Part shown: positions 1 to 64,000 of the stretch, piece by piece
Layout of the letters: each line of letters starts with the position of its first letter
Position numbering within the stretch: the stretch's first letter is position 1
Assembly (NCBI RefSeq): GCF_009834535.1
Contig: NC_045713.1
Coordinates: forward strand, 14,074,001-14,138,000
Origin: Camelus ferus
Taxonomy: Eukaryota
Reading direction: 5' to 3'
DNA length: 64,000 bases
The notes under the pieces: model-generated
The model's database searches: none
What the model was told of the DNA's origin: nothing
The model's input: only the letters and a program-made list of their open reading frames with translations
Translations under genes and position numbers: made by a program

Positions 1-19
1 GACCACAGCTTCCTCTCAG

Positions 20-2165
20 GTGCTGAGCTACGGCCAGTTGTGTGCAGCTCTTGGAGTGAAACAGGAGAGCCCGGAACCTGCATCTTTCCTCAGCGCGGGG
101 GAAATTCACGCTTTCCTCAGCTCTCCCTCCGGAAGGAGAACCAAGCGGTTAGTAAGCCCCAGGTCCATAATGGCGAGATGCAGCGTTAGCTCCTCTGTGC
201 TGGGCCTGGGTTCCCTGGTGACCCCGCAGCCATCTGAGGGGCTCCCTTTACACGGGGCTCCTTAAGCACAGCATGGAGAAGAGCAGATGCTGAGAAAACT
301 GAAGCCAGGGTTGACCTCAGGCCCGTGGACCTAATCCCCTGTCTGCAATCCCATCTGCCTTCTCCAGCCTGGCTCTCCTGCCTTAACCTGATTCCCTTTG
401 AGGGAAGACAGTCTTGAGCCCAGACTGGGCCCACTCAAGCTCTGGCCCTGCCGCATGCCAGGCACGAGCCGCCCTGGGCCCTTCTGCCCACCATGCTGCC
501 GTCACTCCAGCGGTACCCTGACTAAGGTCCTCAGTACTTTCTTGTTCCCCTCGTCTCCCGTATGTATCCCATTTAACCTGTCTGTCCTCTCATTGTCCTG
601 GATCTACTGCCTGGAATAACATCCCCGCCCCACCTGAAGAACTCCCATTGATCCTACAAAGTCCAGATGAGCAGGACCCTCACTGTACTCCTGGACCTGC
701 CTCTGCCAATCTGTGCCATGAGCTTCTGAGGGCCATGACACCCTTGCTCACAACACGTGGGGGCAGGGTGGGCAGGTGCCAGGAGTCAGACTGGGCCTCC
801 CAACACGGCTGCCTATGACAGGTTCCTGGCTCTCCCCCCCTACAGGAAACGGGAGAACAGCCTCCAGGAGGACAGGGGCAGCTTTGTCACCACTCCTACT
901 GCAGAGCTGTCGAGCCAGGAGGAGACGCTGCTGGGCAGTTTCCTGGACTGGAGCCTGGACTACTGCTCTGGCTACGAGGGCGACCAGGAGAGTGAGGGCG
1001 AGAAGGAAGGCGATGGTGAGTGCTGGGGATGGAGAGCCACCAGGGGTCGTGCCAGGGGACAGCTTGTGCAGAGGGGCCCCCTCCCCCCTGCCTTACCTGC
1101 AGGAGAATATGTCCAGGCAGAGCCCCTAGAACACCACCCTTAGGGAGGAGGGGACGTAGGCCCAACCTCTCTCCATCTCTCACTGGAGCTGTGTTGATGG
1201 AAGGACCTCACCAGGGCAGGGAAGAGGAAGAGATCCTGACTGGAGTTCATAAGATCTTTGTAGAACATTGTACAAGATGTGCTTTGCCACTACCCTGTTG
1301 GGCTCTGTGCCTCGTGTACCCTCCAGGGCAGCTGCGGGAGGCTCTATCCCCATGTTCTTAGTCAGCCATCTGCACAGGAAGCCCAGTTCAAGCAGTTTCT
1401 GATGATTTTCCAATTCCTTTTGTGTCCACTTGGGATTAAGTAAATGATTAGATGGCCAGTTGTCACTTCCTCCTGTCCCCCAAGTCACATGGGGTGATAC
1501 CCCAAGCATGAAGGAGGCCCTTCCCCCTCAATTTCTTACCCAAAAGAAAGGGGACTGTCCAGCGAAGTTCAAGATATGTGACCATGAGTTGGACCCTGGG
1601 CTGCCCTGGATCCTGACCGGGGCGGCAGGGGGGTCCACCCTGATGCTCAGGCTCTGACCTGACGACCTCTCCCCCAACGCCTCCCACAGTAACGGCTCCC
1701 AGCGGTGTCCTCGATGTCACCGTGGTCTACCTGAACCCAGAACAGCACTGCTGCCAGGAATCAAGCGATGAGGAGGCCTGCCCAGAGGAGGAGGGGTGCC
1801 AGGACCTGCACACGTTGGCACCAGGCACCCAGACACCTCAGACCCCAGGGCTTGAGCCCCCTCTCAGCAGCAGGAGGGGGCCAGGCAAGGACATCACAAC
1901 CTCAGGGTACTCCTCTGTCAGCAGCGCAAGTCCCACAAACTCCATGGATGTCTTGGGGGACCCTCCCCGATCTACCTCAGTGCTGTCCCCCGGCAGCAAC
2001 TTGAACACACAGCCTTGCCACCATCACGCCAGGAAGTCATGTTTACAGTGTCGTTCCCCGAGCCCCCCGGAGAGCAGTGTTCCCCAACAGCAGGTGAAGA
2101 GGAAAAACCTATCCACCCACAGTGAGGAGGAGGAGGACATGAACTTAGGCTTTTTGAACCTGTGA
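20..2165 (+). CDS. CCNF: Cyclin F, 3' partial CDS: join(20..147,846..1015,1690..2165)
   Basis: The spliced translation VLSYGQLCAALGV...SPSGRRTKR|KRENSLQEDRGSFVTTPTAELSSQEETLLGSFLDWSLD...EGD|VTAPSGVLDVTVVYLNPEQHCCQESSDEE...HSEEEEDMNLGFLNL* matches the recalled cyclin F C-terminal PEST region. All introns are GT-AG with consistent phases. Stop TGA at 2163-2165. Confidence 0.97.
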
Positions 2166-3496
2166 GTGTGTCAGAGCACTTGCTGCAGTGAATGTTTGCT
2201 GAGGGAGGGCTGCTGTTGCACTAGCGAGGGGAGGGGACACTGGAGATGGATCCCTGTAGACCTCCTGGTAGCCATCGCATGGGGATCAGAGAGAACTTGG
2301 GGCGGTAAGTTTCTTTCTCCAGGGAAGCCCACTGGGAGCCATCAAGATGTCTAAATCACAACAAAAACTCAGATCCTTCTCTTTGGAAAGTTTAGCCTCA
2401 AAGCAATCATACCACACTGCGTGACACCTATTTCTCTGTCTCCTCCTATGTCTGTCCTACTTTCCCTGGAAAGCTTAAGCGTACATCCTGATCTTCTCAG
2501 CCCCACTGAGCCTCACTCCAGTAGGCGACAGCTTTCACAGTTGAGAACATGTGTGACCCAGGTATCCTGGCACAGCTTCCCCCTCCCTGCATCTGTCTGA
2601 TTTGCTGTCCAGGGGGAGCCAGCAGCTCTGAGCCCACCACCATCCCTGCATTGTTGGACTGTGTGTGACTACCAGGAGCAGGGGCCCTGACTTTTGCTGG
2701 CCAGGGCCTTGATGTCTTGGTCACAGGCTCCCTCCTCATATTCTCAGCTCATTTTAGAAATCTGTCCCTTCTCCTGTGATGATTTGTCTGTGTCCCCAAC
2801 AGATAGTGTCTGTATGAACATCTCTCTTTGCACTGAATTTCTGGGTCATTTCTCTTCCTGTCTTTATTTCCATTCTTCATTCCTCTAAGCAAAAAGAAAA
2901 TTAAAAATAGAAAGTATTAATTTAAAAAAAACCCTCAACATTATTTAGGCTTAACTAAAAAGAAAATTTGATCCAAACCCCTCAGTGACACTTTTTATGC
3001 AAAAAGAATTTTCCCAGAGAGGCTAGCCAGAAAAAAATTACATCAATTTTAATACCTGAAGTGATCAAGATGCAGAAGGAGATTCAGAGGACCTGCCCCT
3101 GCTTGCCAGGTGAGGGTGTATCTGCTGTGGGTTCCCCAGAATAATGACAGCAGAGACCTGACGAAGACTGACCCTGGCCTCTCCCCAGTTGGGTTGACCA
3201 CTGACAAGCTCACGCTGCTGATAGCTTTTGTTTCCTCTCAAACATCAGAAAGAAGCACTTGGCCAGGAGTGTCCCCCAAATGCTCTTGAACCAAAACTAC
3301 AGGGACATGGAGATGCTGATTCAGTGAGGCTTTTCTGGGTGCGTGCGTGTGTGAGTTGTGTGTTGATGTCCCTGCGGGAGCTATCTTTTTGCTACTGTTA
3401 TAGAATTCTCACCACCTGGGGTTGGGTGTGGTTGAGTAAGGGAACCTCAGCATTGGGATTGCAGACCTCCCCTATTGACTGTGTGCCCCTGGGCAT

Positions 3497-3580
3497 GTGT
3501 GAGTTTCAGTTTCCTCATCTGTAAGATGGGGCAATAATACCTACCTCACAGGGGTGTTGTGAGGATTAAATGTGATGAGA
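3497..3580 (+). mobile_element. MIR SINE fragment
   Basis: CAGTTTCCTCATCTGTAAGATGGGGCAATAATACCTACCTCACAGGG...GTGAGGATTAAATG is the MIR core. Confidence 0.8.
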
Positions 3581-4699
3581 GTAGCAGCTGAGTGATGTGC
3601 ATATTTGAACTGCCTTGTCCCCTTGTCCATGGCCACTTTTCAAAATCCAAAAGTTCTCTGCCTTCTCCCAGCCTGCACCTGTAGGAGGAAGCCACTCCAA
3701 TGGGACCTAATAGCACCTGGCTGTAGTGTGGGGTCTCCCTGTGTCTTAAGTGCTGGCTGAAGCCTTTTCCCCCTCCCCTCCTACCTCACAGAGAATCATT
3801 TTAGGCAGTAATGCTGTCAGCCTGCCACAACTAGGCAAGAAAACAGCTGATGGAGGGACCCACCCTAAGAACAGTCCCAGGGCTGCCTGGGTCCCAACCC
3901 ATCCCCTCTTCTCTGCCTGGCACCCTTGGCTCCCCTCCTTCATGTCTGTCCTCCATGCTGCAGCACCTTCCCATTAGCAACTGTGAAATGGACACCTCTC
4001 CACACACAACCCCCGCCCCGTTTGTCATCCCTCCTGCTATCCCCTGAGATTTCTTGGCCCCTGTTGCCTTTATTATTTTGGGCCCTGCTACCTGCATCAC
4101 TCCTCCCAGCTAGCAACTGTCCCCAAAATCCCCCTCCCCAGGTGTCTCCTGAGTCACTGAAGGCCCCATTCTCCCATCAAGTGGACACTTCCTCCTGGGA
4201 TAGCCTCCTGTTGTTTCTATGACACCAGGCTCTGCCGTCCCTCCACCTGTCTGGGCTCCAGCTCCCCCTCACCTGTCCCTGTCCACGCACACCTGCCGCA
4301 CCTTGGACCATCTTGTCCAGGCCCATTGCTCATGTGCCACACCCTTGTCTGCCGGACATCATCCCCCTCTGCCTAGGTGACTACTAATGGCTCATCACCT
4401 CACTAGCATGTCCAAAAGTGAACACTCCCTTGTCCCTGCTTCCAACACACGTTATCCTCACCTCTAGCGACGGTTCCTGCAGTAAATATCTATTGGGCTC
4501 CTCCCGTGCCTTGCCCTGTGCTAGGAGGCCCGGGGTCAGCAAGGCAGCTGGGCCCTGCTTTTGATTGCCTTCAATACAAAGACGAAGCCAGCCGTTAAGC
4601 GACTACAGGTGCCACCATCTACCCAGTTATCTAAACCAGAAGCCTCCTCGCAATCCGAGGTTCTCACCTGAGTTCCCTTCACTGCCCCGGGTCTGGGCT

Positions 4700-5160
4700 C
4701 ACTTTCACAACCGCCGGGGGAGGGGCGGGGTTTGCCACTGGACCGTCGTCGGAGAGGGCGGGCCTTGAGCTCGCGGCTCGGGATTGGGTAGCGCGGGCGG
4801 AAGGAGGCGATCTTCTAGCCGGAAGAGGAGGGATTCTCCGGCGGCGGCAAATAGCGAAGAGTTGCAACAGTCTTCATGCTGCCCGCGGACTGCTCGCGCC
4901 GGTGAGGCCCGCGCCGCAGGAGGGAGCGGGGGCGGGGCGGGAGGGCGCGCGGCCCGAGGCCCGTCGGGTGCTGAGCTGCGGGTGCGTCCCTCCCAGGCTG
5001 GTGGCCGAGCTGCGGGATGCCCTGGATTCCTGCGCCCAGCGACAGCGGCAGCTGGAACGGAGCCTGCGAGTCTCCCGGCGACTCCTTAGAGCCTGGTATG
5101 CGGACCCCGAAACCACACGACTAGGCCTCTCTAGGACCGTCAGAACCCAAATTAGAGCCC
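4700..5160. promoter_or_regulatory. TEDC2 CpG-island promoter with GC boxes, reverse CCAAT (ATTGG near 4783), ETS (CGGAAG) and an E2F-like site (GCGGCAAA 4844-4851)
   Basis: CpG-dense sequence around the ATG at 4876. Motifs read directly from the sequence. Island boundaries are approximate. Confidence 0.7.
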
Positions 5161-8100
5161 CTGGGCCGGGAGGCCGAGCCCAACGCTCACTTCCGAGTTG
5201 CCGGTTGTCAGTGTTCACCCGGCTTTCCCCTGCAGGCCCGGGGACTGCTCCTAGACTAGGCGTCGTGGTTGGGGGGTGGTGTTGGGCCTGGGCCCTGCCT
5301 CCTGACCGTGCCACCACGGCTGCCCTGTGTCTTCACAGGGAACCAGCCGAGACCCCAGTTCCGGAGCCAACCCCAGGGCCAGAAACTGATGAAAAGGTTC
5401 CGTCTTCAGGTAAACCTCAGCCACCCACCTTCTGCAGGTGCCACCCCTGGTCTGTCTTTTGGAGTGCAGTGGTGAGGGACCCTTTGCGGGAAACAGTGGT
5501 GAGGGACCGCTACATGACTTTTAGCTTTCACAGCATGCTCACCCAGTCCCCAAGACCTCAAAGAGCTGGAGCTTCTGACCCAGGTGCTGGAGAAGGCTGT
5601 ACGGGTGCGAAAAGGCATCTCAAAAGCTGGAGGAGACAAGGACCCCAGTGTGAAGTCTGAGTCCCTTGCCGCTTCCCCTGCCACCAGAGCCTCCACCCGA
5701 CTCCGGGCCTCAGGCTGGACTGGCAGCCATGCATCAGAAACAAAACACCCCAGGGGCATCCGTCAAACCAGGGTGCCTGCCAAGGACCTCTCTGAGCGCA
5801 GGCTTGTCTCAGTGGAGGATCCAACCTGCATGGGGCGAGGGGCCCGAGCTGCCAAGGTGGAACCAAGACACAGGAGCCAACAAATAGTCCCACTGGCTGC
5901 TCCTCAGGCCCGAGAAGTTTTTACACTCAAGGATAAGGGGTAGGTCTCCCATACCCTCACTGGGGGAATCGCTGTCTCTACCTGATCAGATCCTGGGCAG
6001 CAGTAAGAGTCTGGGTTTGGGGTGATGGGGGGGGAAGGGCATTGAGCTGGAGGTGGGCCAGGAGAACCCCACGATGCCACCCCATGAGGCCCATGACCTG
6101 AAACTGGCAGAATGGAACGGTAGGCTGTGGAGGTGCCACGTGGGATGTGCTGGAGCCTGTCCTGCTCTCCTCTGTGGCTGCCCAGTGCCCTGTCCTCTTA
6201 TCCACCCAGCCCGGGGGTTGCACATGGGCTCTAGAAGGCCTGGGCTCTGCTTTCTCTTCCCTCTGCCAGGCCAGACCTGGAGTGGACTGGCTCCCGTGGT
6301 CACTCTGGAAGCCCTGTCTGAGGGGGTGGGTGAGCCTCAAACCTGATGGGGCTGAGTGGGGCCTGCAATCCCCAGAATGAGGCAAGGCTGCTCTGAGCAC
6401 CGGCTTCCCCGACAGGATCCTGCTGCAGCTGCCCATGGCCTTCAGGAAAGCAGCTTCCCAGAACTCCCGGTGAGGCTGAGCTTGGGGCTAGGTGGGAGTG
6501 GAGGGGAGACCAGGGGAGTGTGGAAAGCAGGGAGGCTGAGGCTTGTAAGACTTTTCAAGCAGGTTCTTCTGCTTTATTTGCTAGGTGGCGACACTATCTT
6601 AAGAGAGTCAGCCTACTTAGGACTGCTATAGTCATCTTAGACTCAGTGGGCCCAGCTCAGCCTCTCTCAACCTGTGGGACCTTGAGCAAGGCACTTAGTG
6701 TTTCTGAGTCCCAATTTGTCTTCCTTGTAGAGGTGACAGTAGTAGTACGAGCTTTATAGAGGTGTTGTAAGGGTTAAATGAGGTGGTGCCTGCAAGTGTT
6801 TGTGTTGTGCCAGGTTCAGAGCCAGCACCCATAGCCCTTATCATACATCCTGGTTACAGTCACTGCTGGCCTCTCTCCCCTTCCTTGAATTCTGTCCTAG
6901 TACTTCCCAGAATGGGGCAGCTCTGTCCCCTTTTCATGGATGGTGTCTCCTTGGTTCCCTGGGGCCCCTACCCTGGCCCTTGCCTACTTCTCATGGCCCA
7001 GCCCAGCTGGTTCAAATAACCACAATGCTCTTTGGTTCCCTCACTGCCATGTGTGCATCCCAGCCTGTGGGCCCAGCTCAGCTCTACACATACCAGTGAT
7101 TCTGGGGATGCTGCTACCACTGCTAAAAACCATTTCCTCCAGAAAATGCAGACAACCGTATCCTTGCTGGGCTTGCAGGAGCCTGCGATGAGAGTGGGTG
7201 GAGGGTTGGGAGGGAGCAGAGGTTCTGGCTCTAAACCTGGTGAGTTTGAGGAGCAACTCTAGGACCTGATCCTTGGGGGAAAGGGCTGGGAGGGGCCTGG
7301 CCACGGGGGAATTTCCCTGACCAATGTCCAGTCAGGCTGGCCCAGCTCTAGGCTCAGTCCCGCAGAGGTGGAGGCGGAGGTAGGGCGCCTGCGGAAGGCC
7401 TGCTCGCTTCTAAGACTTCGAATGGGGAAGGAACTCACTGCAGGTTAGTGGACCCTGATTTGGGTTTCTGGTGGAAGTGAGGAGGGCTGGGCTCAGGGAG
7501 AGCTTCAGGACCAGCACGGACCTGGCCTGCCCTCCCTGACTCATGTAGACCCCAAGGACTGGATGCAGGAGTACCGCTGCCTGCTTACCCTGGAGGGGCT
7601 GCAGGCCCTGGTGGGGCAGTGTCTCCACAGGCTGCAGGAGCTGCGTACAGGTGAGACTCCATCCCCACCTCCACCTGTGCTGAAATCTGGTGGGGGGGTC
7701 AGAGTCCTCTAGCCACAAGGAAGTGTTGGGACTTTAACAGCAGCCCAGGAGCAGAGGCAGGCAGGCCCTTCCCCATGTCACCCCACTGCATCCTAAGTTC
7801 TCACTGGTTGTCCTGTGGAGCTGGCCAAGACAGCTCCCCCGCTCCATTCCCTCTCCCAACACACTAAGAACTTGCTTATTTAGCCAGTTAGGCTTGTGAG
7901 ACTTAGGTGCTAGCAGATACCTGGTATTGCACAATAGTTATTTATGGACAATAGGGCTTCATCCAGGAGGCAAAGGGAAACTTTGCATCCCATAAAAGGT
8001 GAGTGGGGAGGAGGCGCCTAGCCACTGCCCCATGAGGCCTTAGCCCTCTGTCCTTACAGCAGTGGTGGAACAGCAGCTGGGGCCATGGCCTGAGGGGAGA

Positions 8101-8712
8101 CTCCCTAGGGCCTCATCACCCTGTGGAGGAGGAGCAGACACTATCCGGAGCCCCCCATTGCTTCTCTACTCCAGTACCCAGGAGCTGCAGACCCTGGCAG
8201 CCCTTAGGCTGCGGGTGGCCATGCTGAACCAGCAGATTCACCTGGAAAAGGTACTTCCAGCGTGGGGAGTAGGTGACTTTGTTAGGGGTGCCCTGGTGAG
8301 GACTCCAGGTCTGCAGCCTCGTGAGGACTTGGCCTCGAGAGTCTATCTGTGCTTCTCCCCTCAAGACCCACCAGGGAAGGATGGGAGCCTCTGAGCCCGT
8401 GCACGTGCTGAGGGTGCTGGTGCTCTGGGAGGAGGGAAGGGCTGGAGCCTGGTGTGTCGAAGCCTGCTTTAGAATTGCCCCACTCCTCAGGCCTGCCTGT
8501 GGGGGCCCTGAGCTAGTTGAGACAGGGCCCTCCTGAGACCTTGGCCCTGTACCACCCTGCAGGTCCTGATGGCTGAACTCCTCCCCCTGGTGAGGGAACA
8601 GGAGCCCCTGGGGCCGCCCTGGCTGGCACTGTGCCGGGCTGTGCACAGCCTGCTCTGCGAGGGGGGTGAGCGCTTCCTCACCATCCTCCGAGAAGATGAG
8701 CCTGCCGACTGA
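4876..8712 (+). CDS. TEDC2: Tubulin epsilon and delta complex protein 2 (C16orf59), 434 aa: join(4876..4901,4997..5095,5339..5409,5534..5939,6416..6469,7064..7157,7332..7443,7549..7650,8060..8250,8563..8712)
   Basis: The spliced translation MLPADCSRRLVAELRDALDSCAQRQRQLERSL...ACSPSPQDLKELELLTQVLEKAVRVRKG...DWMQEYRCLLTLEGLQ...SSTQELQTLAALRLRV...VLMAELLPLV...LCRAVHSLLCEGG matches recalled human TEDC2. Exons total 1305 nt (435 codons), all GT-AG. The position between CCNF and NTN3 is as in human. Confidence 0.95.
6640..6810 (+). mobile_element. MIR SINE fragment (TEDC2 intron 5)
   Basis: GACCTTGAGCAAGGCACTTAG...TTGTAAGGGTTAAATGAG. Boundaries approximate. Confidence 0.65.
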
Positions 8713-9114
8713 GCCCTTCCCATGGCCAGGCGGCCAGGCCCGTCCCTCAGCTCCCAGAGCCCTGCAGCAAAGGCAAGCTGATTCTGCCCCCGACCCTGTC
8801 TGTCGGGGAGAGCCCCTCTTCCCTAGTCAGAGTTAAGTGAATGGGGATTAAGGGGGTTTTCACTAGTGTAGTGAGCCAGGGGCCCAGAGGTGTCCGTGCC
8901 CCCTTGGAAAAGCAGGCTTCTGAGGGTGCAGGGACTACGGCCTGGCTCTCCCTGAGGGGCACAGGGCCTTTGTCACAGCTGCTAAACCTGCTGGTCAGGG
9001 CTCGGCTGGGCTCGGCTCGGCCTTCCACAGGCTCAGGAGAACAGAGGCTCGTGCGGGCTTTTCTTAGCTACCTCTGTTTTCTCTTGCTTTGCACTTAAAA
9101 GCCACTTGTGTGAC

Positions 9115-9120
9115 ATTAAA
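9115..9120 (+). terminator. Probable TEDC2 polyadenylation signal (ATTAAA)
   Basis: ATTAAA about 400 nt after the stop codon, followed by a GT/T-rich downstream element (9170-9212). Confidence 0.55.
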
Positions 9121-9609
9121 ACTACATTAGGAAGTATATATATATTTAAATCATACCAAGGTTGGACTTGGTGTGTGTTTGTTTTCTTTTTTTTTCTTTT
9201 TTTTTTTTTTTACTTACCGAGAATTTATGAAGTGTATTTACCAAGAACAGGCATATTCTTTCTGTAGTGAAAGGAGTGGGCAAGGCCACTCAAGGTGGGC
9301 CGCACTGGGGACTCACCTCATGCACTGGCCCTGGCACACCTGAAACCCCTCCCCACAAGTGCCTAGATTTGTACTGGGCACAAAAAAGCCACAAGCCTCT
9401 ATCATAGTGGGCAGCCATCTCTCCTGGTGCCCGTGCCCACTACCACCTCCTGTGCTGTGCCCGTTGCTAGTGGCTGGTGTGGGCCTTCCACACTGAGCCA
9501 CCTCCAGGGAAAGGGCCCATCACCTCCTTTGCTCCATTATTACCTCTGAGGCTCCCACCTACCCTGCTGAAGGAATCATTGTTTCCTGGAAGGCAAGAAA
9601 GTGTAGAGG

Positions 9610-9770
9610 TCAAAGTCAGATCGTGGGTTGACATTATAACTTGTCTGCTGCTGTGGGACTTTCAGCAAAATTCTCAATGATTTTGAGCCTCAGTCCCCAT
9701 TGTCATACTGGGACAGTGGTTATTACCACTGGGGCTGGGGTGAAGATGAATCAAGATGATGTTAGATGCT
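9610..9770 (+). mobile_element. Degenerate MIR fragment
   Basis: GGGACTTTCAGCAAAA...TGAGCCTCAGTCCCC...GTGAAGATGAATCAAGATGATG. Boundaries approximate. Confidence 0.5.
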
Positions 9771-10689
9771 TCACAGCTCTGGGCCTTGATGGGGGCTGGG
9801 AGGCACTGGTGTCACTAACATGAATCTTTACTGAGCACCCGTGTGGGCCAAGCACAACCCGCAGAGCTGGCGCACTAGCTCTTTGTGTGAACATTGATGT
9901 GCAAGACCAAGTAACACCCGCTTCCTCCCTGAGAGACTCAGGCCCTGGAGGCAGCTCATTCCCGAGAAGGCCCAGTCTTATGAGAGCCTGATGAAGTGTT
10001 CGAGATATGGGGGGATGAACTGGGTGATGCTGAAGTAGCCTTGGGGTGGCCCCATCCTGCAGGAGGCCCTGCTTGTAAAAGTCAGCAGGCCAGAAACCTT
10101 GGACATGGAGTCCTAGGTCTTTTGGGCTGCTGGGGACCAGATGACAGACCAAAGTAGGAAACAAAAAACCAGGGCATTCATTGCACTGAGGGGCTTCTGG
10201 GGAGTGGAACTCCAGGGTAGGGGAAGCAAGAGAGGGAGGTTACCTGGTGGACAAGCACCTCTTTCTGGCCACTCCATTGCTGCCTCCAGAGCTTATGCTC
10301 AGCTGCGGGGATCTGGAGGAACCCTTGATCTCCAGGGCAAATCCCACCACCACCGTGTTACTAGCCACCCCAGAATCAGTTTCCACAGCAGGTGGTCTCC
10401 ATGACAGTCATTTCCTCCACTAATTCACTTGGTTTATTTTGCATCTTCCCTATTGGGCAGGGATGCTGTCCACCTCCATCCCTAGCTAGGCCCAGCTGGG
10501 TGCCCAGAAATTGTTGACTCAATGACCCACCCATCTGAGGCCAGTCCTGGGCACTGGTGGTGTCCTGCGGTCTGCTGTGAGCACCTGGGCCTTCAAGGGC
10601 AGGGAGGTGCTGCGGATAGCACGAGGGGAGAGGTCTGAGGAGGCCTCAGCACAGGGCACCCAGGGCAGGAAAGGGAGACCCTCACCTCT

Positions 10690-11560
10690 GAATTAGCGCC
10701 CGCCCACGCGATGCCAGGAGACAGCGGCGAACTCCTCCCACTGGCGTCACCGCATACCTTCCAATCCACTCTGACGTGGCGGGCAAGCTGGGGCTGCAGG
10801 GGCGCCCACACCCACCCCGAGCGCAGCCCCAGCGTCGGAGGCATGAGCTCGCACGAGCCCCCACCCGCGGCCCCTGCCGAGCCCCCGCGGGTCCTACGCG
10901 CGCTGCTCTTGGCCACCGGCGGCGCGGGGGGCTCGTGGCCGCGTTGCGTCCTGCCGTTCGGCGCCGTGGCTCTCCTTGCTGGCGCCTCCGCCACGGCCAT
11001 CACCTTCTCGCTGCGCGGACCCCGCCTGGACCTGGCCCAGAGCGCGTCGCTTGCCGCACTCGGCGCGGGCCTCGGGCTCCTGGCCGCCGCCTTCCTATGC
11101 TGGCGCGCTCGGCGGCGGCGGAGGGCCATGCGCGGGGGGCGGCGGGAGCCGGGGACGCCCTGAGCCCGCGCGCCAATCCCTCTGCCCTGCGAGGTCACGG
11201 CGAGCCGGCGCCTCCTCCCTTCGGACCTCGTCCAAGCCGGCTGGCGCAGTGCGGCTCGCGGGTCCTGGAAACCTCCCCAGACCCTGTCCCCAAACTGTAT
11301 CGTTCTGAACCGTTAGGAGGCCTGACCTTTAAGGGGGCTACAAGTCATTTTCCTCCCCTCCCCAGACTCGGCTCTCCCCTTCTCGCGCCCCTCCTCCACA
11401 CAGTGTTGCTTTTCGGCGTTTCGCTTGGCGCGCAGAGCGGGGCTGGCGGCAGTATGCGCGGCACAGGGGCCCTGCCGGGTGTGCAGGGTGCGGGGCGGCA
11501 GCTGGCCGAGGACTTGACTTGGCCACCTTCCTCGGGACGAGGCGCCCTTCCCGAGCTGTG
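10690..11560. promoter_or_regulatory. CpG island covering the TMEM100-like ORF
   Basis: Abrupt rise in CG dinucleotide density relative to the CpG-poor flanks (9200-10650 and 11600-14000). Boundaries approximate. Confidence 0.7.
10843..11163 (+). CDS. TMEM100/PIRT-family two-transmembrane protein (TMEM100-like), 106 aa; an in-frame upstream ATG at 10711 would give 150 aa
   Basis: The ORF segment LATGGAGGSWPRCVLPFGAVALLAGASATAITFSL...LAALGAGLGLLAAAFLCWRARRRRR aligns by hand with recalled TMEM100 (AATGGTELSCYRCIIPFAVVVFIAGIVVTAVAYSF...LVVLSSGLFLLASSALCWKVRQR). It has two hydrophobic helices and a basic tail, no stops or frameshifts, and lies in its own CpG island. Confidence 0.78.
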   Translation: MSSHEPPPAAPAEPPRVLRALLLATGGAGGSWPRCVLPFGAVALLAGASATAITFSLRGPRLDLAQSASLAALGAGLGLLAAAFLCWRARRRRRAMRGGRREPGTP

Positions 11561-13839
11561 TCTTCCCCGCTGGGGTGGAAGCCTCTCGAGGCATAATAGG
11601 CACTCAATAAATGTTTGTGCTTTATGTGAACAAGTGGTGGCTTGCGTCTGATGAACAGTGGGATCCTGGGCTAGGCCTGGAGTATTTGATCAGTTGGTCT
11701 TTTAAGGGAAAGACCCCAGCCCCCTGAGGTTTGAGACTGTCAGGGTCCCTCGTTTCGTTTTCTCCCAGATAGGTTCCCTGAGCCCCAAAGCCAGCAACTA
11801 TCACTCCAAATGGGGGCGAGGATGGGGGTAGGGGGACTGCCACCTGAAGAGTTGCAGGTGGGGACCTGGAGGTGGAGCCTCTCCTAAGGTGCCAAGAGTG
11901 GGCAGGGCCTGCAGAGAACTGTGAGGTGTGAGAGGCTCTATTTAGGGGCCGGAGCCAGATGGCTGAGTCCACAAGAAGAAATGATCCTGGGTTGGGTGCT
12001 GTGGGGAAGGCCCCCTCATAACTCCTATCACACCATCTGCCAGGGCTGCACCAGGGACCAGAAGAGAATGCATACCCTAGGGCCGTTCCAGGGAAGAGGC
12101 TGGGCTGCCTGCAGCCTCCTCCCTGGGGAGCTAGTAGTGCCAGCTGGCCCTGATCAACACTGCAGGCTAAGCCCTGGGGACCTTATACCCACACTAGAAG
12201 CCACCAGATGTTTTGCAGACCCTAACCCCAACTCATGAGGAGGCTGGGCCATACACAAAACCTGCAGTGCTGGGCAGGGAGAGCTGCTCCCTGCTTTCCT
12301 CCTTCCTGGAAGGACTCCTGAAGTCCAGATAGCCACAGTTTTGCTGGAGGTTTGTCTCAGGCCCTGGGGAACCACTGTGTTGGGCCTGTGCATTTCTCCC
12401 CACTGTGGCCACCTCCTTGCTTCTAACAATCCCAGAAGGATTTATCACATCCCTCACTCTCCCACTAGGGCTCCTCCCATCCCAGCGAGTTTTGAGGCTG
12501 ATGATCAGAAAAACCTTGAAGAGGATGGTTGGAAAAGTGTTGTTTCTGAACCTCACCCATCCCAGAGCAGAACTGTGTGCCCTGTCAGCTCCCTCACTCA
12601 TGCATGGCTGTTTGTTACAAGGGGCTTAATCTCTTCATCGAGAAGTTGAGGGACAGGTCCCTGTGGCACCTGCTTTCTGGGGCATGGGGCACCCTTGGCC
12701 TTCCTGTTGTTGTTAGAGGTGAAGGGAGAGGCTAGCAGCCCCTCTGGCCCTCCTGTCTCAGTCCTTCTAAAGTCTCCTGTCATCCCATCAGTCCCTTCAC
12801 CCCACCCACCCTACCCGCCCTGCTGAATGTGTGCTATTCAGGCCTGGGAAAGGGCCTTGACCAGAGGGTGACTGTCTTCCCCCACCATCCAGTCTTCCCG
12901 CTGCTCTTTTTCTAAAGTCAAGCCCTCCTGCATCCTCCTCTTCTTCAGTATACCCTGGGAGGTTTCAGTGCCCTCCTGTCCCTCCTCTCCTAAACAGCAC
13001 AAGGATTCTTCTCTCCATCCTCTTCTTGTCCATCCCTGCACTATCTCTGACCCAGCCCCCGCCTACACAGACACCCATGTGGTGTCCTCCACTTGCTGCT
13101 GGGCTGGGCCTGGCCTGGGGTCAGCCTCCCATCTGAAACTTCAGGCCTCAGAGCTGCTCCCAGGTAGGATGTATTCCTGTATTCCCTGCCCCCACTGCAT
13201 GGGGCTGACCCTTCCTGAAATACTTGGCTCCCTCCATCAAGGACCTAAACGTCATGGGGAAGGGGTCTTTCTGTCCAGAGCAACTTCTGGCCCCTCTTGC
13301 CTGGGGCCATTCTTAGTTGCAGCTGCCTCACCCCCAGATGGTGCTCAGGCTACCCAGCTGGACTGTTTCCCTGCCCAAACCTGCTAGTATGTGGCTGGGA
13401 CTCAGGAGTTCTAGCACTGAACTGTCTGTGACTCGGCCCTCCCCATGGATCAAACCCGACTCCCTACCTGTCACAGGAGGTCCTCAACAGCTGACCAAGG
13501 CCCTGAACCCCAAAAGGCCCTGTCACCTAGTGGGCTATACCTGCCCCCCACCCCAACATACACACACACATACATGCACAGCTCCAGCTTCCTCCCTGCC
13601 AGCTTTAATGCCTATCATGGTGATGCAAGTAGACACTCAGAGACCCAGGGGTGGTTTGGGACAAGAGTTTGGCCTGATCCCGGTGGGGAATGCCAGCTTC
13701 ATCACTTAGGTGAGCTCAGGCCAGTCCTGGGGTGCAGTCCTTCCTGAACATGAGGCAGGAGGGACCCAAGTGAGCTCCCTGGCTACATCCGATACCTATG
13801 TAGCTAATGATATCCCAACAGCTTGGCAAAGTTGAATTA

Positions 13840-13945
13840 TAGGCATCTGGCTGATGAGGAAACTGAGGCTTGGGCAAGTTAAGGAATCTAAACCACACAA
13901 CTAGAAATTGGAGCAGCTTGGATTCAAAATCAGACCTGGCCCCAA
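13840..13945 (-). mobile_element. MIR SINE fragment
   Basis: GATGAGGAAACTGAGGCTTGGGCAAGTTAAG...GGATTCAAAATCAGACCTG (antisense MIR). Confidence 0.7.
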
Positions 13946-14299
13946 TCCTGGGTTCTTTCTACTAGAGCAGACTGCTGCCTTGGGGATACCCCAAAACCAC
14001 CAGCCGGGATTGTCCTCCTTTGCCCTGAATGTGCCCTGTAGGGATGGGGGTGGGGGGAGCATCTGGGCCCCAGTCTTCAGATGCAGGGCCCAGCCTGCCT
14101 GAGGGAGGAGGCAGCCAGACCCCCGCCCAGCACGTGGCACAACCCCAGGAGCAGTCAAAGCCTGGCTGTAGGCCGGGGGCCGACTGGGTGGTCCCCCATG
14201 GGCTGCGTGGCTGAGCCACCCCTCCAACCCCTCCCGCCAGCACATTCCTGGCTCCCCAGCCCCTCCCCCGACTCCAGGGCCTCCCAGCCCCCTCCCCCG

Positions 14300-15100
14300 C
14301 TGGCCCAGCCAGTGTCTGAATCTGCTTCTGATTCCGGCTCTGCCGACGAGGCCCCCTCCCCTCCCCTCCCTTCCCCTCCCTCCTTCACGGCCCGAGCAGC
14401 CCCGCCCCCGGCTGGGCCCAGGCGTGCGCCTGCTGCGCCCCCCACCCCCTTCTGGCACAGCTCGCCCGCCCTCGCTGCAGCCGGGAGGAGGCGGCGGCTG
14501 GGGCGCCCCAGGCCCCGCCTGCCCTTGGCCCTTCCCGGGAGGCTGGGAGACCTGCTCTACCCGGCCCTCGGTGGGTGAGTGCGAGCGGCGGGTGGCGGGT
14601 GGGGCCTCTGCAGGCGGAGGCACCGAGAGCGGGGGCGACGCCTGTCATTGCTCCAGGCCCAGCGGGAGGACTCACCGACATCCCCGCTGCTCCGCTCGGC
14701 CAGGGCGTGCCCGCAGCTGCTCCCACCTCTGGGCCCCGGCTAGGGCCGCCTGGGGGCTCTGGTTGCTCGGCATTGAGGACCAGCAGGCAGAGCCTCGGAG
14801 CGGGCTCTCTCTCCCGAGGGCAGTGGCGTGGGACCCCGGCTGGCTGGCTGACCCACGGCGGCTCCGGCCATGCCCGGCTGGCCCTGGGGGCTGCTGCTGA
14901 CCGCGGGCACACTTTTGGCCGCCCTGAGCCCGGGGCCACCGGCGCCCGCCGACCCCTGCCATGACGAGGGGGGCGCGCCCCGCGGCTGTGTGCCCGGCCT
15001 GGTGAACGCGGCCTTGGGCCGCGAGGTGCAGGCGTCCAGCACGTGCGGGCGGCCGGCCACACGGGCCTGCGACGCCTCCGATCCGCGGCGGGCACACCCT
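14300..15100. promoter_or_regulatory. NTN3 CpG-island promoter/5' region
   Basis: CpG-rich with multiple GC boxes and C-tracts upstream of ATG 14870. Boundaries approximate. Confidence 0.65.
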
Positions 15101-17362
15101 GCCAGCCTCCTAACCTCCGCAGGGGGCACCACAAGCCCTCTATGCTGGCGTTCGGACTCGCTAACGCAGGTGCCCCTCAACGTGACCCTCACAGTGCCCC
15201 TGGGCAAGGCTTTTGAGCTGGTGTTCGTGAGCTTGCGCTTCTGCTCGCCACCCCCAACATCCGTGGCCCTGCTCAAGTCTCAGGACCATGGCCGAAGCTG
15301 GGCTCCACTGGGCTTCTTCTCCTCCTGCTGTGGCCTGGATTACAGCCGACTGCCTGCCCCTGCTGATGGCCCAGCTGGCCCAGGGCCTGAAGCCCTGTGC
15401 TTCCCTGAGCCCCAGGCCCAGCCTGACGGTGGTGGCCTTCTGGCCTTCAGCGTGCAGGATGGCAGCCCGCCAGGCCTGGATCTGGACAGCAGCCCAGTGC
15501 TCCAAGACTGGGTGACCGCTACAGACATTCAAATAGTGCTCACAAGGCCTACCATGCTGGGGGACACCAGAGACTCCACAGCCATGGTCCCTTACTCCTA
15601 CTCTGCCACTGAGCTCCAGGTGGGCGGGCGCTGTAAGTGCAATGGGCATGCCTCCAGGTGCCTGCTGGACCCCCAGGGCCATCTGATCTGCGACTGCCGG
15701 CATGGCACCGAGGGCCCGGACTGCAGCCGCTGCAAGCCCTTCTACTGCGACAGGCCATGGCAGCGGGCCACTGCCCGGGAAGCCCACGCCTGCCTTGGTG
15801 AGGCCCTGGAGGGTCGCCTGGGGATCTTAGACCAGGCGAGCCTATCCCTGACCCATCCTTCCCTGCAGCTTGCTCCTGCAACGGCCATGCCCGCCGCTGC
15901 CGCTTCAACATGGAGCTGTACCGACTGTCTGGCCGCCGCAGTGGCGGTGTCTGCCTCAACTGCCGGCACAATACTGCTGGCCGGCACTGCCACTACTGCC
16001 GGGAGGGCTTCTATAGAGACCTGGGCCGTGCCCTGAGTGACCGCCGAGCTTGCAGGGGTGAGCCACCTGCCACCTATACACCCTCACCCTCTGGTTTCCC
16101 ACATCCCTAGATGGGCTTCTGACCATCCCACTTCTGTCCTTAGCCTGTGACTGTCACCCTGTTGGTGCTGCTGGCAAAACCTGCAACCAGACCACAGGCC
16201 AGTGTCCCTGCAAGGATGGCGTCACTGGCCTCACCTGCAACCGCTGTGCCCCTGGCTTCCAGCAGAGCCGCTCTCCAGTAGCACCCTGCGTTAGTGAGTG
16301 ACGCCGCCCTGCTTAGACCACCTCAGCCGAGGTCACCCCAGCTTTCTCTGCTGCCTACCTCTTCCCTGAGCCCTGCACATCCCCCTGCCCCCCTCAACTG
16401 TCTCCTGAGCCCTGCAGAGTCCCCTGCCCCCCTCAAACGCAGGCCATTATCCCATCCTCTCCAGAGACCCCTGTCCCTGGACCCACTGAGGAGAGCAGCC
16501 CTGTGGAGCCCCAGGGTGAGTGGAGGTCCCAGACCACCATGTCCATAGGGGGAGGGGGTAATGGGTTCAAGGAAGGGAAGAGGAAAGGATGGGGGAAGGA
16601 GGTGGGGATCTGTGCCAACCTCCTCCTGCGCCCTCCTCCCAGACTGCGACTTGCACTGCAAACCCGCCCGTGGCAGCTACCGCATCAGCCTGAAGAAGTT
16701 CTGCAGGAAGGACTACGGTAGGCTGCCCTGAGGCCTCCTGCCCTCGACCTCCTCACCTTGCCCTCACTTTCCCTCTGGATACCCTGACCCTAGCTGGACC
16801 CCAAGGCCATACCACACCCCTCTGGTCCTCCGCTGTCCCTGTCCCCGCCCTGTCAGCCCCCCGTGGCCTTCGTGTGCTCGCGATGCTACGTGTCCCCTGT
16901 GGGTTCCTCCTCCGCGCCCCTCCCACGCGCCGCCGCCGGGTGCTCCTCTGCGCGGCCCGCCCCCTCCGGGCCCCGCCCCGCCTGAACCTGCCTCCTCTCG
17001 CCCCCCTTGCAGCGGTGCAGGTGGCAGTGGGCGCGCGGGGCGAGGCGCGCGGCTCCTGGACGCGCTTCCCGGTGGCCGTGCTTGCCGTGTTCCGGAGCGG
17101 CGAGGAGCGCGCGCGGCGCGGGAGCAGCGCGCTGTGGGTGCCGGCGCGGGACGCAGCCTGCGGCTGCCCGCGCTTGCTGCCCGGCCGCCGCTACCTGCTG
17201 CTGGGGGGCGGGCCCGGGGCCGCGGTCGGGGTCCCCGGGGGCCGGGGCCCCGGGCTCAGCGCCGCCCGCGGGAGCCTCGTGCTGCCCTGGCGGGATGCGT
17301 GGACGAGGCGCCTTCGGAGGCTGCAGCGGCGCGAGCGGCGGGGGCGCTGCGGGGCGGCCTGA
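14870..17362 (+). CDS. NTN3: Netrin-3, 580 aa: join(14870..15797,15869..16057,16144..16293,16465..16515,16643..16717,17013..17362)
   Basis: Signal peptide [20 protein letters not shown], laminin N-terminal domain, three laminin-EGF repeats ([33 protein letters not shown]) and a C-terminal NTR/C345C domain ([20 protein letters not shown]...CGCPRL). Exons total 1743 nt (581 codons), all GT-AG. Confidence 0.97.
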
Positions 17363-18299
17363 GCCCGCAGGCCGGGCGGGGACCGGGCTGGGGCCAGGCG
17401 GGGCCCTTCCCACACATCAAGGCGCACGTTCATCCAGTGCATCAGCCTGCTGAGGAGTCTTTGCTCACGTCGCGCGCGTCGCCATCTGGGCCCTCGCCCG
17501 CCCCTGCCCCGCGCCTCCCTCAGTGCCTCGAGCTCCTGCCCAGGAGGGGTGTAACAGACACAATGAAACCTCCGCCCCAACCCAGAGGGATGTAATAGCC
17601 CCAAAGAGTTGTTTCGAGGCCCCCCTTGGCAGATGTCATTCCAGAGGACTCCTTGGTCCCCCACCTTGGAGCTATCTGCCCCCCTGCAAGAGGGCACCGT
17701 GATCCCAGAGGGCTTTCACAGCCGAACGGTTAGAGGCTCTGCGAACACCCCAAGGAGGTGTCACCCCAAGGGCCCCTGTGACACCTCCCCCGTGATGTCG
17801 TGATCCCTCAGCGTTCCCACTTTCCCAAAAGGAAGTGACCCCCTCTTCCCTAAACAGTTATGAATCCCATTGTGACGCCAGGACCTATAGAAGTCTAAGA
17901 ACACCCCCAAGAGCCGCTGTGACTCCACCCTCCCCATGGACTCTGTGATCCGCCAGAGAGCGCTCTGACTACCCAGGAAGCACCGCGGCCACCCACCATA
18001 GACGTCTTTGGACCCCCATGGGGCTCCATGCCACTGGCTCCCCCGCCCCGTGTCAAGACCTGCAGAGGGCGCTGTGACTCCTCCCCCAACGAGGACGGCG
18101 GCCTCTGGTCCTCGTCTGTCCCTCCTGTCACCTCTGCCTGCCGTGTTGGGCGTCCGTGTCCCTGTCCCTGCTGCGTCTTTGCCTGTGTTCGGCCTCTTTC
18201 TTGGCCTGTGGTGTCCCTGTCTCTTGTCTCCGTCTGGCCGTCTCTCTTGGCCTGTGCCTCAGGGCTCCACCGCTCAAGTCCCGCCCGGAGGACCCCTGC

Positions 18300-19150
18300 T
18301 CCCCTTCTCCGCCCGCTTGGGACCGGACGTCGTGCCCACACGGACGCGCGTTCCCAGGTCTACGCGTGACCCGGCGCGGCAGCGACTCGGGCGGGCACCC
18401 CTCCGGACTCCCGATGCTCCAGGTCTTGCTGGAGGGTAGGCCCCCGCAGCACACCCCCGACTCACTCGCGCCCCCTCCCCTCGCACCCGGGCCCTTGCTG
18501 AGCCCGCGCATGCTCCGCCGCCTCGCCGCCCGGCGTCTGTGCGCATGCCCAGGTCCACTGCGAGCAAGACCCGCGGGCGCCCCGGGTGGGCAGCTGGCGG
18601 AGAGTCTCAGCGGGGGCGGGGCCGCGCGCGCGCGTGCGCAGAAAGGCCGGCTCCCTGTCGCTCGGCTAGCTGAGGAGAAAGCGGTGTGGCCGGCGGAGGT
18701 GGGTTCGCGGCCCGCGCCGCGGGAGGAGGTAGGTGCACGGCCGGGAGGGCAGGAGATTGACGGCCCGGCGCGGGGACCGCTGGGGCTGCAGGACAGGGTG
18801 GCCAGCTGTCACTGCAGCCGGGGCGTGCTGACAGAGGGGGCGTGGGGGCCTGGCTGCGGGGCCTCGGTCCGAGGCGGGGCGCGGGGGCCGGCCGTGGCGC
18901 TGGTCGGGGGTTCAGAGCCCGCGCGCCCGGGGCCCGCGGCCGTCCGCCTGGCACTACCTGCCGCCCCCCGCCTGATACTGCCAGCCCGCCCCGAGGACCG
19001 AGCGCCAGGCGGGGCGTGAGATGGGGCCGAAGCCTGCCTCGGCGCTGCGGGACACCCACCCCAAGGGCAGAGCCCACGCCCCTCGCCAGGCGCTGTCCGC
19101 GCCCCGGCCGGCTCAGGGCGAGGCGGCTGTCGGAAAGAGCTGTCTGTGTC
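18300..19150 (+). promoter_or_regulatory. TBC1D24: TBC1D24 CpG-island promoter and probable non-coding exon 1 (candidate donors after 18698 GAG|GTGGGT and 18728 GAG|GTAGGT)
   Basis: This is the only strong CpG island between NTN3 and the first TBC1D24 coding exon. It has NRF1-like GCGCATGC and GCGCGTGCGC motifs (18505-18641). Exon limits are inferred. Confidence 0.55.
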
Positions 19151-20839
19151 ACTCCTTCCTTGGGGCGCTTTCCGCCTCTGCGGGGTAGGAAATCCTCTTC
19201 TGGACTCGAAATTGCAACAGATTCTCAGATAATGTTCTGCCTTTAAAGACCTGCAGCTGCTCCAGTCCCAGCCCTCCGCTAGCCCCAAGATGACACGCCC
19301 GCCCACCTGCCACCTAGGTATCTACCCAGCCTCTGAGCTCCGTCTGGCGGGTGCCGCCTTGGGTGGTCGCTGTGCCAGGCGGCAGTTGTCTTCCAGGCTG
19401 TGCCAGGGAGACAGAAGCATTTCCACAGGGCCCCTGGCACGGTGCTTTCTGAGCCTTGAGTAAGCACAGCTGGAGGTTGGGGAGGGGCTGCGTCCGGTCA
19501 GGGTCCTCCCCGGGCAAGGGTGCTAATAGCCTGGTGACCTCACTCGGGACAGATATAAATGAGCAGTGGGTCTTCTGGATTGGCTGGAGGTTGTCTAAGG
19601 ACCACCTGGGCTGTGCAGAGGCACAGGCTGTTAGGTTAGCAGTGTGCCTGAAGTACAGGCCTGGGGGCCCAAGTGCTTGTGGTTGTGATACTGGTGTTGA
19701 GGTTTTCCCCCAGCTGTTTATTCCTGTCAGGAGTCTGTCTGCCTTTCCAGAGCCAACAGAAGCCCTGGAAAGTGGTTTTTCTTATTTCTGTGTATGTTTG
19801 CTGTGACTTCCAGGCAATTGCAGGGGAAAAAATGGGCAAAAAACTGTCTATTATTTGGCAGATATAGCTGTTTACCTTACTTGAGGGCAAGGGTTCCATC
19901 TTCACTTTCTTGCCCAAGCATATAGTAGCCACCTTGAAATATTGACTTAATGGCTTTAAGAAGTGTGCAGGTTCTTTTCTTTTTAAAGGATACAGGCTGG
20001 GAGAAACAAACTCAGGTAAGAAAAGATCAAAAAATCCCACAAAGGTTTTACAGTTACCATTTCTGGCCGGTGGTACTACTCCCACATGCACTTCCTTTTA
20101 TGCTGAAGGTTGGTCCTCATCTAATCTTCTCAGCCCTCAGATAAAGCTGTAGGTGAAGTGCTTATCTAGTTACGAGTAGTCTGTTTAGAAGCAGACCATG
20201 TCGCATTCGTCTTTGCCTGGCAGGGAATAGGCCAGAGGTTCTCCCTGAATGGTTGTTAAAATGAACCATGGTGCAGTGGTTTTTTGTCGGGGTGAAGGAT
20301 GACCTTCAGAGGATACAGAGGTAATCTGGTAATCTAGGCAGGCTTTTCATAACAATAACAAAATTCACCCCCTGAATTTGCAAGTTCCCCTGCAGGTGGG
20401 CCCCACCAGCTACCACTGATCACAGCTGCCAGGACTGTCCAGCAGGCCAGGTGACCTTGGGCACACTGTATTGCTCCTAATTCTCATTACCATCTGAGCC
20501 AACCTCAGAAAATATGTTTAAGTGTTTGCTTTTAGATGGTTTCTGGTTTAGAGTGAAGAAGGACAATGAAGCAGGTTATAAAAAAGCACTTAACATTTAC
20601 CCTGTTCAGAGTTTGACCTGTTTGAGCATACCTTCTCTGTTGTGACAACTCTGTACAGGGAAGAAAGACGTCCTTTTCAACTCGAAGCAGCAGTTTCAGT
20701 GGCTGTTTCAAGTGTCACTTTCCAAAAGGAGATAACATCAAAGAAACAACACCTTATAAGACCAGTAATCAACTTGAATTCATGATTTGTTGAGTTTCAT
20801 TATTCTCTCAACATACATTTATCCAAATCATACTTCACA

Positions 20840-21900
20840 CGATGCCCTGTGTTCTGTGGCTACAAAACTGAGTGCACCTCTGCCCTTGAGGAACTTACTG
20901 TGCGGTGGGGAGATGGGCCCATGAACTTCACTGTGGTAGGTGCACCTGCAGAAATGGACAGAGCTTGATATGAGTTCAGAGGGGTAGAATCCAGCTGGCC
21001 TCTAGTGGGGGCTCCTGAGAAGGGCTTGAGTTAAATTTTGAAGAATGAATGGGAGTGGCAAGACCATGTGAGGGAAAGAGACTTCCAGGCAAAGGGACAG
21101 TGTGTGAAGTACGGGGCACACCCACCCACGGGCTGTTGGGAGAAGGGCAGTGGATAGCTCCGGTGGTTGGGGTGAAGAGAGGGAGATGAAGTTAAGGAGC
21201 TAGGCTGGCGGCAGATCAGGAAGGCTTTGAGTACCAGGCCCGAGCTTAAATTTTACCCTGATAGCCGTGGTGGGCCACTAAAGGATCTTGGGTTTGTTTG
21301 TGACTGGTTAGATTGTGCTCTCATGGGTGACCATACAGTTCTGGCCAGAATGGGCTGCTGAAGGGCTGCCCTGGGTAAAGGGTGCCTAACGGGATACTGT
21401 AACACACCTAGCAAGACAAAAGGCCCAGTACCGAGGAAGGGCAGTGGGGATCAAAAAGAGAGCAAGACCAGGAGACAATTGGCTGTGGGAATGGGAAGGG
21501 CTAGGGATAAAAGAGGACTTAGAGAACACTCCAAGACTGGCTGACTGGCAGCTGGTAGGGCCATGCCACACACAATATGCAGGAAGGGAGCAGGCCTGGG
21601 AATGGATGATGACTTTGAATACAGGGATGTTGAGCTGAGGGTGGATGAGACTTCCTGGGTATATGTTGATCTGGAGCCAAGGAGAGCAAACTGGGTTCAA
21701 AAGCATTCTGGGCACTTGTTCCTGTGTGGCACTGAAGCCAGAGAGTAGAGTGGGAGAGTGTATGGAATGAGGAAAAGAAGACCAAACCCTAGAGGTACCT
21801 AATGTTTTATGTCCATAAAACACAGAGGAAATAAAGTAACAAAACTGATTAATAAGCTCTTGCCTTTGTGGGACATGGAGGCAGAATAGTGGGTTTTTCA
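20840..21900 (-). mobile_element. Degenerate L2 LINE (antisense) in TBC1D24 intron 1
   Basis: Typical purine-rich antisense L2 phrases (TGCCCTTGAGGAACTTAC, GGAAGGCTTTGAGTACCAGG, GGGATGTTGAGCTGAG). Boundaries approximate. Confidence 0.55.
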
Positions 21901-24379
21901 TTTCTGTCACAGAGCCCTAGTTTGTTGGTTAAACAGCAAAATGGAAGATACTAGAGTTACAAAATCACACAATTGATTCCAGAGGCCTTCTTGTCTTGTA
22001 TGTTTATTTGCCTTTTGGGAAGCTTCCAGATTGTCACTCGTCTCAAAGGACCACCTTCCCTTCCAGACAGAGGGTTGGTGCTCTCAGACCTTTCTCGCAA
22101 TTAGATCTCCGAAATAAAACCTTCTGAGACATAGAGACAGATCTGAGGTTGCAGAGTTCTCTGGGTCCTCTTGCTCTCCTTCCAGGACTCCAGTTTCTGT
22201 GTAATAGATCAGCATTAGCAGCTGGTGGGAAAAATTCTTGGGGATGCAGAGGCCAGGAGCGTAGTGCCCCCTCCCCAGTCTTTCTCCCACAGTGAGGGGC
22301 ACACAGGAGAGGCTGAGGAAAGGCTCATGTTGCAAAAGGAGTCTCTGTTTGCCCACAAGCCAGTGCATGGCCCTGCAGGCCTGTGCCAACCTCTGGATAA
22401 GTGCTGTTTGTTAGCAGTTACCTTTGTCTCTTATGGAACCTACTCACTTGGAGCATGTGAGACAGGATCTCCTTCTGTCTTGTGCAGTTAAATTCCCCCA
22501 CCTGGCCGTGGGACCTTATCTGTCTCAGCCAGGTATTGCCCAGGGCTCTGCTGGCAGGGGTCACATGTGAGCCATTGTGGTTTCTCCCTCCATCCCGCCC
22601 AGACTGCGCTCTCCCTTTACAGGTGATTGAGAAGGCACTACACGTGGCTTGGCCTGTTTCCCATAATCTGAAACTGTGTGTTTGCCTAATTGTTACACAA
22701 TTTTAATTGGATACCACACACACTAAGGGTTATTGTTTACCTATAGGTGATTCTGTTACCAATAAAAGCCCTTCTGCTGTGTAGTGTACTAAATTTATTC
22801 ATTACCTGTGTCCCCACCAAAAGTTTCCCTGGTTTCTGCCCCTTCAGCCTTTCCTTGTATCAGTTTGCCATCATTCCCTGATAATCTTCTGTAATTCCTT
22901 TTTCCTCAAGGATTGTTCCAGCCTTCATAACTTGGTTAACCTGTGGGCCTTAGAAAGATCCAGGTGTATACATTAACTCCACCTGCCTCTGATTTCTTTC
23001 CCTGCCTTCCTGGACTGTCCCCTCCCCACCTCCCAGCCCACAAGAGCATTCTCCTTCCTCAGTGGCCCCATGAACCCCAGGGCTCTGTCTTGGACCCTTT
23101 GGCTTCTTGGAGCCCATGAAGCTGGACTGTAGAGCTGTCTTTGACTCTGCACCATGAATGACCCGCACCGGCCTGCCCACTTAAAGAGCTGAAGGGCTCC
23201 CCAGCCCCAAGTGGCCGTGCTCTCCAAGACCTGTCCTGTGCCCACGCTGTTTCTGCTGCTTCCTAGGCAAAGGCCTTCTCAGTGTTCAGGATCTAACTGA
23301 GGCAGGTGCTGGCTTAGGGAGGCTTTCCAGGCCCCTCTTTCCTCACAGGCTGGGCACCCGACACCCTGTACTTTTCTCTCATAGCATCTGCATCTGAGTT
23401 GGCATGGTCAGTACACCCGTGTCCCCACATCCAGAAGTTCATTGAGAGCTAGGGCTAGGCTTTACATCTTTGTATTCCAGCACTTGATGCACTGGCATTC
23501 AGGAAGTGTATCAAATGCCTATTAAAATGATTAAACCTGAAAGATTCCCTCCCACCCCAGCTCTGTTGTCAGGTCTGAAGATACTTGACTAGAGCCTGCT
23601 ATGTGCCCAGCCTTCCAAGGCACACCTGTCACAGGCGCTTTGCTTGGAATTCAGACCAGTCAAGATTCTAGCTGCCAACAGCTGGGTTCTCTTCCTCTGC
23701 TTCTCATTCCATGCAGCTAGCTGATTTCTCCTGTGCCCTTTGTGGTGGTTTCCCCAGACCTACTGCTGAGCTCAGAAGATAAATACCCCAGGTTAGCAGA
23801 GCCCCATTCCAACCCCAGCCCCTGCCTGTGGGTAGACCAGACCTGGCTGGGAAAAAGGTGTTCTGCCCAAGAATGGGATTTAGGGAACCTTTTTGAGTGG
23901 CTGATAAGGTTAGGAATCTGCCCTGCTCAGGTCCCACCCATAGGCTCAGGTGCCCTGGTAAGACCTGCATTTGAACTTGTGGCCAGCGGCAGCAGTTGGC
24001 CAACCAACTGGCCTGCGGTGCTGTGACTAACACCTCCTTAATAGTTCCACCCCTTTATACCTGGCACGTGCCCTCCATTGTGTGCCATCAGCAAAGGGCC
24101 TACTATCAAGTTCCCCGTTCTCTGGCAGCCTGGTAGTCACTGTTGGAATGCCAGTCACCAGCAGTATTTGAAAAATCCCTTTGCTCTGCCTTCTCATCGT
24201 GTGAAGATGTCTGCTGGGAAGATCACACCCCTAGAACAAGTTGGCGAATATTCCGTGTTGTTATTATTTAGAATTAAATTTTTCTCTTGGGCCTAGGTGG
24301 TTTGGGATTTTCCTGAGTCTCCATCTATTTCCTTCTTTCATTTCCACCTTCCTGGTGTGAGACACCAGGGCTCAAAAGC

Positions 24380-25900
24380 CACAATACAGTAGAACAGCCG
24401 GACTCATTGCAGACCATCACCACAGTGTGCCAAGTTGAAACCAATTTGAATGAGGAGAGGTGGTGTGCAGGTAGGCCAACCTCAGCCCTGCCTGGGATAT
24501 CGGAAGGGCTGAAAGGGCTGGTGAAGGAGAGGGCATTTGGGCCAAGGCTTGAAGCCATTTGGCCTGAGGGGAGAAAGGAGAACAGGTGCAGTTCTGCCTT
24601 TCTTACTTTCCACTGTCAAGGTTCCTGACGCTGCCACTGGAGGGCAGGTAGGGCCAGATCCTGAAGGGGGGTCAGGGGCAGGAAAGGGCTTCAGGTAGAG
24701 TGGGGCAGAGCGGGTTGAGAGTCAGAGCTGAGTTGCATTGGTGTCACAGGGAGTATGTGAAGGTTGGAAGACTTAAGGAAAGCCATTGGAGGTATGGGAC
24801 TTGAGTTCACAAGAGAAATCTAGGCTGAGAAGAGGAGGGACTGCAGCAAAAGGGACATTTGAGGGACAAGAGCATCAGCAGCAGGAGAGGTAAGGAGACA
24901 TATACAAGGGAGGGGCTGCAGGAGGCCCAGGGAGAGGAGAGCTGAGAACAGTGGGGTCAGCACTGGGCGCTCCAGGGAGGTAAGGGCTCAGAGGTATCAG
25001 GTCTGGCAGCTGGGTGGTGAAGGCGTGAAGGACGAGGAGGGAGGAGATGGATACAGCCTGCTCTCACCAGAAGCTTGACTGGGAAGGAAAGGAGAGACTT
25101 AGCTGGAGTGGAGTATCGGGTGCTGTGTTTGGGGGTTTGGGGGCCTGTCTGTAATGGCAGAGGGTGCACTAGAGATGCAGGAGAGTTCAGGTCCCCAGGA
25201 GCTGAGATCCAGGATCAAGGGTAGGGGAATGCAAACTGAGGGCCAGGGTCTGAGAGGAGAGTAGGCTCTTTCCTGACACCTGTTTCTGGAGGACAGTGAG
25301 AGGCGTGAAGCAGTAAGCTAGTGCGGGGAACCAGAGAGGGTGCTGGCGAGATGTGAGAGAAGGGCTGCCAGGTGGCTCTGACGGCCACAAGCAGGGTAGT
25401 CTGATTTTTTCCCCTTTGCAGTTGGTGTGCAAGAGTGGAGAAGCACGCTGTCAGACTGGCTTCTTGTGGGGGTTTTGCCTGGTAGCTGATACAGGAGCAC
25501 AGGAGAGATGGGAGCTGAGGCTTGGAGGGATGGATCCAGGCTGAGCAGACAAGTAAAGCCACGAAGGACTGGTAGGTGAGGGGAGGTGGCATCATGGCAG
25601 GTGGGAGGAGGGCAGTGAATGGCTCCATGACAACTGTGAGACAGTGAGGTGTTTGTGTGTCCTCACCATAGAGCAGTTTCCTGGGCTGATGGGGTGTAGA
25701 TAAAGCATTAGAGATGTAAAGGCTTCTAAAGTTGGAGAGCTTTGAGCCTGGTCTGCCTACTTGACGCTGGAATGCCCTGCACAGAGGGCAGCTAAGAGAA
25801 GGAGGCCAAGAGCTGGAATAGGGGTGGGGGCCTGGGAGAGACCCTAGCAGGAGGGGGATGGGGAGAGCACATTGCTTTCTGTCCTGGAGGAAGGGTGCAT
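24380..25900 (-). mobile_element. Long degenerate L2 LINE (antisense)
   Basis: Purine-rich sequence with L2-like phrases (GGGCCAGATCCTGAAGG, GGAAAGCCATTGGAGG, GCAAAAGGGACATTTGAG). Boundaries approximate. Confidence 0.5.
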
Positions 25901-27439
25901 TCAGGGAGAGAATGAGGGGCGGGGGGTGTTCTTTGTCACAAACAAGTTCCAGAGCAAGAAAAGAGGTGGGAGTTGGGGGTGAAGTAGGGAAAAAGCAGGG
26001 CAGCAAAGTAAGGGAATATGGGGGATTAGTGACTGTGGCCACCCCAGTCGGTGACACCAACACCACCAGCCATCCACAGAATTGGGAATCATCCTACCGC
26101 TGAGGCCTCTGGTGTGGAGGTGAGCATCCTCAGCCCAGGGTTCCAGACAGTCTTGAAGCTGTGTCTCCCAGGCCTCCGGCAGATTCTTAAGGGTGGGGTT
26201 GAGTATTTCCCTGGCTTCTCCCCCAGGATGGATGGGAGGACTGAGCCTTTCATTAGGAAGTCAGACTTGACTTGGACTTGAGAGAAGGGTCCCAGCATAA
26301 CAAGAGGCAGTTCATCCTCTGTCTCAGAATGCATCCCACTCCAGGCCTACTGTCATGTCCAGGCCCCACGCTGCCCCTTGTGGCTATCATAGGTGGATGG
26401 CCTCAGGGATATCTCCCAACCGCCCCCACTTCCTTCCACGTTCTCCCTCAGAGCACCTGCTACCATGCCTGACTCACCAGCCCAGATGCCTAGGCTGTCC
26501 CACTGGCCCTGCTCCTCTACCCAAATACCTTGCAAGCTGAGCCACATGCTTAGCCACCTGGATGAGCCCTCCCTGCCCACAGACGGGTCATCTTTCCTTC
26601 CCTGTCCTGCTGCCATGTTTTCTGCCTGACTGGCTGCCCCATGTCCCCAGACCCTGAGCATCTTAACAGGCAGCAACCGTGTCCTGTAATTTCTGTGTTT
26701 TTCTCACCTCCAGACCCTACAAACCCTGAGGGCTGGAGTAGGGCCACTAGGTGTCGAAGAATCTGTCATTCTTCTGCATCCTGTCTGGGGACTGGTGGTC
26801 TCTGAGGTTGAGGAGCTAGCTGAATAGCACATGCTCTGAATTTCACTCTGGGGAAACTTCCTGAGAGGATTGTGCATTTCTTAGTCTAGTGGAGATTCTC
26901 AAGCCTGGGACTGAGCACCTCACTGCTCCTCCTTCCTGCCCATTGTCCTGTTCTTGACCAGTCTGCAGGGCTGGAGCCTCCTTATTCTTCTTTGTTCCTG
27001 GTCTCACTCCCAGGAAACAGATGTGGAATTGCTCAGACTAGAGGGGAAGAACTGAGACACAACAGTGAAGCCACCCTGTCCTGTGGCATAGTGACTAAGG
27101 CCCAGCCAGGCTGAGCCCTGGGTCCTTGAACTGCAGCCAAGGGGTGGGGGAGACTAGGCAGGCTGGGCTGGGCAGGGGTCATGGGAGCGGGCAGGCATCA
27201 TGGTGAGCACCAACCTCCCTCTGCACAGGGCTACCTCTTGCTGCGTGTTGCCCCACCAAAACCCCACCGCTGGACTGGAATTCTCTGTTCATTGCTTGGG
27301 TCTGTGCCCCCCAACATCAGGTCACCTCATCTGGTGGAATCCACCCCATCTTCATCCTCTGTGGTCAGCCTCAGCCCAGCCCTCCTTCTGCCCCCACTTC
27401 TGGACTCTGCCCTCCTTCCTCCATGGCCACAAGGGGGAT

Positions 27440-27850
27440 TTTTCTAAAATGCAGATCTAATCATGTCACCTTCTGCTTAGGCTTTTCTCCTCCTGCTCCC
27501 TCTTGTGTAGGGGTGATGTCCAGTCTCCTAGTGCAAGTGGCATGCAAGGCCGCTGGCCCCCTCTCATCCCACCATCAGCCACTCCACGTCATCTGCCTGA
27601 AGCTCCACAGTTTGCCATGCCTTCCCTTATGCTTTTGTCCCCACCCCCATCTTTATGCACTCAGGGTAGCATTGCCCCTTCTGTAGTGCTCATGCAGAGT
27701 CAGAGCCCTGCCTTGGTGGTCACCAGCACCCTGCCTGGTCTGACTGTGTGTGCTGTCATCATTGGTCTTGAGAGCCATCTTTTACTCTCATATCCCTGGT
27801 GCCCTGCCCAGAAAAGGCAACTGAATAGAAGTTTGTCAGATGAATGGAAG
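27440..27850 (+). mobile_element. L2 LINE 3' fragment
   Basis: TTTTCTAAAATGCAGATCTAATCATGTCACC...TGCCCAGAAAAGGCAACTGAATAGAAGTTTGTCAGATGAATG resembles the L2 3' end. Confidence 0.6.
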
Positions 27851-29449
27851 TTTGGGGCAAGGGGAGCTGTAATGGAGTGCTGGGCCCTCCGGGAGAGGCA
27901 GCCTATAAGGGAGACATGGCACCCATTGTTGTCAGGTGGTTAAGATGGAATCGCCCAGGCTTAAATGTGAGGGTCTGTTTGTCACATGAAAGCAAGTTTG
28001 TTTTCAAATCCAATTGTTTGGGAAAATCATGTTCCCCACATAAGCCGTGAGAAAGGCAGAGGTCTCGTGACTCGTTGGATCCAGGGTGGTGTTTTGAGAC
28101 AGCAGCGTGGCATTGAGAAGCCAGCCATGAACTGGCTGAAGAGGGAAGGTGGGCGGGGCTGACCACCCTGGGTGGCCTGTGCTCCTGAGGTGGGAGCTAG
28201 GTAGAGGACACTATGGCCTCTGTGATCACTCTGAAGGCTGACAGATCAGGGTTGGTTCTCCCTATGCCGGGGACACTCAGGTGCCTCTCTGTATCTCCTT
28301 TTCCTCATCTGTGAAGTGGAACGAATCCCTGTGCCACGAGACTGTCCTCAGGATTGGAGGAGACGGGAATGAGAGGCTAAATCACCTGGAGGTGGAATTT
28401 GTGTTCAGCAGTCCTTGAAGAAGGGTGCAGGAGGGGTCCTGCTTAACCAGTGGCATGGTCCTGGCTGTCTTTTGCCCCACTGCCCATAGTGAGGTCTTGT
28501 CCTTTCTTGCACATCCTTTCTCCTCCTGTCTGTTCCTGGTTGGAAATCTGCTTGTGAGGGCTGCACACCTGATGGAGCAGAGCTGACAGTTTCGGGGATG
28601 GGGCTGGGCTCTTTCCACCCCAGCTGGCCGCCTCCCTCTTTCTGTGGGCACACTTTGGGGGTTCACCCAAATTTGGGGGGAGGGCAGAGTTGAGGTTTAT
28701 TTGAGCTCCCATGGGGTTTTCTTGTTTTCAAAACATCATCTCACAGGAACTCCGCTCCTCAGAAAGGCTGCTTTTGCCTAGGGCCTGTGTGGCTGCAGGC
28801 CAGGAGCCGCTGAAGGGGCTGCTAACACTTCAGACCTCTCTAGAGACTGATGTGAACTTGCTCTTGGCAGACCCAGGACCATGTATTTGGGCTGGAGGGT
28901 GCACTGGTCATCACCACAGGATGGGAAGCTGGAGGGAGCTGTCGCTGGCACAGCAAGATAACATTTCAGGGAAGTAGATGTCATTCATTTCCACTTAGGT
29001 TTTTATTTTTCTTTTAAAGAAATACTTGCTTTCCATTAGGTAGCCTAAACTCTCAAAACTGGTATAGTATGTGTGTGGGAAAGGAACACGAGGGTCACTG
29101 GAAGGGGCTTACGGGGTCAGGAAGCAGCAGCACAGGCAGGAAGGGGAGGTAGGTCCCTCAAAGAGGCCATTTGAAGGGGTCATTCCAAAGGGAGCAGGGG
29201 ACCTTCGTGGGGCTGTGTGAGAGAACCTTGGTGGCAGCCTCCTGTGGCTGTGCCTCCCCCTTACGGAGGGGGCATGCTCAGGCTCCTCCACAGGACTGGT
29301 GGGGCATTGACTCACCAGACCCCATCACTCCACAGACATCCCAGAGCCAGTGCCAGGCCAGGGGACCCCAAGGAGCAGTAATGGTAAGAGGCCCTTGGGA
29401 CATCTGAGCTGCCCTGGCGTGCCAGGCTGGACTGAGTGCTTTCTATAAA

Positions 29450-29840
29450 CAGTCTCAGTTAATCCTCACAATTGGCTTTTAAGCACATCCGTTGGATCAC
29501 ATCCCTTCTCTGAGTCCCACTGCACTTAGAATAAAATGCAGACTCCTCCCTATGCACGATCCAGCCCGTGGTTGTTTCCACTGTTCTTGCCTCGCACACT
29601 GTGCTCTGGCCACACTGGATGCCCTCCTCTTCCTGGAGCACACCAGGCCTGTTCCTACCTCAGGGCCTTTGCACTCATTCTTCTCTTTGTCCAGGGTGAC
29701 TTTTCCTCAGCTCTTCCGTCTGCTTCCTTATTGCTTCAGCTCAAGTTGGGAGAGGTCCACCCTGAAGATCCCAGCTAAAGTAGCCACCGCCCTCCAGACA
29801 TGCTGTGTGGTGTCCCTATCTGATCACTGTCTGCAATTCT
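29450..29840 (+). mobile_element. L2 LINE fragment
   Basis: CCCACTGCACTTAGAATAAAATGCAGACTCC...CACACTG...CCTACCTCAGGGCCTTTGCACT is characteristic L2 sequence. Confidence 0.7.
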
Positions 29841-30065
29841 TGTGAGTTTAACGGGGTGTTAAGGGGAATTTTTCCTGTTTTCCCAGAATTGCAGGTTAGG
29901 CCCAAAGCTGAGGACAAAAAACACAAAGTTCCTTCCTACATTCCAAATTGAGGGAGCTGCAGGCAGGTGGGGCCAGCCTTCTCCCACAGGGCTGGTGGAG
30001 AGATGCCACTACAGAGAGCCAGCCCTGCCCCCACCCCCAATCTTCCACAGTGAACTTGAGACTAG

Positions 30066-30067
<2 letters not shown>

Positions 30068-30130
<63 letters not shown>
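30068..30130. repeat. (GT)n microsatellite, about 31 units
   Basis: Perfect dinucleotide run, read directly. Confidence 0.98.
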
Positions 30131-30131
<1 letters not shown>

Positions 30132-31809
30132 CCTTAAGGTGAGTGCAGTGTTTGTGGTTAGGATTCATTCCCTCCCTCCCCTCCTGAGGCCAAGGGAAAG
30201 GGGTTTTCCAGGGCACCTGCTGGTAGGGCTCTGCTGGCTGGGAAGAGCGGCCAGCCTGCTGGCTGTCTGCCCTGGTTTGCCAAGGAGGCAAAGGTACATG
30301 AGAAAGAGAGTGGGCTGCCACCCGTGCCCGAGTCAGTGAGTCCAGAGTAAGAACTCGACCCTCAGGTGTTGCTTGGGGATTCATGTCTGTTGGGTGGTTC
30401 GTATTCATCACTTCCGTTTAGAGACAGGCAGCTGCTGTTCAGGGGAGAGGCATGGCTTATCTGAGGTTCGGCCAGACAGATAGCAAAGCTGGACTTTGAA
30501 GCTCAGCCTGTCTGACTTTAAATTCAATCATTTCCCACATTGACTCCTGCCTTGCTTCTCTACTCCCGACCGCCCTGGTGCCGACCAGGAAGCATGGCCT
30601 CCTTCCCAGGCCTGGCACCTTTGTCAGGAGCTGGAGGCTGTGGGGAACAGGTGAAGCCTTGTTTCCACAAGGGAGCAGGAAGTGTGGACAGTGTTGTGTG
30701 ACAGCCACAAACTGCAGACAGAATAACTAGGGGAGGGTATTGCTTCAGTTCTGAAACTTACTTCTAGACCGTGCAGGTCCAACCCGGATGACTTTAGGTT
30801 TTGGTCTGTTTCCCACCTCCTGACTTTCCCTTCCCAATAGCCAGCTTAAACAGTCTCACTGGGGTCTGAATGTGTGTGCATGTAAATGCAAGAAAAGGTT
30901 TTGAACGATGTGCACTAAAATGTGAATGGTGATTGTTTTAGCTAGAAGAGGGAAGAGGATTGAGGGGTAGCTTAAACAGGACTTTACATTTTTACTCTAT
31001 AATTTTGTATTATTTGACTTTATCGTGATTATGCATTCACATATATAAGCAAATAAAAAATCTACCCTGATCCCTGGTTTTATAGATGCCTGAGGAGGTC
31101 ATCACGAGCCTTGTTTGCTCTGCTCCGGAAGTACCATGCTATCTTTTCGGGTGGGAGCCTGCAGAGATCTGGTGGGGCTTCTTCAGGGTCTTCTGCAAAT
31201 GTCTTTGCCTTGGAGTCCCTCCGAATCCAGTGTGTTCCCAGGCCCGCTTGCTGCAGCAAATAAAACCATAGGCCTACTTCTCCCTGAAGGCCCTTTCTGA
31301 AGGAATTTGCAAGGTGCACTAATCGTTTTTGGAGTTTCCAGTTTAATATTCAACCCGAATCTGAAGCCAGTCGAGTGAGGGTTGGTGTTGTCCTGCCCAG
31401 CTCTTGTTCTGTTTATAAACATGTTTATTGCCCTGAACAGGAGCAGGTTCTATTCCCACAAGCAGGATAGGCCTGGGGTCCCCCCAGAGGCTAGCGGACT
31501 CAGAGCCTGGAATGAAGGATATAAACTCTATAGGTAACTTATCCATGGAAGATCATGGAGTGCTGGGCCTGGGCGTGGCCATGGGGATGCGAGTGGGCCT
31601 GTTGGCCTGGCCTTCACAACCTGGGAGGGGGAGCCCCTCCTGCTGTCCAGCCCAGGACAGAGCAAACAAACCAACTGCCATTTGGGTTTCTTTTCTTCTG
31701 GGGAAGAGGGTTCCAGCACTGGCAGCAGGTCCTTTTGTGGGCAAGGCTTTTCTACTGGGACATGTTAAGTAGATATCACAAATCTTATTTTAATTAATGT
31801 TTTCTGCAG

Positions 31810-32655
31810 AAGGATCCCTGTAAAAACAGTGTCACTGGATATATGTCCAGGGACTTGAACAGATACTTGCGCAGCCATGTTCACAGCAGTATTATTCACA
31901 ACAACTAAAAGGTGGAAAAACCCAAAAGTCCATTGACAGATGAGTGGATAAACAAAATGTGTTCTATCCATACAATGGAATATTATTAACCATAATGAGG
32001 AATGAAATTCTGGTGGTGAGGGGTGAGCAGGGATGAATAGGTGGAGCACAGGATTTTTAGGGCAGCAGAAATACTTTGAATTATACTATAATCAGGATAC
32101 ATATCAGTTTACATTTGTCCAAACTCATAGAATGTGCAGGCAGGAATGGACCCTCATTAATCTATAGATTTGGGTGATGTGTCAGTGTAATTTCATCAGC
32201 TGTAGCAAATGTACCATCTGGTGGGGAATGTTGATAATGGGGGGCTGTGCCTGTGTGGGGCAGAGGGTGTGTGGGAAATCTCTACCATCCTCTCAATTTT
32301 ACTGTAAACCTAAAATATATTCTCATACATGCTATAAACATAGGTGGACCTTGAGTACATTGTGATCAATGAAATAAGCCAGACAAGGAAGGACAAATAC
32401 TGTAAGATTCCACTAGTGTGAAGTACCTGGAGTGGTCCAGTTCTTCGAAGGTGGAGTGGTAGGTGCCAGGAGTGGGGGCGAGGGAATGGAGAGTGAGTAT
32501 CTAATGGGCACAGAATTCCCATTTGGGAAGATGAGAAAGTTTTAGAGATGGATGGTGGTGATGGTTGCACAACATTGTGAATGTACTTAATGCCACTGAA
32601 CTGTTTAAAAACGGTTAAAGTTTGTTATGCATATTTTAACACAATAAAAAAAGCA
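31810..32655 (+). mobile_element. L1M (L1MB-like) 3' end with a nested L1MC-like 3' fragment (about 32010-32320)
   Basis: ATGTTCACAGCAGTATTATTCAC...TCCATACAATGGAATATT...GAAATAAGCCAGAC...GGTGATGGTTGCACAAC...CAATAAAAAAA. The internal piece GAATAGGTGGAGCACAGGATTTTTAGGGCAG...CTGTAAACCTAAAA resembles L1MC 3' UTR. Subfamily calls are from memory. Confidence 0.8.
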
Positions 32656-33733
32656 CCACATCAAGGTGCTTTCTCAAGACACCTGACTCATAGAGGCTTT
32701 ACATTACAGTTCTTTCAGCTTAATGTTTTTAAAGTATTACTTGCTTTTTATATTTTCAGATGAATGTTTTCGATGCAGGAGAAACTGGAATGATCTGGTC
32801 ATTTACCAGAACTCACTGAAGCAAACCCTTGTGATATCTTGACATTTGTACCATCGCAGGCAGAAAGGTTAGTCTGAGGTACGCAGGCAGACTGTTGTCT
32901 TTTGTGCTGACAGCAGTAGCCTTTGGCAAAAACAGATGTTAAACTGTGGTGTTCTGAACGGTAGGCTTCTATCTCACTGTCCACATGCAGCCGGAGTCCC
33001 AGATAGCACATTTTACCCATTTTTTTAATGTCTGCATGAATCTCATTAGTTGCCTATAATGGAGAGGCAGCACCAAATCCCCCATACTTCTGGCTCATTT
33101 GGACGCAGAAATGTCTGATTTTGAAGCTGTAATGCCTTCCATTTATTGTTCAGCCCTCATGTCTACTCACCACCAATGATTCTTCTCTGAAATACCTGCC
33201 TGAAACTAAGCTGGTATTTTTAGAACATTAAAAATGTTGGCCTCCAAATTCCAACCCAGGGACGGCTGGCAGAGTAGGTGTGTGTCTTCCTCATGATGCA
33301 AACCAGTTGAAGGCCTGAAGCCTTTGAGAACTGAAACGCAGCATCTCTTGGCTTAATGGAGTCTTCTTGACTAGTAGCTCCTCTTCAGAAGGCCCACAGG
33401 CCACAGGGTGAAGTGTGGGAGCCTTGTGGGCCACCCACCCCTGGGACAGAGAGTTGTTTTCAGCAGGGTCAGACTCTCAAAGCCCTTTCAGAAACTCATC
33501 TCTAGCCTGCCTCTCACTACCCAGAATCTGTGTGACCTATTCAGTAGCTTCATAAGCCCCAGGGAAAGAAGTTATACTCCAGAGTTCATAGTGAATTCTC
33601 AGAATATCCACTTACCTTAAATGGAAGCCTTTCTGATACTTTATAAAAAAGATTAAAACAAAAACCTGTTTTTTAAAAATGTGAACCTTCATATACATGT
33701 ATTAAGCATGGCTTTTAATCCTACAGGATATAG

Positions 33734-39592
<5,859 letters not shown>

Positions 39593-41149
39593 CAGGCGTA
39601 AGCCTCCAGTGGCCGAGCTGCTGCCGTTGGGTATGGTGGTAGCTGGCCCCTCTCTTCAGGGAAGGGGCGGTGAATGAAGACCCCACCCCAACATACATAG
39701 GTCGCACCATCAGGATGCAGCCGGGCTCTGGGAGTGGGCTGGGCAGTGATGCCAGGGCCTCAGCTGGCCAGGCCTGTCCCTCCTGGCCCTTCTCAGACCT
39801 GCCCATATTTGCTACCATCTCTACCTTGGACTCAGGCGCTGGCTGTGCTCTGTGTAGGTATTCTATGCCCAAGGCCTGGGAAGGGTGACATCTTGCAGCC
39901 TCTGAGCCTTAGTTCTGCGGGGGTAGGAAGGACGAGGCTGGAAAGGCAGAAGGATCCGGCCACCAAGTGTGGGTCCGTGGCACCCCCTGCTGGTGCCTCT
40001 TAGCATGGCTCCCAAGCGGGTTCTGCAGTCCCCTGCCTGGCCTGCTGCTGGGCAGTTCCCTAGAGATGTATTGGTCCTGAGAAGCTGACAGGTGCCCTGG
40101 GGACTGTTGCTTGACAGGAGCATCTGCCTGGAGCTTCTGACTCAGTTCCCTCCTCCCTGTGCTGGCCTCCAGGGCCTGCCTCTTGGACAGGAACTGCAAG
40201 GTGAAAGAGAGGAGGGCAGGATTGGTACAGGGCTCTGGGCCCCTCCTGAGGGAGGCCAAGGGCCAGTGGGATGAAGGGCTGGAGGGAATGTGACGTATCC
40301 TTGTGTTTCTGCAGAGCCTGAAGCTTCTCCTGGGCCTCGTGTGTTCATGCCTGGAGAGGCCACCAAGGGAGGGGCCCTCTGACTGACCCGAAACCAGCCA
40401 GCTCCATTTCCAGGGGCCTGCCCAGAGAAGCCTGGACCCATGGAGTCTTCTTCAGCCCTCCTTCTCTCCAGCCTGGGGCCTCCTTAGCTCCCTGCAAGTC
40501 CCTGCAGCTGCCCCATTTTGCTGCAGTGACCTGGGCCCCAGGATCCCATCTAGACCCCTCAGGGGCATTCTCCTCTCCCAGCCCTTCCCCCTCCCCTTCA
40601 CTGGGCTCCACACGCCCGTGCGCTGGGGCTGCACCTTCCCCAGCTCCCTGCCCACGTGGCTCCTTCATGATTCTTCCCACTGTGTAGCACAAGTTCTCCC
40701 TCTGCGTCCCTCTGCCTCCCTCTGCCAGTACTGTGGTTGGCCACAGAACGTGGTTTCCCCCACCCTCCCTGCCTGGCCCTACCCTGGGCCTATGCACAGT
40801 AGGTGCCAAGTAAAGACTGGCCAGTGAGCATTGCAGGGAGCGGCCCTCTCACCCTGTGACCTCCCTCAGCTGGTCCTGAGGGCCTGGGTACCCCAGCGGG
40901 AAGAAGGGAGAAGCAGACACCCGAGCGGCTGTACCGGGACCAGGGCAGCCTGGGCCACAGATGCCAGGGGGTCTTGCCCCTCAGGTCGATTCCCACTTGG
41001 CTCTACCCCTGTCAGTGTCCCCACACACCACACCCCTGTCCTCCACACTTTGCTTGCTCTTCCCGTGGGGCTCTCATCCTCCTCTGCCCACCTGCTCATG
41101 TCTCCCCTGAGCCAGGCCATAGTGGTACAGAAAGATGGACCAGGAACCC

Positions 41150-41260
41150 TGTGTGACTTTGAGCAAGCCAGTGAGCCTCCCTGGAACTGTTTCCCCAACT
41201 GTAAAATGGGGCCAGTCACCCTGCTCTGCTGTCCCTATAGGACTGTTGAGAGGCTGTGAG
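41150..41260 (+). mobile_element. MIR SINE fragment
   Basis: GTGACTTTGAGCAAG...GTTTCCCCAACTGTAAAATGGGG. Confidence 0.7.
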
Positions 41261-42354
41261 GGGGACGGTGACTTCCTGTGGAAGGGAGAGGTTCTGGGAA
41301 GTGGTGTCACAGCACCCCCCCCCCCCACTGCAGCCCTTGCTGTCTCCCTTCCTCTGAGCCCGCACAGCCCTCATCTGTACTTCGGTGTTCATTAAACATG
41401 GTCTTGTTACATGAACTCCAGGGATCTGAATCTGGTTTCTTCAACCAGAGGGGCCTCCAGGGGCTCCCCCCAGGCATGCCACCAAGTGGGGTGCAGCCTC
41501 CTGCTTGTCAGTGTTCTATCACGGGGATGTCCTTTTAAAAACATAGCCTTTCAGAAGCAGCTGAAGGCATATCTGAGCACTTTTCACACAGCTTCCTCTG
41601 CAAACTTCCTGAACCGGGGTGTTCTTTTGCTGGTGAGTAAGTCCAGAGGACTCTCTGTGACTGCCCCAAGGGCCCCTGCCCAACCTTCCCAGAGGTCTGG
41701 CCCACAGAGGATAGTTGCTGCTTAGTCATAATTTCTGTATCATGAGATCTTTGCATGTGCATGCAAAATACTCATTGTCTTTGAATTTCATATCTTTTTA
41801 CTTATTTACTAAAACTAAAAGATATGTGTGATTATTATCCTTATTATCTGATATTAGGTATTCCCAAATACGGCATAATTTATTTTGTTAATATTCTTTG
41901 TTATTCCTGATTATTTATCATTAGCTTTTGATGTTAAAAATTAGCCAAAGTTTTATGGAATTGCATAATGAGTTATCATTTGTTTTTCTAGAAACATTTG
42001 CAAGTTTGTTTTAAAAACAAAACATTGAACATAGTTTAAACCAGTCCATTAAATGATTCATCGAAGTGGACTGTATGCCTTTAAGGCTTCAGAAAATCAG
42101 TTTTCCAAAAATAACTTATAATACAAAAGTAAGTCATTTGTATTTTATAAATTTTTCAGTTTTAGTTATTTAATTAAAATTAGTATTTCAATTTTTCCTA
42201 TTTGTTTAAGTTCCATGCTTAAATTTTTTTACTTTTTCAAGGCAACTTATTTTTAACACTTCTGAAGATTTCAGAAGAACTTCAACTTCCTCTTATCCAT
42301 TTCCTGAAGTGACAAAGCCTTTATTATACTCTCCTTACATATTTTATATTTCAT

Positions 42355-42535
42355 AGATTATTTTTATAACTTTATTTTGAAATAATTTTAGATTTACAGA
42401 GGAGTTTCCAGGATGGTACCAACCTCCTACATACCCTCCCCAGCTTCCCCCAGAGTTAACAGCTCACATTTATCAAAACTAAGAAATTAATATTAGTATG
42501 ATGCTAGAAACGTAAACTACAGTCTTTATTCAGAT
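42355..42535 (-). mobile_element. L1M 3' end fragment (antisense)
   Basis: TTTATTTTGAAATAATTTAGATTTACAGAGGAGTT...CAAAACTAAGAAATTAATATTAGT...TTTATTCAGATT. Confidence 0.65.
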
Positions 42536-45009
42536 TCCCTTTTTTGTTCCAGCAATAGATTTAATTTTTATAGATACTTCCTTTCCCACATTTTATTTAA
42601 ATCCTGAATGTCATCAAATACACAAGACTAACACTGGTCAAAAAAAAATGGCCAGGCAGTACAGCGAATGTCTCAAACATGAATTCATATGTCTTGATTG
42701 TCCTCCCCAAAATGTCCTGTTTGCAGAAGAGGTTACCAAGTGAGGCAGCAGTGCTGAGACTGCCTCACAGGTGCTTCACACTATGCTGTCAAGTTAATAG
42801 AAAAGTGTGTGGATTTTAAAAAATAGCCTGCTGTCAAAAAAAGAAAAAAAGCATGACCTTTGTTATATTCAGGTCAGATTGTGCCGGAAACTGTTAGGTG
42901 CAGTGTCACATTACTGTCGCTAGGGCTGAAATGCCTCCCACATGTGCAGAGGACCCCATTTCACGTGACCATATGGAATTTATCAAGGCCGTGCTTGGGA
43001 CAGAGGAAGCAGAATCAGTGGACCCACTGTCATGCAGACACTCTGACCCATGTCATGACAGAACACAACAAACAAAAGGCTTCTGCTTTAGATCGCTGAA
43101 GCCCCAGGCATGGCTGCTCAGCTCGGTTTGCCAGTTATAAGCGCCCCTGGCCAGAGGCAGCCTACGGGTCTGATCTCATCCATCGGTGCCATCGATAGCA
43201 CGGGGAAGTTCACACAATCCAAGCTGTCCTGTCCCCTGTTTTTATCTTCCCGTGAAGACGGAGGGACACATCTCTGTCCTATTACTTCCTGAAGTGCATT
43301 GACTGGCTAAGGACATGTTTTGTCAAAAGCTTGCAAGCTAAAGATGGAAGAGAAAAAAAGTTGTGTGACTAATTTTACTCTCTTGTTCTTACGTAGGATA
43401 GTTATTGGTTGAAAAATGGATTGCTGGGCTGACATTGTGGAGCATTTCAATGAATGTAATAGAAATTCCAAGGACCTTGTGAAGATATATGTAGTGAGTG
43501 AATGTGTGGCTTTGAAGCAAAATCTAACTTTGGAAAAGTGAAAATAAGTGACTTAGTAATATGTTTGGTCAGTGTTAATTTGAGTCCTAAATAAACAAAT
43601 GGATCAACATCAGTGTGAAATACTTGATATGGAAACGTTTCCGTGAGGTGGGGGTTCCTGAGTGCATTATCTCCAGGACGGACAACATCCAAGGAGAAGG
43701 AAGCACTGGACGTGAATTTAAGGGGCTGCAGTAGCTGATCGTGATCCATGCTGAGAAGTTTCTCCATTACAGAGAGAGATACCCAGCTGCTTTTCTCCTT
43801 TGACGAGTGCCAGCCAAGTCTTTCCCTGATCTGTCTTGTTTACTCTTGTTCCCGGCGCCTGTCACATGGACGTGCTCCATAAATGTGAGGAATGGCCATC
43901 AGGAATCATGGTCCAAACTTCTCAGCCAAGAATTGCATGCATCCCTGTCAGGTGTAAAATTCAGTGTCCAAAGTCATACCCCTTCCAAATGAGAACATTT
44001 TACCTGGAAGTTTATAGAAGTCAATATTTATGTCTTTTCTAATACCTTGTGTTTTAATTGGGTGTACATATATAACATCAGGGAGAACATAAGACCTACT
44101 TTCTCTGTGGCCTGTGCGCACGTCCGTCTTGCCGGTTCCTCCCAGTGCTGGAGGACTGCCAGCGGCCCTCCCATCCTTCCTGCCCTGCTCTCGCCTCCCA
44201 TTCCTCTTACGCTGGTGGACACGCACTCCTGCTGCTCCCTCTTCCTTTGCAGTTGCCTCCCGAGACCTGTGCATTCTTGTCAGCACTTTTCTGCTGCCAC
44301 CCTTAGGTGGCCTGGCCCAAGTTGAAGAAGTCCTGATCTTGTAGGGAAAAGAGACTTGGCCTCCAGTCGGCTCTTTGCCGCCAGCTGTTTTTCAGTTTCT
44401 CTTCTGAACCAAGAGCCTCTGCCTCTGGGCCATTTCCCCATCCCTTAGTGGGCTTCATGCCCCAAGCCCTGGACCCTTCCCCTGAGGTCCCTGTGGACCT
44501 AACACTTTGCCAGTGTCCCCATCCCTCCCCTAGAGACTCAGACTGTGAGAAGCAGGAGCCCTATGTGGTCCCACCTGTGCTGAGGCCTGTCGGATAACCC
44601 TAGGAGGGAGATGGCTGTGCACTGATCTCATGTGACTGTGTGTTCCTGGGGCCTGTGGTTGAGGATGCCCCCAACATTCCCCGTAATGACTTCTTACTGT
44701 AAGTGTGCTTAGGACCATCTTGTGGTTGACATCAGTGACAGGCCAGAATTGGGCAAGATATGTTCCCTGGGTGGGGAGTGAATCCCCTGGCTAGGGGTGT
44801 ACGGGTGCAGGCCTGTATCCTCCGACATTTCAGAGGCCTGCCTCCCTCAGGGTGGGTCAACCCTGGGCCACAGTGTCTGCCCAGAGTTCAGCCAGGCTGG
44901 GCTACCCCTCTTCTGCTCCCACCACCACATCACATGGGCCCCTTTGTGGGCCTGGTCCATAGTAATCGTGTCCCAGCTTGCGTCCCCACCTGTAGCCACC
45001 CCTGGAAGT

Positions 45010-45150
45010 ACTTTGTTTTATTGTCTTTTTTGACATTGAATTTAACCATTTTAAAGTCAGCACTTCAGTGGCGTTTAGTGCCTTCACGGTGCTGTGCACC
45101 CACCACTTCTGTTTCCACAATATTTGCATCACCCTGCAAAGAGACTCATT
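45010..45150 (-). mobile_element. L1MB-like 3' fragment (antisense)
   Basis: TTTAACCATTTTAAAG...TTCAGTGGCGTTTAGT...TTCACGGTGCTGTGCA...CATCACCC. Confidence 0.65.
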
Positions 45151-45970
45151 TAAGCACCTGCTCTGCATTCCTCCTTGTCTCTCGGTTTTTTTAAAAGGTA
45201 ATATGTGCACCTAGTAAAAATGTCCCACAGTACCAGAACAGCTACAGTGGGAGATGTCCTTCTCTCTCTGGTCCTCAGGGCCCACCACTGTCAGCAGGGT
45301 CTGCATGCACATCAGGTAAAACACCTGTGCACCCCCCCGCCCCCCGCCTCCTGTCATACAAATGCAGGTATCTCAGGGATCATCACCTGCTTCCATCTCA
45401 TCAGCAGCTGCCCAGCTTTATGTGGTTTGGTCGTCTCTGATTTAAACACGAACAGGATCGTGTGTCTCCCCTGCTCAAAGCCTCTTCATCTTTTCAGACC
45501 TCATTTAGAGAGCACCCCCTGGGGGTTGTCTGAGCCTCCTGGGCCCTCCCTCCTTTGTGCCACCTCTGCATGAAGTAACAGCGTTTCTGGTTTGGCATTG
45601 GGACATCACTGTCTGTGACTCCAGCCCCCGGGGGTAGGGTAGAAGCGCTCTTACTCAATTTTGTCTCCCCAGAGCCTAGCTCAGTGCCTGCACATAGTAG
45701 CTGCTCAACAGGCATCAGAGTGGCTTAGGGTTGAAGGCTGACAGGGCCCAGGCGTTGTGAATTCTGACTGCTGGAGTCAAAGGAGGTTGCGCTGGCCCTC
45801 AGGATGCTGAGCCCAGAGCGGGGCAGATGGTGCACCCAGGGATGAGGATTCACCCAGCGCCCTTTCTGAGAACCTGCTCCCTGTTCCAGGCCCAGTGCCA
45901 GGCCCTGGTTTACTGTAAACCAGCCGGATTCACCCCTCCTTCCTCTAAGCAGCCCAGGGAGAGAGCCCCA

Positions 45971-45989
45971 CACTGCCCCCTGGTGGTCA
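45971..45989 (-). promoter_or_regulatory. Candidate CTCF site
   Basis: The minus strand reads TGACCACCAGGGGGCAGTG, a near-perfect match to the CTCF core consensus (CCASYAGRKGGCRS). Confidence 0.6.
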
Positions 45990-47169
45990 GGGCCGCCCTC
46001 TGGGCTCCCTGCCTGCTGCTGCTGGTCCACCCCGAGTAAGGATCAATCAGGCCATTTCACGTCAGCCCTCAAAGGTTGGGGTCAGCGAGAAGAGGGTGCT
46101 GCTCGGTCTCTGGGATCACCCTAATCATCTGCCTCTGACCTCTTGCCTCTCCCGGGCCTGACATCCAGCTGGAGCCACTGGGCACTACTCAGGGTCCCCT
46201 GCAGGGCTGGCTGCCCCTAGCTGTGCTCCTGGAGCCTCCCTCTACCAGTGTCCTGCTTGTGTTTACCCAGAGGACACTTTTTATTTAAAAAATTTGTGTT
46301 ATTTTATACGCTCTACTTATTTTAATTATACAAAAAAGTCACCTTTACACATATTCCCCCAACTCCTGCCCAAAGTGAAACTACATTTTGTTTGGTCTCC
46401 TCCCAGCCTTGCCTGGGCCACACATATCTCTTATCTAGCCTGGTCAGGAGAGCCAGTGCCCTGTCTCAGAGTCACACCCTCTGGTGTGTCCTCATGGCCA
46501 CTCGGAAGAATGGGACTGTCCACTGGGACAAGGCTCCCTGCCTGGACACGTCATCTGCAGTTTCCTGATGTTCTTGATAAGGCTGCCAGGTCAGGCTGCA
46601 GGACTCTATTCTTTCTTCTTTGAAATGGCTTCCTCAGGATAAGCTCACTTCTCCAATCATTTGTAATTTTATTCCTGGTTTCTACCTCCCCAGCCATCCC
46701 CTCCCTTCCCAAGGTCTCTGCAAAGTACCATGGGATTTCCCTCTCCCATCATCTTTCAGTTCAGACAGTGGTGGGCCCTTCTGTCCCCATTAAAACCCTT
46801 GGGGAAGTCAGGACCCTACCCTGAATCCCTCTGTACCTCTCCCTATCAGGGTCTCTGGCTCGAGTTTCCCAAAGTCCCTCCTCCTTTATTCCTGGAACTC
46901 CCAACCTGCACAATGACAGGCCATGGGCTTGTGACACCGTGATTTCACACCAGGGGGTGCAGAGCTCTGAGGGAGAAGGTGGAGGTATATGTCCCCAGCC
47001 ATTCTCTTCCACATTCCCTGGCCCATCTCATCCCAGGACCCTACTTAGTGCTGGGCGACCCAGAGGAAGATGACTTGGGTCTCTCCTGGCCCTGTCACTG
47101 GTCAACAGACGCTCCCTGAGCTCTTGTGAAGGAAGCAGGTGGTGTAATGAGCCACACGGGCTGGGCTCA

Positions 47170-47340
47170 GCCTGTGGAGTTTGAGTTTCAATTTCACTAC
47201 TTGTAAGCCAGCTGACCCCAGGCAAGGTATTTAACCTCCCTAGCCTGTTTTCTAGTCCACAAAATGAAGGTAATGGTGATATCTTCCTCAAAGGATAATT
47301 GTGCGGATTAAAGCATACCCCAAAATGCTTAGCGGGGAGG
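47170..47340 (+). mobile_element. MIR SINE fragment
   Basis: GACCCCAGGCAAGGTATTTAACCTC...AAAATGAAGGTAATG...TGTGCGGATTAAAG. Confidence 0.6.
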
Positions 47341-49739
47341 GTTGAAGGACTCCAGGAGGGGAGTGGCTGGTCAGATGTATCAGTTAGGAAGATCGCGTGG
47401 CTGTAGCATAAATAAGACTGGGCAGGCAGACCAGGTTCGAGGCTGTGAGAAGACCCAGGCCAGAAACGAAGGCCTGCCTGAGAGGCAGCGGCAGCAGTGG
47501 GGCAGGGGAAGAGCTGGGAAGCCACAGAATCTCGGGGCCTGATGAGTCATGAAGAGTGAGCCGTGACTCGAAGGCTGCTGGTGTTCGCAGCCAGCTGGGT
47601 GGTTGAGCCTCTTGCCTGAAATGGAAATAACTGAGTGGAAGCTGGTGGTGATGCAGGGAGGAGGTAAGCTCAGCTTGACACGATCTGGTTGGAGGTGCCA
47701 GCAGCCCCACCAGCGACCCACTGTGACCTCTCACATCAGAATTTGGGCAGAAAACCAGAGTACAGTGAGCAAAGCCGATCTACTCTCTGAACCTGCAGAG
47801 GGAACTGTCTCCCTGAACCTCTGGTGTCGGGGCTGCTGGCTTCTGCCCACCTTGCTGCCTGTCTTTGAGATGCCTTAAGAATGATGGTAAAAAAGTTCCC
47901 TACATTTGACTAAAAAGTATGATCCACCCTTACTGTATAAGCCCAGCAAGTAACCTAGTAAATTGGAGGTAAAAAATATTTGAATTCTAACAAACATTTT
48001 ATTCTTAATTGGGTTATATGCTTTTTTTAATGAAGTGCTTGATCACTCGCAAACATCTATGTGTATGTATGCATAAATATCATTGCAATGAGATGATCAA
48101 GTGGAAACATTGTAGGGGCCAATTATGTTTAAGGATCAAAAGAATTTTTTTCAGTTAGTGCATTCATCTAATTCTGAGCAGCAACATCACTTTTTCTACT
48201 TCGTTTTATGGGGAATTGAATGAAGTAGAGTTTTTTCAGTTTCTTAAAACGTTGCTTTTGGCTATGCTGTTTCCTGAGGTGGAGTGTCCTACATCTCCTC
48301 TCCTTAGGCTGAAGTCTCACCCTGCTTGCAGCCTCCCCAGCTTCCTGACCAGTGCCAGTTTCCCAGTCTGGACTCCCTTGGCCCTGGACCTTTAGTGCCT
48401 GGAGTTTGGGGGCCAGGCCTGGGGCAGGCATACAAGCATCCGCTTGCTCTGAGGGCTTCAGGTCTGTAAAAGTGCAGGTGATCGCCGAGGGGTAGGACAG
48501 GGCAGGGAGAATCCAGGGAACACCTGGGACCTGCATTGAAACTGAAGCTGCAGGGCCTGGGCCTGTCCCTGTCCCTCCTTGTGACTCCATGAAGGAATGA
48601 GGGCGTCCGGGCAGGCGGAGGTGAACTGGAGAGAGAGGAGGTGTGGAGAAGTGGGCAGCAGACTGCGGCAGCAGAGACGCCCATTCAGACAGCCTGACAA
48701 ATGGCCCTCAGCTTAGAGAAATGGCGGTCACCAGCAACCTTGGCAAGGGCAAGGAGCTGGGGAGGAGGTGGAGACACTGAGTGAAGATTCCTCTTTCCAG
48801 AAGTCAGAGTCAGGGACAAGGAAGCCAGGGGCAGAGGGCAGTGGGGAGGGCTCTAGCTGAATGGTGGCCCCCCTCTCTTTTGAACCAGGACAGACATGGC
48901 ACTCTGCGGGCTGCAAGTTCAGAGAGGGGCAGACCCAGCCTCACTAAGAGGCTATGAGGGAGGTTCCTGTTGTGGAAAGTGGGTCTGAGTGTCCAGTGGG
49001 AGGGCCAGACCAGGGGAGGTAACTCCCTCCCCACAGCCCATGTAAAGAGGTGGATGACAGCTACTGGCCAGGCCCTCAAGGAGAGTGCTTGAACATGGGC
49101 ACAAGGGCTTGGGGCTCAAGCCAGACCCAGGACCAGCTGGCAGCCACCCAGGGTGCCTTAAATGGAGGGGACAAAAGGGCAAAGGGAACCAGAGCTGATG
49201 GGTAGAGATAAGGCAGCTAGCTGGGGCAATGGGATGGCCAAGTGGGATCACCTGGGCAGTGCCAGTCCCAGGCCAGGGTGCCTGCTTGGCTTAGAGGGAA
49301 CCACTTACTGCTGCTACAGAAATCAAGGCAGCCCTGAATTTGTGGGCTTTGTGTGGGGACAGGCAGGCTGGGGACGACAGATGTAGAAATCCGGGGAAGC
49401 CTTCACAGGTCTTAACACCGACAGGGCTTCAAACTTGTCATGCCCACATTTTGAGGGACAGAGAACCGCCTCAACTGTAGTCTGGGTCCCTGAGGCAAAG
49501 GAGGAAACAGATGCCGGGGAGGCGGCTCCTTTACTTTGGAAGCCAGGGGAGAAATCACCAATTGCTGGATCGGGTATGGTGGGTCTGAAGGAGACTGCGG
49601 ACAGGGGTACACAGGAGGCTTGCGGCCAGAGACCAGGACTTCACAGGGAAGTGGGGGCTTCCCTGGGGGCTGCAGCAGAACAGACTGACGCCGGGGATAC
49701 AGGACTTCGGCTTCGCCTGCTAGGACCCTCAGATTGACC

Positions 49740-50900
49740 CAGGAGGTGTGAGGACGCCCTCGGGGGCTGGGCCGTGAGAACACCGAGGCCGGGCTCCACA
49801 CCAAGAACGCAAAGAACAGCGACGCTCGGAACCGAACACCTGCTAACGCCACGCAGCCGCAGAGAAGGCGGGGCGCCTCGAGCCCCGCCCCGTATGCAAA
49901 TATGGCGCGGCACCGCCCCGCCCCGACCCAGGGGCCGGACAGGCCCAACGCCGCGGGGTTTGAGAGGCCGGCGGCGCACGACAGCGCACCTGTGGAGGCC
50001 GCGGTGGGGCTGGCGCCAGGGTCCGGGAGGGCTGGGCGACAGTGCAGTGAGGGGGCGGTCAGCGAGGCGTCCGAGGGGCACCCCCCACCAGCGCGAGGTG
50101 GTACAGCCCGCAGGGGCGGGTCCCGGGTCATGTGACGCGCCCGCGACCGCCATTTTGTTCTGCGGTGCTGGTATTTAGAGCGCAGCGGCTGACGGGCGGG
50201 ATCGCCTTCGCAGCCGCCTGACCGCTCGCTTCGCACAGCTCGCCGCCCGCCGCCCGGCCCGACCTCGTCCCCACCTCAACCCGCTGAGCTCGCCCCCTCC
50301 CCACTCGCAGACATGTCCGAGGCCAAGCACGGCCCCGAGTACGCTTCTTTTTTCGCGGTCATGGGCGCTTCGTCCGCCATGATCTTCAGCGGTGAGCGCC
50401 GTGGCAGGAGGGACCCGGGAGGCGGGGGCCGCGCGGGGCTTGTGCCCACGGCTCGCCGGGGTTCGGCCTGTGACGTCACTGTGACGTAATTTCGAGCTGT
50501 TGGGGGTCCCAGTCCTCACGTGACTGCGGGCGGGGGAGGGGGCTGCGGGGGCTGTGGGGTGTCTGGAGCGCAGGGCCTGCGGGCCAGGCCCTGGTGTGGG
50601 TCTTAGAGTCTCCCGAGGGTCCCAGGACCGCAGCCCAGTCAGCCGGCGGTGTCAGTGCGGGGGTTGGGCGGCGGCGCCGCTGCCATCTTAGTCCCTGGAG
50701 AGTCCGGAGCGAGGCTGGGGTGGGGGCTCGCGGTCCTGCGCTTGCTCTGTACCCGCCCCCCAATCCTGCGGGCAGGTGTGACATCACACCTCGGAAAGCT
50801 CCCCAAACAGGGGCCGATCCTGTCCGTGGGCGGTAGGAGATCCGTCCCTGGAGCTCCCCGCATAGGTCCACAGCCCTCGCCCTCGTGGCCGCCTGCCCCC
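49740..50900. promoter_or_regulatory. ATP6V0C CpG-island promoter and proximal intron 1 with octamer (49894-49901), M-box/CLEAR-like GTCATGTGAC (50127-50136), YY1 CCGCCATTTT (50147-50156), CRE TGACGTCA (50471-50478) and TCACGTGAC (50516-50524)
   Basis: Motifs read directly from the sequence. CpG island surrounds ATG 50313. Confidence 0.75.
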
Positions 50901-53900
50901 CCCCGTGGGGGGGGTCAGGTGGGTCTGCACCTAGGCAGCTGCTTCCGGTTAGGGCTTGTCGGTGTTTCCCAATACCCTTGCTAGGCTTTGTGGGTTGGTT
51001 AGGAAAGCTGGGCTGAGCGTTTGGTCCTGAGAGCCGGCAGGAACCCAGAGGTGGGAGTGGAATTGGTGGGTGGGGGACGGTCAGACAGGCTGAGGGCGCA
51101 GGATGGATGTCTGGGAGACGGGCCAGCCTCAGCACTGTGTGTGTGGACTCTTGTCTGGATGGGTGAAGTTGCTTGAAGCCTCAGCTTTGAGGGGTCTTTT
51201 TCCGTAGGAAGAAGTCTTCAGCTCAGGCCAGAATGAATGAATGACCTTCCTCCCCTTCCCTGAGGCCTGGAATTGGGAGGGGCTACCCTGGGAATGCAGA
51301 AGGGGCCTTCCAGGGTTCTTGATGGCAACCTGGTTTTGAAGTTGGGCCTTAACAGTCTTGGGATGTCAAATTCAGTGAAAATGGCTTATCTGGGAGGAGG
51401 GTACTTGGCCCAGGTCAAGGAACTGTGGGACCCAGGGAGGTGAGTCCTGACACAGCTGCAGCACCCGTGGACTGGTCTGGCCTGGTCTGGGCCAGGGCTT
51501 TTCGAGTAGGTCTGGTTTTGGACTTTGATGACTCGCCCTGCCCCACCCTATCTGGTGGGTTGGGAAGGCTCCCCATACAGGTATGTGCAGGGATGGAACT
51601 CCAAACAATCTCTGCTGACTGTAAACACTAATGGGTAGGGGCTTGGGGGCCTCCCTCTGTCTGGGCCTGCCTGCTGGTCACAAGCTGCTGAGTGAGCCCT
51701 GCCCTTCCCATCATGTGCGAGTAAGGGGTCATTTGTGGTGGGAGAAGTAGCCTGTACTTCCCCTTCCTTGCTAGGCAACGCCTACTCTTTCCACATCTCC
51801 AGAAGCTGCCTACTCTCCCGCACCTCCCAGCAGGCTGCTGTGGCCCCTTTTCCCCCAGCCCCTTCTGCTCTTTGCCTCCAGAATGCCTCCAGGGAGTCTG
51901 CTTTGCCGGGCCACCTGTGGGTGTTATGTCTGTCATTTAACATTCACATTTCGATTTGTGCTCCTACCGCACGCCAGGCACTGGGGGGACATCAGTGAAC
52001 AAAACAAGATCCCTGCCCACGTGGAACCTGAATTCTGGCTCAGTTTACCCCGAAACCCTCCTTCTGGTCACCAGGTGCCTCTCTTTTTAGAACTTGGTAA
52101 TTTTGAACAGAGCCTGACCAGCAGGTCTTCGGAAGTTACTGATAACAGGGTATCACTGGTCCAGGGCTTTTTTGTTTTCCCCAGGTTCCTGGGAATTGGG
52201 ACCACCTGCTCCTGTATCCTGTAAGCAGCACCACTCCTCCCCTCCTGACATGGGGCTTAACATGACCCTACGGTAGCCAACTTCTTAGTTGGCCAATTGG
52301 GTCAGCCTCTAACTTCATTTCTTTCTCTAAAGCCTTTCTCCAAGGCTTCTCTTCTACCTCCCTGTGCCTTCCTGAACAGTTTTCAGGCTCAGGTGTCACT
52401 GTCAGGGTGACAGCAAGCCCTGTCCGCTGCTCCTGGCCCACGTAGCACTTAGCTGATTTGTCTTCTTACAACAGAATGAGGCCCCCCTCTGTCTCAGGCC
52501 TCCCAGTCTCCATCTCATGCTAGCTTCCCCTTCCTTCCTTCCTTTCTTTTTTTCTTTCTTTCTTTGTAAAGTTAAATTTATTTAGAGAAATGCATAGAGT
52601 GCAGGCTGTTTCAGAAGGCAAGAGAAAGGCCATGAGGTGTTGGGGCGGTGGGTGCTCAGGTTAAAGTAAAAGTAGACACACAGTCCGTAGAGTGCAGGCC
52701 ATCTCCAAAGATGAGGGAGCAAGAGAAGTGGCCTCTTTTTTTTTTTAAATTCTTACTACCTTTTTTCTTAACTTATGACCCAAGTCCTGTAGATTTCTTT
52801 CTTCATCATGTGTTCCTCGAAGCTGTCACTTGCTCCTTTTCTGTATTGTCTGTGACTTCCTCCGTCCTAGTGGGCCTCCTGTGTTTGGTGCAATGTACTT
52901 GGAACTGCCTCCTGATTCCTCTGTTTCTGTCCACTGTTCCACCTGGAGCCCCTTCAGGCCTGGCCTTTGAAGCTCGCATCCCGGGCCTTCCCGGACACCT
53001 GCTGCTGCCCCGGGGAGGCTGCTTTTCCCTCCTAGTGGTCCTCATTGTTTCTTCCCTTTGTTCCTCTTGTCTCTTCCCCACCCCCAGCCACATGACCTCC
53101 CTCCGCCCTCTGTAGAGAAACTTACTTCCCGGCACTAGCCTGTCCAGCCTTGCCGGGCCCGCTGGCTGGGATGCTGACTTCCCCGTAATGGGTTCCCACC
53201 TAGTGCTACGTGTCAGCCCGTGCCTTTCCTCTTGAGTAATGAGCCCTGGCATTGGCCTGATATGCTGGGTCCGCAGTAGGAGGCCAAAAAAAATGCAAGA
53301 GTGGCTTCATGAAGATGGGCTCTGTGTCCCAGCACCTGAAGGCCGGTTGTCTAGTTGTGGTGGCGTCTGTGCACCCCCTGGATGCTGTGTGGAAGAGTCA
53401 GTGCAGGTCCTTCTTCCCCAACCCCTGCCTCCTTCCTCCCTCTAGTTGCTCCTTGTCTTGCACCATCTTAGTTGGTGTCTCTGCTCCTGTGGTCTGTAAT
53501 CCTCTTCCTCTTGTCCTGTCTTTCTGTGACCACCTCATTGTCACTCCTCCACTCAGTTATCACCTCCCTTAGGAAGCCCTTCCCCAGACCTACCCACTCT
53601 CCTGGAACGCGTTGCTGTGATTGGAGGGACTGTGTCTCTTCATGGGGTTTAGAGTCCCTCTGACCTCACCCCTGCTCTGTGGTGAGGACAGAGTAGTCAT
53701 CTTTTGTGGCCCAAAGAGGTGAGTAAAAGATGTAGGGGCATGTCTGGGATTTTCCTGGCCCCTTCCACCTCAGACCCATGTCAGCATCTGCACACCAGTG
53801 CATTGGGACTCTGAGGGCAGGCGACAGGAGTCAGAAGAGCTGCCTGAGCCCCCTGTGGCTCTCTGTTGTCTTTGCAAACCTTCTAGACTTGGAAGATAGG

Positions 53901-55477
53901 CCAGGAGAAGGGGGCCTTTCAGGAAGGCAGCCCACCCTGGGAAGAGAAAGGAGGGACAGTGGCAGAGGAAACCAGCGTCATCAAATGCCTTGAATCCTAT
54001 CCTCCCCATGCCTTCCTGCCCCATTACTGGAGGCCTCCAGCAGATGCTGAGCTCAGAGGTCTGCCGAAGCTTTGTGCTTGGCCTCAGTGATGACTTCACA
54101 GCCCCTTCGTCTTCCCTGTACCCTGCCCTCTCTGGCTTGTCCTTTTTCTGGTTATTTAGAGAGGATTCTCTCCAAACTCAAGGGTCCTGACCTGGCTGAG
54201 GGTGGTGGGAGCTGCCTTTTTCTGGCAAAGCACTCAGCCTGCTGACACACACTCCAGCCCTTGGAGCAGCCTTTCCCAGGGCCAGGAGTTGACCGCAGTT
54301 CAAGGGGTGAGGTGGGGGACTGGTGAAGCTCTGGCCTGAGAGAATAAGAATTGCCAGACCAGCTTCCCCCATCCTCTGGCGGTAGATCTTCTGAGGGGTG
54401 TCGTCTCCAGATGTAGCCCCAGGGCTGACCCTGGCCAGACGTCTGGGCTGCTGCTAGTCAGCTCATGCTTTTCCCAGCCCTTCCTGACCTGGGAAAGTGC
54501 CTGGGAGTCCAGGTGGGACAGAAGGAGCCCAGAATCTCCAGCAAGGCTTCTGGGGCCCAGCTGCCTATTTCCCCATGTGATGGTGCTGCTCCTCCTGTCA
54601 CAGCTCCACCTTCTAGGTTGAGGGCAGCTGTGCTGAGGTCCCTGGGAACATGGGATCTGTGTAGAAGGCTTGGGGAGAACTACTGAGCACAGGTTGGGGT
54701 TTTACAGCAGAGTAGGAGCCCGGATGGGCAGCCGTGAGGGCCTCTGGTGGAGGAAGAAAAGAAATGGCTACCGAGTTTCTTGAGTGCCTGGCTATGGCTG
54801 TTCCCCTGCCCGCCACCTCCAGCTCCTGGCTGGGTGAGTGCTGCTCTCAGGTTCCCCCTTGCAGGTGGTATCTTGCATGGCCCTCCCGTATGCCAAAAGC
54901 TACTCCCAGGGTCCTGGCCCCAGATGCTCTGGGCTCACCTCACCTTCTCCCCATCAGCTCTGGGTGCTGCCTATGGTACNNNNNNNNNNNNNNNNNNNNN
55001 NNNNNNNNNNNNNNNNNNNNNNNNNNNNNNNNNNNNNNNNNNNNNNNNNNNNNNNNNNNNNNNNNNNNNNNNNNNNNNNNNNNNNNNNNNNNNNNNNNNN
55101 NNNNNNNNNNNNTCCCTGAATGATGGCATCAGTCTCTACAGGTGAGTGCTGGGTTGTTCTCCCCACACCCCTGTACAGGCGGGGAGGGGACCTTGGGTGG
55201 GTGGTTGGTGACCCATACCTGCAGCCCTCCCCTCCTGTGGGCTGACATCCGCCCCTGTACTCTGTCCTCCAGGAGTTTCCTTCAGCTGGGCGCCGGCCTG
55301 AGCGTGGGCCTGAGCGGGCTGGCAGCTGGCTTTGCCATCGGCATCGTGGGGGACGCCGGCGTTCGGGGCACTGCCCAGCAGCCCCGGCTATTCGTGGGCA
55401 TGATCCTGATCCTCATCTTCGCCGAGGTGCTGGGCCTCTACGGGCTCATTGTTGCCCTCATCCTCTCCACAAAGTAG
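50313..55477 (+). CDS. ATP6V0C: V-type proton ATPase 16 kDa proteolipid subunit c, 155 aa: join(50313..50391,54958..55141,55273..55477)
   Basis: Translation [26 protein letters not shown]|ALGAAYGT[N gap][10 protein letters not shown]|[67 protein letters not shown], with the essential Glu retained in IFAEVL. Exons total 79+184+205 = 468 nt. Confidence 0.97.
54980..55112. other. N gap (133 nt) inside ATP6V0C exon 2
   Basis: Run of n. Confidence 0.99.
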
Positions 55478-55959
55478 CCCCTCCGGGCCTACCAGCCACA
55501 GAATATGATGTAAAGACCACCCCCTCCTCATTCCAAAACGAACAGCCTGACACACATGCACGGGGCAGCTGCCCCCCAATAGTTGGTCTTGTAAATGCGC
55601 AGTGTCCTAGTGCCCATCGTCTGTTGCCCCAGCCTTGCCCCTGCCCGCCCCGTGCCATGGACATCTGGGCCCACCATTCACCCATCCAGGCCCCTGACCA
55701 GTGAGGATGCAGGCCTTTGGCCGCCCCCACCCACCTGCTCTAGAGTGCTTTGTGTATAAGGATGAATTAGAGTCGTCATTTTCTCTTCACTGGATGTTTA
55801 TTTATAAAGATCTGACCTGTTCATACGTCTGTGGAGCAGCCCTCCGTCTCCCAACTATATAGTAATCTTAGGTATACTGTTGCGTTGTGAGGTTACCGTT
55901 TGCCCTGAGACTTGTTGGATGGAACCACCCTCCTGCAGCCCTGGCTGCCCAGGGCCGCG

Positions 55960-56700
55960 GGGCAGTGTGCTGGGCCCACCAGGCCTGGCGCCGAACCGTG
56001 TCCAATAAAGTTCTTGGATGTGACTGGACGCTTGTGTGTGGATCGCTTTTTTGGGCCCGGGGCTGGGCGGGGTGGGCCGGGAGGGAGGGGCCGAGGGCCA
56101 GACCACTAGGGAGGCGGCCGTCGCCGCGTCACTGCGGACCGCGCCGGTCACGTGGGCGCCGGGATCACGTGGGCGCGCCTCAGTCAGCTGAGGGTCACGT
56201 GGGCCGGGCCGCGCTCGGGGCCGGGACTCGGCGCCGGATCCGGCGCCTCCAGCTCGGGCTCACGATGCGCGGCGGGCAGGGCGCGGCGCGGGCCCTGGTG
56301 CTCCAGTTCACCAACTGCCGCATCCTGCGAGGCGGGGCGCTGCTCAGGTGGGCGCGGGGCGCGGACCAGGCCGGGGGGCGCGGGGCCCGGAGCTGCCAGG
56401 AATGCTTTGGGGCGGCGATCCTAGCCCCCGCCCTGCTCTGTGCGCAGGGAGGATCTGTGGGTGCGCGGGGGCCGCATTCTGGACCCGGAGAAGCTGTTCT
56501 TTGAGGAGCGGCGCGTGGCTGACGAGCAGCGGGACTGCGGGGGCTGCATCCTGGCGCCCGGCTTCATAGACGTGCAGATCAACGGTGCGGTCCGGGGCCC
56601 GCGGGCTGAGGAACTCAGAGGAGGAGCTCTGAGCTCCGGGCGACCGCCTCTTTTCTGTGGCCTCAGGTGGCTTTGGCGTTGACTTCTCTCAGGCCACGGA
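55960..56700. promoter_or_regulatory. AMDHD2 CpG-island promoter with three TCACGTG E-boxes (56147-56154, 56164-56171, 56194-56201)
   Basis: Motifs read directly from the sequence, all within 120 nt upstream of ATG 56265. Confidence 0.75.
56004..56009 (+). terminator. ATP6V0C polyadenylation signal AATAAA (a proximal variant TATAAA lies at 55803-55808)
   Basis: First canonical hexamer after the stop codon, followed by GT-rich sequence. Confidence 0.65.
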
Positions 56701-59700
56701 GGACGTGGGTTCAGGAGTCGCCCTGGTGGCCCGGAGAATCCTGTCTCACGGAGTCACCTCCTTCTGTCCCACTTTGGTCACTTCGCCACCGGAGGTTTAT
56801 CACAAGGTGAGGTCAGGCTCCCGGCCTGAAGTGAAGGAGGTCCCAGAAACACCCAGCCTGTTAATTTTGGAATCTCGTCTTTTCCCCTCACAACATCCCT
56901 TGGCGCTTGAGTCTGGGCTCACCTGCTGGCCTCCAACCACCTGGGCCTGGGGGTCCCCTGCCCTGCCCTGGGCATTCTCATTCTGGTGTCCCTCTGGCTG
57001 GTCTGCCGTTGCGGGTCTGGCTGCCTCTGCAGCTGTCCCCACAGCTTCGAACTTGCTGCCTCAGCACCTTCACCTGCCACACACCCTCCCCTCCCTGTGC
57101 TCTGGCCGCCTCCAGGCACCAGAAGCCGCCTCCTTGCCTGAGGCTGCTGGGGACTTCGTGATTGCCCCATCTTTAGACGTTCATTCTTCCAACTGGTTTG
57201 TGGTATGTGACTACAGTGAACACACTTTTCAGAAGGAAGCTCTGTGGTCTACCCCAAGCCTTCCTCTAATCTGGCCTCCACCCCATTCTCTTCTACTTCT
57301 TTCTTACCTGCGAGGCTTGGGATTCAGTTATCCCTTGTCTGTTTTTCCTTTAAAATGTCTTACTCTACGAAGATTCTCCAGTTTTAGTCTTTGCCCCGTC
57401 TTATTATTCGACCTTGTTTTCTCTGTATGTAGGTTCTCTTTTTCTGAACTATTTGAGAGTTGGTGACACGCTTCGTGCCTCTATACTCCTTAACACTGAA
57501 TCTCTTCTTAAACACACAGGCATTCTTTCATGCGAGTACAGGTATAGAGTTACTGAGTTTGCAAAATTAACGCTGTTATTTTCCAGTCGACCATTTATGT
57601 TCCGGTTTTGTAGTTTTTCTCCAACTCAGGATTCTTTCTGGGATCACGGATTGCATTGGCTGCTGTGGATTTCCCTCCTAGGGGTGTGGACAGAGGCTCA
57701 GAGCTGGGAGCTGGGGGAGGTGGGCTGTGGGCTCAGGGTTTGGCTCCAGCCTCCTGAGTTCATCTATCAGCTGGGAGACTCAAGACAGTCATTACTTACT
57801 GGTTTCTGAGCATTGGTTTCTTCAAACCTTAAGTACGAATAAACAGAGTCCATCTCTCTGGGTTGGGTGTTCAGCACTCTGCTTGACGAATAAACAGAGT
57901 CCATCTCTCTGGGTTGGGTGCTCAGCACTCTGCTTGGTTCACTTTGAGCACCTGGTAAATGCCAGCTAAGGACATCTTTCTGGAAATTTCCCCCATCACA
58001 GAGTCAGATGTCAAAAACCAAGCTTATCTCCCTGCTGCAGACTGGCACCTGATTCTGTGTTTTCTGTCTTGGCATCAGTCTGTGACTTCCCTGCCCAGGA
58101 TCTGGAAACAAGCCCTCCCTCTTTGCCCCTCTGATCCCCACCAGTGAGGCTTAGTGACTGTTACTCAGTCTTGCGACTGCTGTCCCAGCTCCGGGTCCCG
58201 CCTGGGTGGCCTTCCCCAGGTGTGGGGCTCAGCATGGCCCTCCCACCTCCCCAACTCATCTGCGGGCTGGACTCACCCTCCTGAGCATTCCTGCGCAGCT
58301 GCATTTCAGCCATTCCAGGCAGCTCCCTCTTCTGCCCTCAAGCTCTCTGCCCGGGAGGCCTTTGCTTAGCTCTGTCCACCACACCAGCTGGCCCATGTGC
58401 TGTGTCTGCGGACGCGCCACCCCTGGCCATCATGAGACAAACAATGGGGCTTCTTCCTCAGGAGAAGGGGTTTCTGATCAGCAGGACTTCCATCTTCTCT
58501 TCTCTTCTCTTCTCTTCTCTTCTCTTCTCTTCTCTTCCCAGCACCCGTCACCCTTCTTAAATGCATACAGTGTGCAGACCTTCGGAGGAAGAGTAAACTG
58601 ATTTATGGTGCAACTTGTGGAGGGCTTTGAATTTGAAAACTTTAATACCAGTGTCATCTTAGAAACTACAGGACTGTACCCTGGGTTCTCCCCACACACA
58701 CTGCTCCCCCAATTCTGCCCAGCCTTCCTCCGGGGCCCAGATTGCTACTTTATCAGAAGTTACTCAGGTTCATGGAGACCACCTGCCCTTTTTCTGGGGT
58801 CTCTTCCTTGTTCTTTGCTACCCTTCCAGGAGGGAGATGTGATTGCCTTGTTCTCTGCTTCAGGTCCATTGTCTGCTGAGCCAACATCAGGCATATCCTC
58901 AGGATGGCAGCCAGGCTCTTGCCTCTGGCCCGACATGCCCTTTACACTTGGACCTTTTTCTGATGGTCTCCTGCCTTGAACGTACCTCGTTCCCTTCACT
59001 TCCAAACTGTCTGTTTTGTTTATTTAGTGCTTTCTAGCTTTCCCTTTTAAAACTCTGTTTTGGGAAAACAGCCATTATCTTTTTCTCTCTTTCTCTCTTT
59101 CTCTTTCTTTCTTTCTTTCTCTTTCTTTCCTCTTTCTTTTAACTCTTTAGTGAACGTATGTACATCACATGGCTTGTTAGAAAAAAAACAGTAGTCCTCT
59201 GCTCCCACCAGTCCCCACCTAGAGAGAATTACTTTCAACTGAGTTGACCCTTGGAACTTGCCCCCATGGCGCTAAAGAATATACTGGCATTCCTGCTCAC
59301 CTTTTTGGTTTCACGCAGCATAAATGTGCTTTCCACCTGGAAGGACAAGGATTAGCTTTCTGTCGTGCCCTTTCGTGCCCTGCTGCCCCCACCCCCCTCC
59401 TCCCCAGAGAGTTTCCTATAATTTCATTTAGATCAGTTATCAGGACTGGGGACTCAGCTCAATTACATTCTCTTACTTGTCAACTCTGTTTTGCTTGGAG
59501 TTAATAGTCTTCGTTTGCTTAGTTTTAAAATTTACTGGCTCAACTCCAGGATTTCAGCCAGTCATCTCCCTCTCTGTTCAGGATTTGGAGGCTTCTGCAG
59601 AGGTGCCATCCATTTCACCTTCCTTTGGGAGCCTTGGGGACCTGCTATCCCAGGGCTGGCTGCTGGCCTCACTGGGGCCAAGCTGTCTGGGAGCTCCCTT

Positions 59701-62700
59701 CCCCTCAGCTGCTGGCCCCCAGGCCTCTTTCTGCTGCGTCTCTCTGTCCAGTATCCCGGGCCTTCCTCTTTGTGGATTTACACCTTAATTTTGGTGGAGC
59801 CCATCCTCCAGCAACTTCCAGAGAAAGGAGTCACAGGGGGTAACACTTTTGAAATGTTGGAGGTCTGAGATAACTTGACTCTCTTAATCGATGTCTCGTC
59901 TGGGTTAGCACTGTGGATTAGAAGTCACTGCTCTCTAGAATTTTGATGGCATTTGCGTATTGTCTTTTAACTTCCAGGGTTGCTGATGAGAAATCAGAAG
60001 CCATCCGACTCCTGATCCTTTGTGCATGACCTGTTTTTTCCATCTGGAAGCCTTTGGGGTCTTCCCTCTGTCCCTAGGGTGACGTGTGGGGACTGGTGGG
60101 AGTTCATCTGCTGTGCTGGGGAGGGTAGAGCTCAGCGGTAGAGCCCATGCTTAGCGTGCACGAGGTCCTGGGTTCACTCCCCAGTGCCTCCATCAAAAGA
60201 AAGAAAATGAAATGCACACTCATGAGTCCCTGCACCCACAGATCCTCCATCAGCGGGTCTGGGATGGGGCTCGGTAATCTACATGTAAAACAAAAGTAGA
60301 AATTGCCCTCACCTGGAGACCCTCTGCTTTAGCCCTCTAGGTGCATGGTGTGACAGAGCTGGGGACCATTCTACTTTTTTTTTGTTATTTACTNNNNNNN
60401 NNNNNNNNNNNNNNNNNNNNNNNNNNNNNNNNNNNNNNNNNNNNNNNNNNNNNNNNNNNNNNNNNNNNNNNNNNNNNNNNNNNNNNNNNNNNNNNNNNNN
60501 NNNNNNNNNNNNNNNNNNNNNNNNNNNNNNNNNNNNNNNNNNNNNNNNNNNNNNNNNNNNNNNNNNNNNNNNNNNNNNATCTCTCTTTTGTTTTTCAATG
60601 GAGGTACTGGGGATTGAACCCAGGACTTTATACATGCTGAGTCCGTGCTCTGCCCCTGAACTGTGCCACCCCGGGACCTGGCTACTCTTTAGTGAGGCTC
60701 CTCTTGTCAATCCCCCTGCTTCTTGAGGCGCCAAGCACTGCCAAAGCCTAAGCCAGTTGGGGTGTGGTGTGGTGCCTGCTTCCTTTCTGTCCCCCCGGTG
60801 TGTCTTTGTCCAGCAGCTGCTTTTTGGGCTCCTGAGTCAGCCTGCCCTTGTCCTGTCTTCATGCTGAGTTTAAGCCTCTGAAAAATCCCCGTTCCTCTCT
60901 TTGGGGTGGAGGGTACACCAGTCCACCAGGCTCTCCCCGGAAACTCTGCAGGGGACATCCTGTAGGGCTCCCCATCCCACATCCTTCCCCACGTTGAAGG
61001 AGAGGGCTTTGGGCTGGGATACCTGCCTGCCTGTCCTCTGATATATGTGATGTGAGCACCTGTCATGCACAAGTGACGTTCCCCACTGTGTCCAGATCCG
61101 GGCTCAGAGTGGCCACGCCGTTTGTGCCTGAGCTCCCCAGCTACCAAGCCCGTGCCTCTGCCCTTTGCTCTGCCTGGAATGCATGTCCTCCTCCCACCTC
61201 AGCCCTGCTTCCCAGACCTGTAGCTCAGGAAGGCCTGGCCTGTCACCCAGTCAGGCCCCATGCTTCCTGGCCCCACTGTGTCCTAACTGCTGTCTGATGG
61301 GGCCACCTTGAGGGCCTTGGTGCCCCATGCCTGCCCATGGCCTGGGAGCTATCACCTCGTCTCCGGGTCCTCTTGAGCAGACCAGTCTTGCATCCTTGGG
61401 GTCCTGTCATTTCTTGATGCTCCTGTGACCCTGTGTCCCACTGCTTCTGAATGCTGTGCTTTCCCTGACCATGGTTGAGGGCCTTCGACCCTTCTAACAC
61501 CTGAGGGAAGGCCAGTGGGGACTGGGCTGGGCTCTGACCTCTGGGTGCTGGGCCGCGGGGGGCAGGGCTTTAACAGCTGGTTCCCCCCAGGTCCTTCCTC
61601 AGATACCCGTGAAGAGTGGTGGTCCCCATGGGGCAGGGGTCCTCGGTGAGTGGCTGACCCCTCTCCCCGCCCCTATCCTGGGAGGCTCCTTGGGGACCTA
61701 TTGGCAGCCCCTCACCTTCCAGATGCCCAACTGTGGGGGGAGGACGGGCAGGCAAGAGGGTCAGTGAGGGGGCAGCAGGGCGGCTGGGGACCTGCTGGAA
61801 ACCTCCCCTCCCCTCCCCCCAGGGGTGCACCTGGAGGGCCCATTCATCAGCCGGGAGAAGCGAGGCGCACACCCTGAGGCCCACCTGCGCTCCTTTGAGG
61901 CCAGTGCTTTCCAAGACTTGCTGGCCACCTATGGGTCCCTTGACAACGTCCGCATTGTGACGCTGGCCCCCGAGCTGGACCGCAGCCACGAGGTGATCCA
62001 GGCGCTGACAGCCCTTGGAATATGCGTGTCCCTCGGTGAGGATTGTGTCCTGACCTCTGTCCCGGGGCCCCAGGCTGGGTGCTGAGTCTGAGCCTGGGTC
62101 CCTGCACAGGACACTCAGTGGCTGACCTGGGGGCTGCAGAGGAAGCCGTGCGGAGTGGGGCCACCTTCATCACCCATCTCTTCAACGCCATGCTGCCCGT
62201 GAGTGGCGCCCCAGCTCTGGGCGGGAGGGTGTGGCCGTCCTGCTGTGGCTCAGTGCCCCCCTCCTGCCCCTGCCCAGTTCCACCACCGTGACCCTGGCAT
62301 CGTGGGGCTCCTAACCAGTGACCAGCTGCCCCCAGGCCGCCACATCTTTTATGGGATGATTGCCGACGGCATGCACACCAACCCCGCCGCCCTGCGCATC
62401 GCCTACCGGGCCCATCCCCAGGGTGAGCAGCTGGCTGGGGCGGGAGCAGGTAGGAAGACCAGCCCAGCTGGGTCCTGAGCCCCCTTCCTCCTATAGGGCT
62501 GGTGCTGGTCACTGACGCCGTCCCTGCTCTGGGCTTGGGCAATGGCCGACACACACTGGGGCAGCAGGAGGTAGAGGTGGATGGGCTGACAGCCTATGTG
62601 GCAGGTGAGTAGCCCCAGTCCCCAAGACTGCCCGAGTGAGAATAGCCCCTCGGCCCCTCTGCTGGGGAGTAAGAACCCACCCCTGGCCCCCAAAACCTAC

Positions 62701-62821
62701 CCTCTCTGTTCTCAAGGCACTAAGACACTAAGCGGCAGCATCACCCCGATGGACGTGTGCGTGCGGCATTTCCTGCAGGCCACAGGTCAGTGCGGCCAGG
62801 CTGTGCGTGCCGTGTGAGCGC

Positions 62822-62856
<35 letters not shown>

Positions 62857-63828
62857 GGGGCAGAGACTTCATCTGGGAGAGGCTGGAGGGAAGAGGGGAC
62901 TACCAGGGTCCTGCACCCACATCCCTCATCTGTCTGTGTCTGGTGGGGTTCCCAGGGGATGGGCACTAGGAATGTGGCCAAGGCCCTGCCTGCAGGTGCT
63001 CATGGCAGAGGGAGAGGGCAGTGAGCCAGCAGATGACTGGAACTTGAGGGCAGGGCCTTGGCCCGGGGCCTGTGGGATTGCAGGACTTTGCGGGTGCAGA
63101 GCTGCAGGGAGGCAAGGTCTGGGGAGGGGGTCTGGAGCAGCACTCCAGGGTCAGGCTGTGTGGGGGGCCTCTGAGTGTGGGTTGGCATGTTCTAGGGGTG
63201 GTTGGCCAGGCCTTGTGGGGCTCTGGGCAGCACCCTGCGGCTGGGGTGTCATGTGGGAGGTTGGGGAGCACTACGGTCCAAGGTGCTGTTTGGAGCAGCA
63301 GGAGACGGGGTGGGAGGCAGAAGAGAGCTGTGGCCTGGCTTGGCAGGGGTGAAGCAGAGGATAGAGAGAACTGGGGTACCCAGTAGTATCCTCAGATCAG
63401 GGAGAGAGTGGTGTCTTGTCAACCTGCTGCAGAGTCCTGGGATGCGTCCATAGGACTTGGAACTCTGGGGCTGGGGGGGGGACCCTGTTGGGCCTCTCAT
63501 CTACCCCAGCCCTGCCAGGAACCTCACTGACCAAACAGTTGAAACCCAAATGCCCATGAGCTCCTCCTCCTCCTGGCTTCCCAGAGAACACCCCACAGGA
63601 GAGCAGGACCCTGGGCGTCTGTGAGGCCACCCAGGACTTGGGGTCTTTCCCTGCCTCGCTCCAGAAGTCAGATGGCCAAGCCAGCTAGGGGTTGAGGATG
63701 GTCACCTGTCTATGTCCCCTGAGCAGGCTGCAGCGTGGAGGCTGCCCTGGAGGCGGCGTCCTTGCACCCCGCACAACTGCTGGGGCTGGAGAAGCATAAG
63801 GGGACCCTGGACTTCGGGGCCGATGCAG
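56265..63828 (+). CDS. AMDHD2: N-acetylglucosamine-6-phosphate deacetylase, 3' partial: join(56265..56347,56448..56584,56667..56806,61591..61645,61823..62035,62110..62198,62278..62422,62497..62604,62717..62785,63727..63828); final exon beyond the window
   Basis: NagA motifs [65 protein letters not shown] and LHPAQLLG. All junctions are GT-AG and in phase. Confidence 0.96.
57835..57936. repeat. Tandem duplication, 2 x 51 bp with 1 mismatch
   Basis: ACGAATAAACAGAGTCCATCTCTCTGGGTTGGGTG(T/C)TCAGCACTCTGCTTG occurs at 57835-57885 and 57886-57936. Confidence 0.95.
58493..58537. repeat. (CTCTT)n pentanucleotide microsatellite
   Basis: Read directly. Confidence 0.95.
59078..59140. repeat. CT/TTTC-rich simple repeat
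   Basis: Imperfect pyrimidine simple repeat, read directly. Confidence 0.85.
59840..60080 (-). mobile_element. Old L1M fragment (antisense) in AMDHD2 intron 3
   Basis: TTCTAGAATTTTGATGGCATT...GTTGCTGATGAGAAATCAGAAGCCA...TTTTTTCCATCTGGAAGCCTTT is typical antisense L1M. Confidence 0.6.
60118..60207 (+). mobile_element. tRNA-Ala-derived SINE (Vic-1-type, camelid)
   Basis: GGGAGGGTAGAGCTCAGCGGTAGAGCCCATGCTTAGCGTGCACGAGGTCCTGGGTTCACTCCCCAGTGCCTCCAT followed by an A-rich tail. A- and B-box-like motifs are present. Confidence 0.8.
60394..60578. other. N gap (185 nt) in AMDHD2 intron 3, next to SINE tails
   Basis: Run of n, with T-rich sequence on both sides. Confidence 0.99.
60585..60671 (-). mobile_element. 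Second, more diverged tRNA-Ala-derived SINE copy (Vic-1-type)
   Basis: The reverse complement reads GGGTGGCACAGTTCAGGGGCAGAGCACGGACTCAGCATGTATAAAGTCCTGGGTTCAATCCCCAGTACCTCCATTGAAAAACAAAAG. Confidence 0.75.
62824..62855. repeat. (GT)n microsatellite, about 16 units, AMDHD2 intron 9
   Basis: Read directly. Confidence 0.97.
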
Positions 63829-64000
63829 GTCAGGGCCCAGTGTGGGCGGCACGGTTGGCCCGGGCAGCCTTGAAGACTCGGGAATTCTTGGGAGGCCTGG
63901 GATGGGACTAGCGTGGGCAGGTGGGATCTTCCCTACACCCAGGTGGCTCTGCCCGGCTCCCCCCTTTTCCCTCAGACCAGGCAAGGGGCTGCTGAGAGCT

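What the first reader, a model, noticed from the sequence alone, without database searches (positions are those of the whole stretch)
10843..11163. Intact, apparently unnamed third member of the TMEM100/PIRT family between TEDC2 and NTN3
Seen: a single-exon, stop-free 106-codon ORF (G at -3 of the ATG; optional in-frame extension from 10711) inside its own CpG island. It encodes two hydrophobic helices, a short loop and a polybasic tail (LCWRARRRRR...GGRR). Established: TMEM100 and PIRT are two-TM regulators of TRP channels (TRPA1/TRPV1, TRPV1/TRPM8) in sensory neurons with basic cytosolic C-termini, and TMEM100 also acts in BMP9/ALK1 endothelial signalling. By hand alignment to recalled TMEM100, the signature ATGG-x3-S-x2-RC-x2-PF-x2-V-x3-AG-x3-TA-x3-S...GL-x-LLA-x3-LCW is kept at identical spacing except for one loop indel (roughly 27-28 identities over about 70 residues). 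Inference: the 16p13.3-syntenic block is paralogous to human 17q (SOX8/SOX9, CACNA1H/CACNA1G, AXIN1/AXIN2), where TMEM100 sits, and PIRT lies on 17p with NTN1, the NTN3 paralogue. This gene may therefore be a whole-genome-duplication ohnologue retained here and lost or unannotated in human, and a possible new TRP-channel accessory subunit next to the sensory-neuron gene NTN3.
Basis: partly seen in the sequence, partly recalled or inferred. Interest (0 to 1): 0.87.

Follow-up and report, generated by a model that had tools for sequence, protein, structure and literature searches.

The report
Unstudied TMEM100 paralogue gene beside netrin-3
The 106-codon reading frame is a real, selectively constrained gene for a small two-helix membrane protein: an ancient sister of the pain and blood-vessel regulator TMEM100 that genome pipelines already label "TMEM100-like" but that nobody appears to have studied.

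Summary
It lies between TEDC2 exons (4995-8709) and a netrin gene (14870-17359).

It hits Pfam TMEM100 (PF16311) at E 2e-18, 66.7 bits against a cut-off of 34, and keeps every family-invariant residue.

Orthologues sit at the same TEDC2-netrin position in goat, fox, woodchuck and kangaroo rat. An opossum and chicken have the gene just downstream of TEDC2. Deeper relatives occur in gecko, elephant shark, bichir and teleosts.

A tree splits this clade from TMEM100 proper with 100/98 support, so it is a paralogue, not TMEM100.

Among 10 mammals the 74-codon core has no indel. dN/dS is 0.26 in frame against 1.3-2.6 in the shifted frames. The ATG at 10843 is conserved; the ATG at 10711 is not.

The gene is not unknown to databases. 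RefSeq calls it "transmembrane protein 100-like" in bears, walrus, kangaroo rat and opossum, and "TMEM100" in chicken. I found no paper treating it as a distinct gene.

The link to PIRT is weak. Transcription, human status and any TRP-channel role could not be tested here.

Verdict: a new, uncharacterised member of a known family, of moderate interest.

The parts
10843..11163 (+). Single-exon coding sequence of the TMEM100-like paralogue (106 codons plus TGA)
   Evidence: ORF. Pfam PF16311 E 2.1e-18, 66.7 bits. Orthologues 63-93% identical in mammals. dN/dS 0.36 over the whole ORF and 0.26 over the core, against 1.0-2.6 in shifted frames.
10600..11500 (.). CpG island enclosing the gene
   Evidence: GC 0.72 and CpG o/e 0.86 over 10600-11500. 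GC 0.75 and CpG o/e 0.95 over 10700-11300. Flanks 0.18 and 0.09.
10912..10923 (+). ATGG motif (residues 24-27), start of the family signature ATGG-x3-S-x2-RC-x2-PFG
   Evidence: G26 and G27 are invariant and A24 and T25 nearly invariant in 29 family members.
10945..11013 (+). First hydrophobic helix (residues 35-57, CVLPFGAVALLAGASATAITFSL)
   Evidence: Translation. Kyte-Doolittle 19-residue means up to 1.92. The AlphaFold2 model has a helix at 27-57.
11014..11040 (+). Short loop (RGPRLDLAQ), clade-specific motif GP(R/Q)(L/M)D
   Evidence: Conserved from mammals to chicken and gecko, one residue longer than in TMEM100. The model has a non-helical stretch at 58-63.
11041..11103 (+). Second hydrophobic helix ending in the nearly invariant CW (residues 67-87)
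   Evidence: Translation. Hydropathy up to 2.04. The model has a helix at 64-98. C86 and W87 are nearly invariant.
11104..11145 (+). Polybasic juxtamembrane tail (RARRRRRAMRGGRR). Its RRE aligns with the KRRE of TMEM100.
   Evidence: BLASTP alignment. The KRR triplet of TMEM100 is reported to govern TRPA1-TRPV1 regulation (PMC7081373, citing Weng et al. 2015).
10711..10842 (+). In-frame upstream extension, probably untranslated leader and not coding
   Evidence: 7 of the 9 other mammals have no in-frame upstream ATG, and the two that do have it at other positions; the frame stays open only because of the GC content.
11606..11611 (+). AATAAA, the only canonical poly(A) signal between the stop codon and the netrin gene. 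It is a candidate 3' end.
   Evidence: It lies in a block shared by placentals that looks like an old MIR-type SINE (from memory). It is changed or deleted in 3 of 7 species aligned, so the evidence is weak.
4995..8709 (+). Upstream neighbour: TEDC2 (C16orf59/DUF4693) exons
   Evidence: tblastn with the Elephantulus C16orf59 homologue. The same neighbour carries PF15764 in goat, fox, woodchuck, kangaroo rat and opossum.
14870..17359 (+). Downstream neighbour: netrin gene (Laminin_N, laminin EGF, NTR), consistent with NTN3
   Evidence: Pfam hits. The same neighbour is present in the other mammals.

Best explanation
window:10843-11163(+) is a functional single-exon gene for a 106-residue membrane protein. 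It is an ancient paralogue of TMEM100, conserved across jawed vertebrates and kept just downstream of TEDC2 in mammals and chicken (the netrin gene was seen on its other side only in placental mammals).

Shown:
- It belongs to the TMEM100 family.
- It forms a clade separate from TMEM100 proper.
- Its position is conserved.
- It is under frame-specific purifying selection.
- Its start codon is conserved.

Inferred:
- The protein inserts as a helical hairpin, with a short outer or luminal loop and both ends in the cytosol.
- The invariant cysteines at the cytosolic ends of the helices (C35, C86) and the arginine-rich helix continuing from TM2 lie at the inner leaflet.
- There the tail binds acidic lipids and/or the cytosolic parts of a partner membrane protein.
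- By analogy with TMEM100, it would act as a small adaptor that tunes ion-channel complexes (TRP-type) or receptor complexes, not as an enzyme or a channel itself.
- Non-mammalian orthologues start with MGC, a myristoylation/palmitoylation-type motif, and end in ..EQGxL. Therian mammals have lost both, so the mammalian protein probably relies on the hairpin and the basic tail alone.
For: Family: Pfam PF16311 at E 2.1e-18, 66.7 bits against a cut-off of 34. All invariant and nearly invariant family residues are present.

Orthologues: 33 hits at E<=1e-3, among them goat, reindeer, fox, bear, walrus, woodchuck, kangaroo rat and a marsupial. Deeper relatives include chicken, gecko, elephant shark, bichir and teleosts.

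Synteny: CCNF-TEDC2-gene-netrin in goat, woodchuck, fox and kangaroo rat, and TEDC2-gene-netrin in two unidentified rodent-like mammals. TEDC2-gene in opossum and chicken.

Tree: a 100/98 split separates this clade from TMEM100, TMEM100b and a shark/turtle clade.

Selection: dN/dS median is 0.36 over 99 codons and 0.26 over the 74-codon core, which has no indel in 10 mammals. Shifted frames give 1.0-2.6.

Start codon: the ATG is conserved, with a purine at -3, in all 10 mammals.

Structure: hydropathy and the AlphaFold2 model show two long helices with a six-residue break.

Tail and ends: RRE of the tail aligns with KRRE of TMEM100. The KRR triplet is functionally important in TMEM100 (PMC7081373). 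MGC starts and EQGxL ends are found in non-mammals.
Against: No transcript or protein evidence was obtained. The public short contigs that carry the ORF are colinear with the genome and could be genomic reads.

The AlphaFold2 model has only moderate confidence (mean pLDDT 65, pTM 0.34).

The mammalian stem branch is long, and the helices are unusually Ala/Gly-rich.

The distal tail is not constrained. Woodchuck, kangaroo rat and one more mammal carry frameshifted tails after the arginine run, which removes the RRE.

Degenerate copies exist in some mammals: P0061, P0033 and the Elephantulus fusion model P0036.

The partner and function are inferred only from about 32% identity to TMEM100.
Confidence: 0.8

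Rival explanations
1. Gene in decline. The ORF is intact here, but the mammalian copy is losing its function (relaxed constraint, no longer translated or only weakly), as a relic of a gene that is fully functional in birds and fishes.
For: The mammalian stem branch is long and the ancestral MGC start and EQGxL end are lost. Tails are frameshifted in three Glires lineages. Degenerate copies are P0061, P0033 and the Elephantulus model with WPSC and no CW-basic tail. Some pairwise dN/dS values reach 0.5-0.96.
Against: The 74-codon core has no indel from marsupial to placentals. Its dN/dS median is 0.26, down to 0.09. All invariant residues are kept in the window, and start codon and context are conserved in 10 of 10 mammals.
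Confidence: 0.1
2. Chance ORF in a GC-rich CpG island that is conserved for regulatory reasons (netrin promoter or enhancer, or TEDC2 3' region), not a gene.
For: At 75-80% GC, longer ORFs occur in another + frame (291 aa) and on the - strand (201 aa) over the same DNA. No transcript evidence.
Against: The profile hit is far above the Pfam threshold. Homologues exist in GC-poorer fish and bird genomes. Constraint is specific to this frame.
Confidence: 0.02
3. Terminal coding exon of a TEDC2 read-through transcript and not an independent gene, as in the 701-residue Elephantulus 'C16orf59 homolog' model that fuses the two.
For: P0036 joins TEDC2 and the TMEM100-like domain in one predicted protein. 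Both lie on the same strand, about 2 kb apart in the window.
Against: The gene has its own CpG island and a conserved ATG with a good context. The bichir and croaker relatives have no other called gene within 10 kb on either side. All other annotated models are separate genes. The Elephantulus domain looks degenerate.
Confidence: 0.03

Closest known systems
TMEM100 (Pfam PF16311), two-transmembrane adaptor of the TRPA1-TRPV1 complex and BMP9/10-ALK1 target gene
   Same: Same Pfam family. Same size class, with the coding sequence in one exon. Same signature ATGG-x3-S-x2-RC-x2-PFG ... G ... CW. Two helices with a short loop. Basic juxtamembrane tail whose RRE aligns with the KRRE of TMEM100.
   Different: Only 32% identical (28/87). 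It falls in a separate clade with 100/98 support. It has SW instead of SC before RC, a one-residue-longer loop with GPxxD, a Pro/Ala-rich N-terminus and no ...ESQTALVxNQRSLFA end. Its genomic neighbourhood differs (TEDC2-netrin). Function is untested.
Predicted 'transmembrane protein 100-like' of RefSeq (for example Ursus XP_026340861.1, Odobenus XP_004403341.1, Dipodomys, Gracilinanus) and chicken 'TMEM100' XP_001232349.1
   Same: These are the orthologues of the window gene. Where DNA context was fetched (kangaroo rat, opossum, chicken) they lie just downstream of TEDC2. Identity is 49-93% and they fall in the same clade.
   Different: They are automatic predictions without curated symbol, literature or experiment. 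Non-mammalian ones keep an MGC start and an EQGxL end that the window protein lacks.
PIRT (Pfam PF15099), phosphoinositide-interacting regulator of TRP channels
   Same: A small two-helix membrane protein with a basic cytosolic C-terminus. PIRT clusters are the next-nearest by language-model features (0.89). Five of 29 TMEM100-family members give weak PIRT hits.
   Different: The window protein gives no PIRT hit at E<=10.

Membership tests
TMEM100 family (PF16311) | Profile match above the curated gathering score | tested here: met
   E 2.1e-18, 66.7 bits against a cut-off of 34, residues 21-97 on profile positions 42-117.
TMEM100 family (PF16311) | Invariant signature residues (ATGG, S, RC, PFG, G in helix 1, L/G in helix 2, CW) | tested here: met
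   G26, G27, C35 and G47 are invariant. A24, T25, S31, R34, P38, F39, G40, L73, G76, C86 and W87 are nearly invariant across 29 members. All are present in the window protein.
TMEM100 family (PF16311) | Two hydrophobic helices joined by a short loop | tested here: met
   Hydropathy peaks at 35-57 and 67-87. The AlphaFold2 model has helices 27-57 and 64-98, at pLDDT 65. Topology itself was not tested.
TMEM100 family (PF16311) | Basic C-terminal tail with the KRR triplet that governs TRPA1-TRPV1 regulation | tested here: inconclusive
   The tail is polybasic, and RRE aligns with KRRE of a rodent TMEM100. The distal tail is frameshifted in three mammalian lineages. The role of KRR is taken from PMC7081373.
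TMEM100 proper (orthologue of mammalian TMEM100) | Falls inside the TMEM100 clade in a family tree | tested here: not met
   A 100/98 starred branch separates the window clade (33 rows) from TMEM100, TMEM100b and the shark/turtle clade. Identity to TMEM100 is 32% against 49% to the chicken orthologue.
TMEM100 proper | Physical and functional interaction with TRPA1/TRPV1; induction by BMP9/10-ALK1 | not testable with these tools
   This needs co-immunoprecipitation, electrophysiology and expression data.
PIRT family (PF15099) | Profile match to PF15099 | tested here: not met
   No PIRT hit for the window protein at E<=10. Five of 29 relatives give sub-threshold hits, best E 6.2e-4. Feature similarity to PIRT clusters is 0.89, which is a lead only.
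2R ohnologue pair with TMEM100 | Duplication older than crown jawed vertebrates, and location in paralogous chromosome blocks | tested here: inconclusive
The window clade contains elephant shark, bichir, teleosts and tetrapods, so the split is at least that old.

The most novel reading that the evidence does not exclude
This is an uncharacterised ohnologue of TMEM100, retained from sharks to mammals. It appears intact in a commonly sequenced rodent with B1-type SINEs, where it seems to lack any NCBI or UniProt protein record. It would act as an accessory subunit of sensory TRP channels or of BMP/ALK1 receptor complexes. It could therefore compensate for, or oppose, TMEM100 in knock-out and pain studies that have so far assumed TMEM100 has no paralogue. 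Therian mammals have rewired it by dropping the ancestral N-terminal lipid anchor.
Probability: 0.2. Interest if true: 0.7.

Novelty: new member of a known kind. Interest (0 to 1): 0.45.

Why it matters
TMEM100 is studied as a lever on persistent pain (the TRPA1-TRPV1 complex; peptides derived from the 3Q mutant) and in ALK1-dependent vessel formation, always as a gene without a sister.

A conserved paralogue with the same hairpin and basic tail could share partners. That would give redundancy or antagonism in Tmem100 knock-outs, and a second target.

The finding also exposes a naming trap. The bird and many fish genes called 'TMEM100' are orthologues of this gene, not of mammalian TMEM100, so cross-species expression comparisons may mix two genes.

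The practical gain is modest until expression and partners are shown.

Tried and rejected
- Transcript evidence from public short-read assemblies. Contigs carrying the ORF in an unidentified mammal, in fox and in croaker are colinear with genomic DNA and have ragged ends, so they say nothing about transcription.
- Poly(A) signal. The AATAAA at 11606 lies in a block shared by placentals, but the block looks like an old MIR-type SINE and the signal is altered in 3 of 7 species.
- Human status. A metagenome-contig scan with a mammalian alignment returned one non-informative locus. A search with the degenerate copy P0061 found only itself. No conclusion is possible.
This was useful only to flag B1-like repeats in loci L020-L022. 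It gave nothing for the window.
- Fish synteny. No called neighbours lie within 10 kb in bichir or croaker.
- Nucleotide-level gap counting in the tails was not interpretable, because the arginine/glycine codon repeats have low complexity.
- Literature. There were no papers for 'TMEM100-like', TMEM100L, TMEM100 family or TMEM100+NTN3 that treat this gene. The only mention is chicken LOC770617 'TMEM100-like' in a hen oviduct RNA-seq table, whose identity with the chicken orthologue I could not verify. Weng et al. 2015 (PMC4336228) is not held.
- Solved structures. None exists for the family by sequence.
- Earlier notes of this scan: nothing.
- A fold search was not run, because a two-helix hairpin at pLDDT 65 would match indiscriminately.

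Full report
**1. What is in the sequence**

window:10843-11163 on the + strand is an uninterrupted ORF of 106 codons plus TGA. It lies in a sharp CpG island: GC 0.75 and CpG observed/expected 0.95 over 10700-11300, against 0.18 and 0.09 in the flanks.

ORF length is not evidence here. At this GC content a 291-codon ORF in another + frame and a 201-codon ORF on the - strand cover the same DNA.

The product reads MSSHEPPPAAPAEPPRVLRALLLATGGAGGSWPRCVLPFGAVALLAGASATAITFSLRGPRLDLAQSASLAALGAGLGLLAAAFLCWRARRRRRAMRGGRREPGTP. It has two hydrophobic stretches (35-57 and 67-87), a short loop and an arginine-rich tail.

**2. Family**

The protein matches Pfam PF16311 (TMEM100) at E 2.1e-18, 66.7 bits against a gathering score of 34.

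In an alignment of 29 family members, every invariant residue (G26, G27, C35, G47) is present. So is every nearly invariant one (A24, T25, S31, R34, P38, F39, G40, L73, G76, C86, W87).

Against a rodent TMEM100 the match is 28 identities in 87 positions, E 3e-11, with a small loop indel.

**3. Neighbours**

- TEDC2 (C16orf59/DUF4693-type) exons lie at 4995-8709 on the + strand.
- A netrin gene with Laminin_N, laminin-EGF and NTR domains lies at 14870-17359 on the + strand.
- A RabGAP-TBC gene exon lies at 33734-34807 on the + strand.

This is the order expected for the block syntenic with human 16p13.3 (from memory).

**4. Orthologues and synteny**

A search of 5.8 billion proteins gave 33 hits at E<=1e-3, all carrying PF16311 but one. 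Among them are goat, reindeer, arctic fox, woodchuck, kangaroo rat and the marsupial Gracilinanus. Cluster members add bears and walrus.

| Species | Gene order seen |
|---|---|
| Goat, woodchuck, fox, kangaroo rat | CCNF - TEDC2 - this gene - netrin |
| Two unidentified rodent-like mammals | TEDC2 - this gene - netrin |
| Opossum (Gracilinanus), chicken | this gene just downstream of TEDC2 |

An exhaustive profile-free search found a second tier at 48-52% identity (chicken, turkey, gecko, elephant shark). A third tier at about 40% holds bichir and two teleost groups. TMEM100 proper comes after those.

**5. Paralogue, not TMEM100**

A maximum-likelihood tree of 48 sequences was built with LG+C20 on 126 columns. 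A 100/98 starred branch puts the window, all these mammals, chicken, gecko, elephant shark, bichir and both teleost groups on one side.

TMEM100, a TMEM100b-like group, a shark/turtle clade, lamprey and hagfish fall on the other side.

Mammals also have TMEM100 (for example P0073 from Scotinomys), so the two are paralogues. Their split is at least as old as crown jawed vertebrates.

The extra shark/turtle clade means 'third member' is not a settled count.

**6. Is it under selection?**

I took coding DNA from 8 and then 10 mammals and used Nei-Gojobori estimates.

| Region | dN/dS in frame (median) | dN/dS, same columns shifted by 1 or 2 bases |
|---|---|---|
| 99 ungapped codons | 0.36 | 1.05 and 2.05 |
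| 74-codon core (LRALLLATGG...CWRARR) | 0.26 (range 0.09-0.69) | 1.28 and 2.58 |

The core has exactly the same length in all 10 species, from opossum to placentals.

The ATG at 10843 is present in all 10 with a purine at -3. Seven of the 9 other species have no in-frame upstream ATG, and the two that do have it at other positions than the one at 10711. The 106-codon product is therefore the conserved one, and the 150-codon extension is unlikely.

**7. Signs of change in mammals**

Non-mammalian orthologues (chicken, gecko, bichir, both teleost groups) and a hagfish relative begin with MGC, or have it where the true start probably lies. MGC is a motif typical of N-myristoylated and palmitoylated proteins (my inference). 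Most of them, though not the hagfish protein, end in ..EQG(A/T)L or ..EQCPL.

Therian proteins start with MS.PEPP... and end in ..RREPG.P. The mammalian stem branch is long.

After the arginine run, woodchuck, kangaroo rat and one more mammal switch to the tail encoded by the neighbouring frame. The distal tail is therefore dispensable or unstable.

Three degenerate copies were seen:
- P0061, which has a frameshift in helix 1 and non-conservative changes;
- P0033, which has a changed C-terminus;
- the Elephantulus model P0036, which fuses TEDC2 to a TMEM100-like domain with WPSC and no CW-basic tail.

The gene may thus be lost in some lineages. The window copy shows no such damage.

**8. Structure and likely mechanism**

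An AlphaFold2 model with the 29-sequence alignment has moderate confidence (mean pLDDT 65, pTM 0.34). It shows a short helix at 15-24, a long helix at 27-57, a six-residue break and a long helix at 64-98 that runs on through the arginine tail. No solved structure exists for the family by sequence.

The positive-inside rule and the ancestral N-terminal acylation motif both place the two ends in the cytosol. This is inferred.

For TMEM100, the literature reports a two-transmembrane adaptor that loosens the TRPA1-TRPV1 association through a C-terminal KRR triplet (PMC7081373 and PMC10013686, citing Weng et al. 2015). The window's RRE aligns with that KRRE.

My best reading is a small hairpin adaptor. 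Its juxtamembrane cysteines and basic helix would sit on the inner leaflet and engage acidic lipids or a partner channel or receptor. A specific TRP-channel role is only an analogy; I put it at about 0.2-0.25.

**9. PIRT**

The window protein gives no PF15099 hit, even at E<=10. Five of 29 family members give sub-threshold PIRT hits, best E 6.2e-4.

By protein-language-model features, PIRT clusters are the nearest after the TMEM100 clusters (0.89 and 0.87). One 'PIRT-like' cluster has members with either domain. A distant relationship is plausible but not shown.

**10. Known or new?**

The gene has no curated symbol, and I found no paper that treats it. It is nevertheless in databases under automatic names:
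- 'transmembrane protein 100-like' in Ursus, Odobenus, Dipodomys and Gracilinanus;
- 'transmembrane protein 100' in chicken, fox and many fishes;
- 'hypothetical protein' in goat and woodchuck.

A rodent-like mammal with B1-type SINEs carries an intact 133-residue version. That version is seen in 217 blocks of the public collection, but only from JGI, Logan and ENA sources, which suggests it is unannotated in a commonly sequenced rodent.

Human status could not be settled. Transcription could not be tested. The only expression hint is chicken LOC770617 'TMEM100-like', listed as up-regulated in the magnum of laying hens (PMC8088581). Its identity with the chicken orthologue is unverified.

**11. 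Verdict**

This is a real, constrained, deeply conserved paralogue of TMEM100 at a conserved genomic position. It is predicted automatically in several genomes but is uncharacterised: a new member of a known kind. Interest is moderate. It would rise if expression in sensory neurons or endothelium, presence in mouse or human, or a shared partner with TMEM100 were shown.

Noticed in passing
L016:10001-10372 (chicken, CM028495.1) and protein P0114: The chicken protein that RefSeq names 'transmembrane protein 100' (XP_001232349.1) groups with the window gene and lies downstream of TEDC2-like exons. It is the orthologue of this paralogue, not of mammalian TMEM100. Many fish 'TMEM100' entries are in the same position. 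This is a naming trap for cross-species comparisons.
   Followed up: partly
proteins P0086 (Pelusios turtle), P0091 and P0092 (sharks), P0084 (lamprey): A further TMEM100-type clade (ATGG-x-E/G-x-x-C-H/A-RC-LL..., 99/94 support for the shark/turtle core) is distinct from both TMEM100 and the window clade. The family may therefore have had three or more ancient paralogues, with this one apparently absent from the mammals sampled.
   Followed up: partly
protein P0036 (Elephantulus edwardii XP_006893950.1, residues 491-575): A 701-residue 'C16orf59 homolog' model fuses TEDC2 to the TMEM100-like domain. The domain has WPSC for WPRC and lacks the CW-polybasic end. This points either to a read-through model error or to decay of the gene in elephant shrews.
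   Followed up: no
proteins P0061 and P0033 (unidentified mammals, Logan contigs): These are degenerate copies of the gene. P0061 has a frameshift across helix 1 and changes such as I to N and W to R. P0033 diverges after helix 2. They suggest lineage-specific loss.
   Followed up: partly
L004, L012, L017 (woodchuck, kangaroo rat, unidentified mammal), C-terminal codons: After the arginine run the reading frame shifts to the neighbouring frame. This gives long Ala/Gly/Pro tails (..GAAGAGDA..) that resemble the window's own +1-frame translation. The CGG-rich run seems prone to frameshifts that are tolerated.
   Followed up: partly
L020-L022 (JGI and Logan contigs), protein P0138: An intact 133-residue orthologue lies between TEDC2 and netrin in contigs with B1-like SINE motifs. 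It is present in 217 blocks of the public collection but has no NCBI or UniProt source. It is possibly an unannotated gene of a laboratory rodent.
   Followed up: partly
window:11560-11640: The block GCATAATAGGCACTCAATAAATGTTTG is shared by several placentals. It looks like the core of an old MIR-type SINE (from memory) and carries the only AATAAA between the gene and the netrin gene.
   Followed up: partly
window:33734-34807 (+): A large exon encodes a RabGAP-TBC domain (E 1.8e-28), consistent with TBC1D24 downstream of the netrin gene.
   Followed up: no
window:54980-55112 and 60394-60578: Two runs of N (133 and 185 bases).
   Followed up: no
alignment A1, Pfam scan of its members: Five of 29 TMEM100-family members also give weak hits to Neurensin/TMEM74 (PF14927, best E 1.9e-6) and five to PIRT. 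This hints at a wider superfamily of small two-helix neuronal membrane proteins.
   Followed up: no
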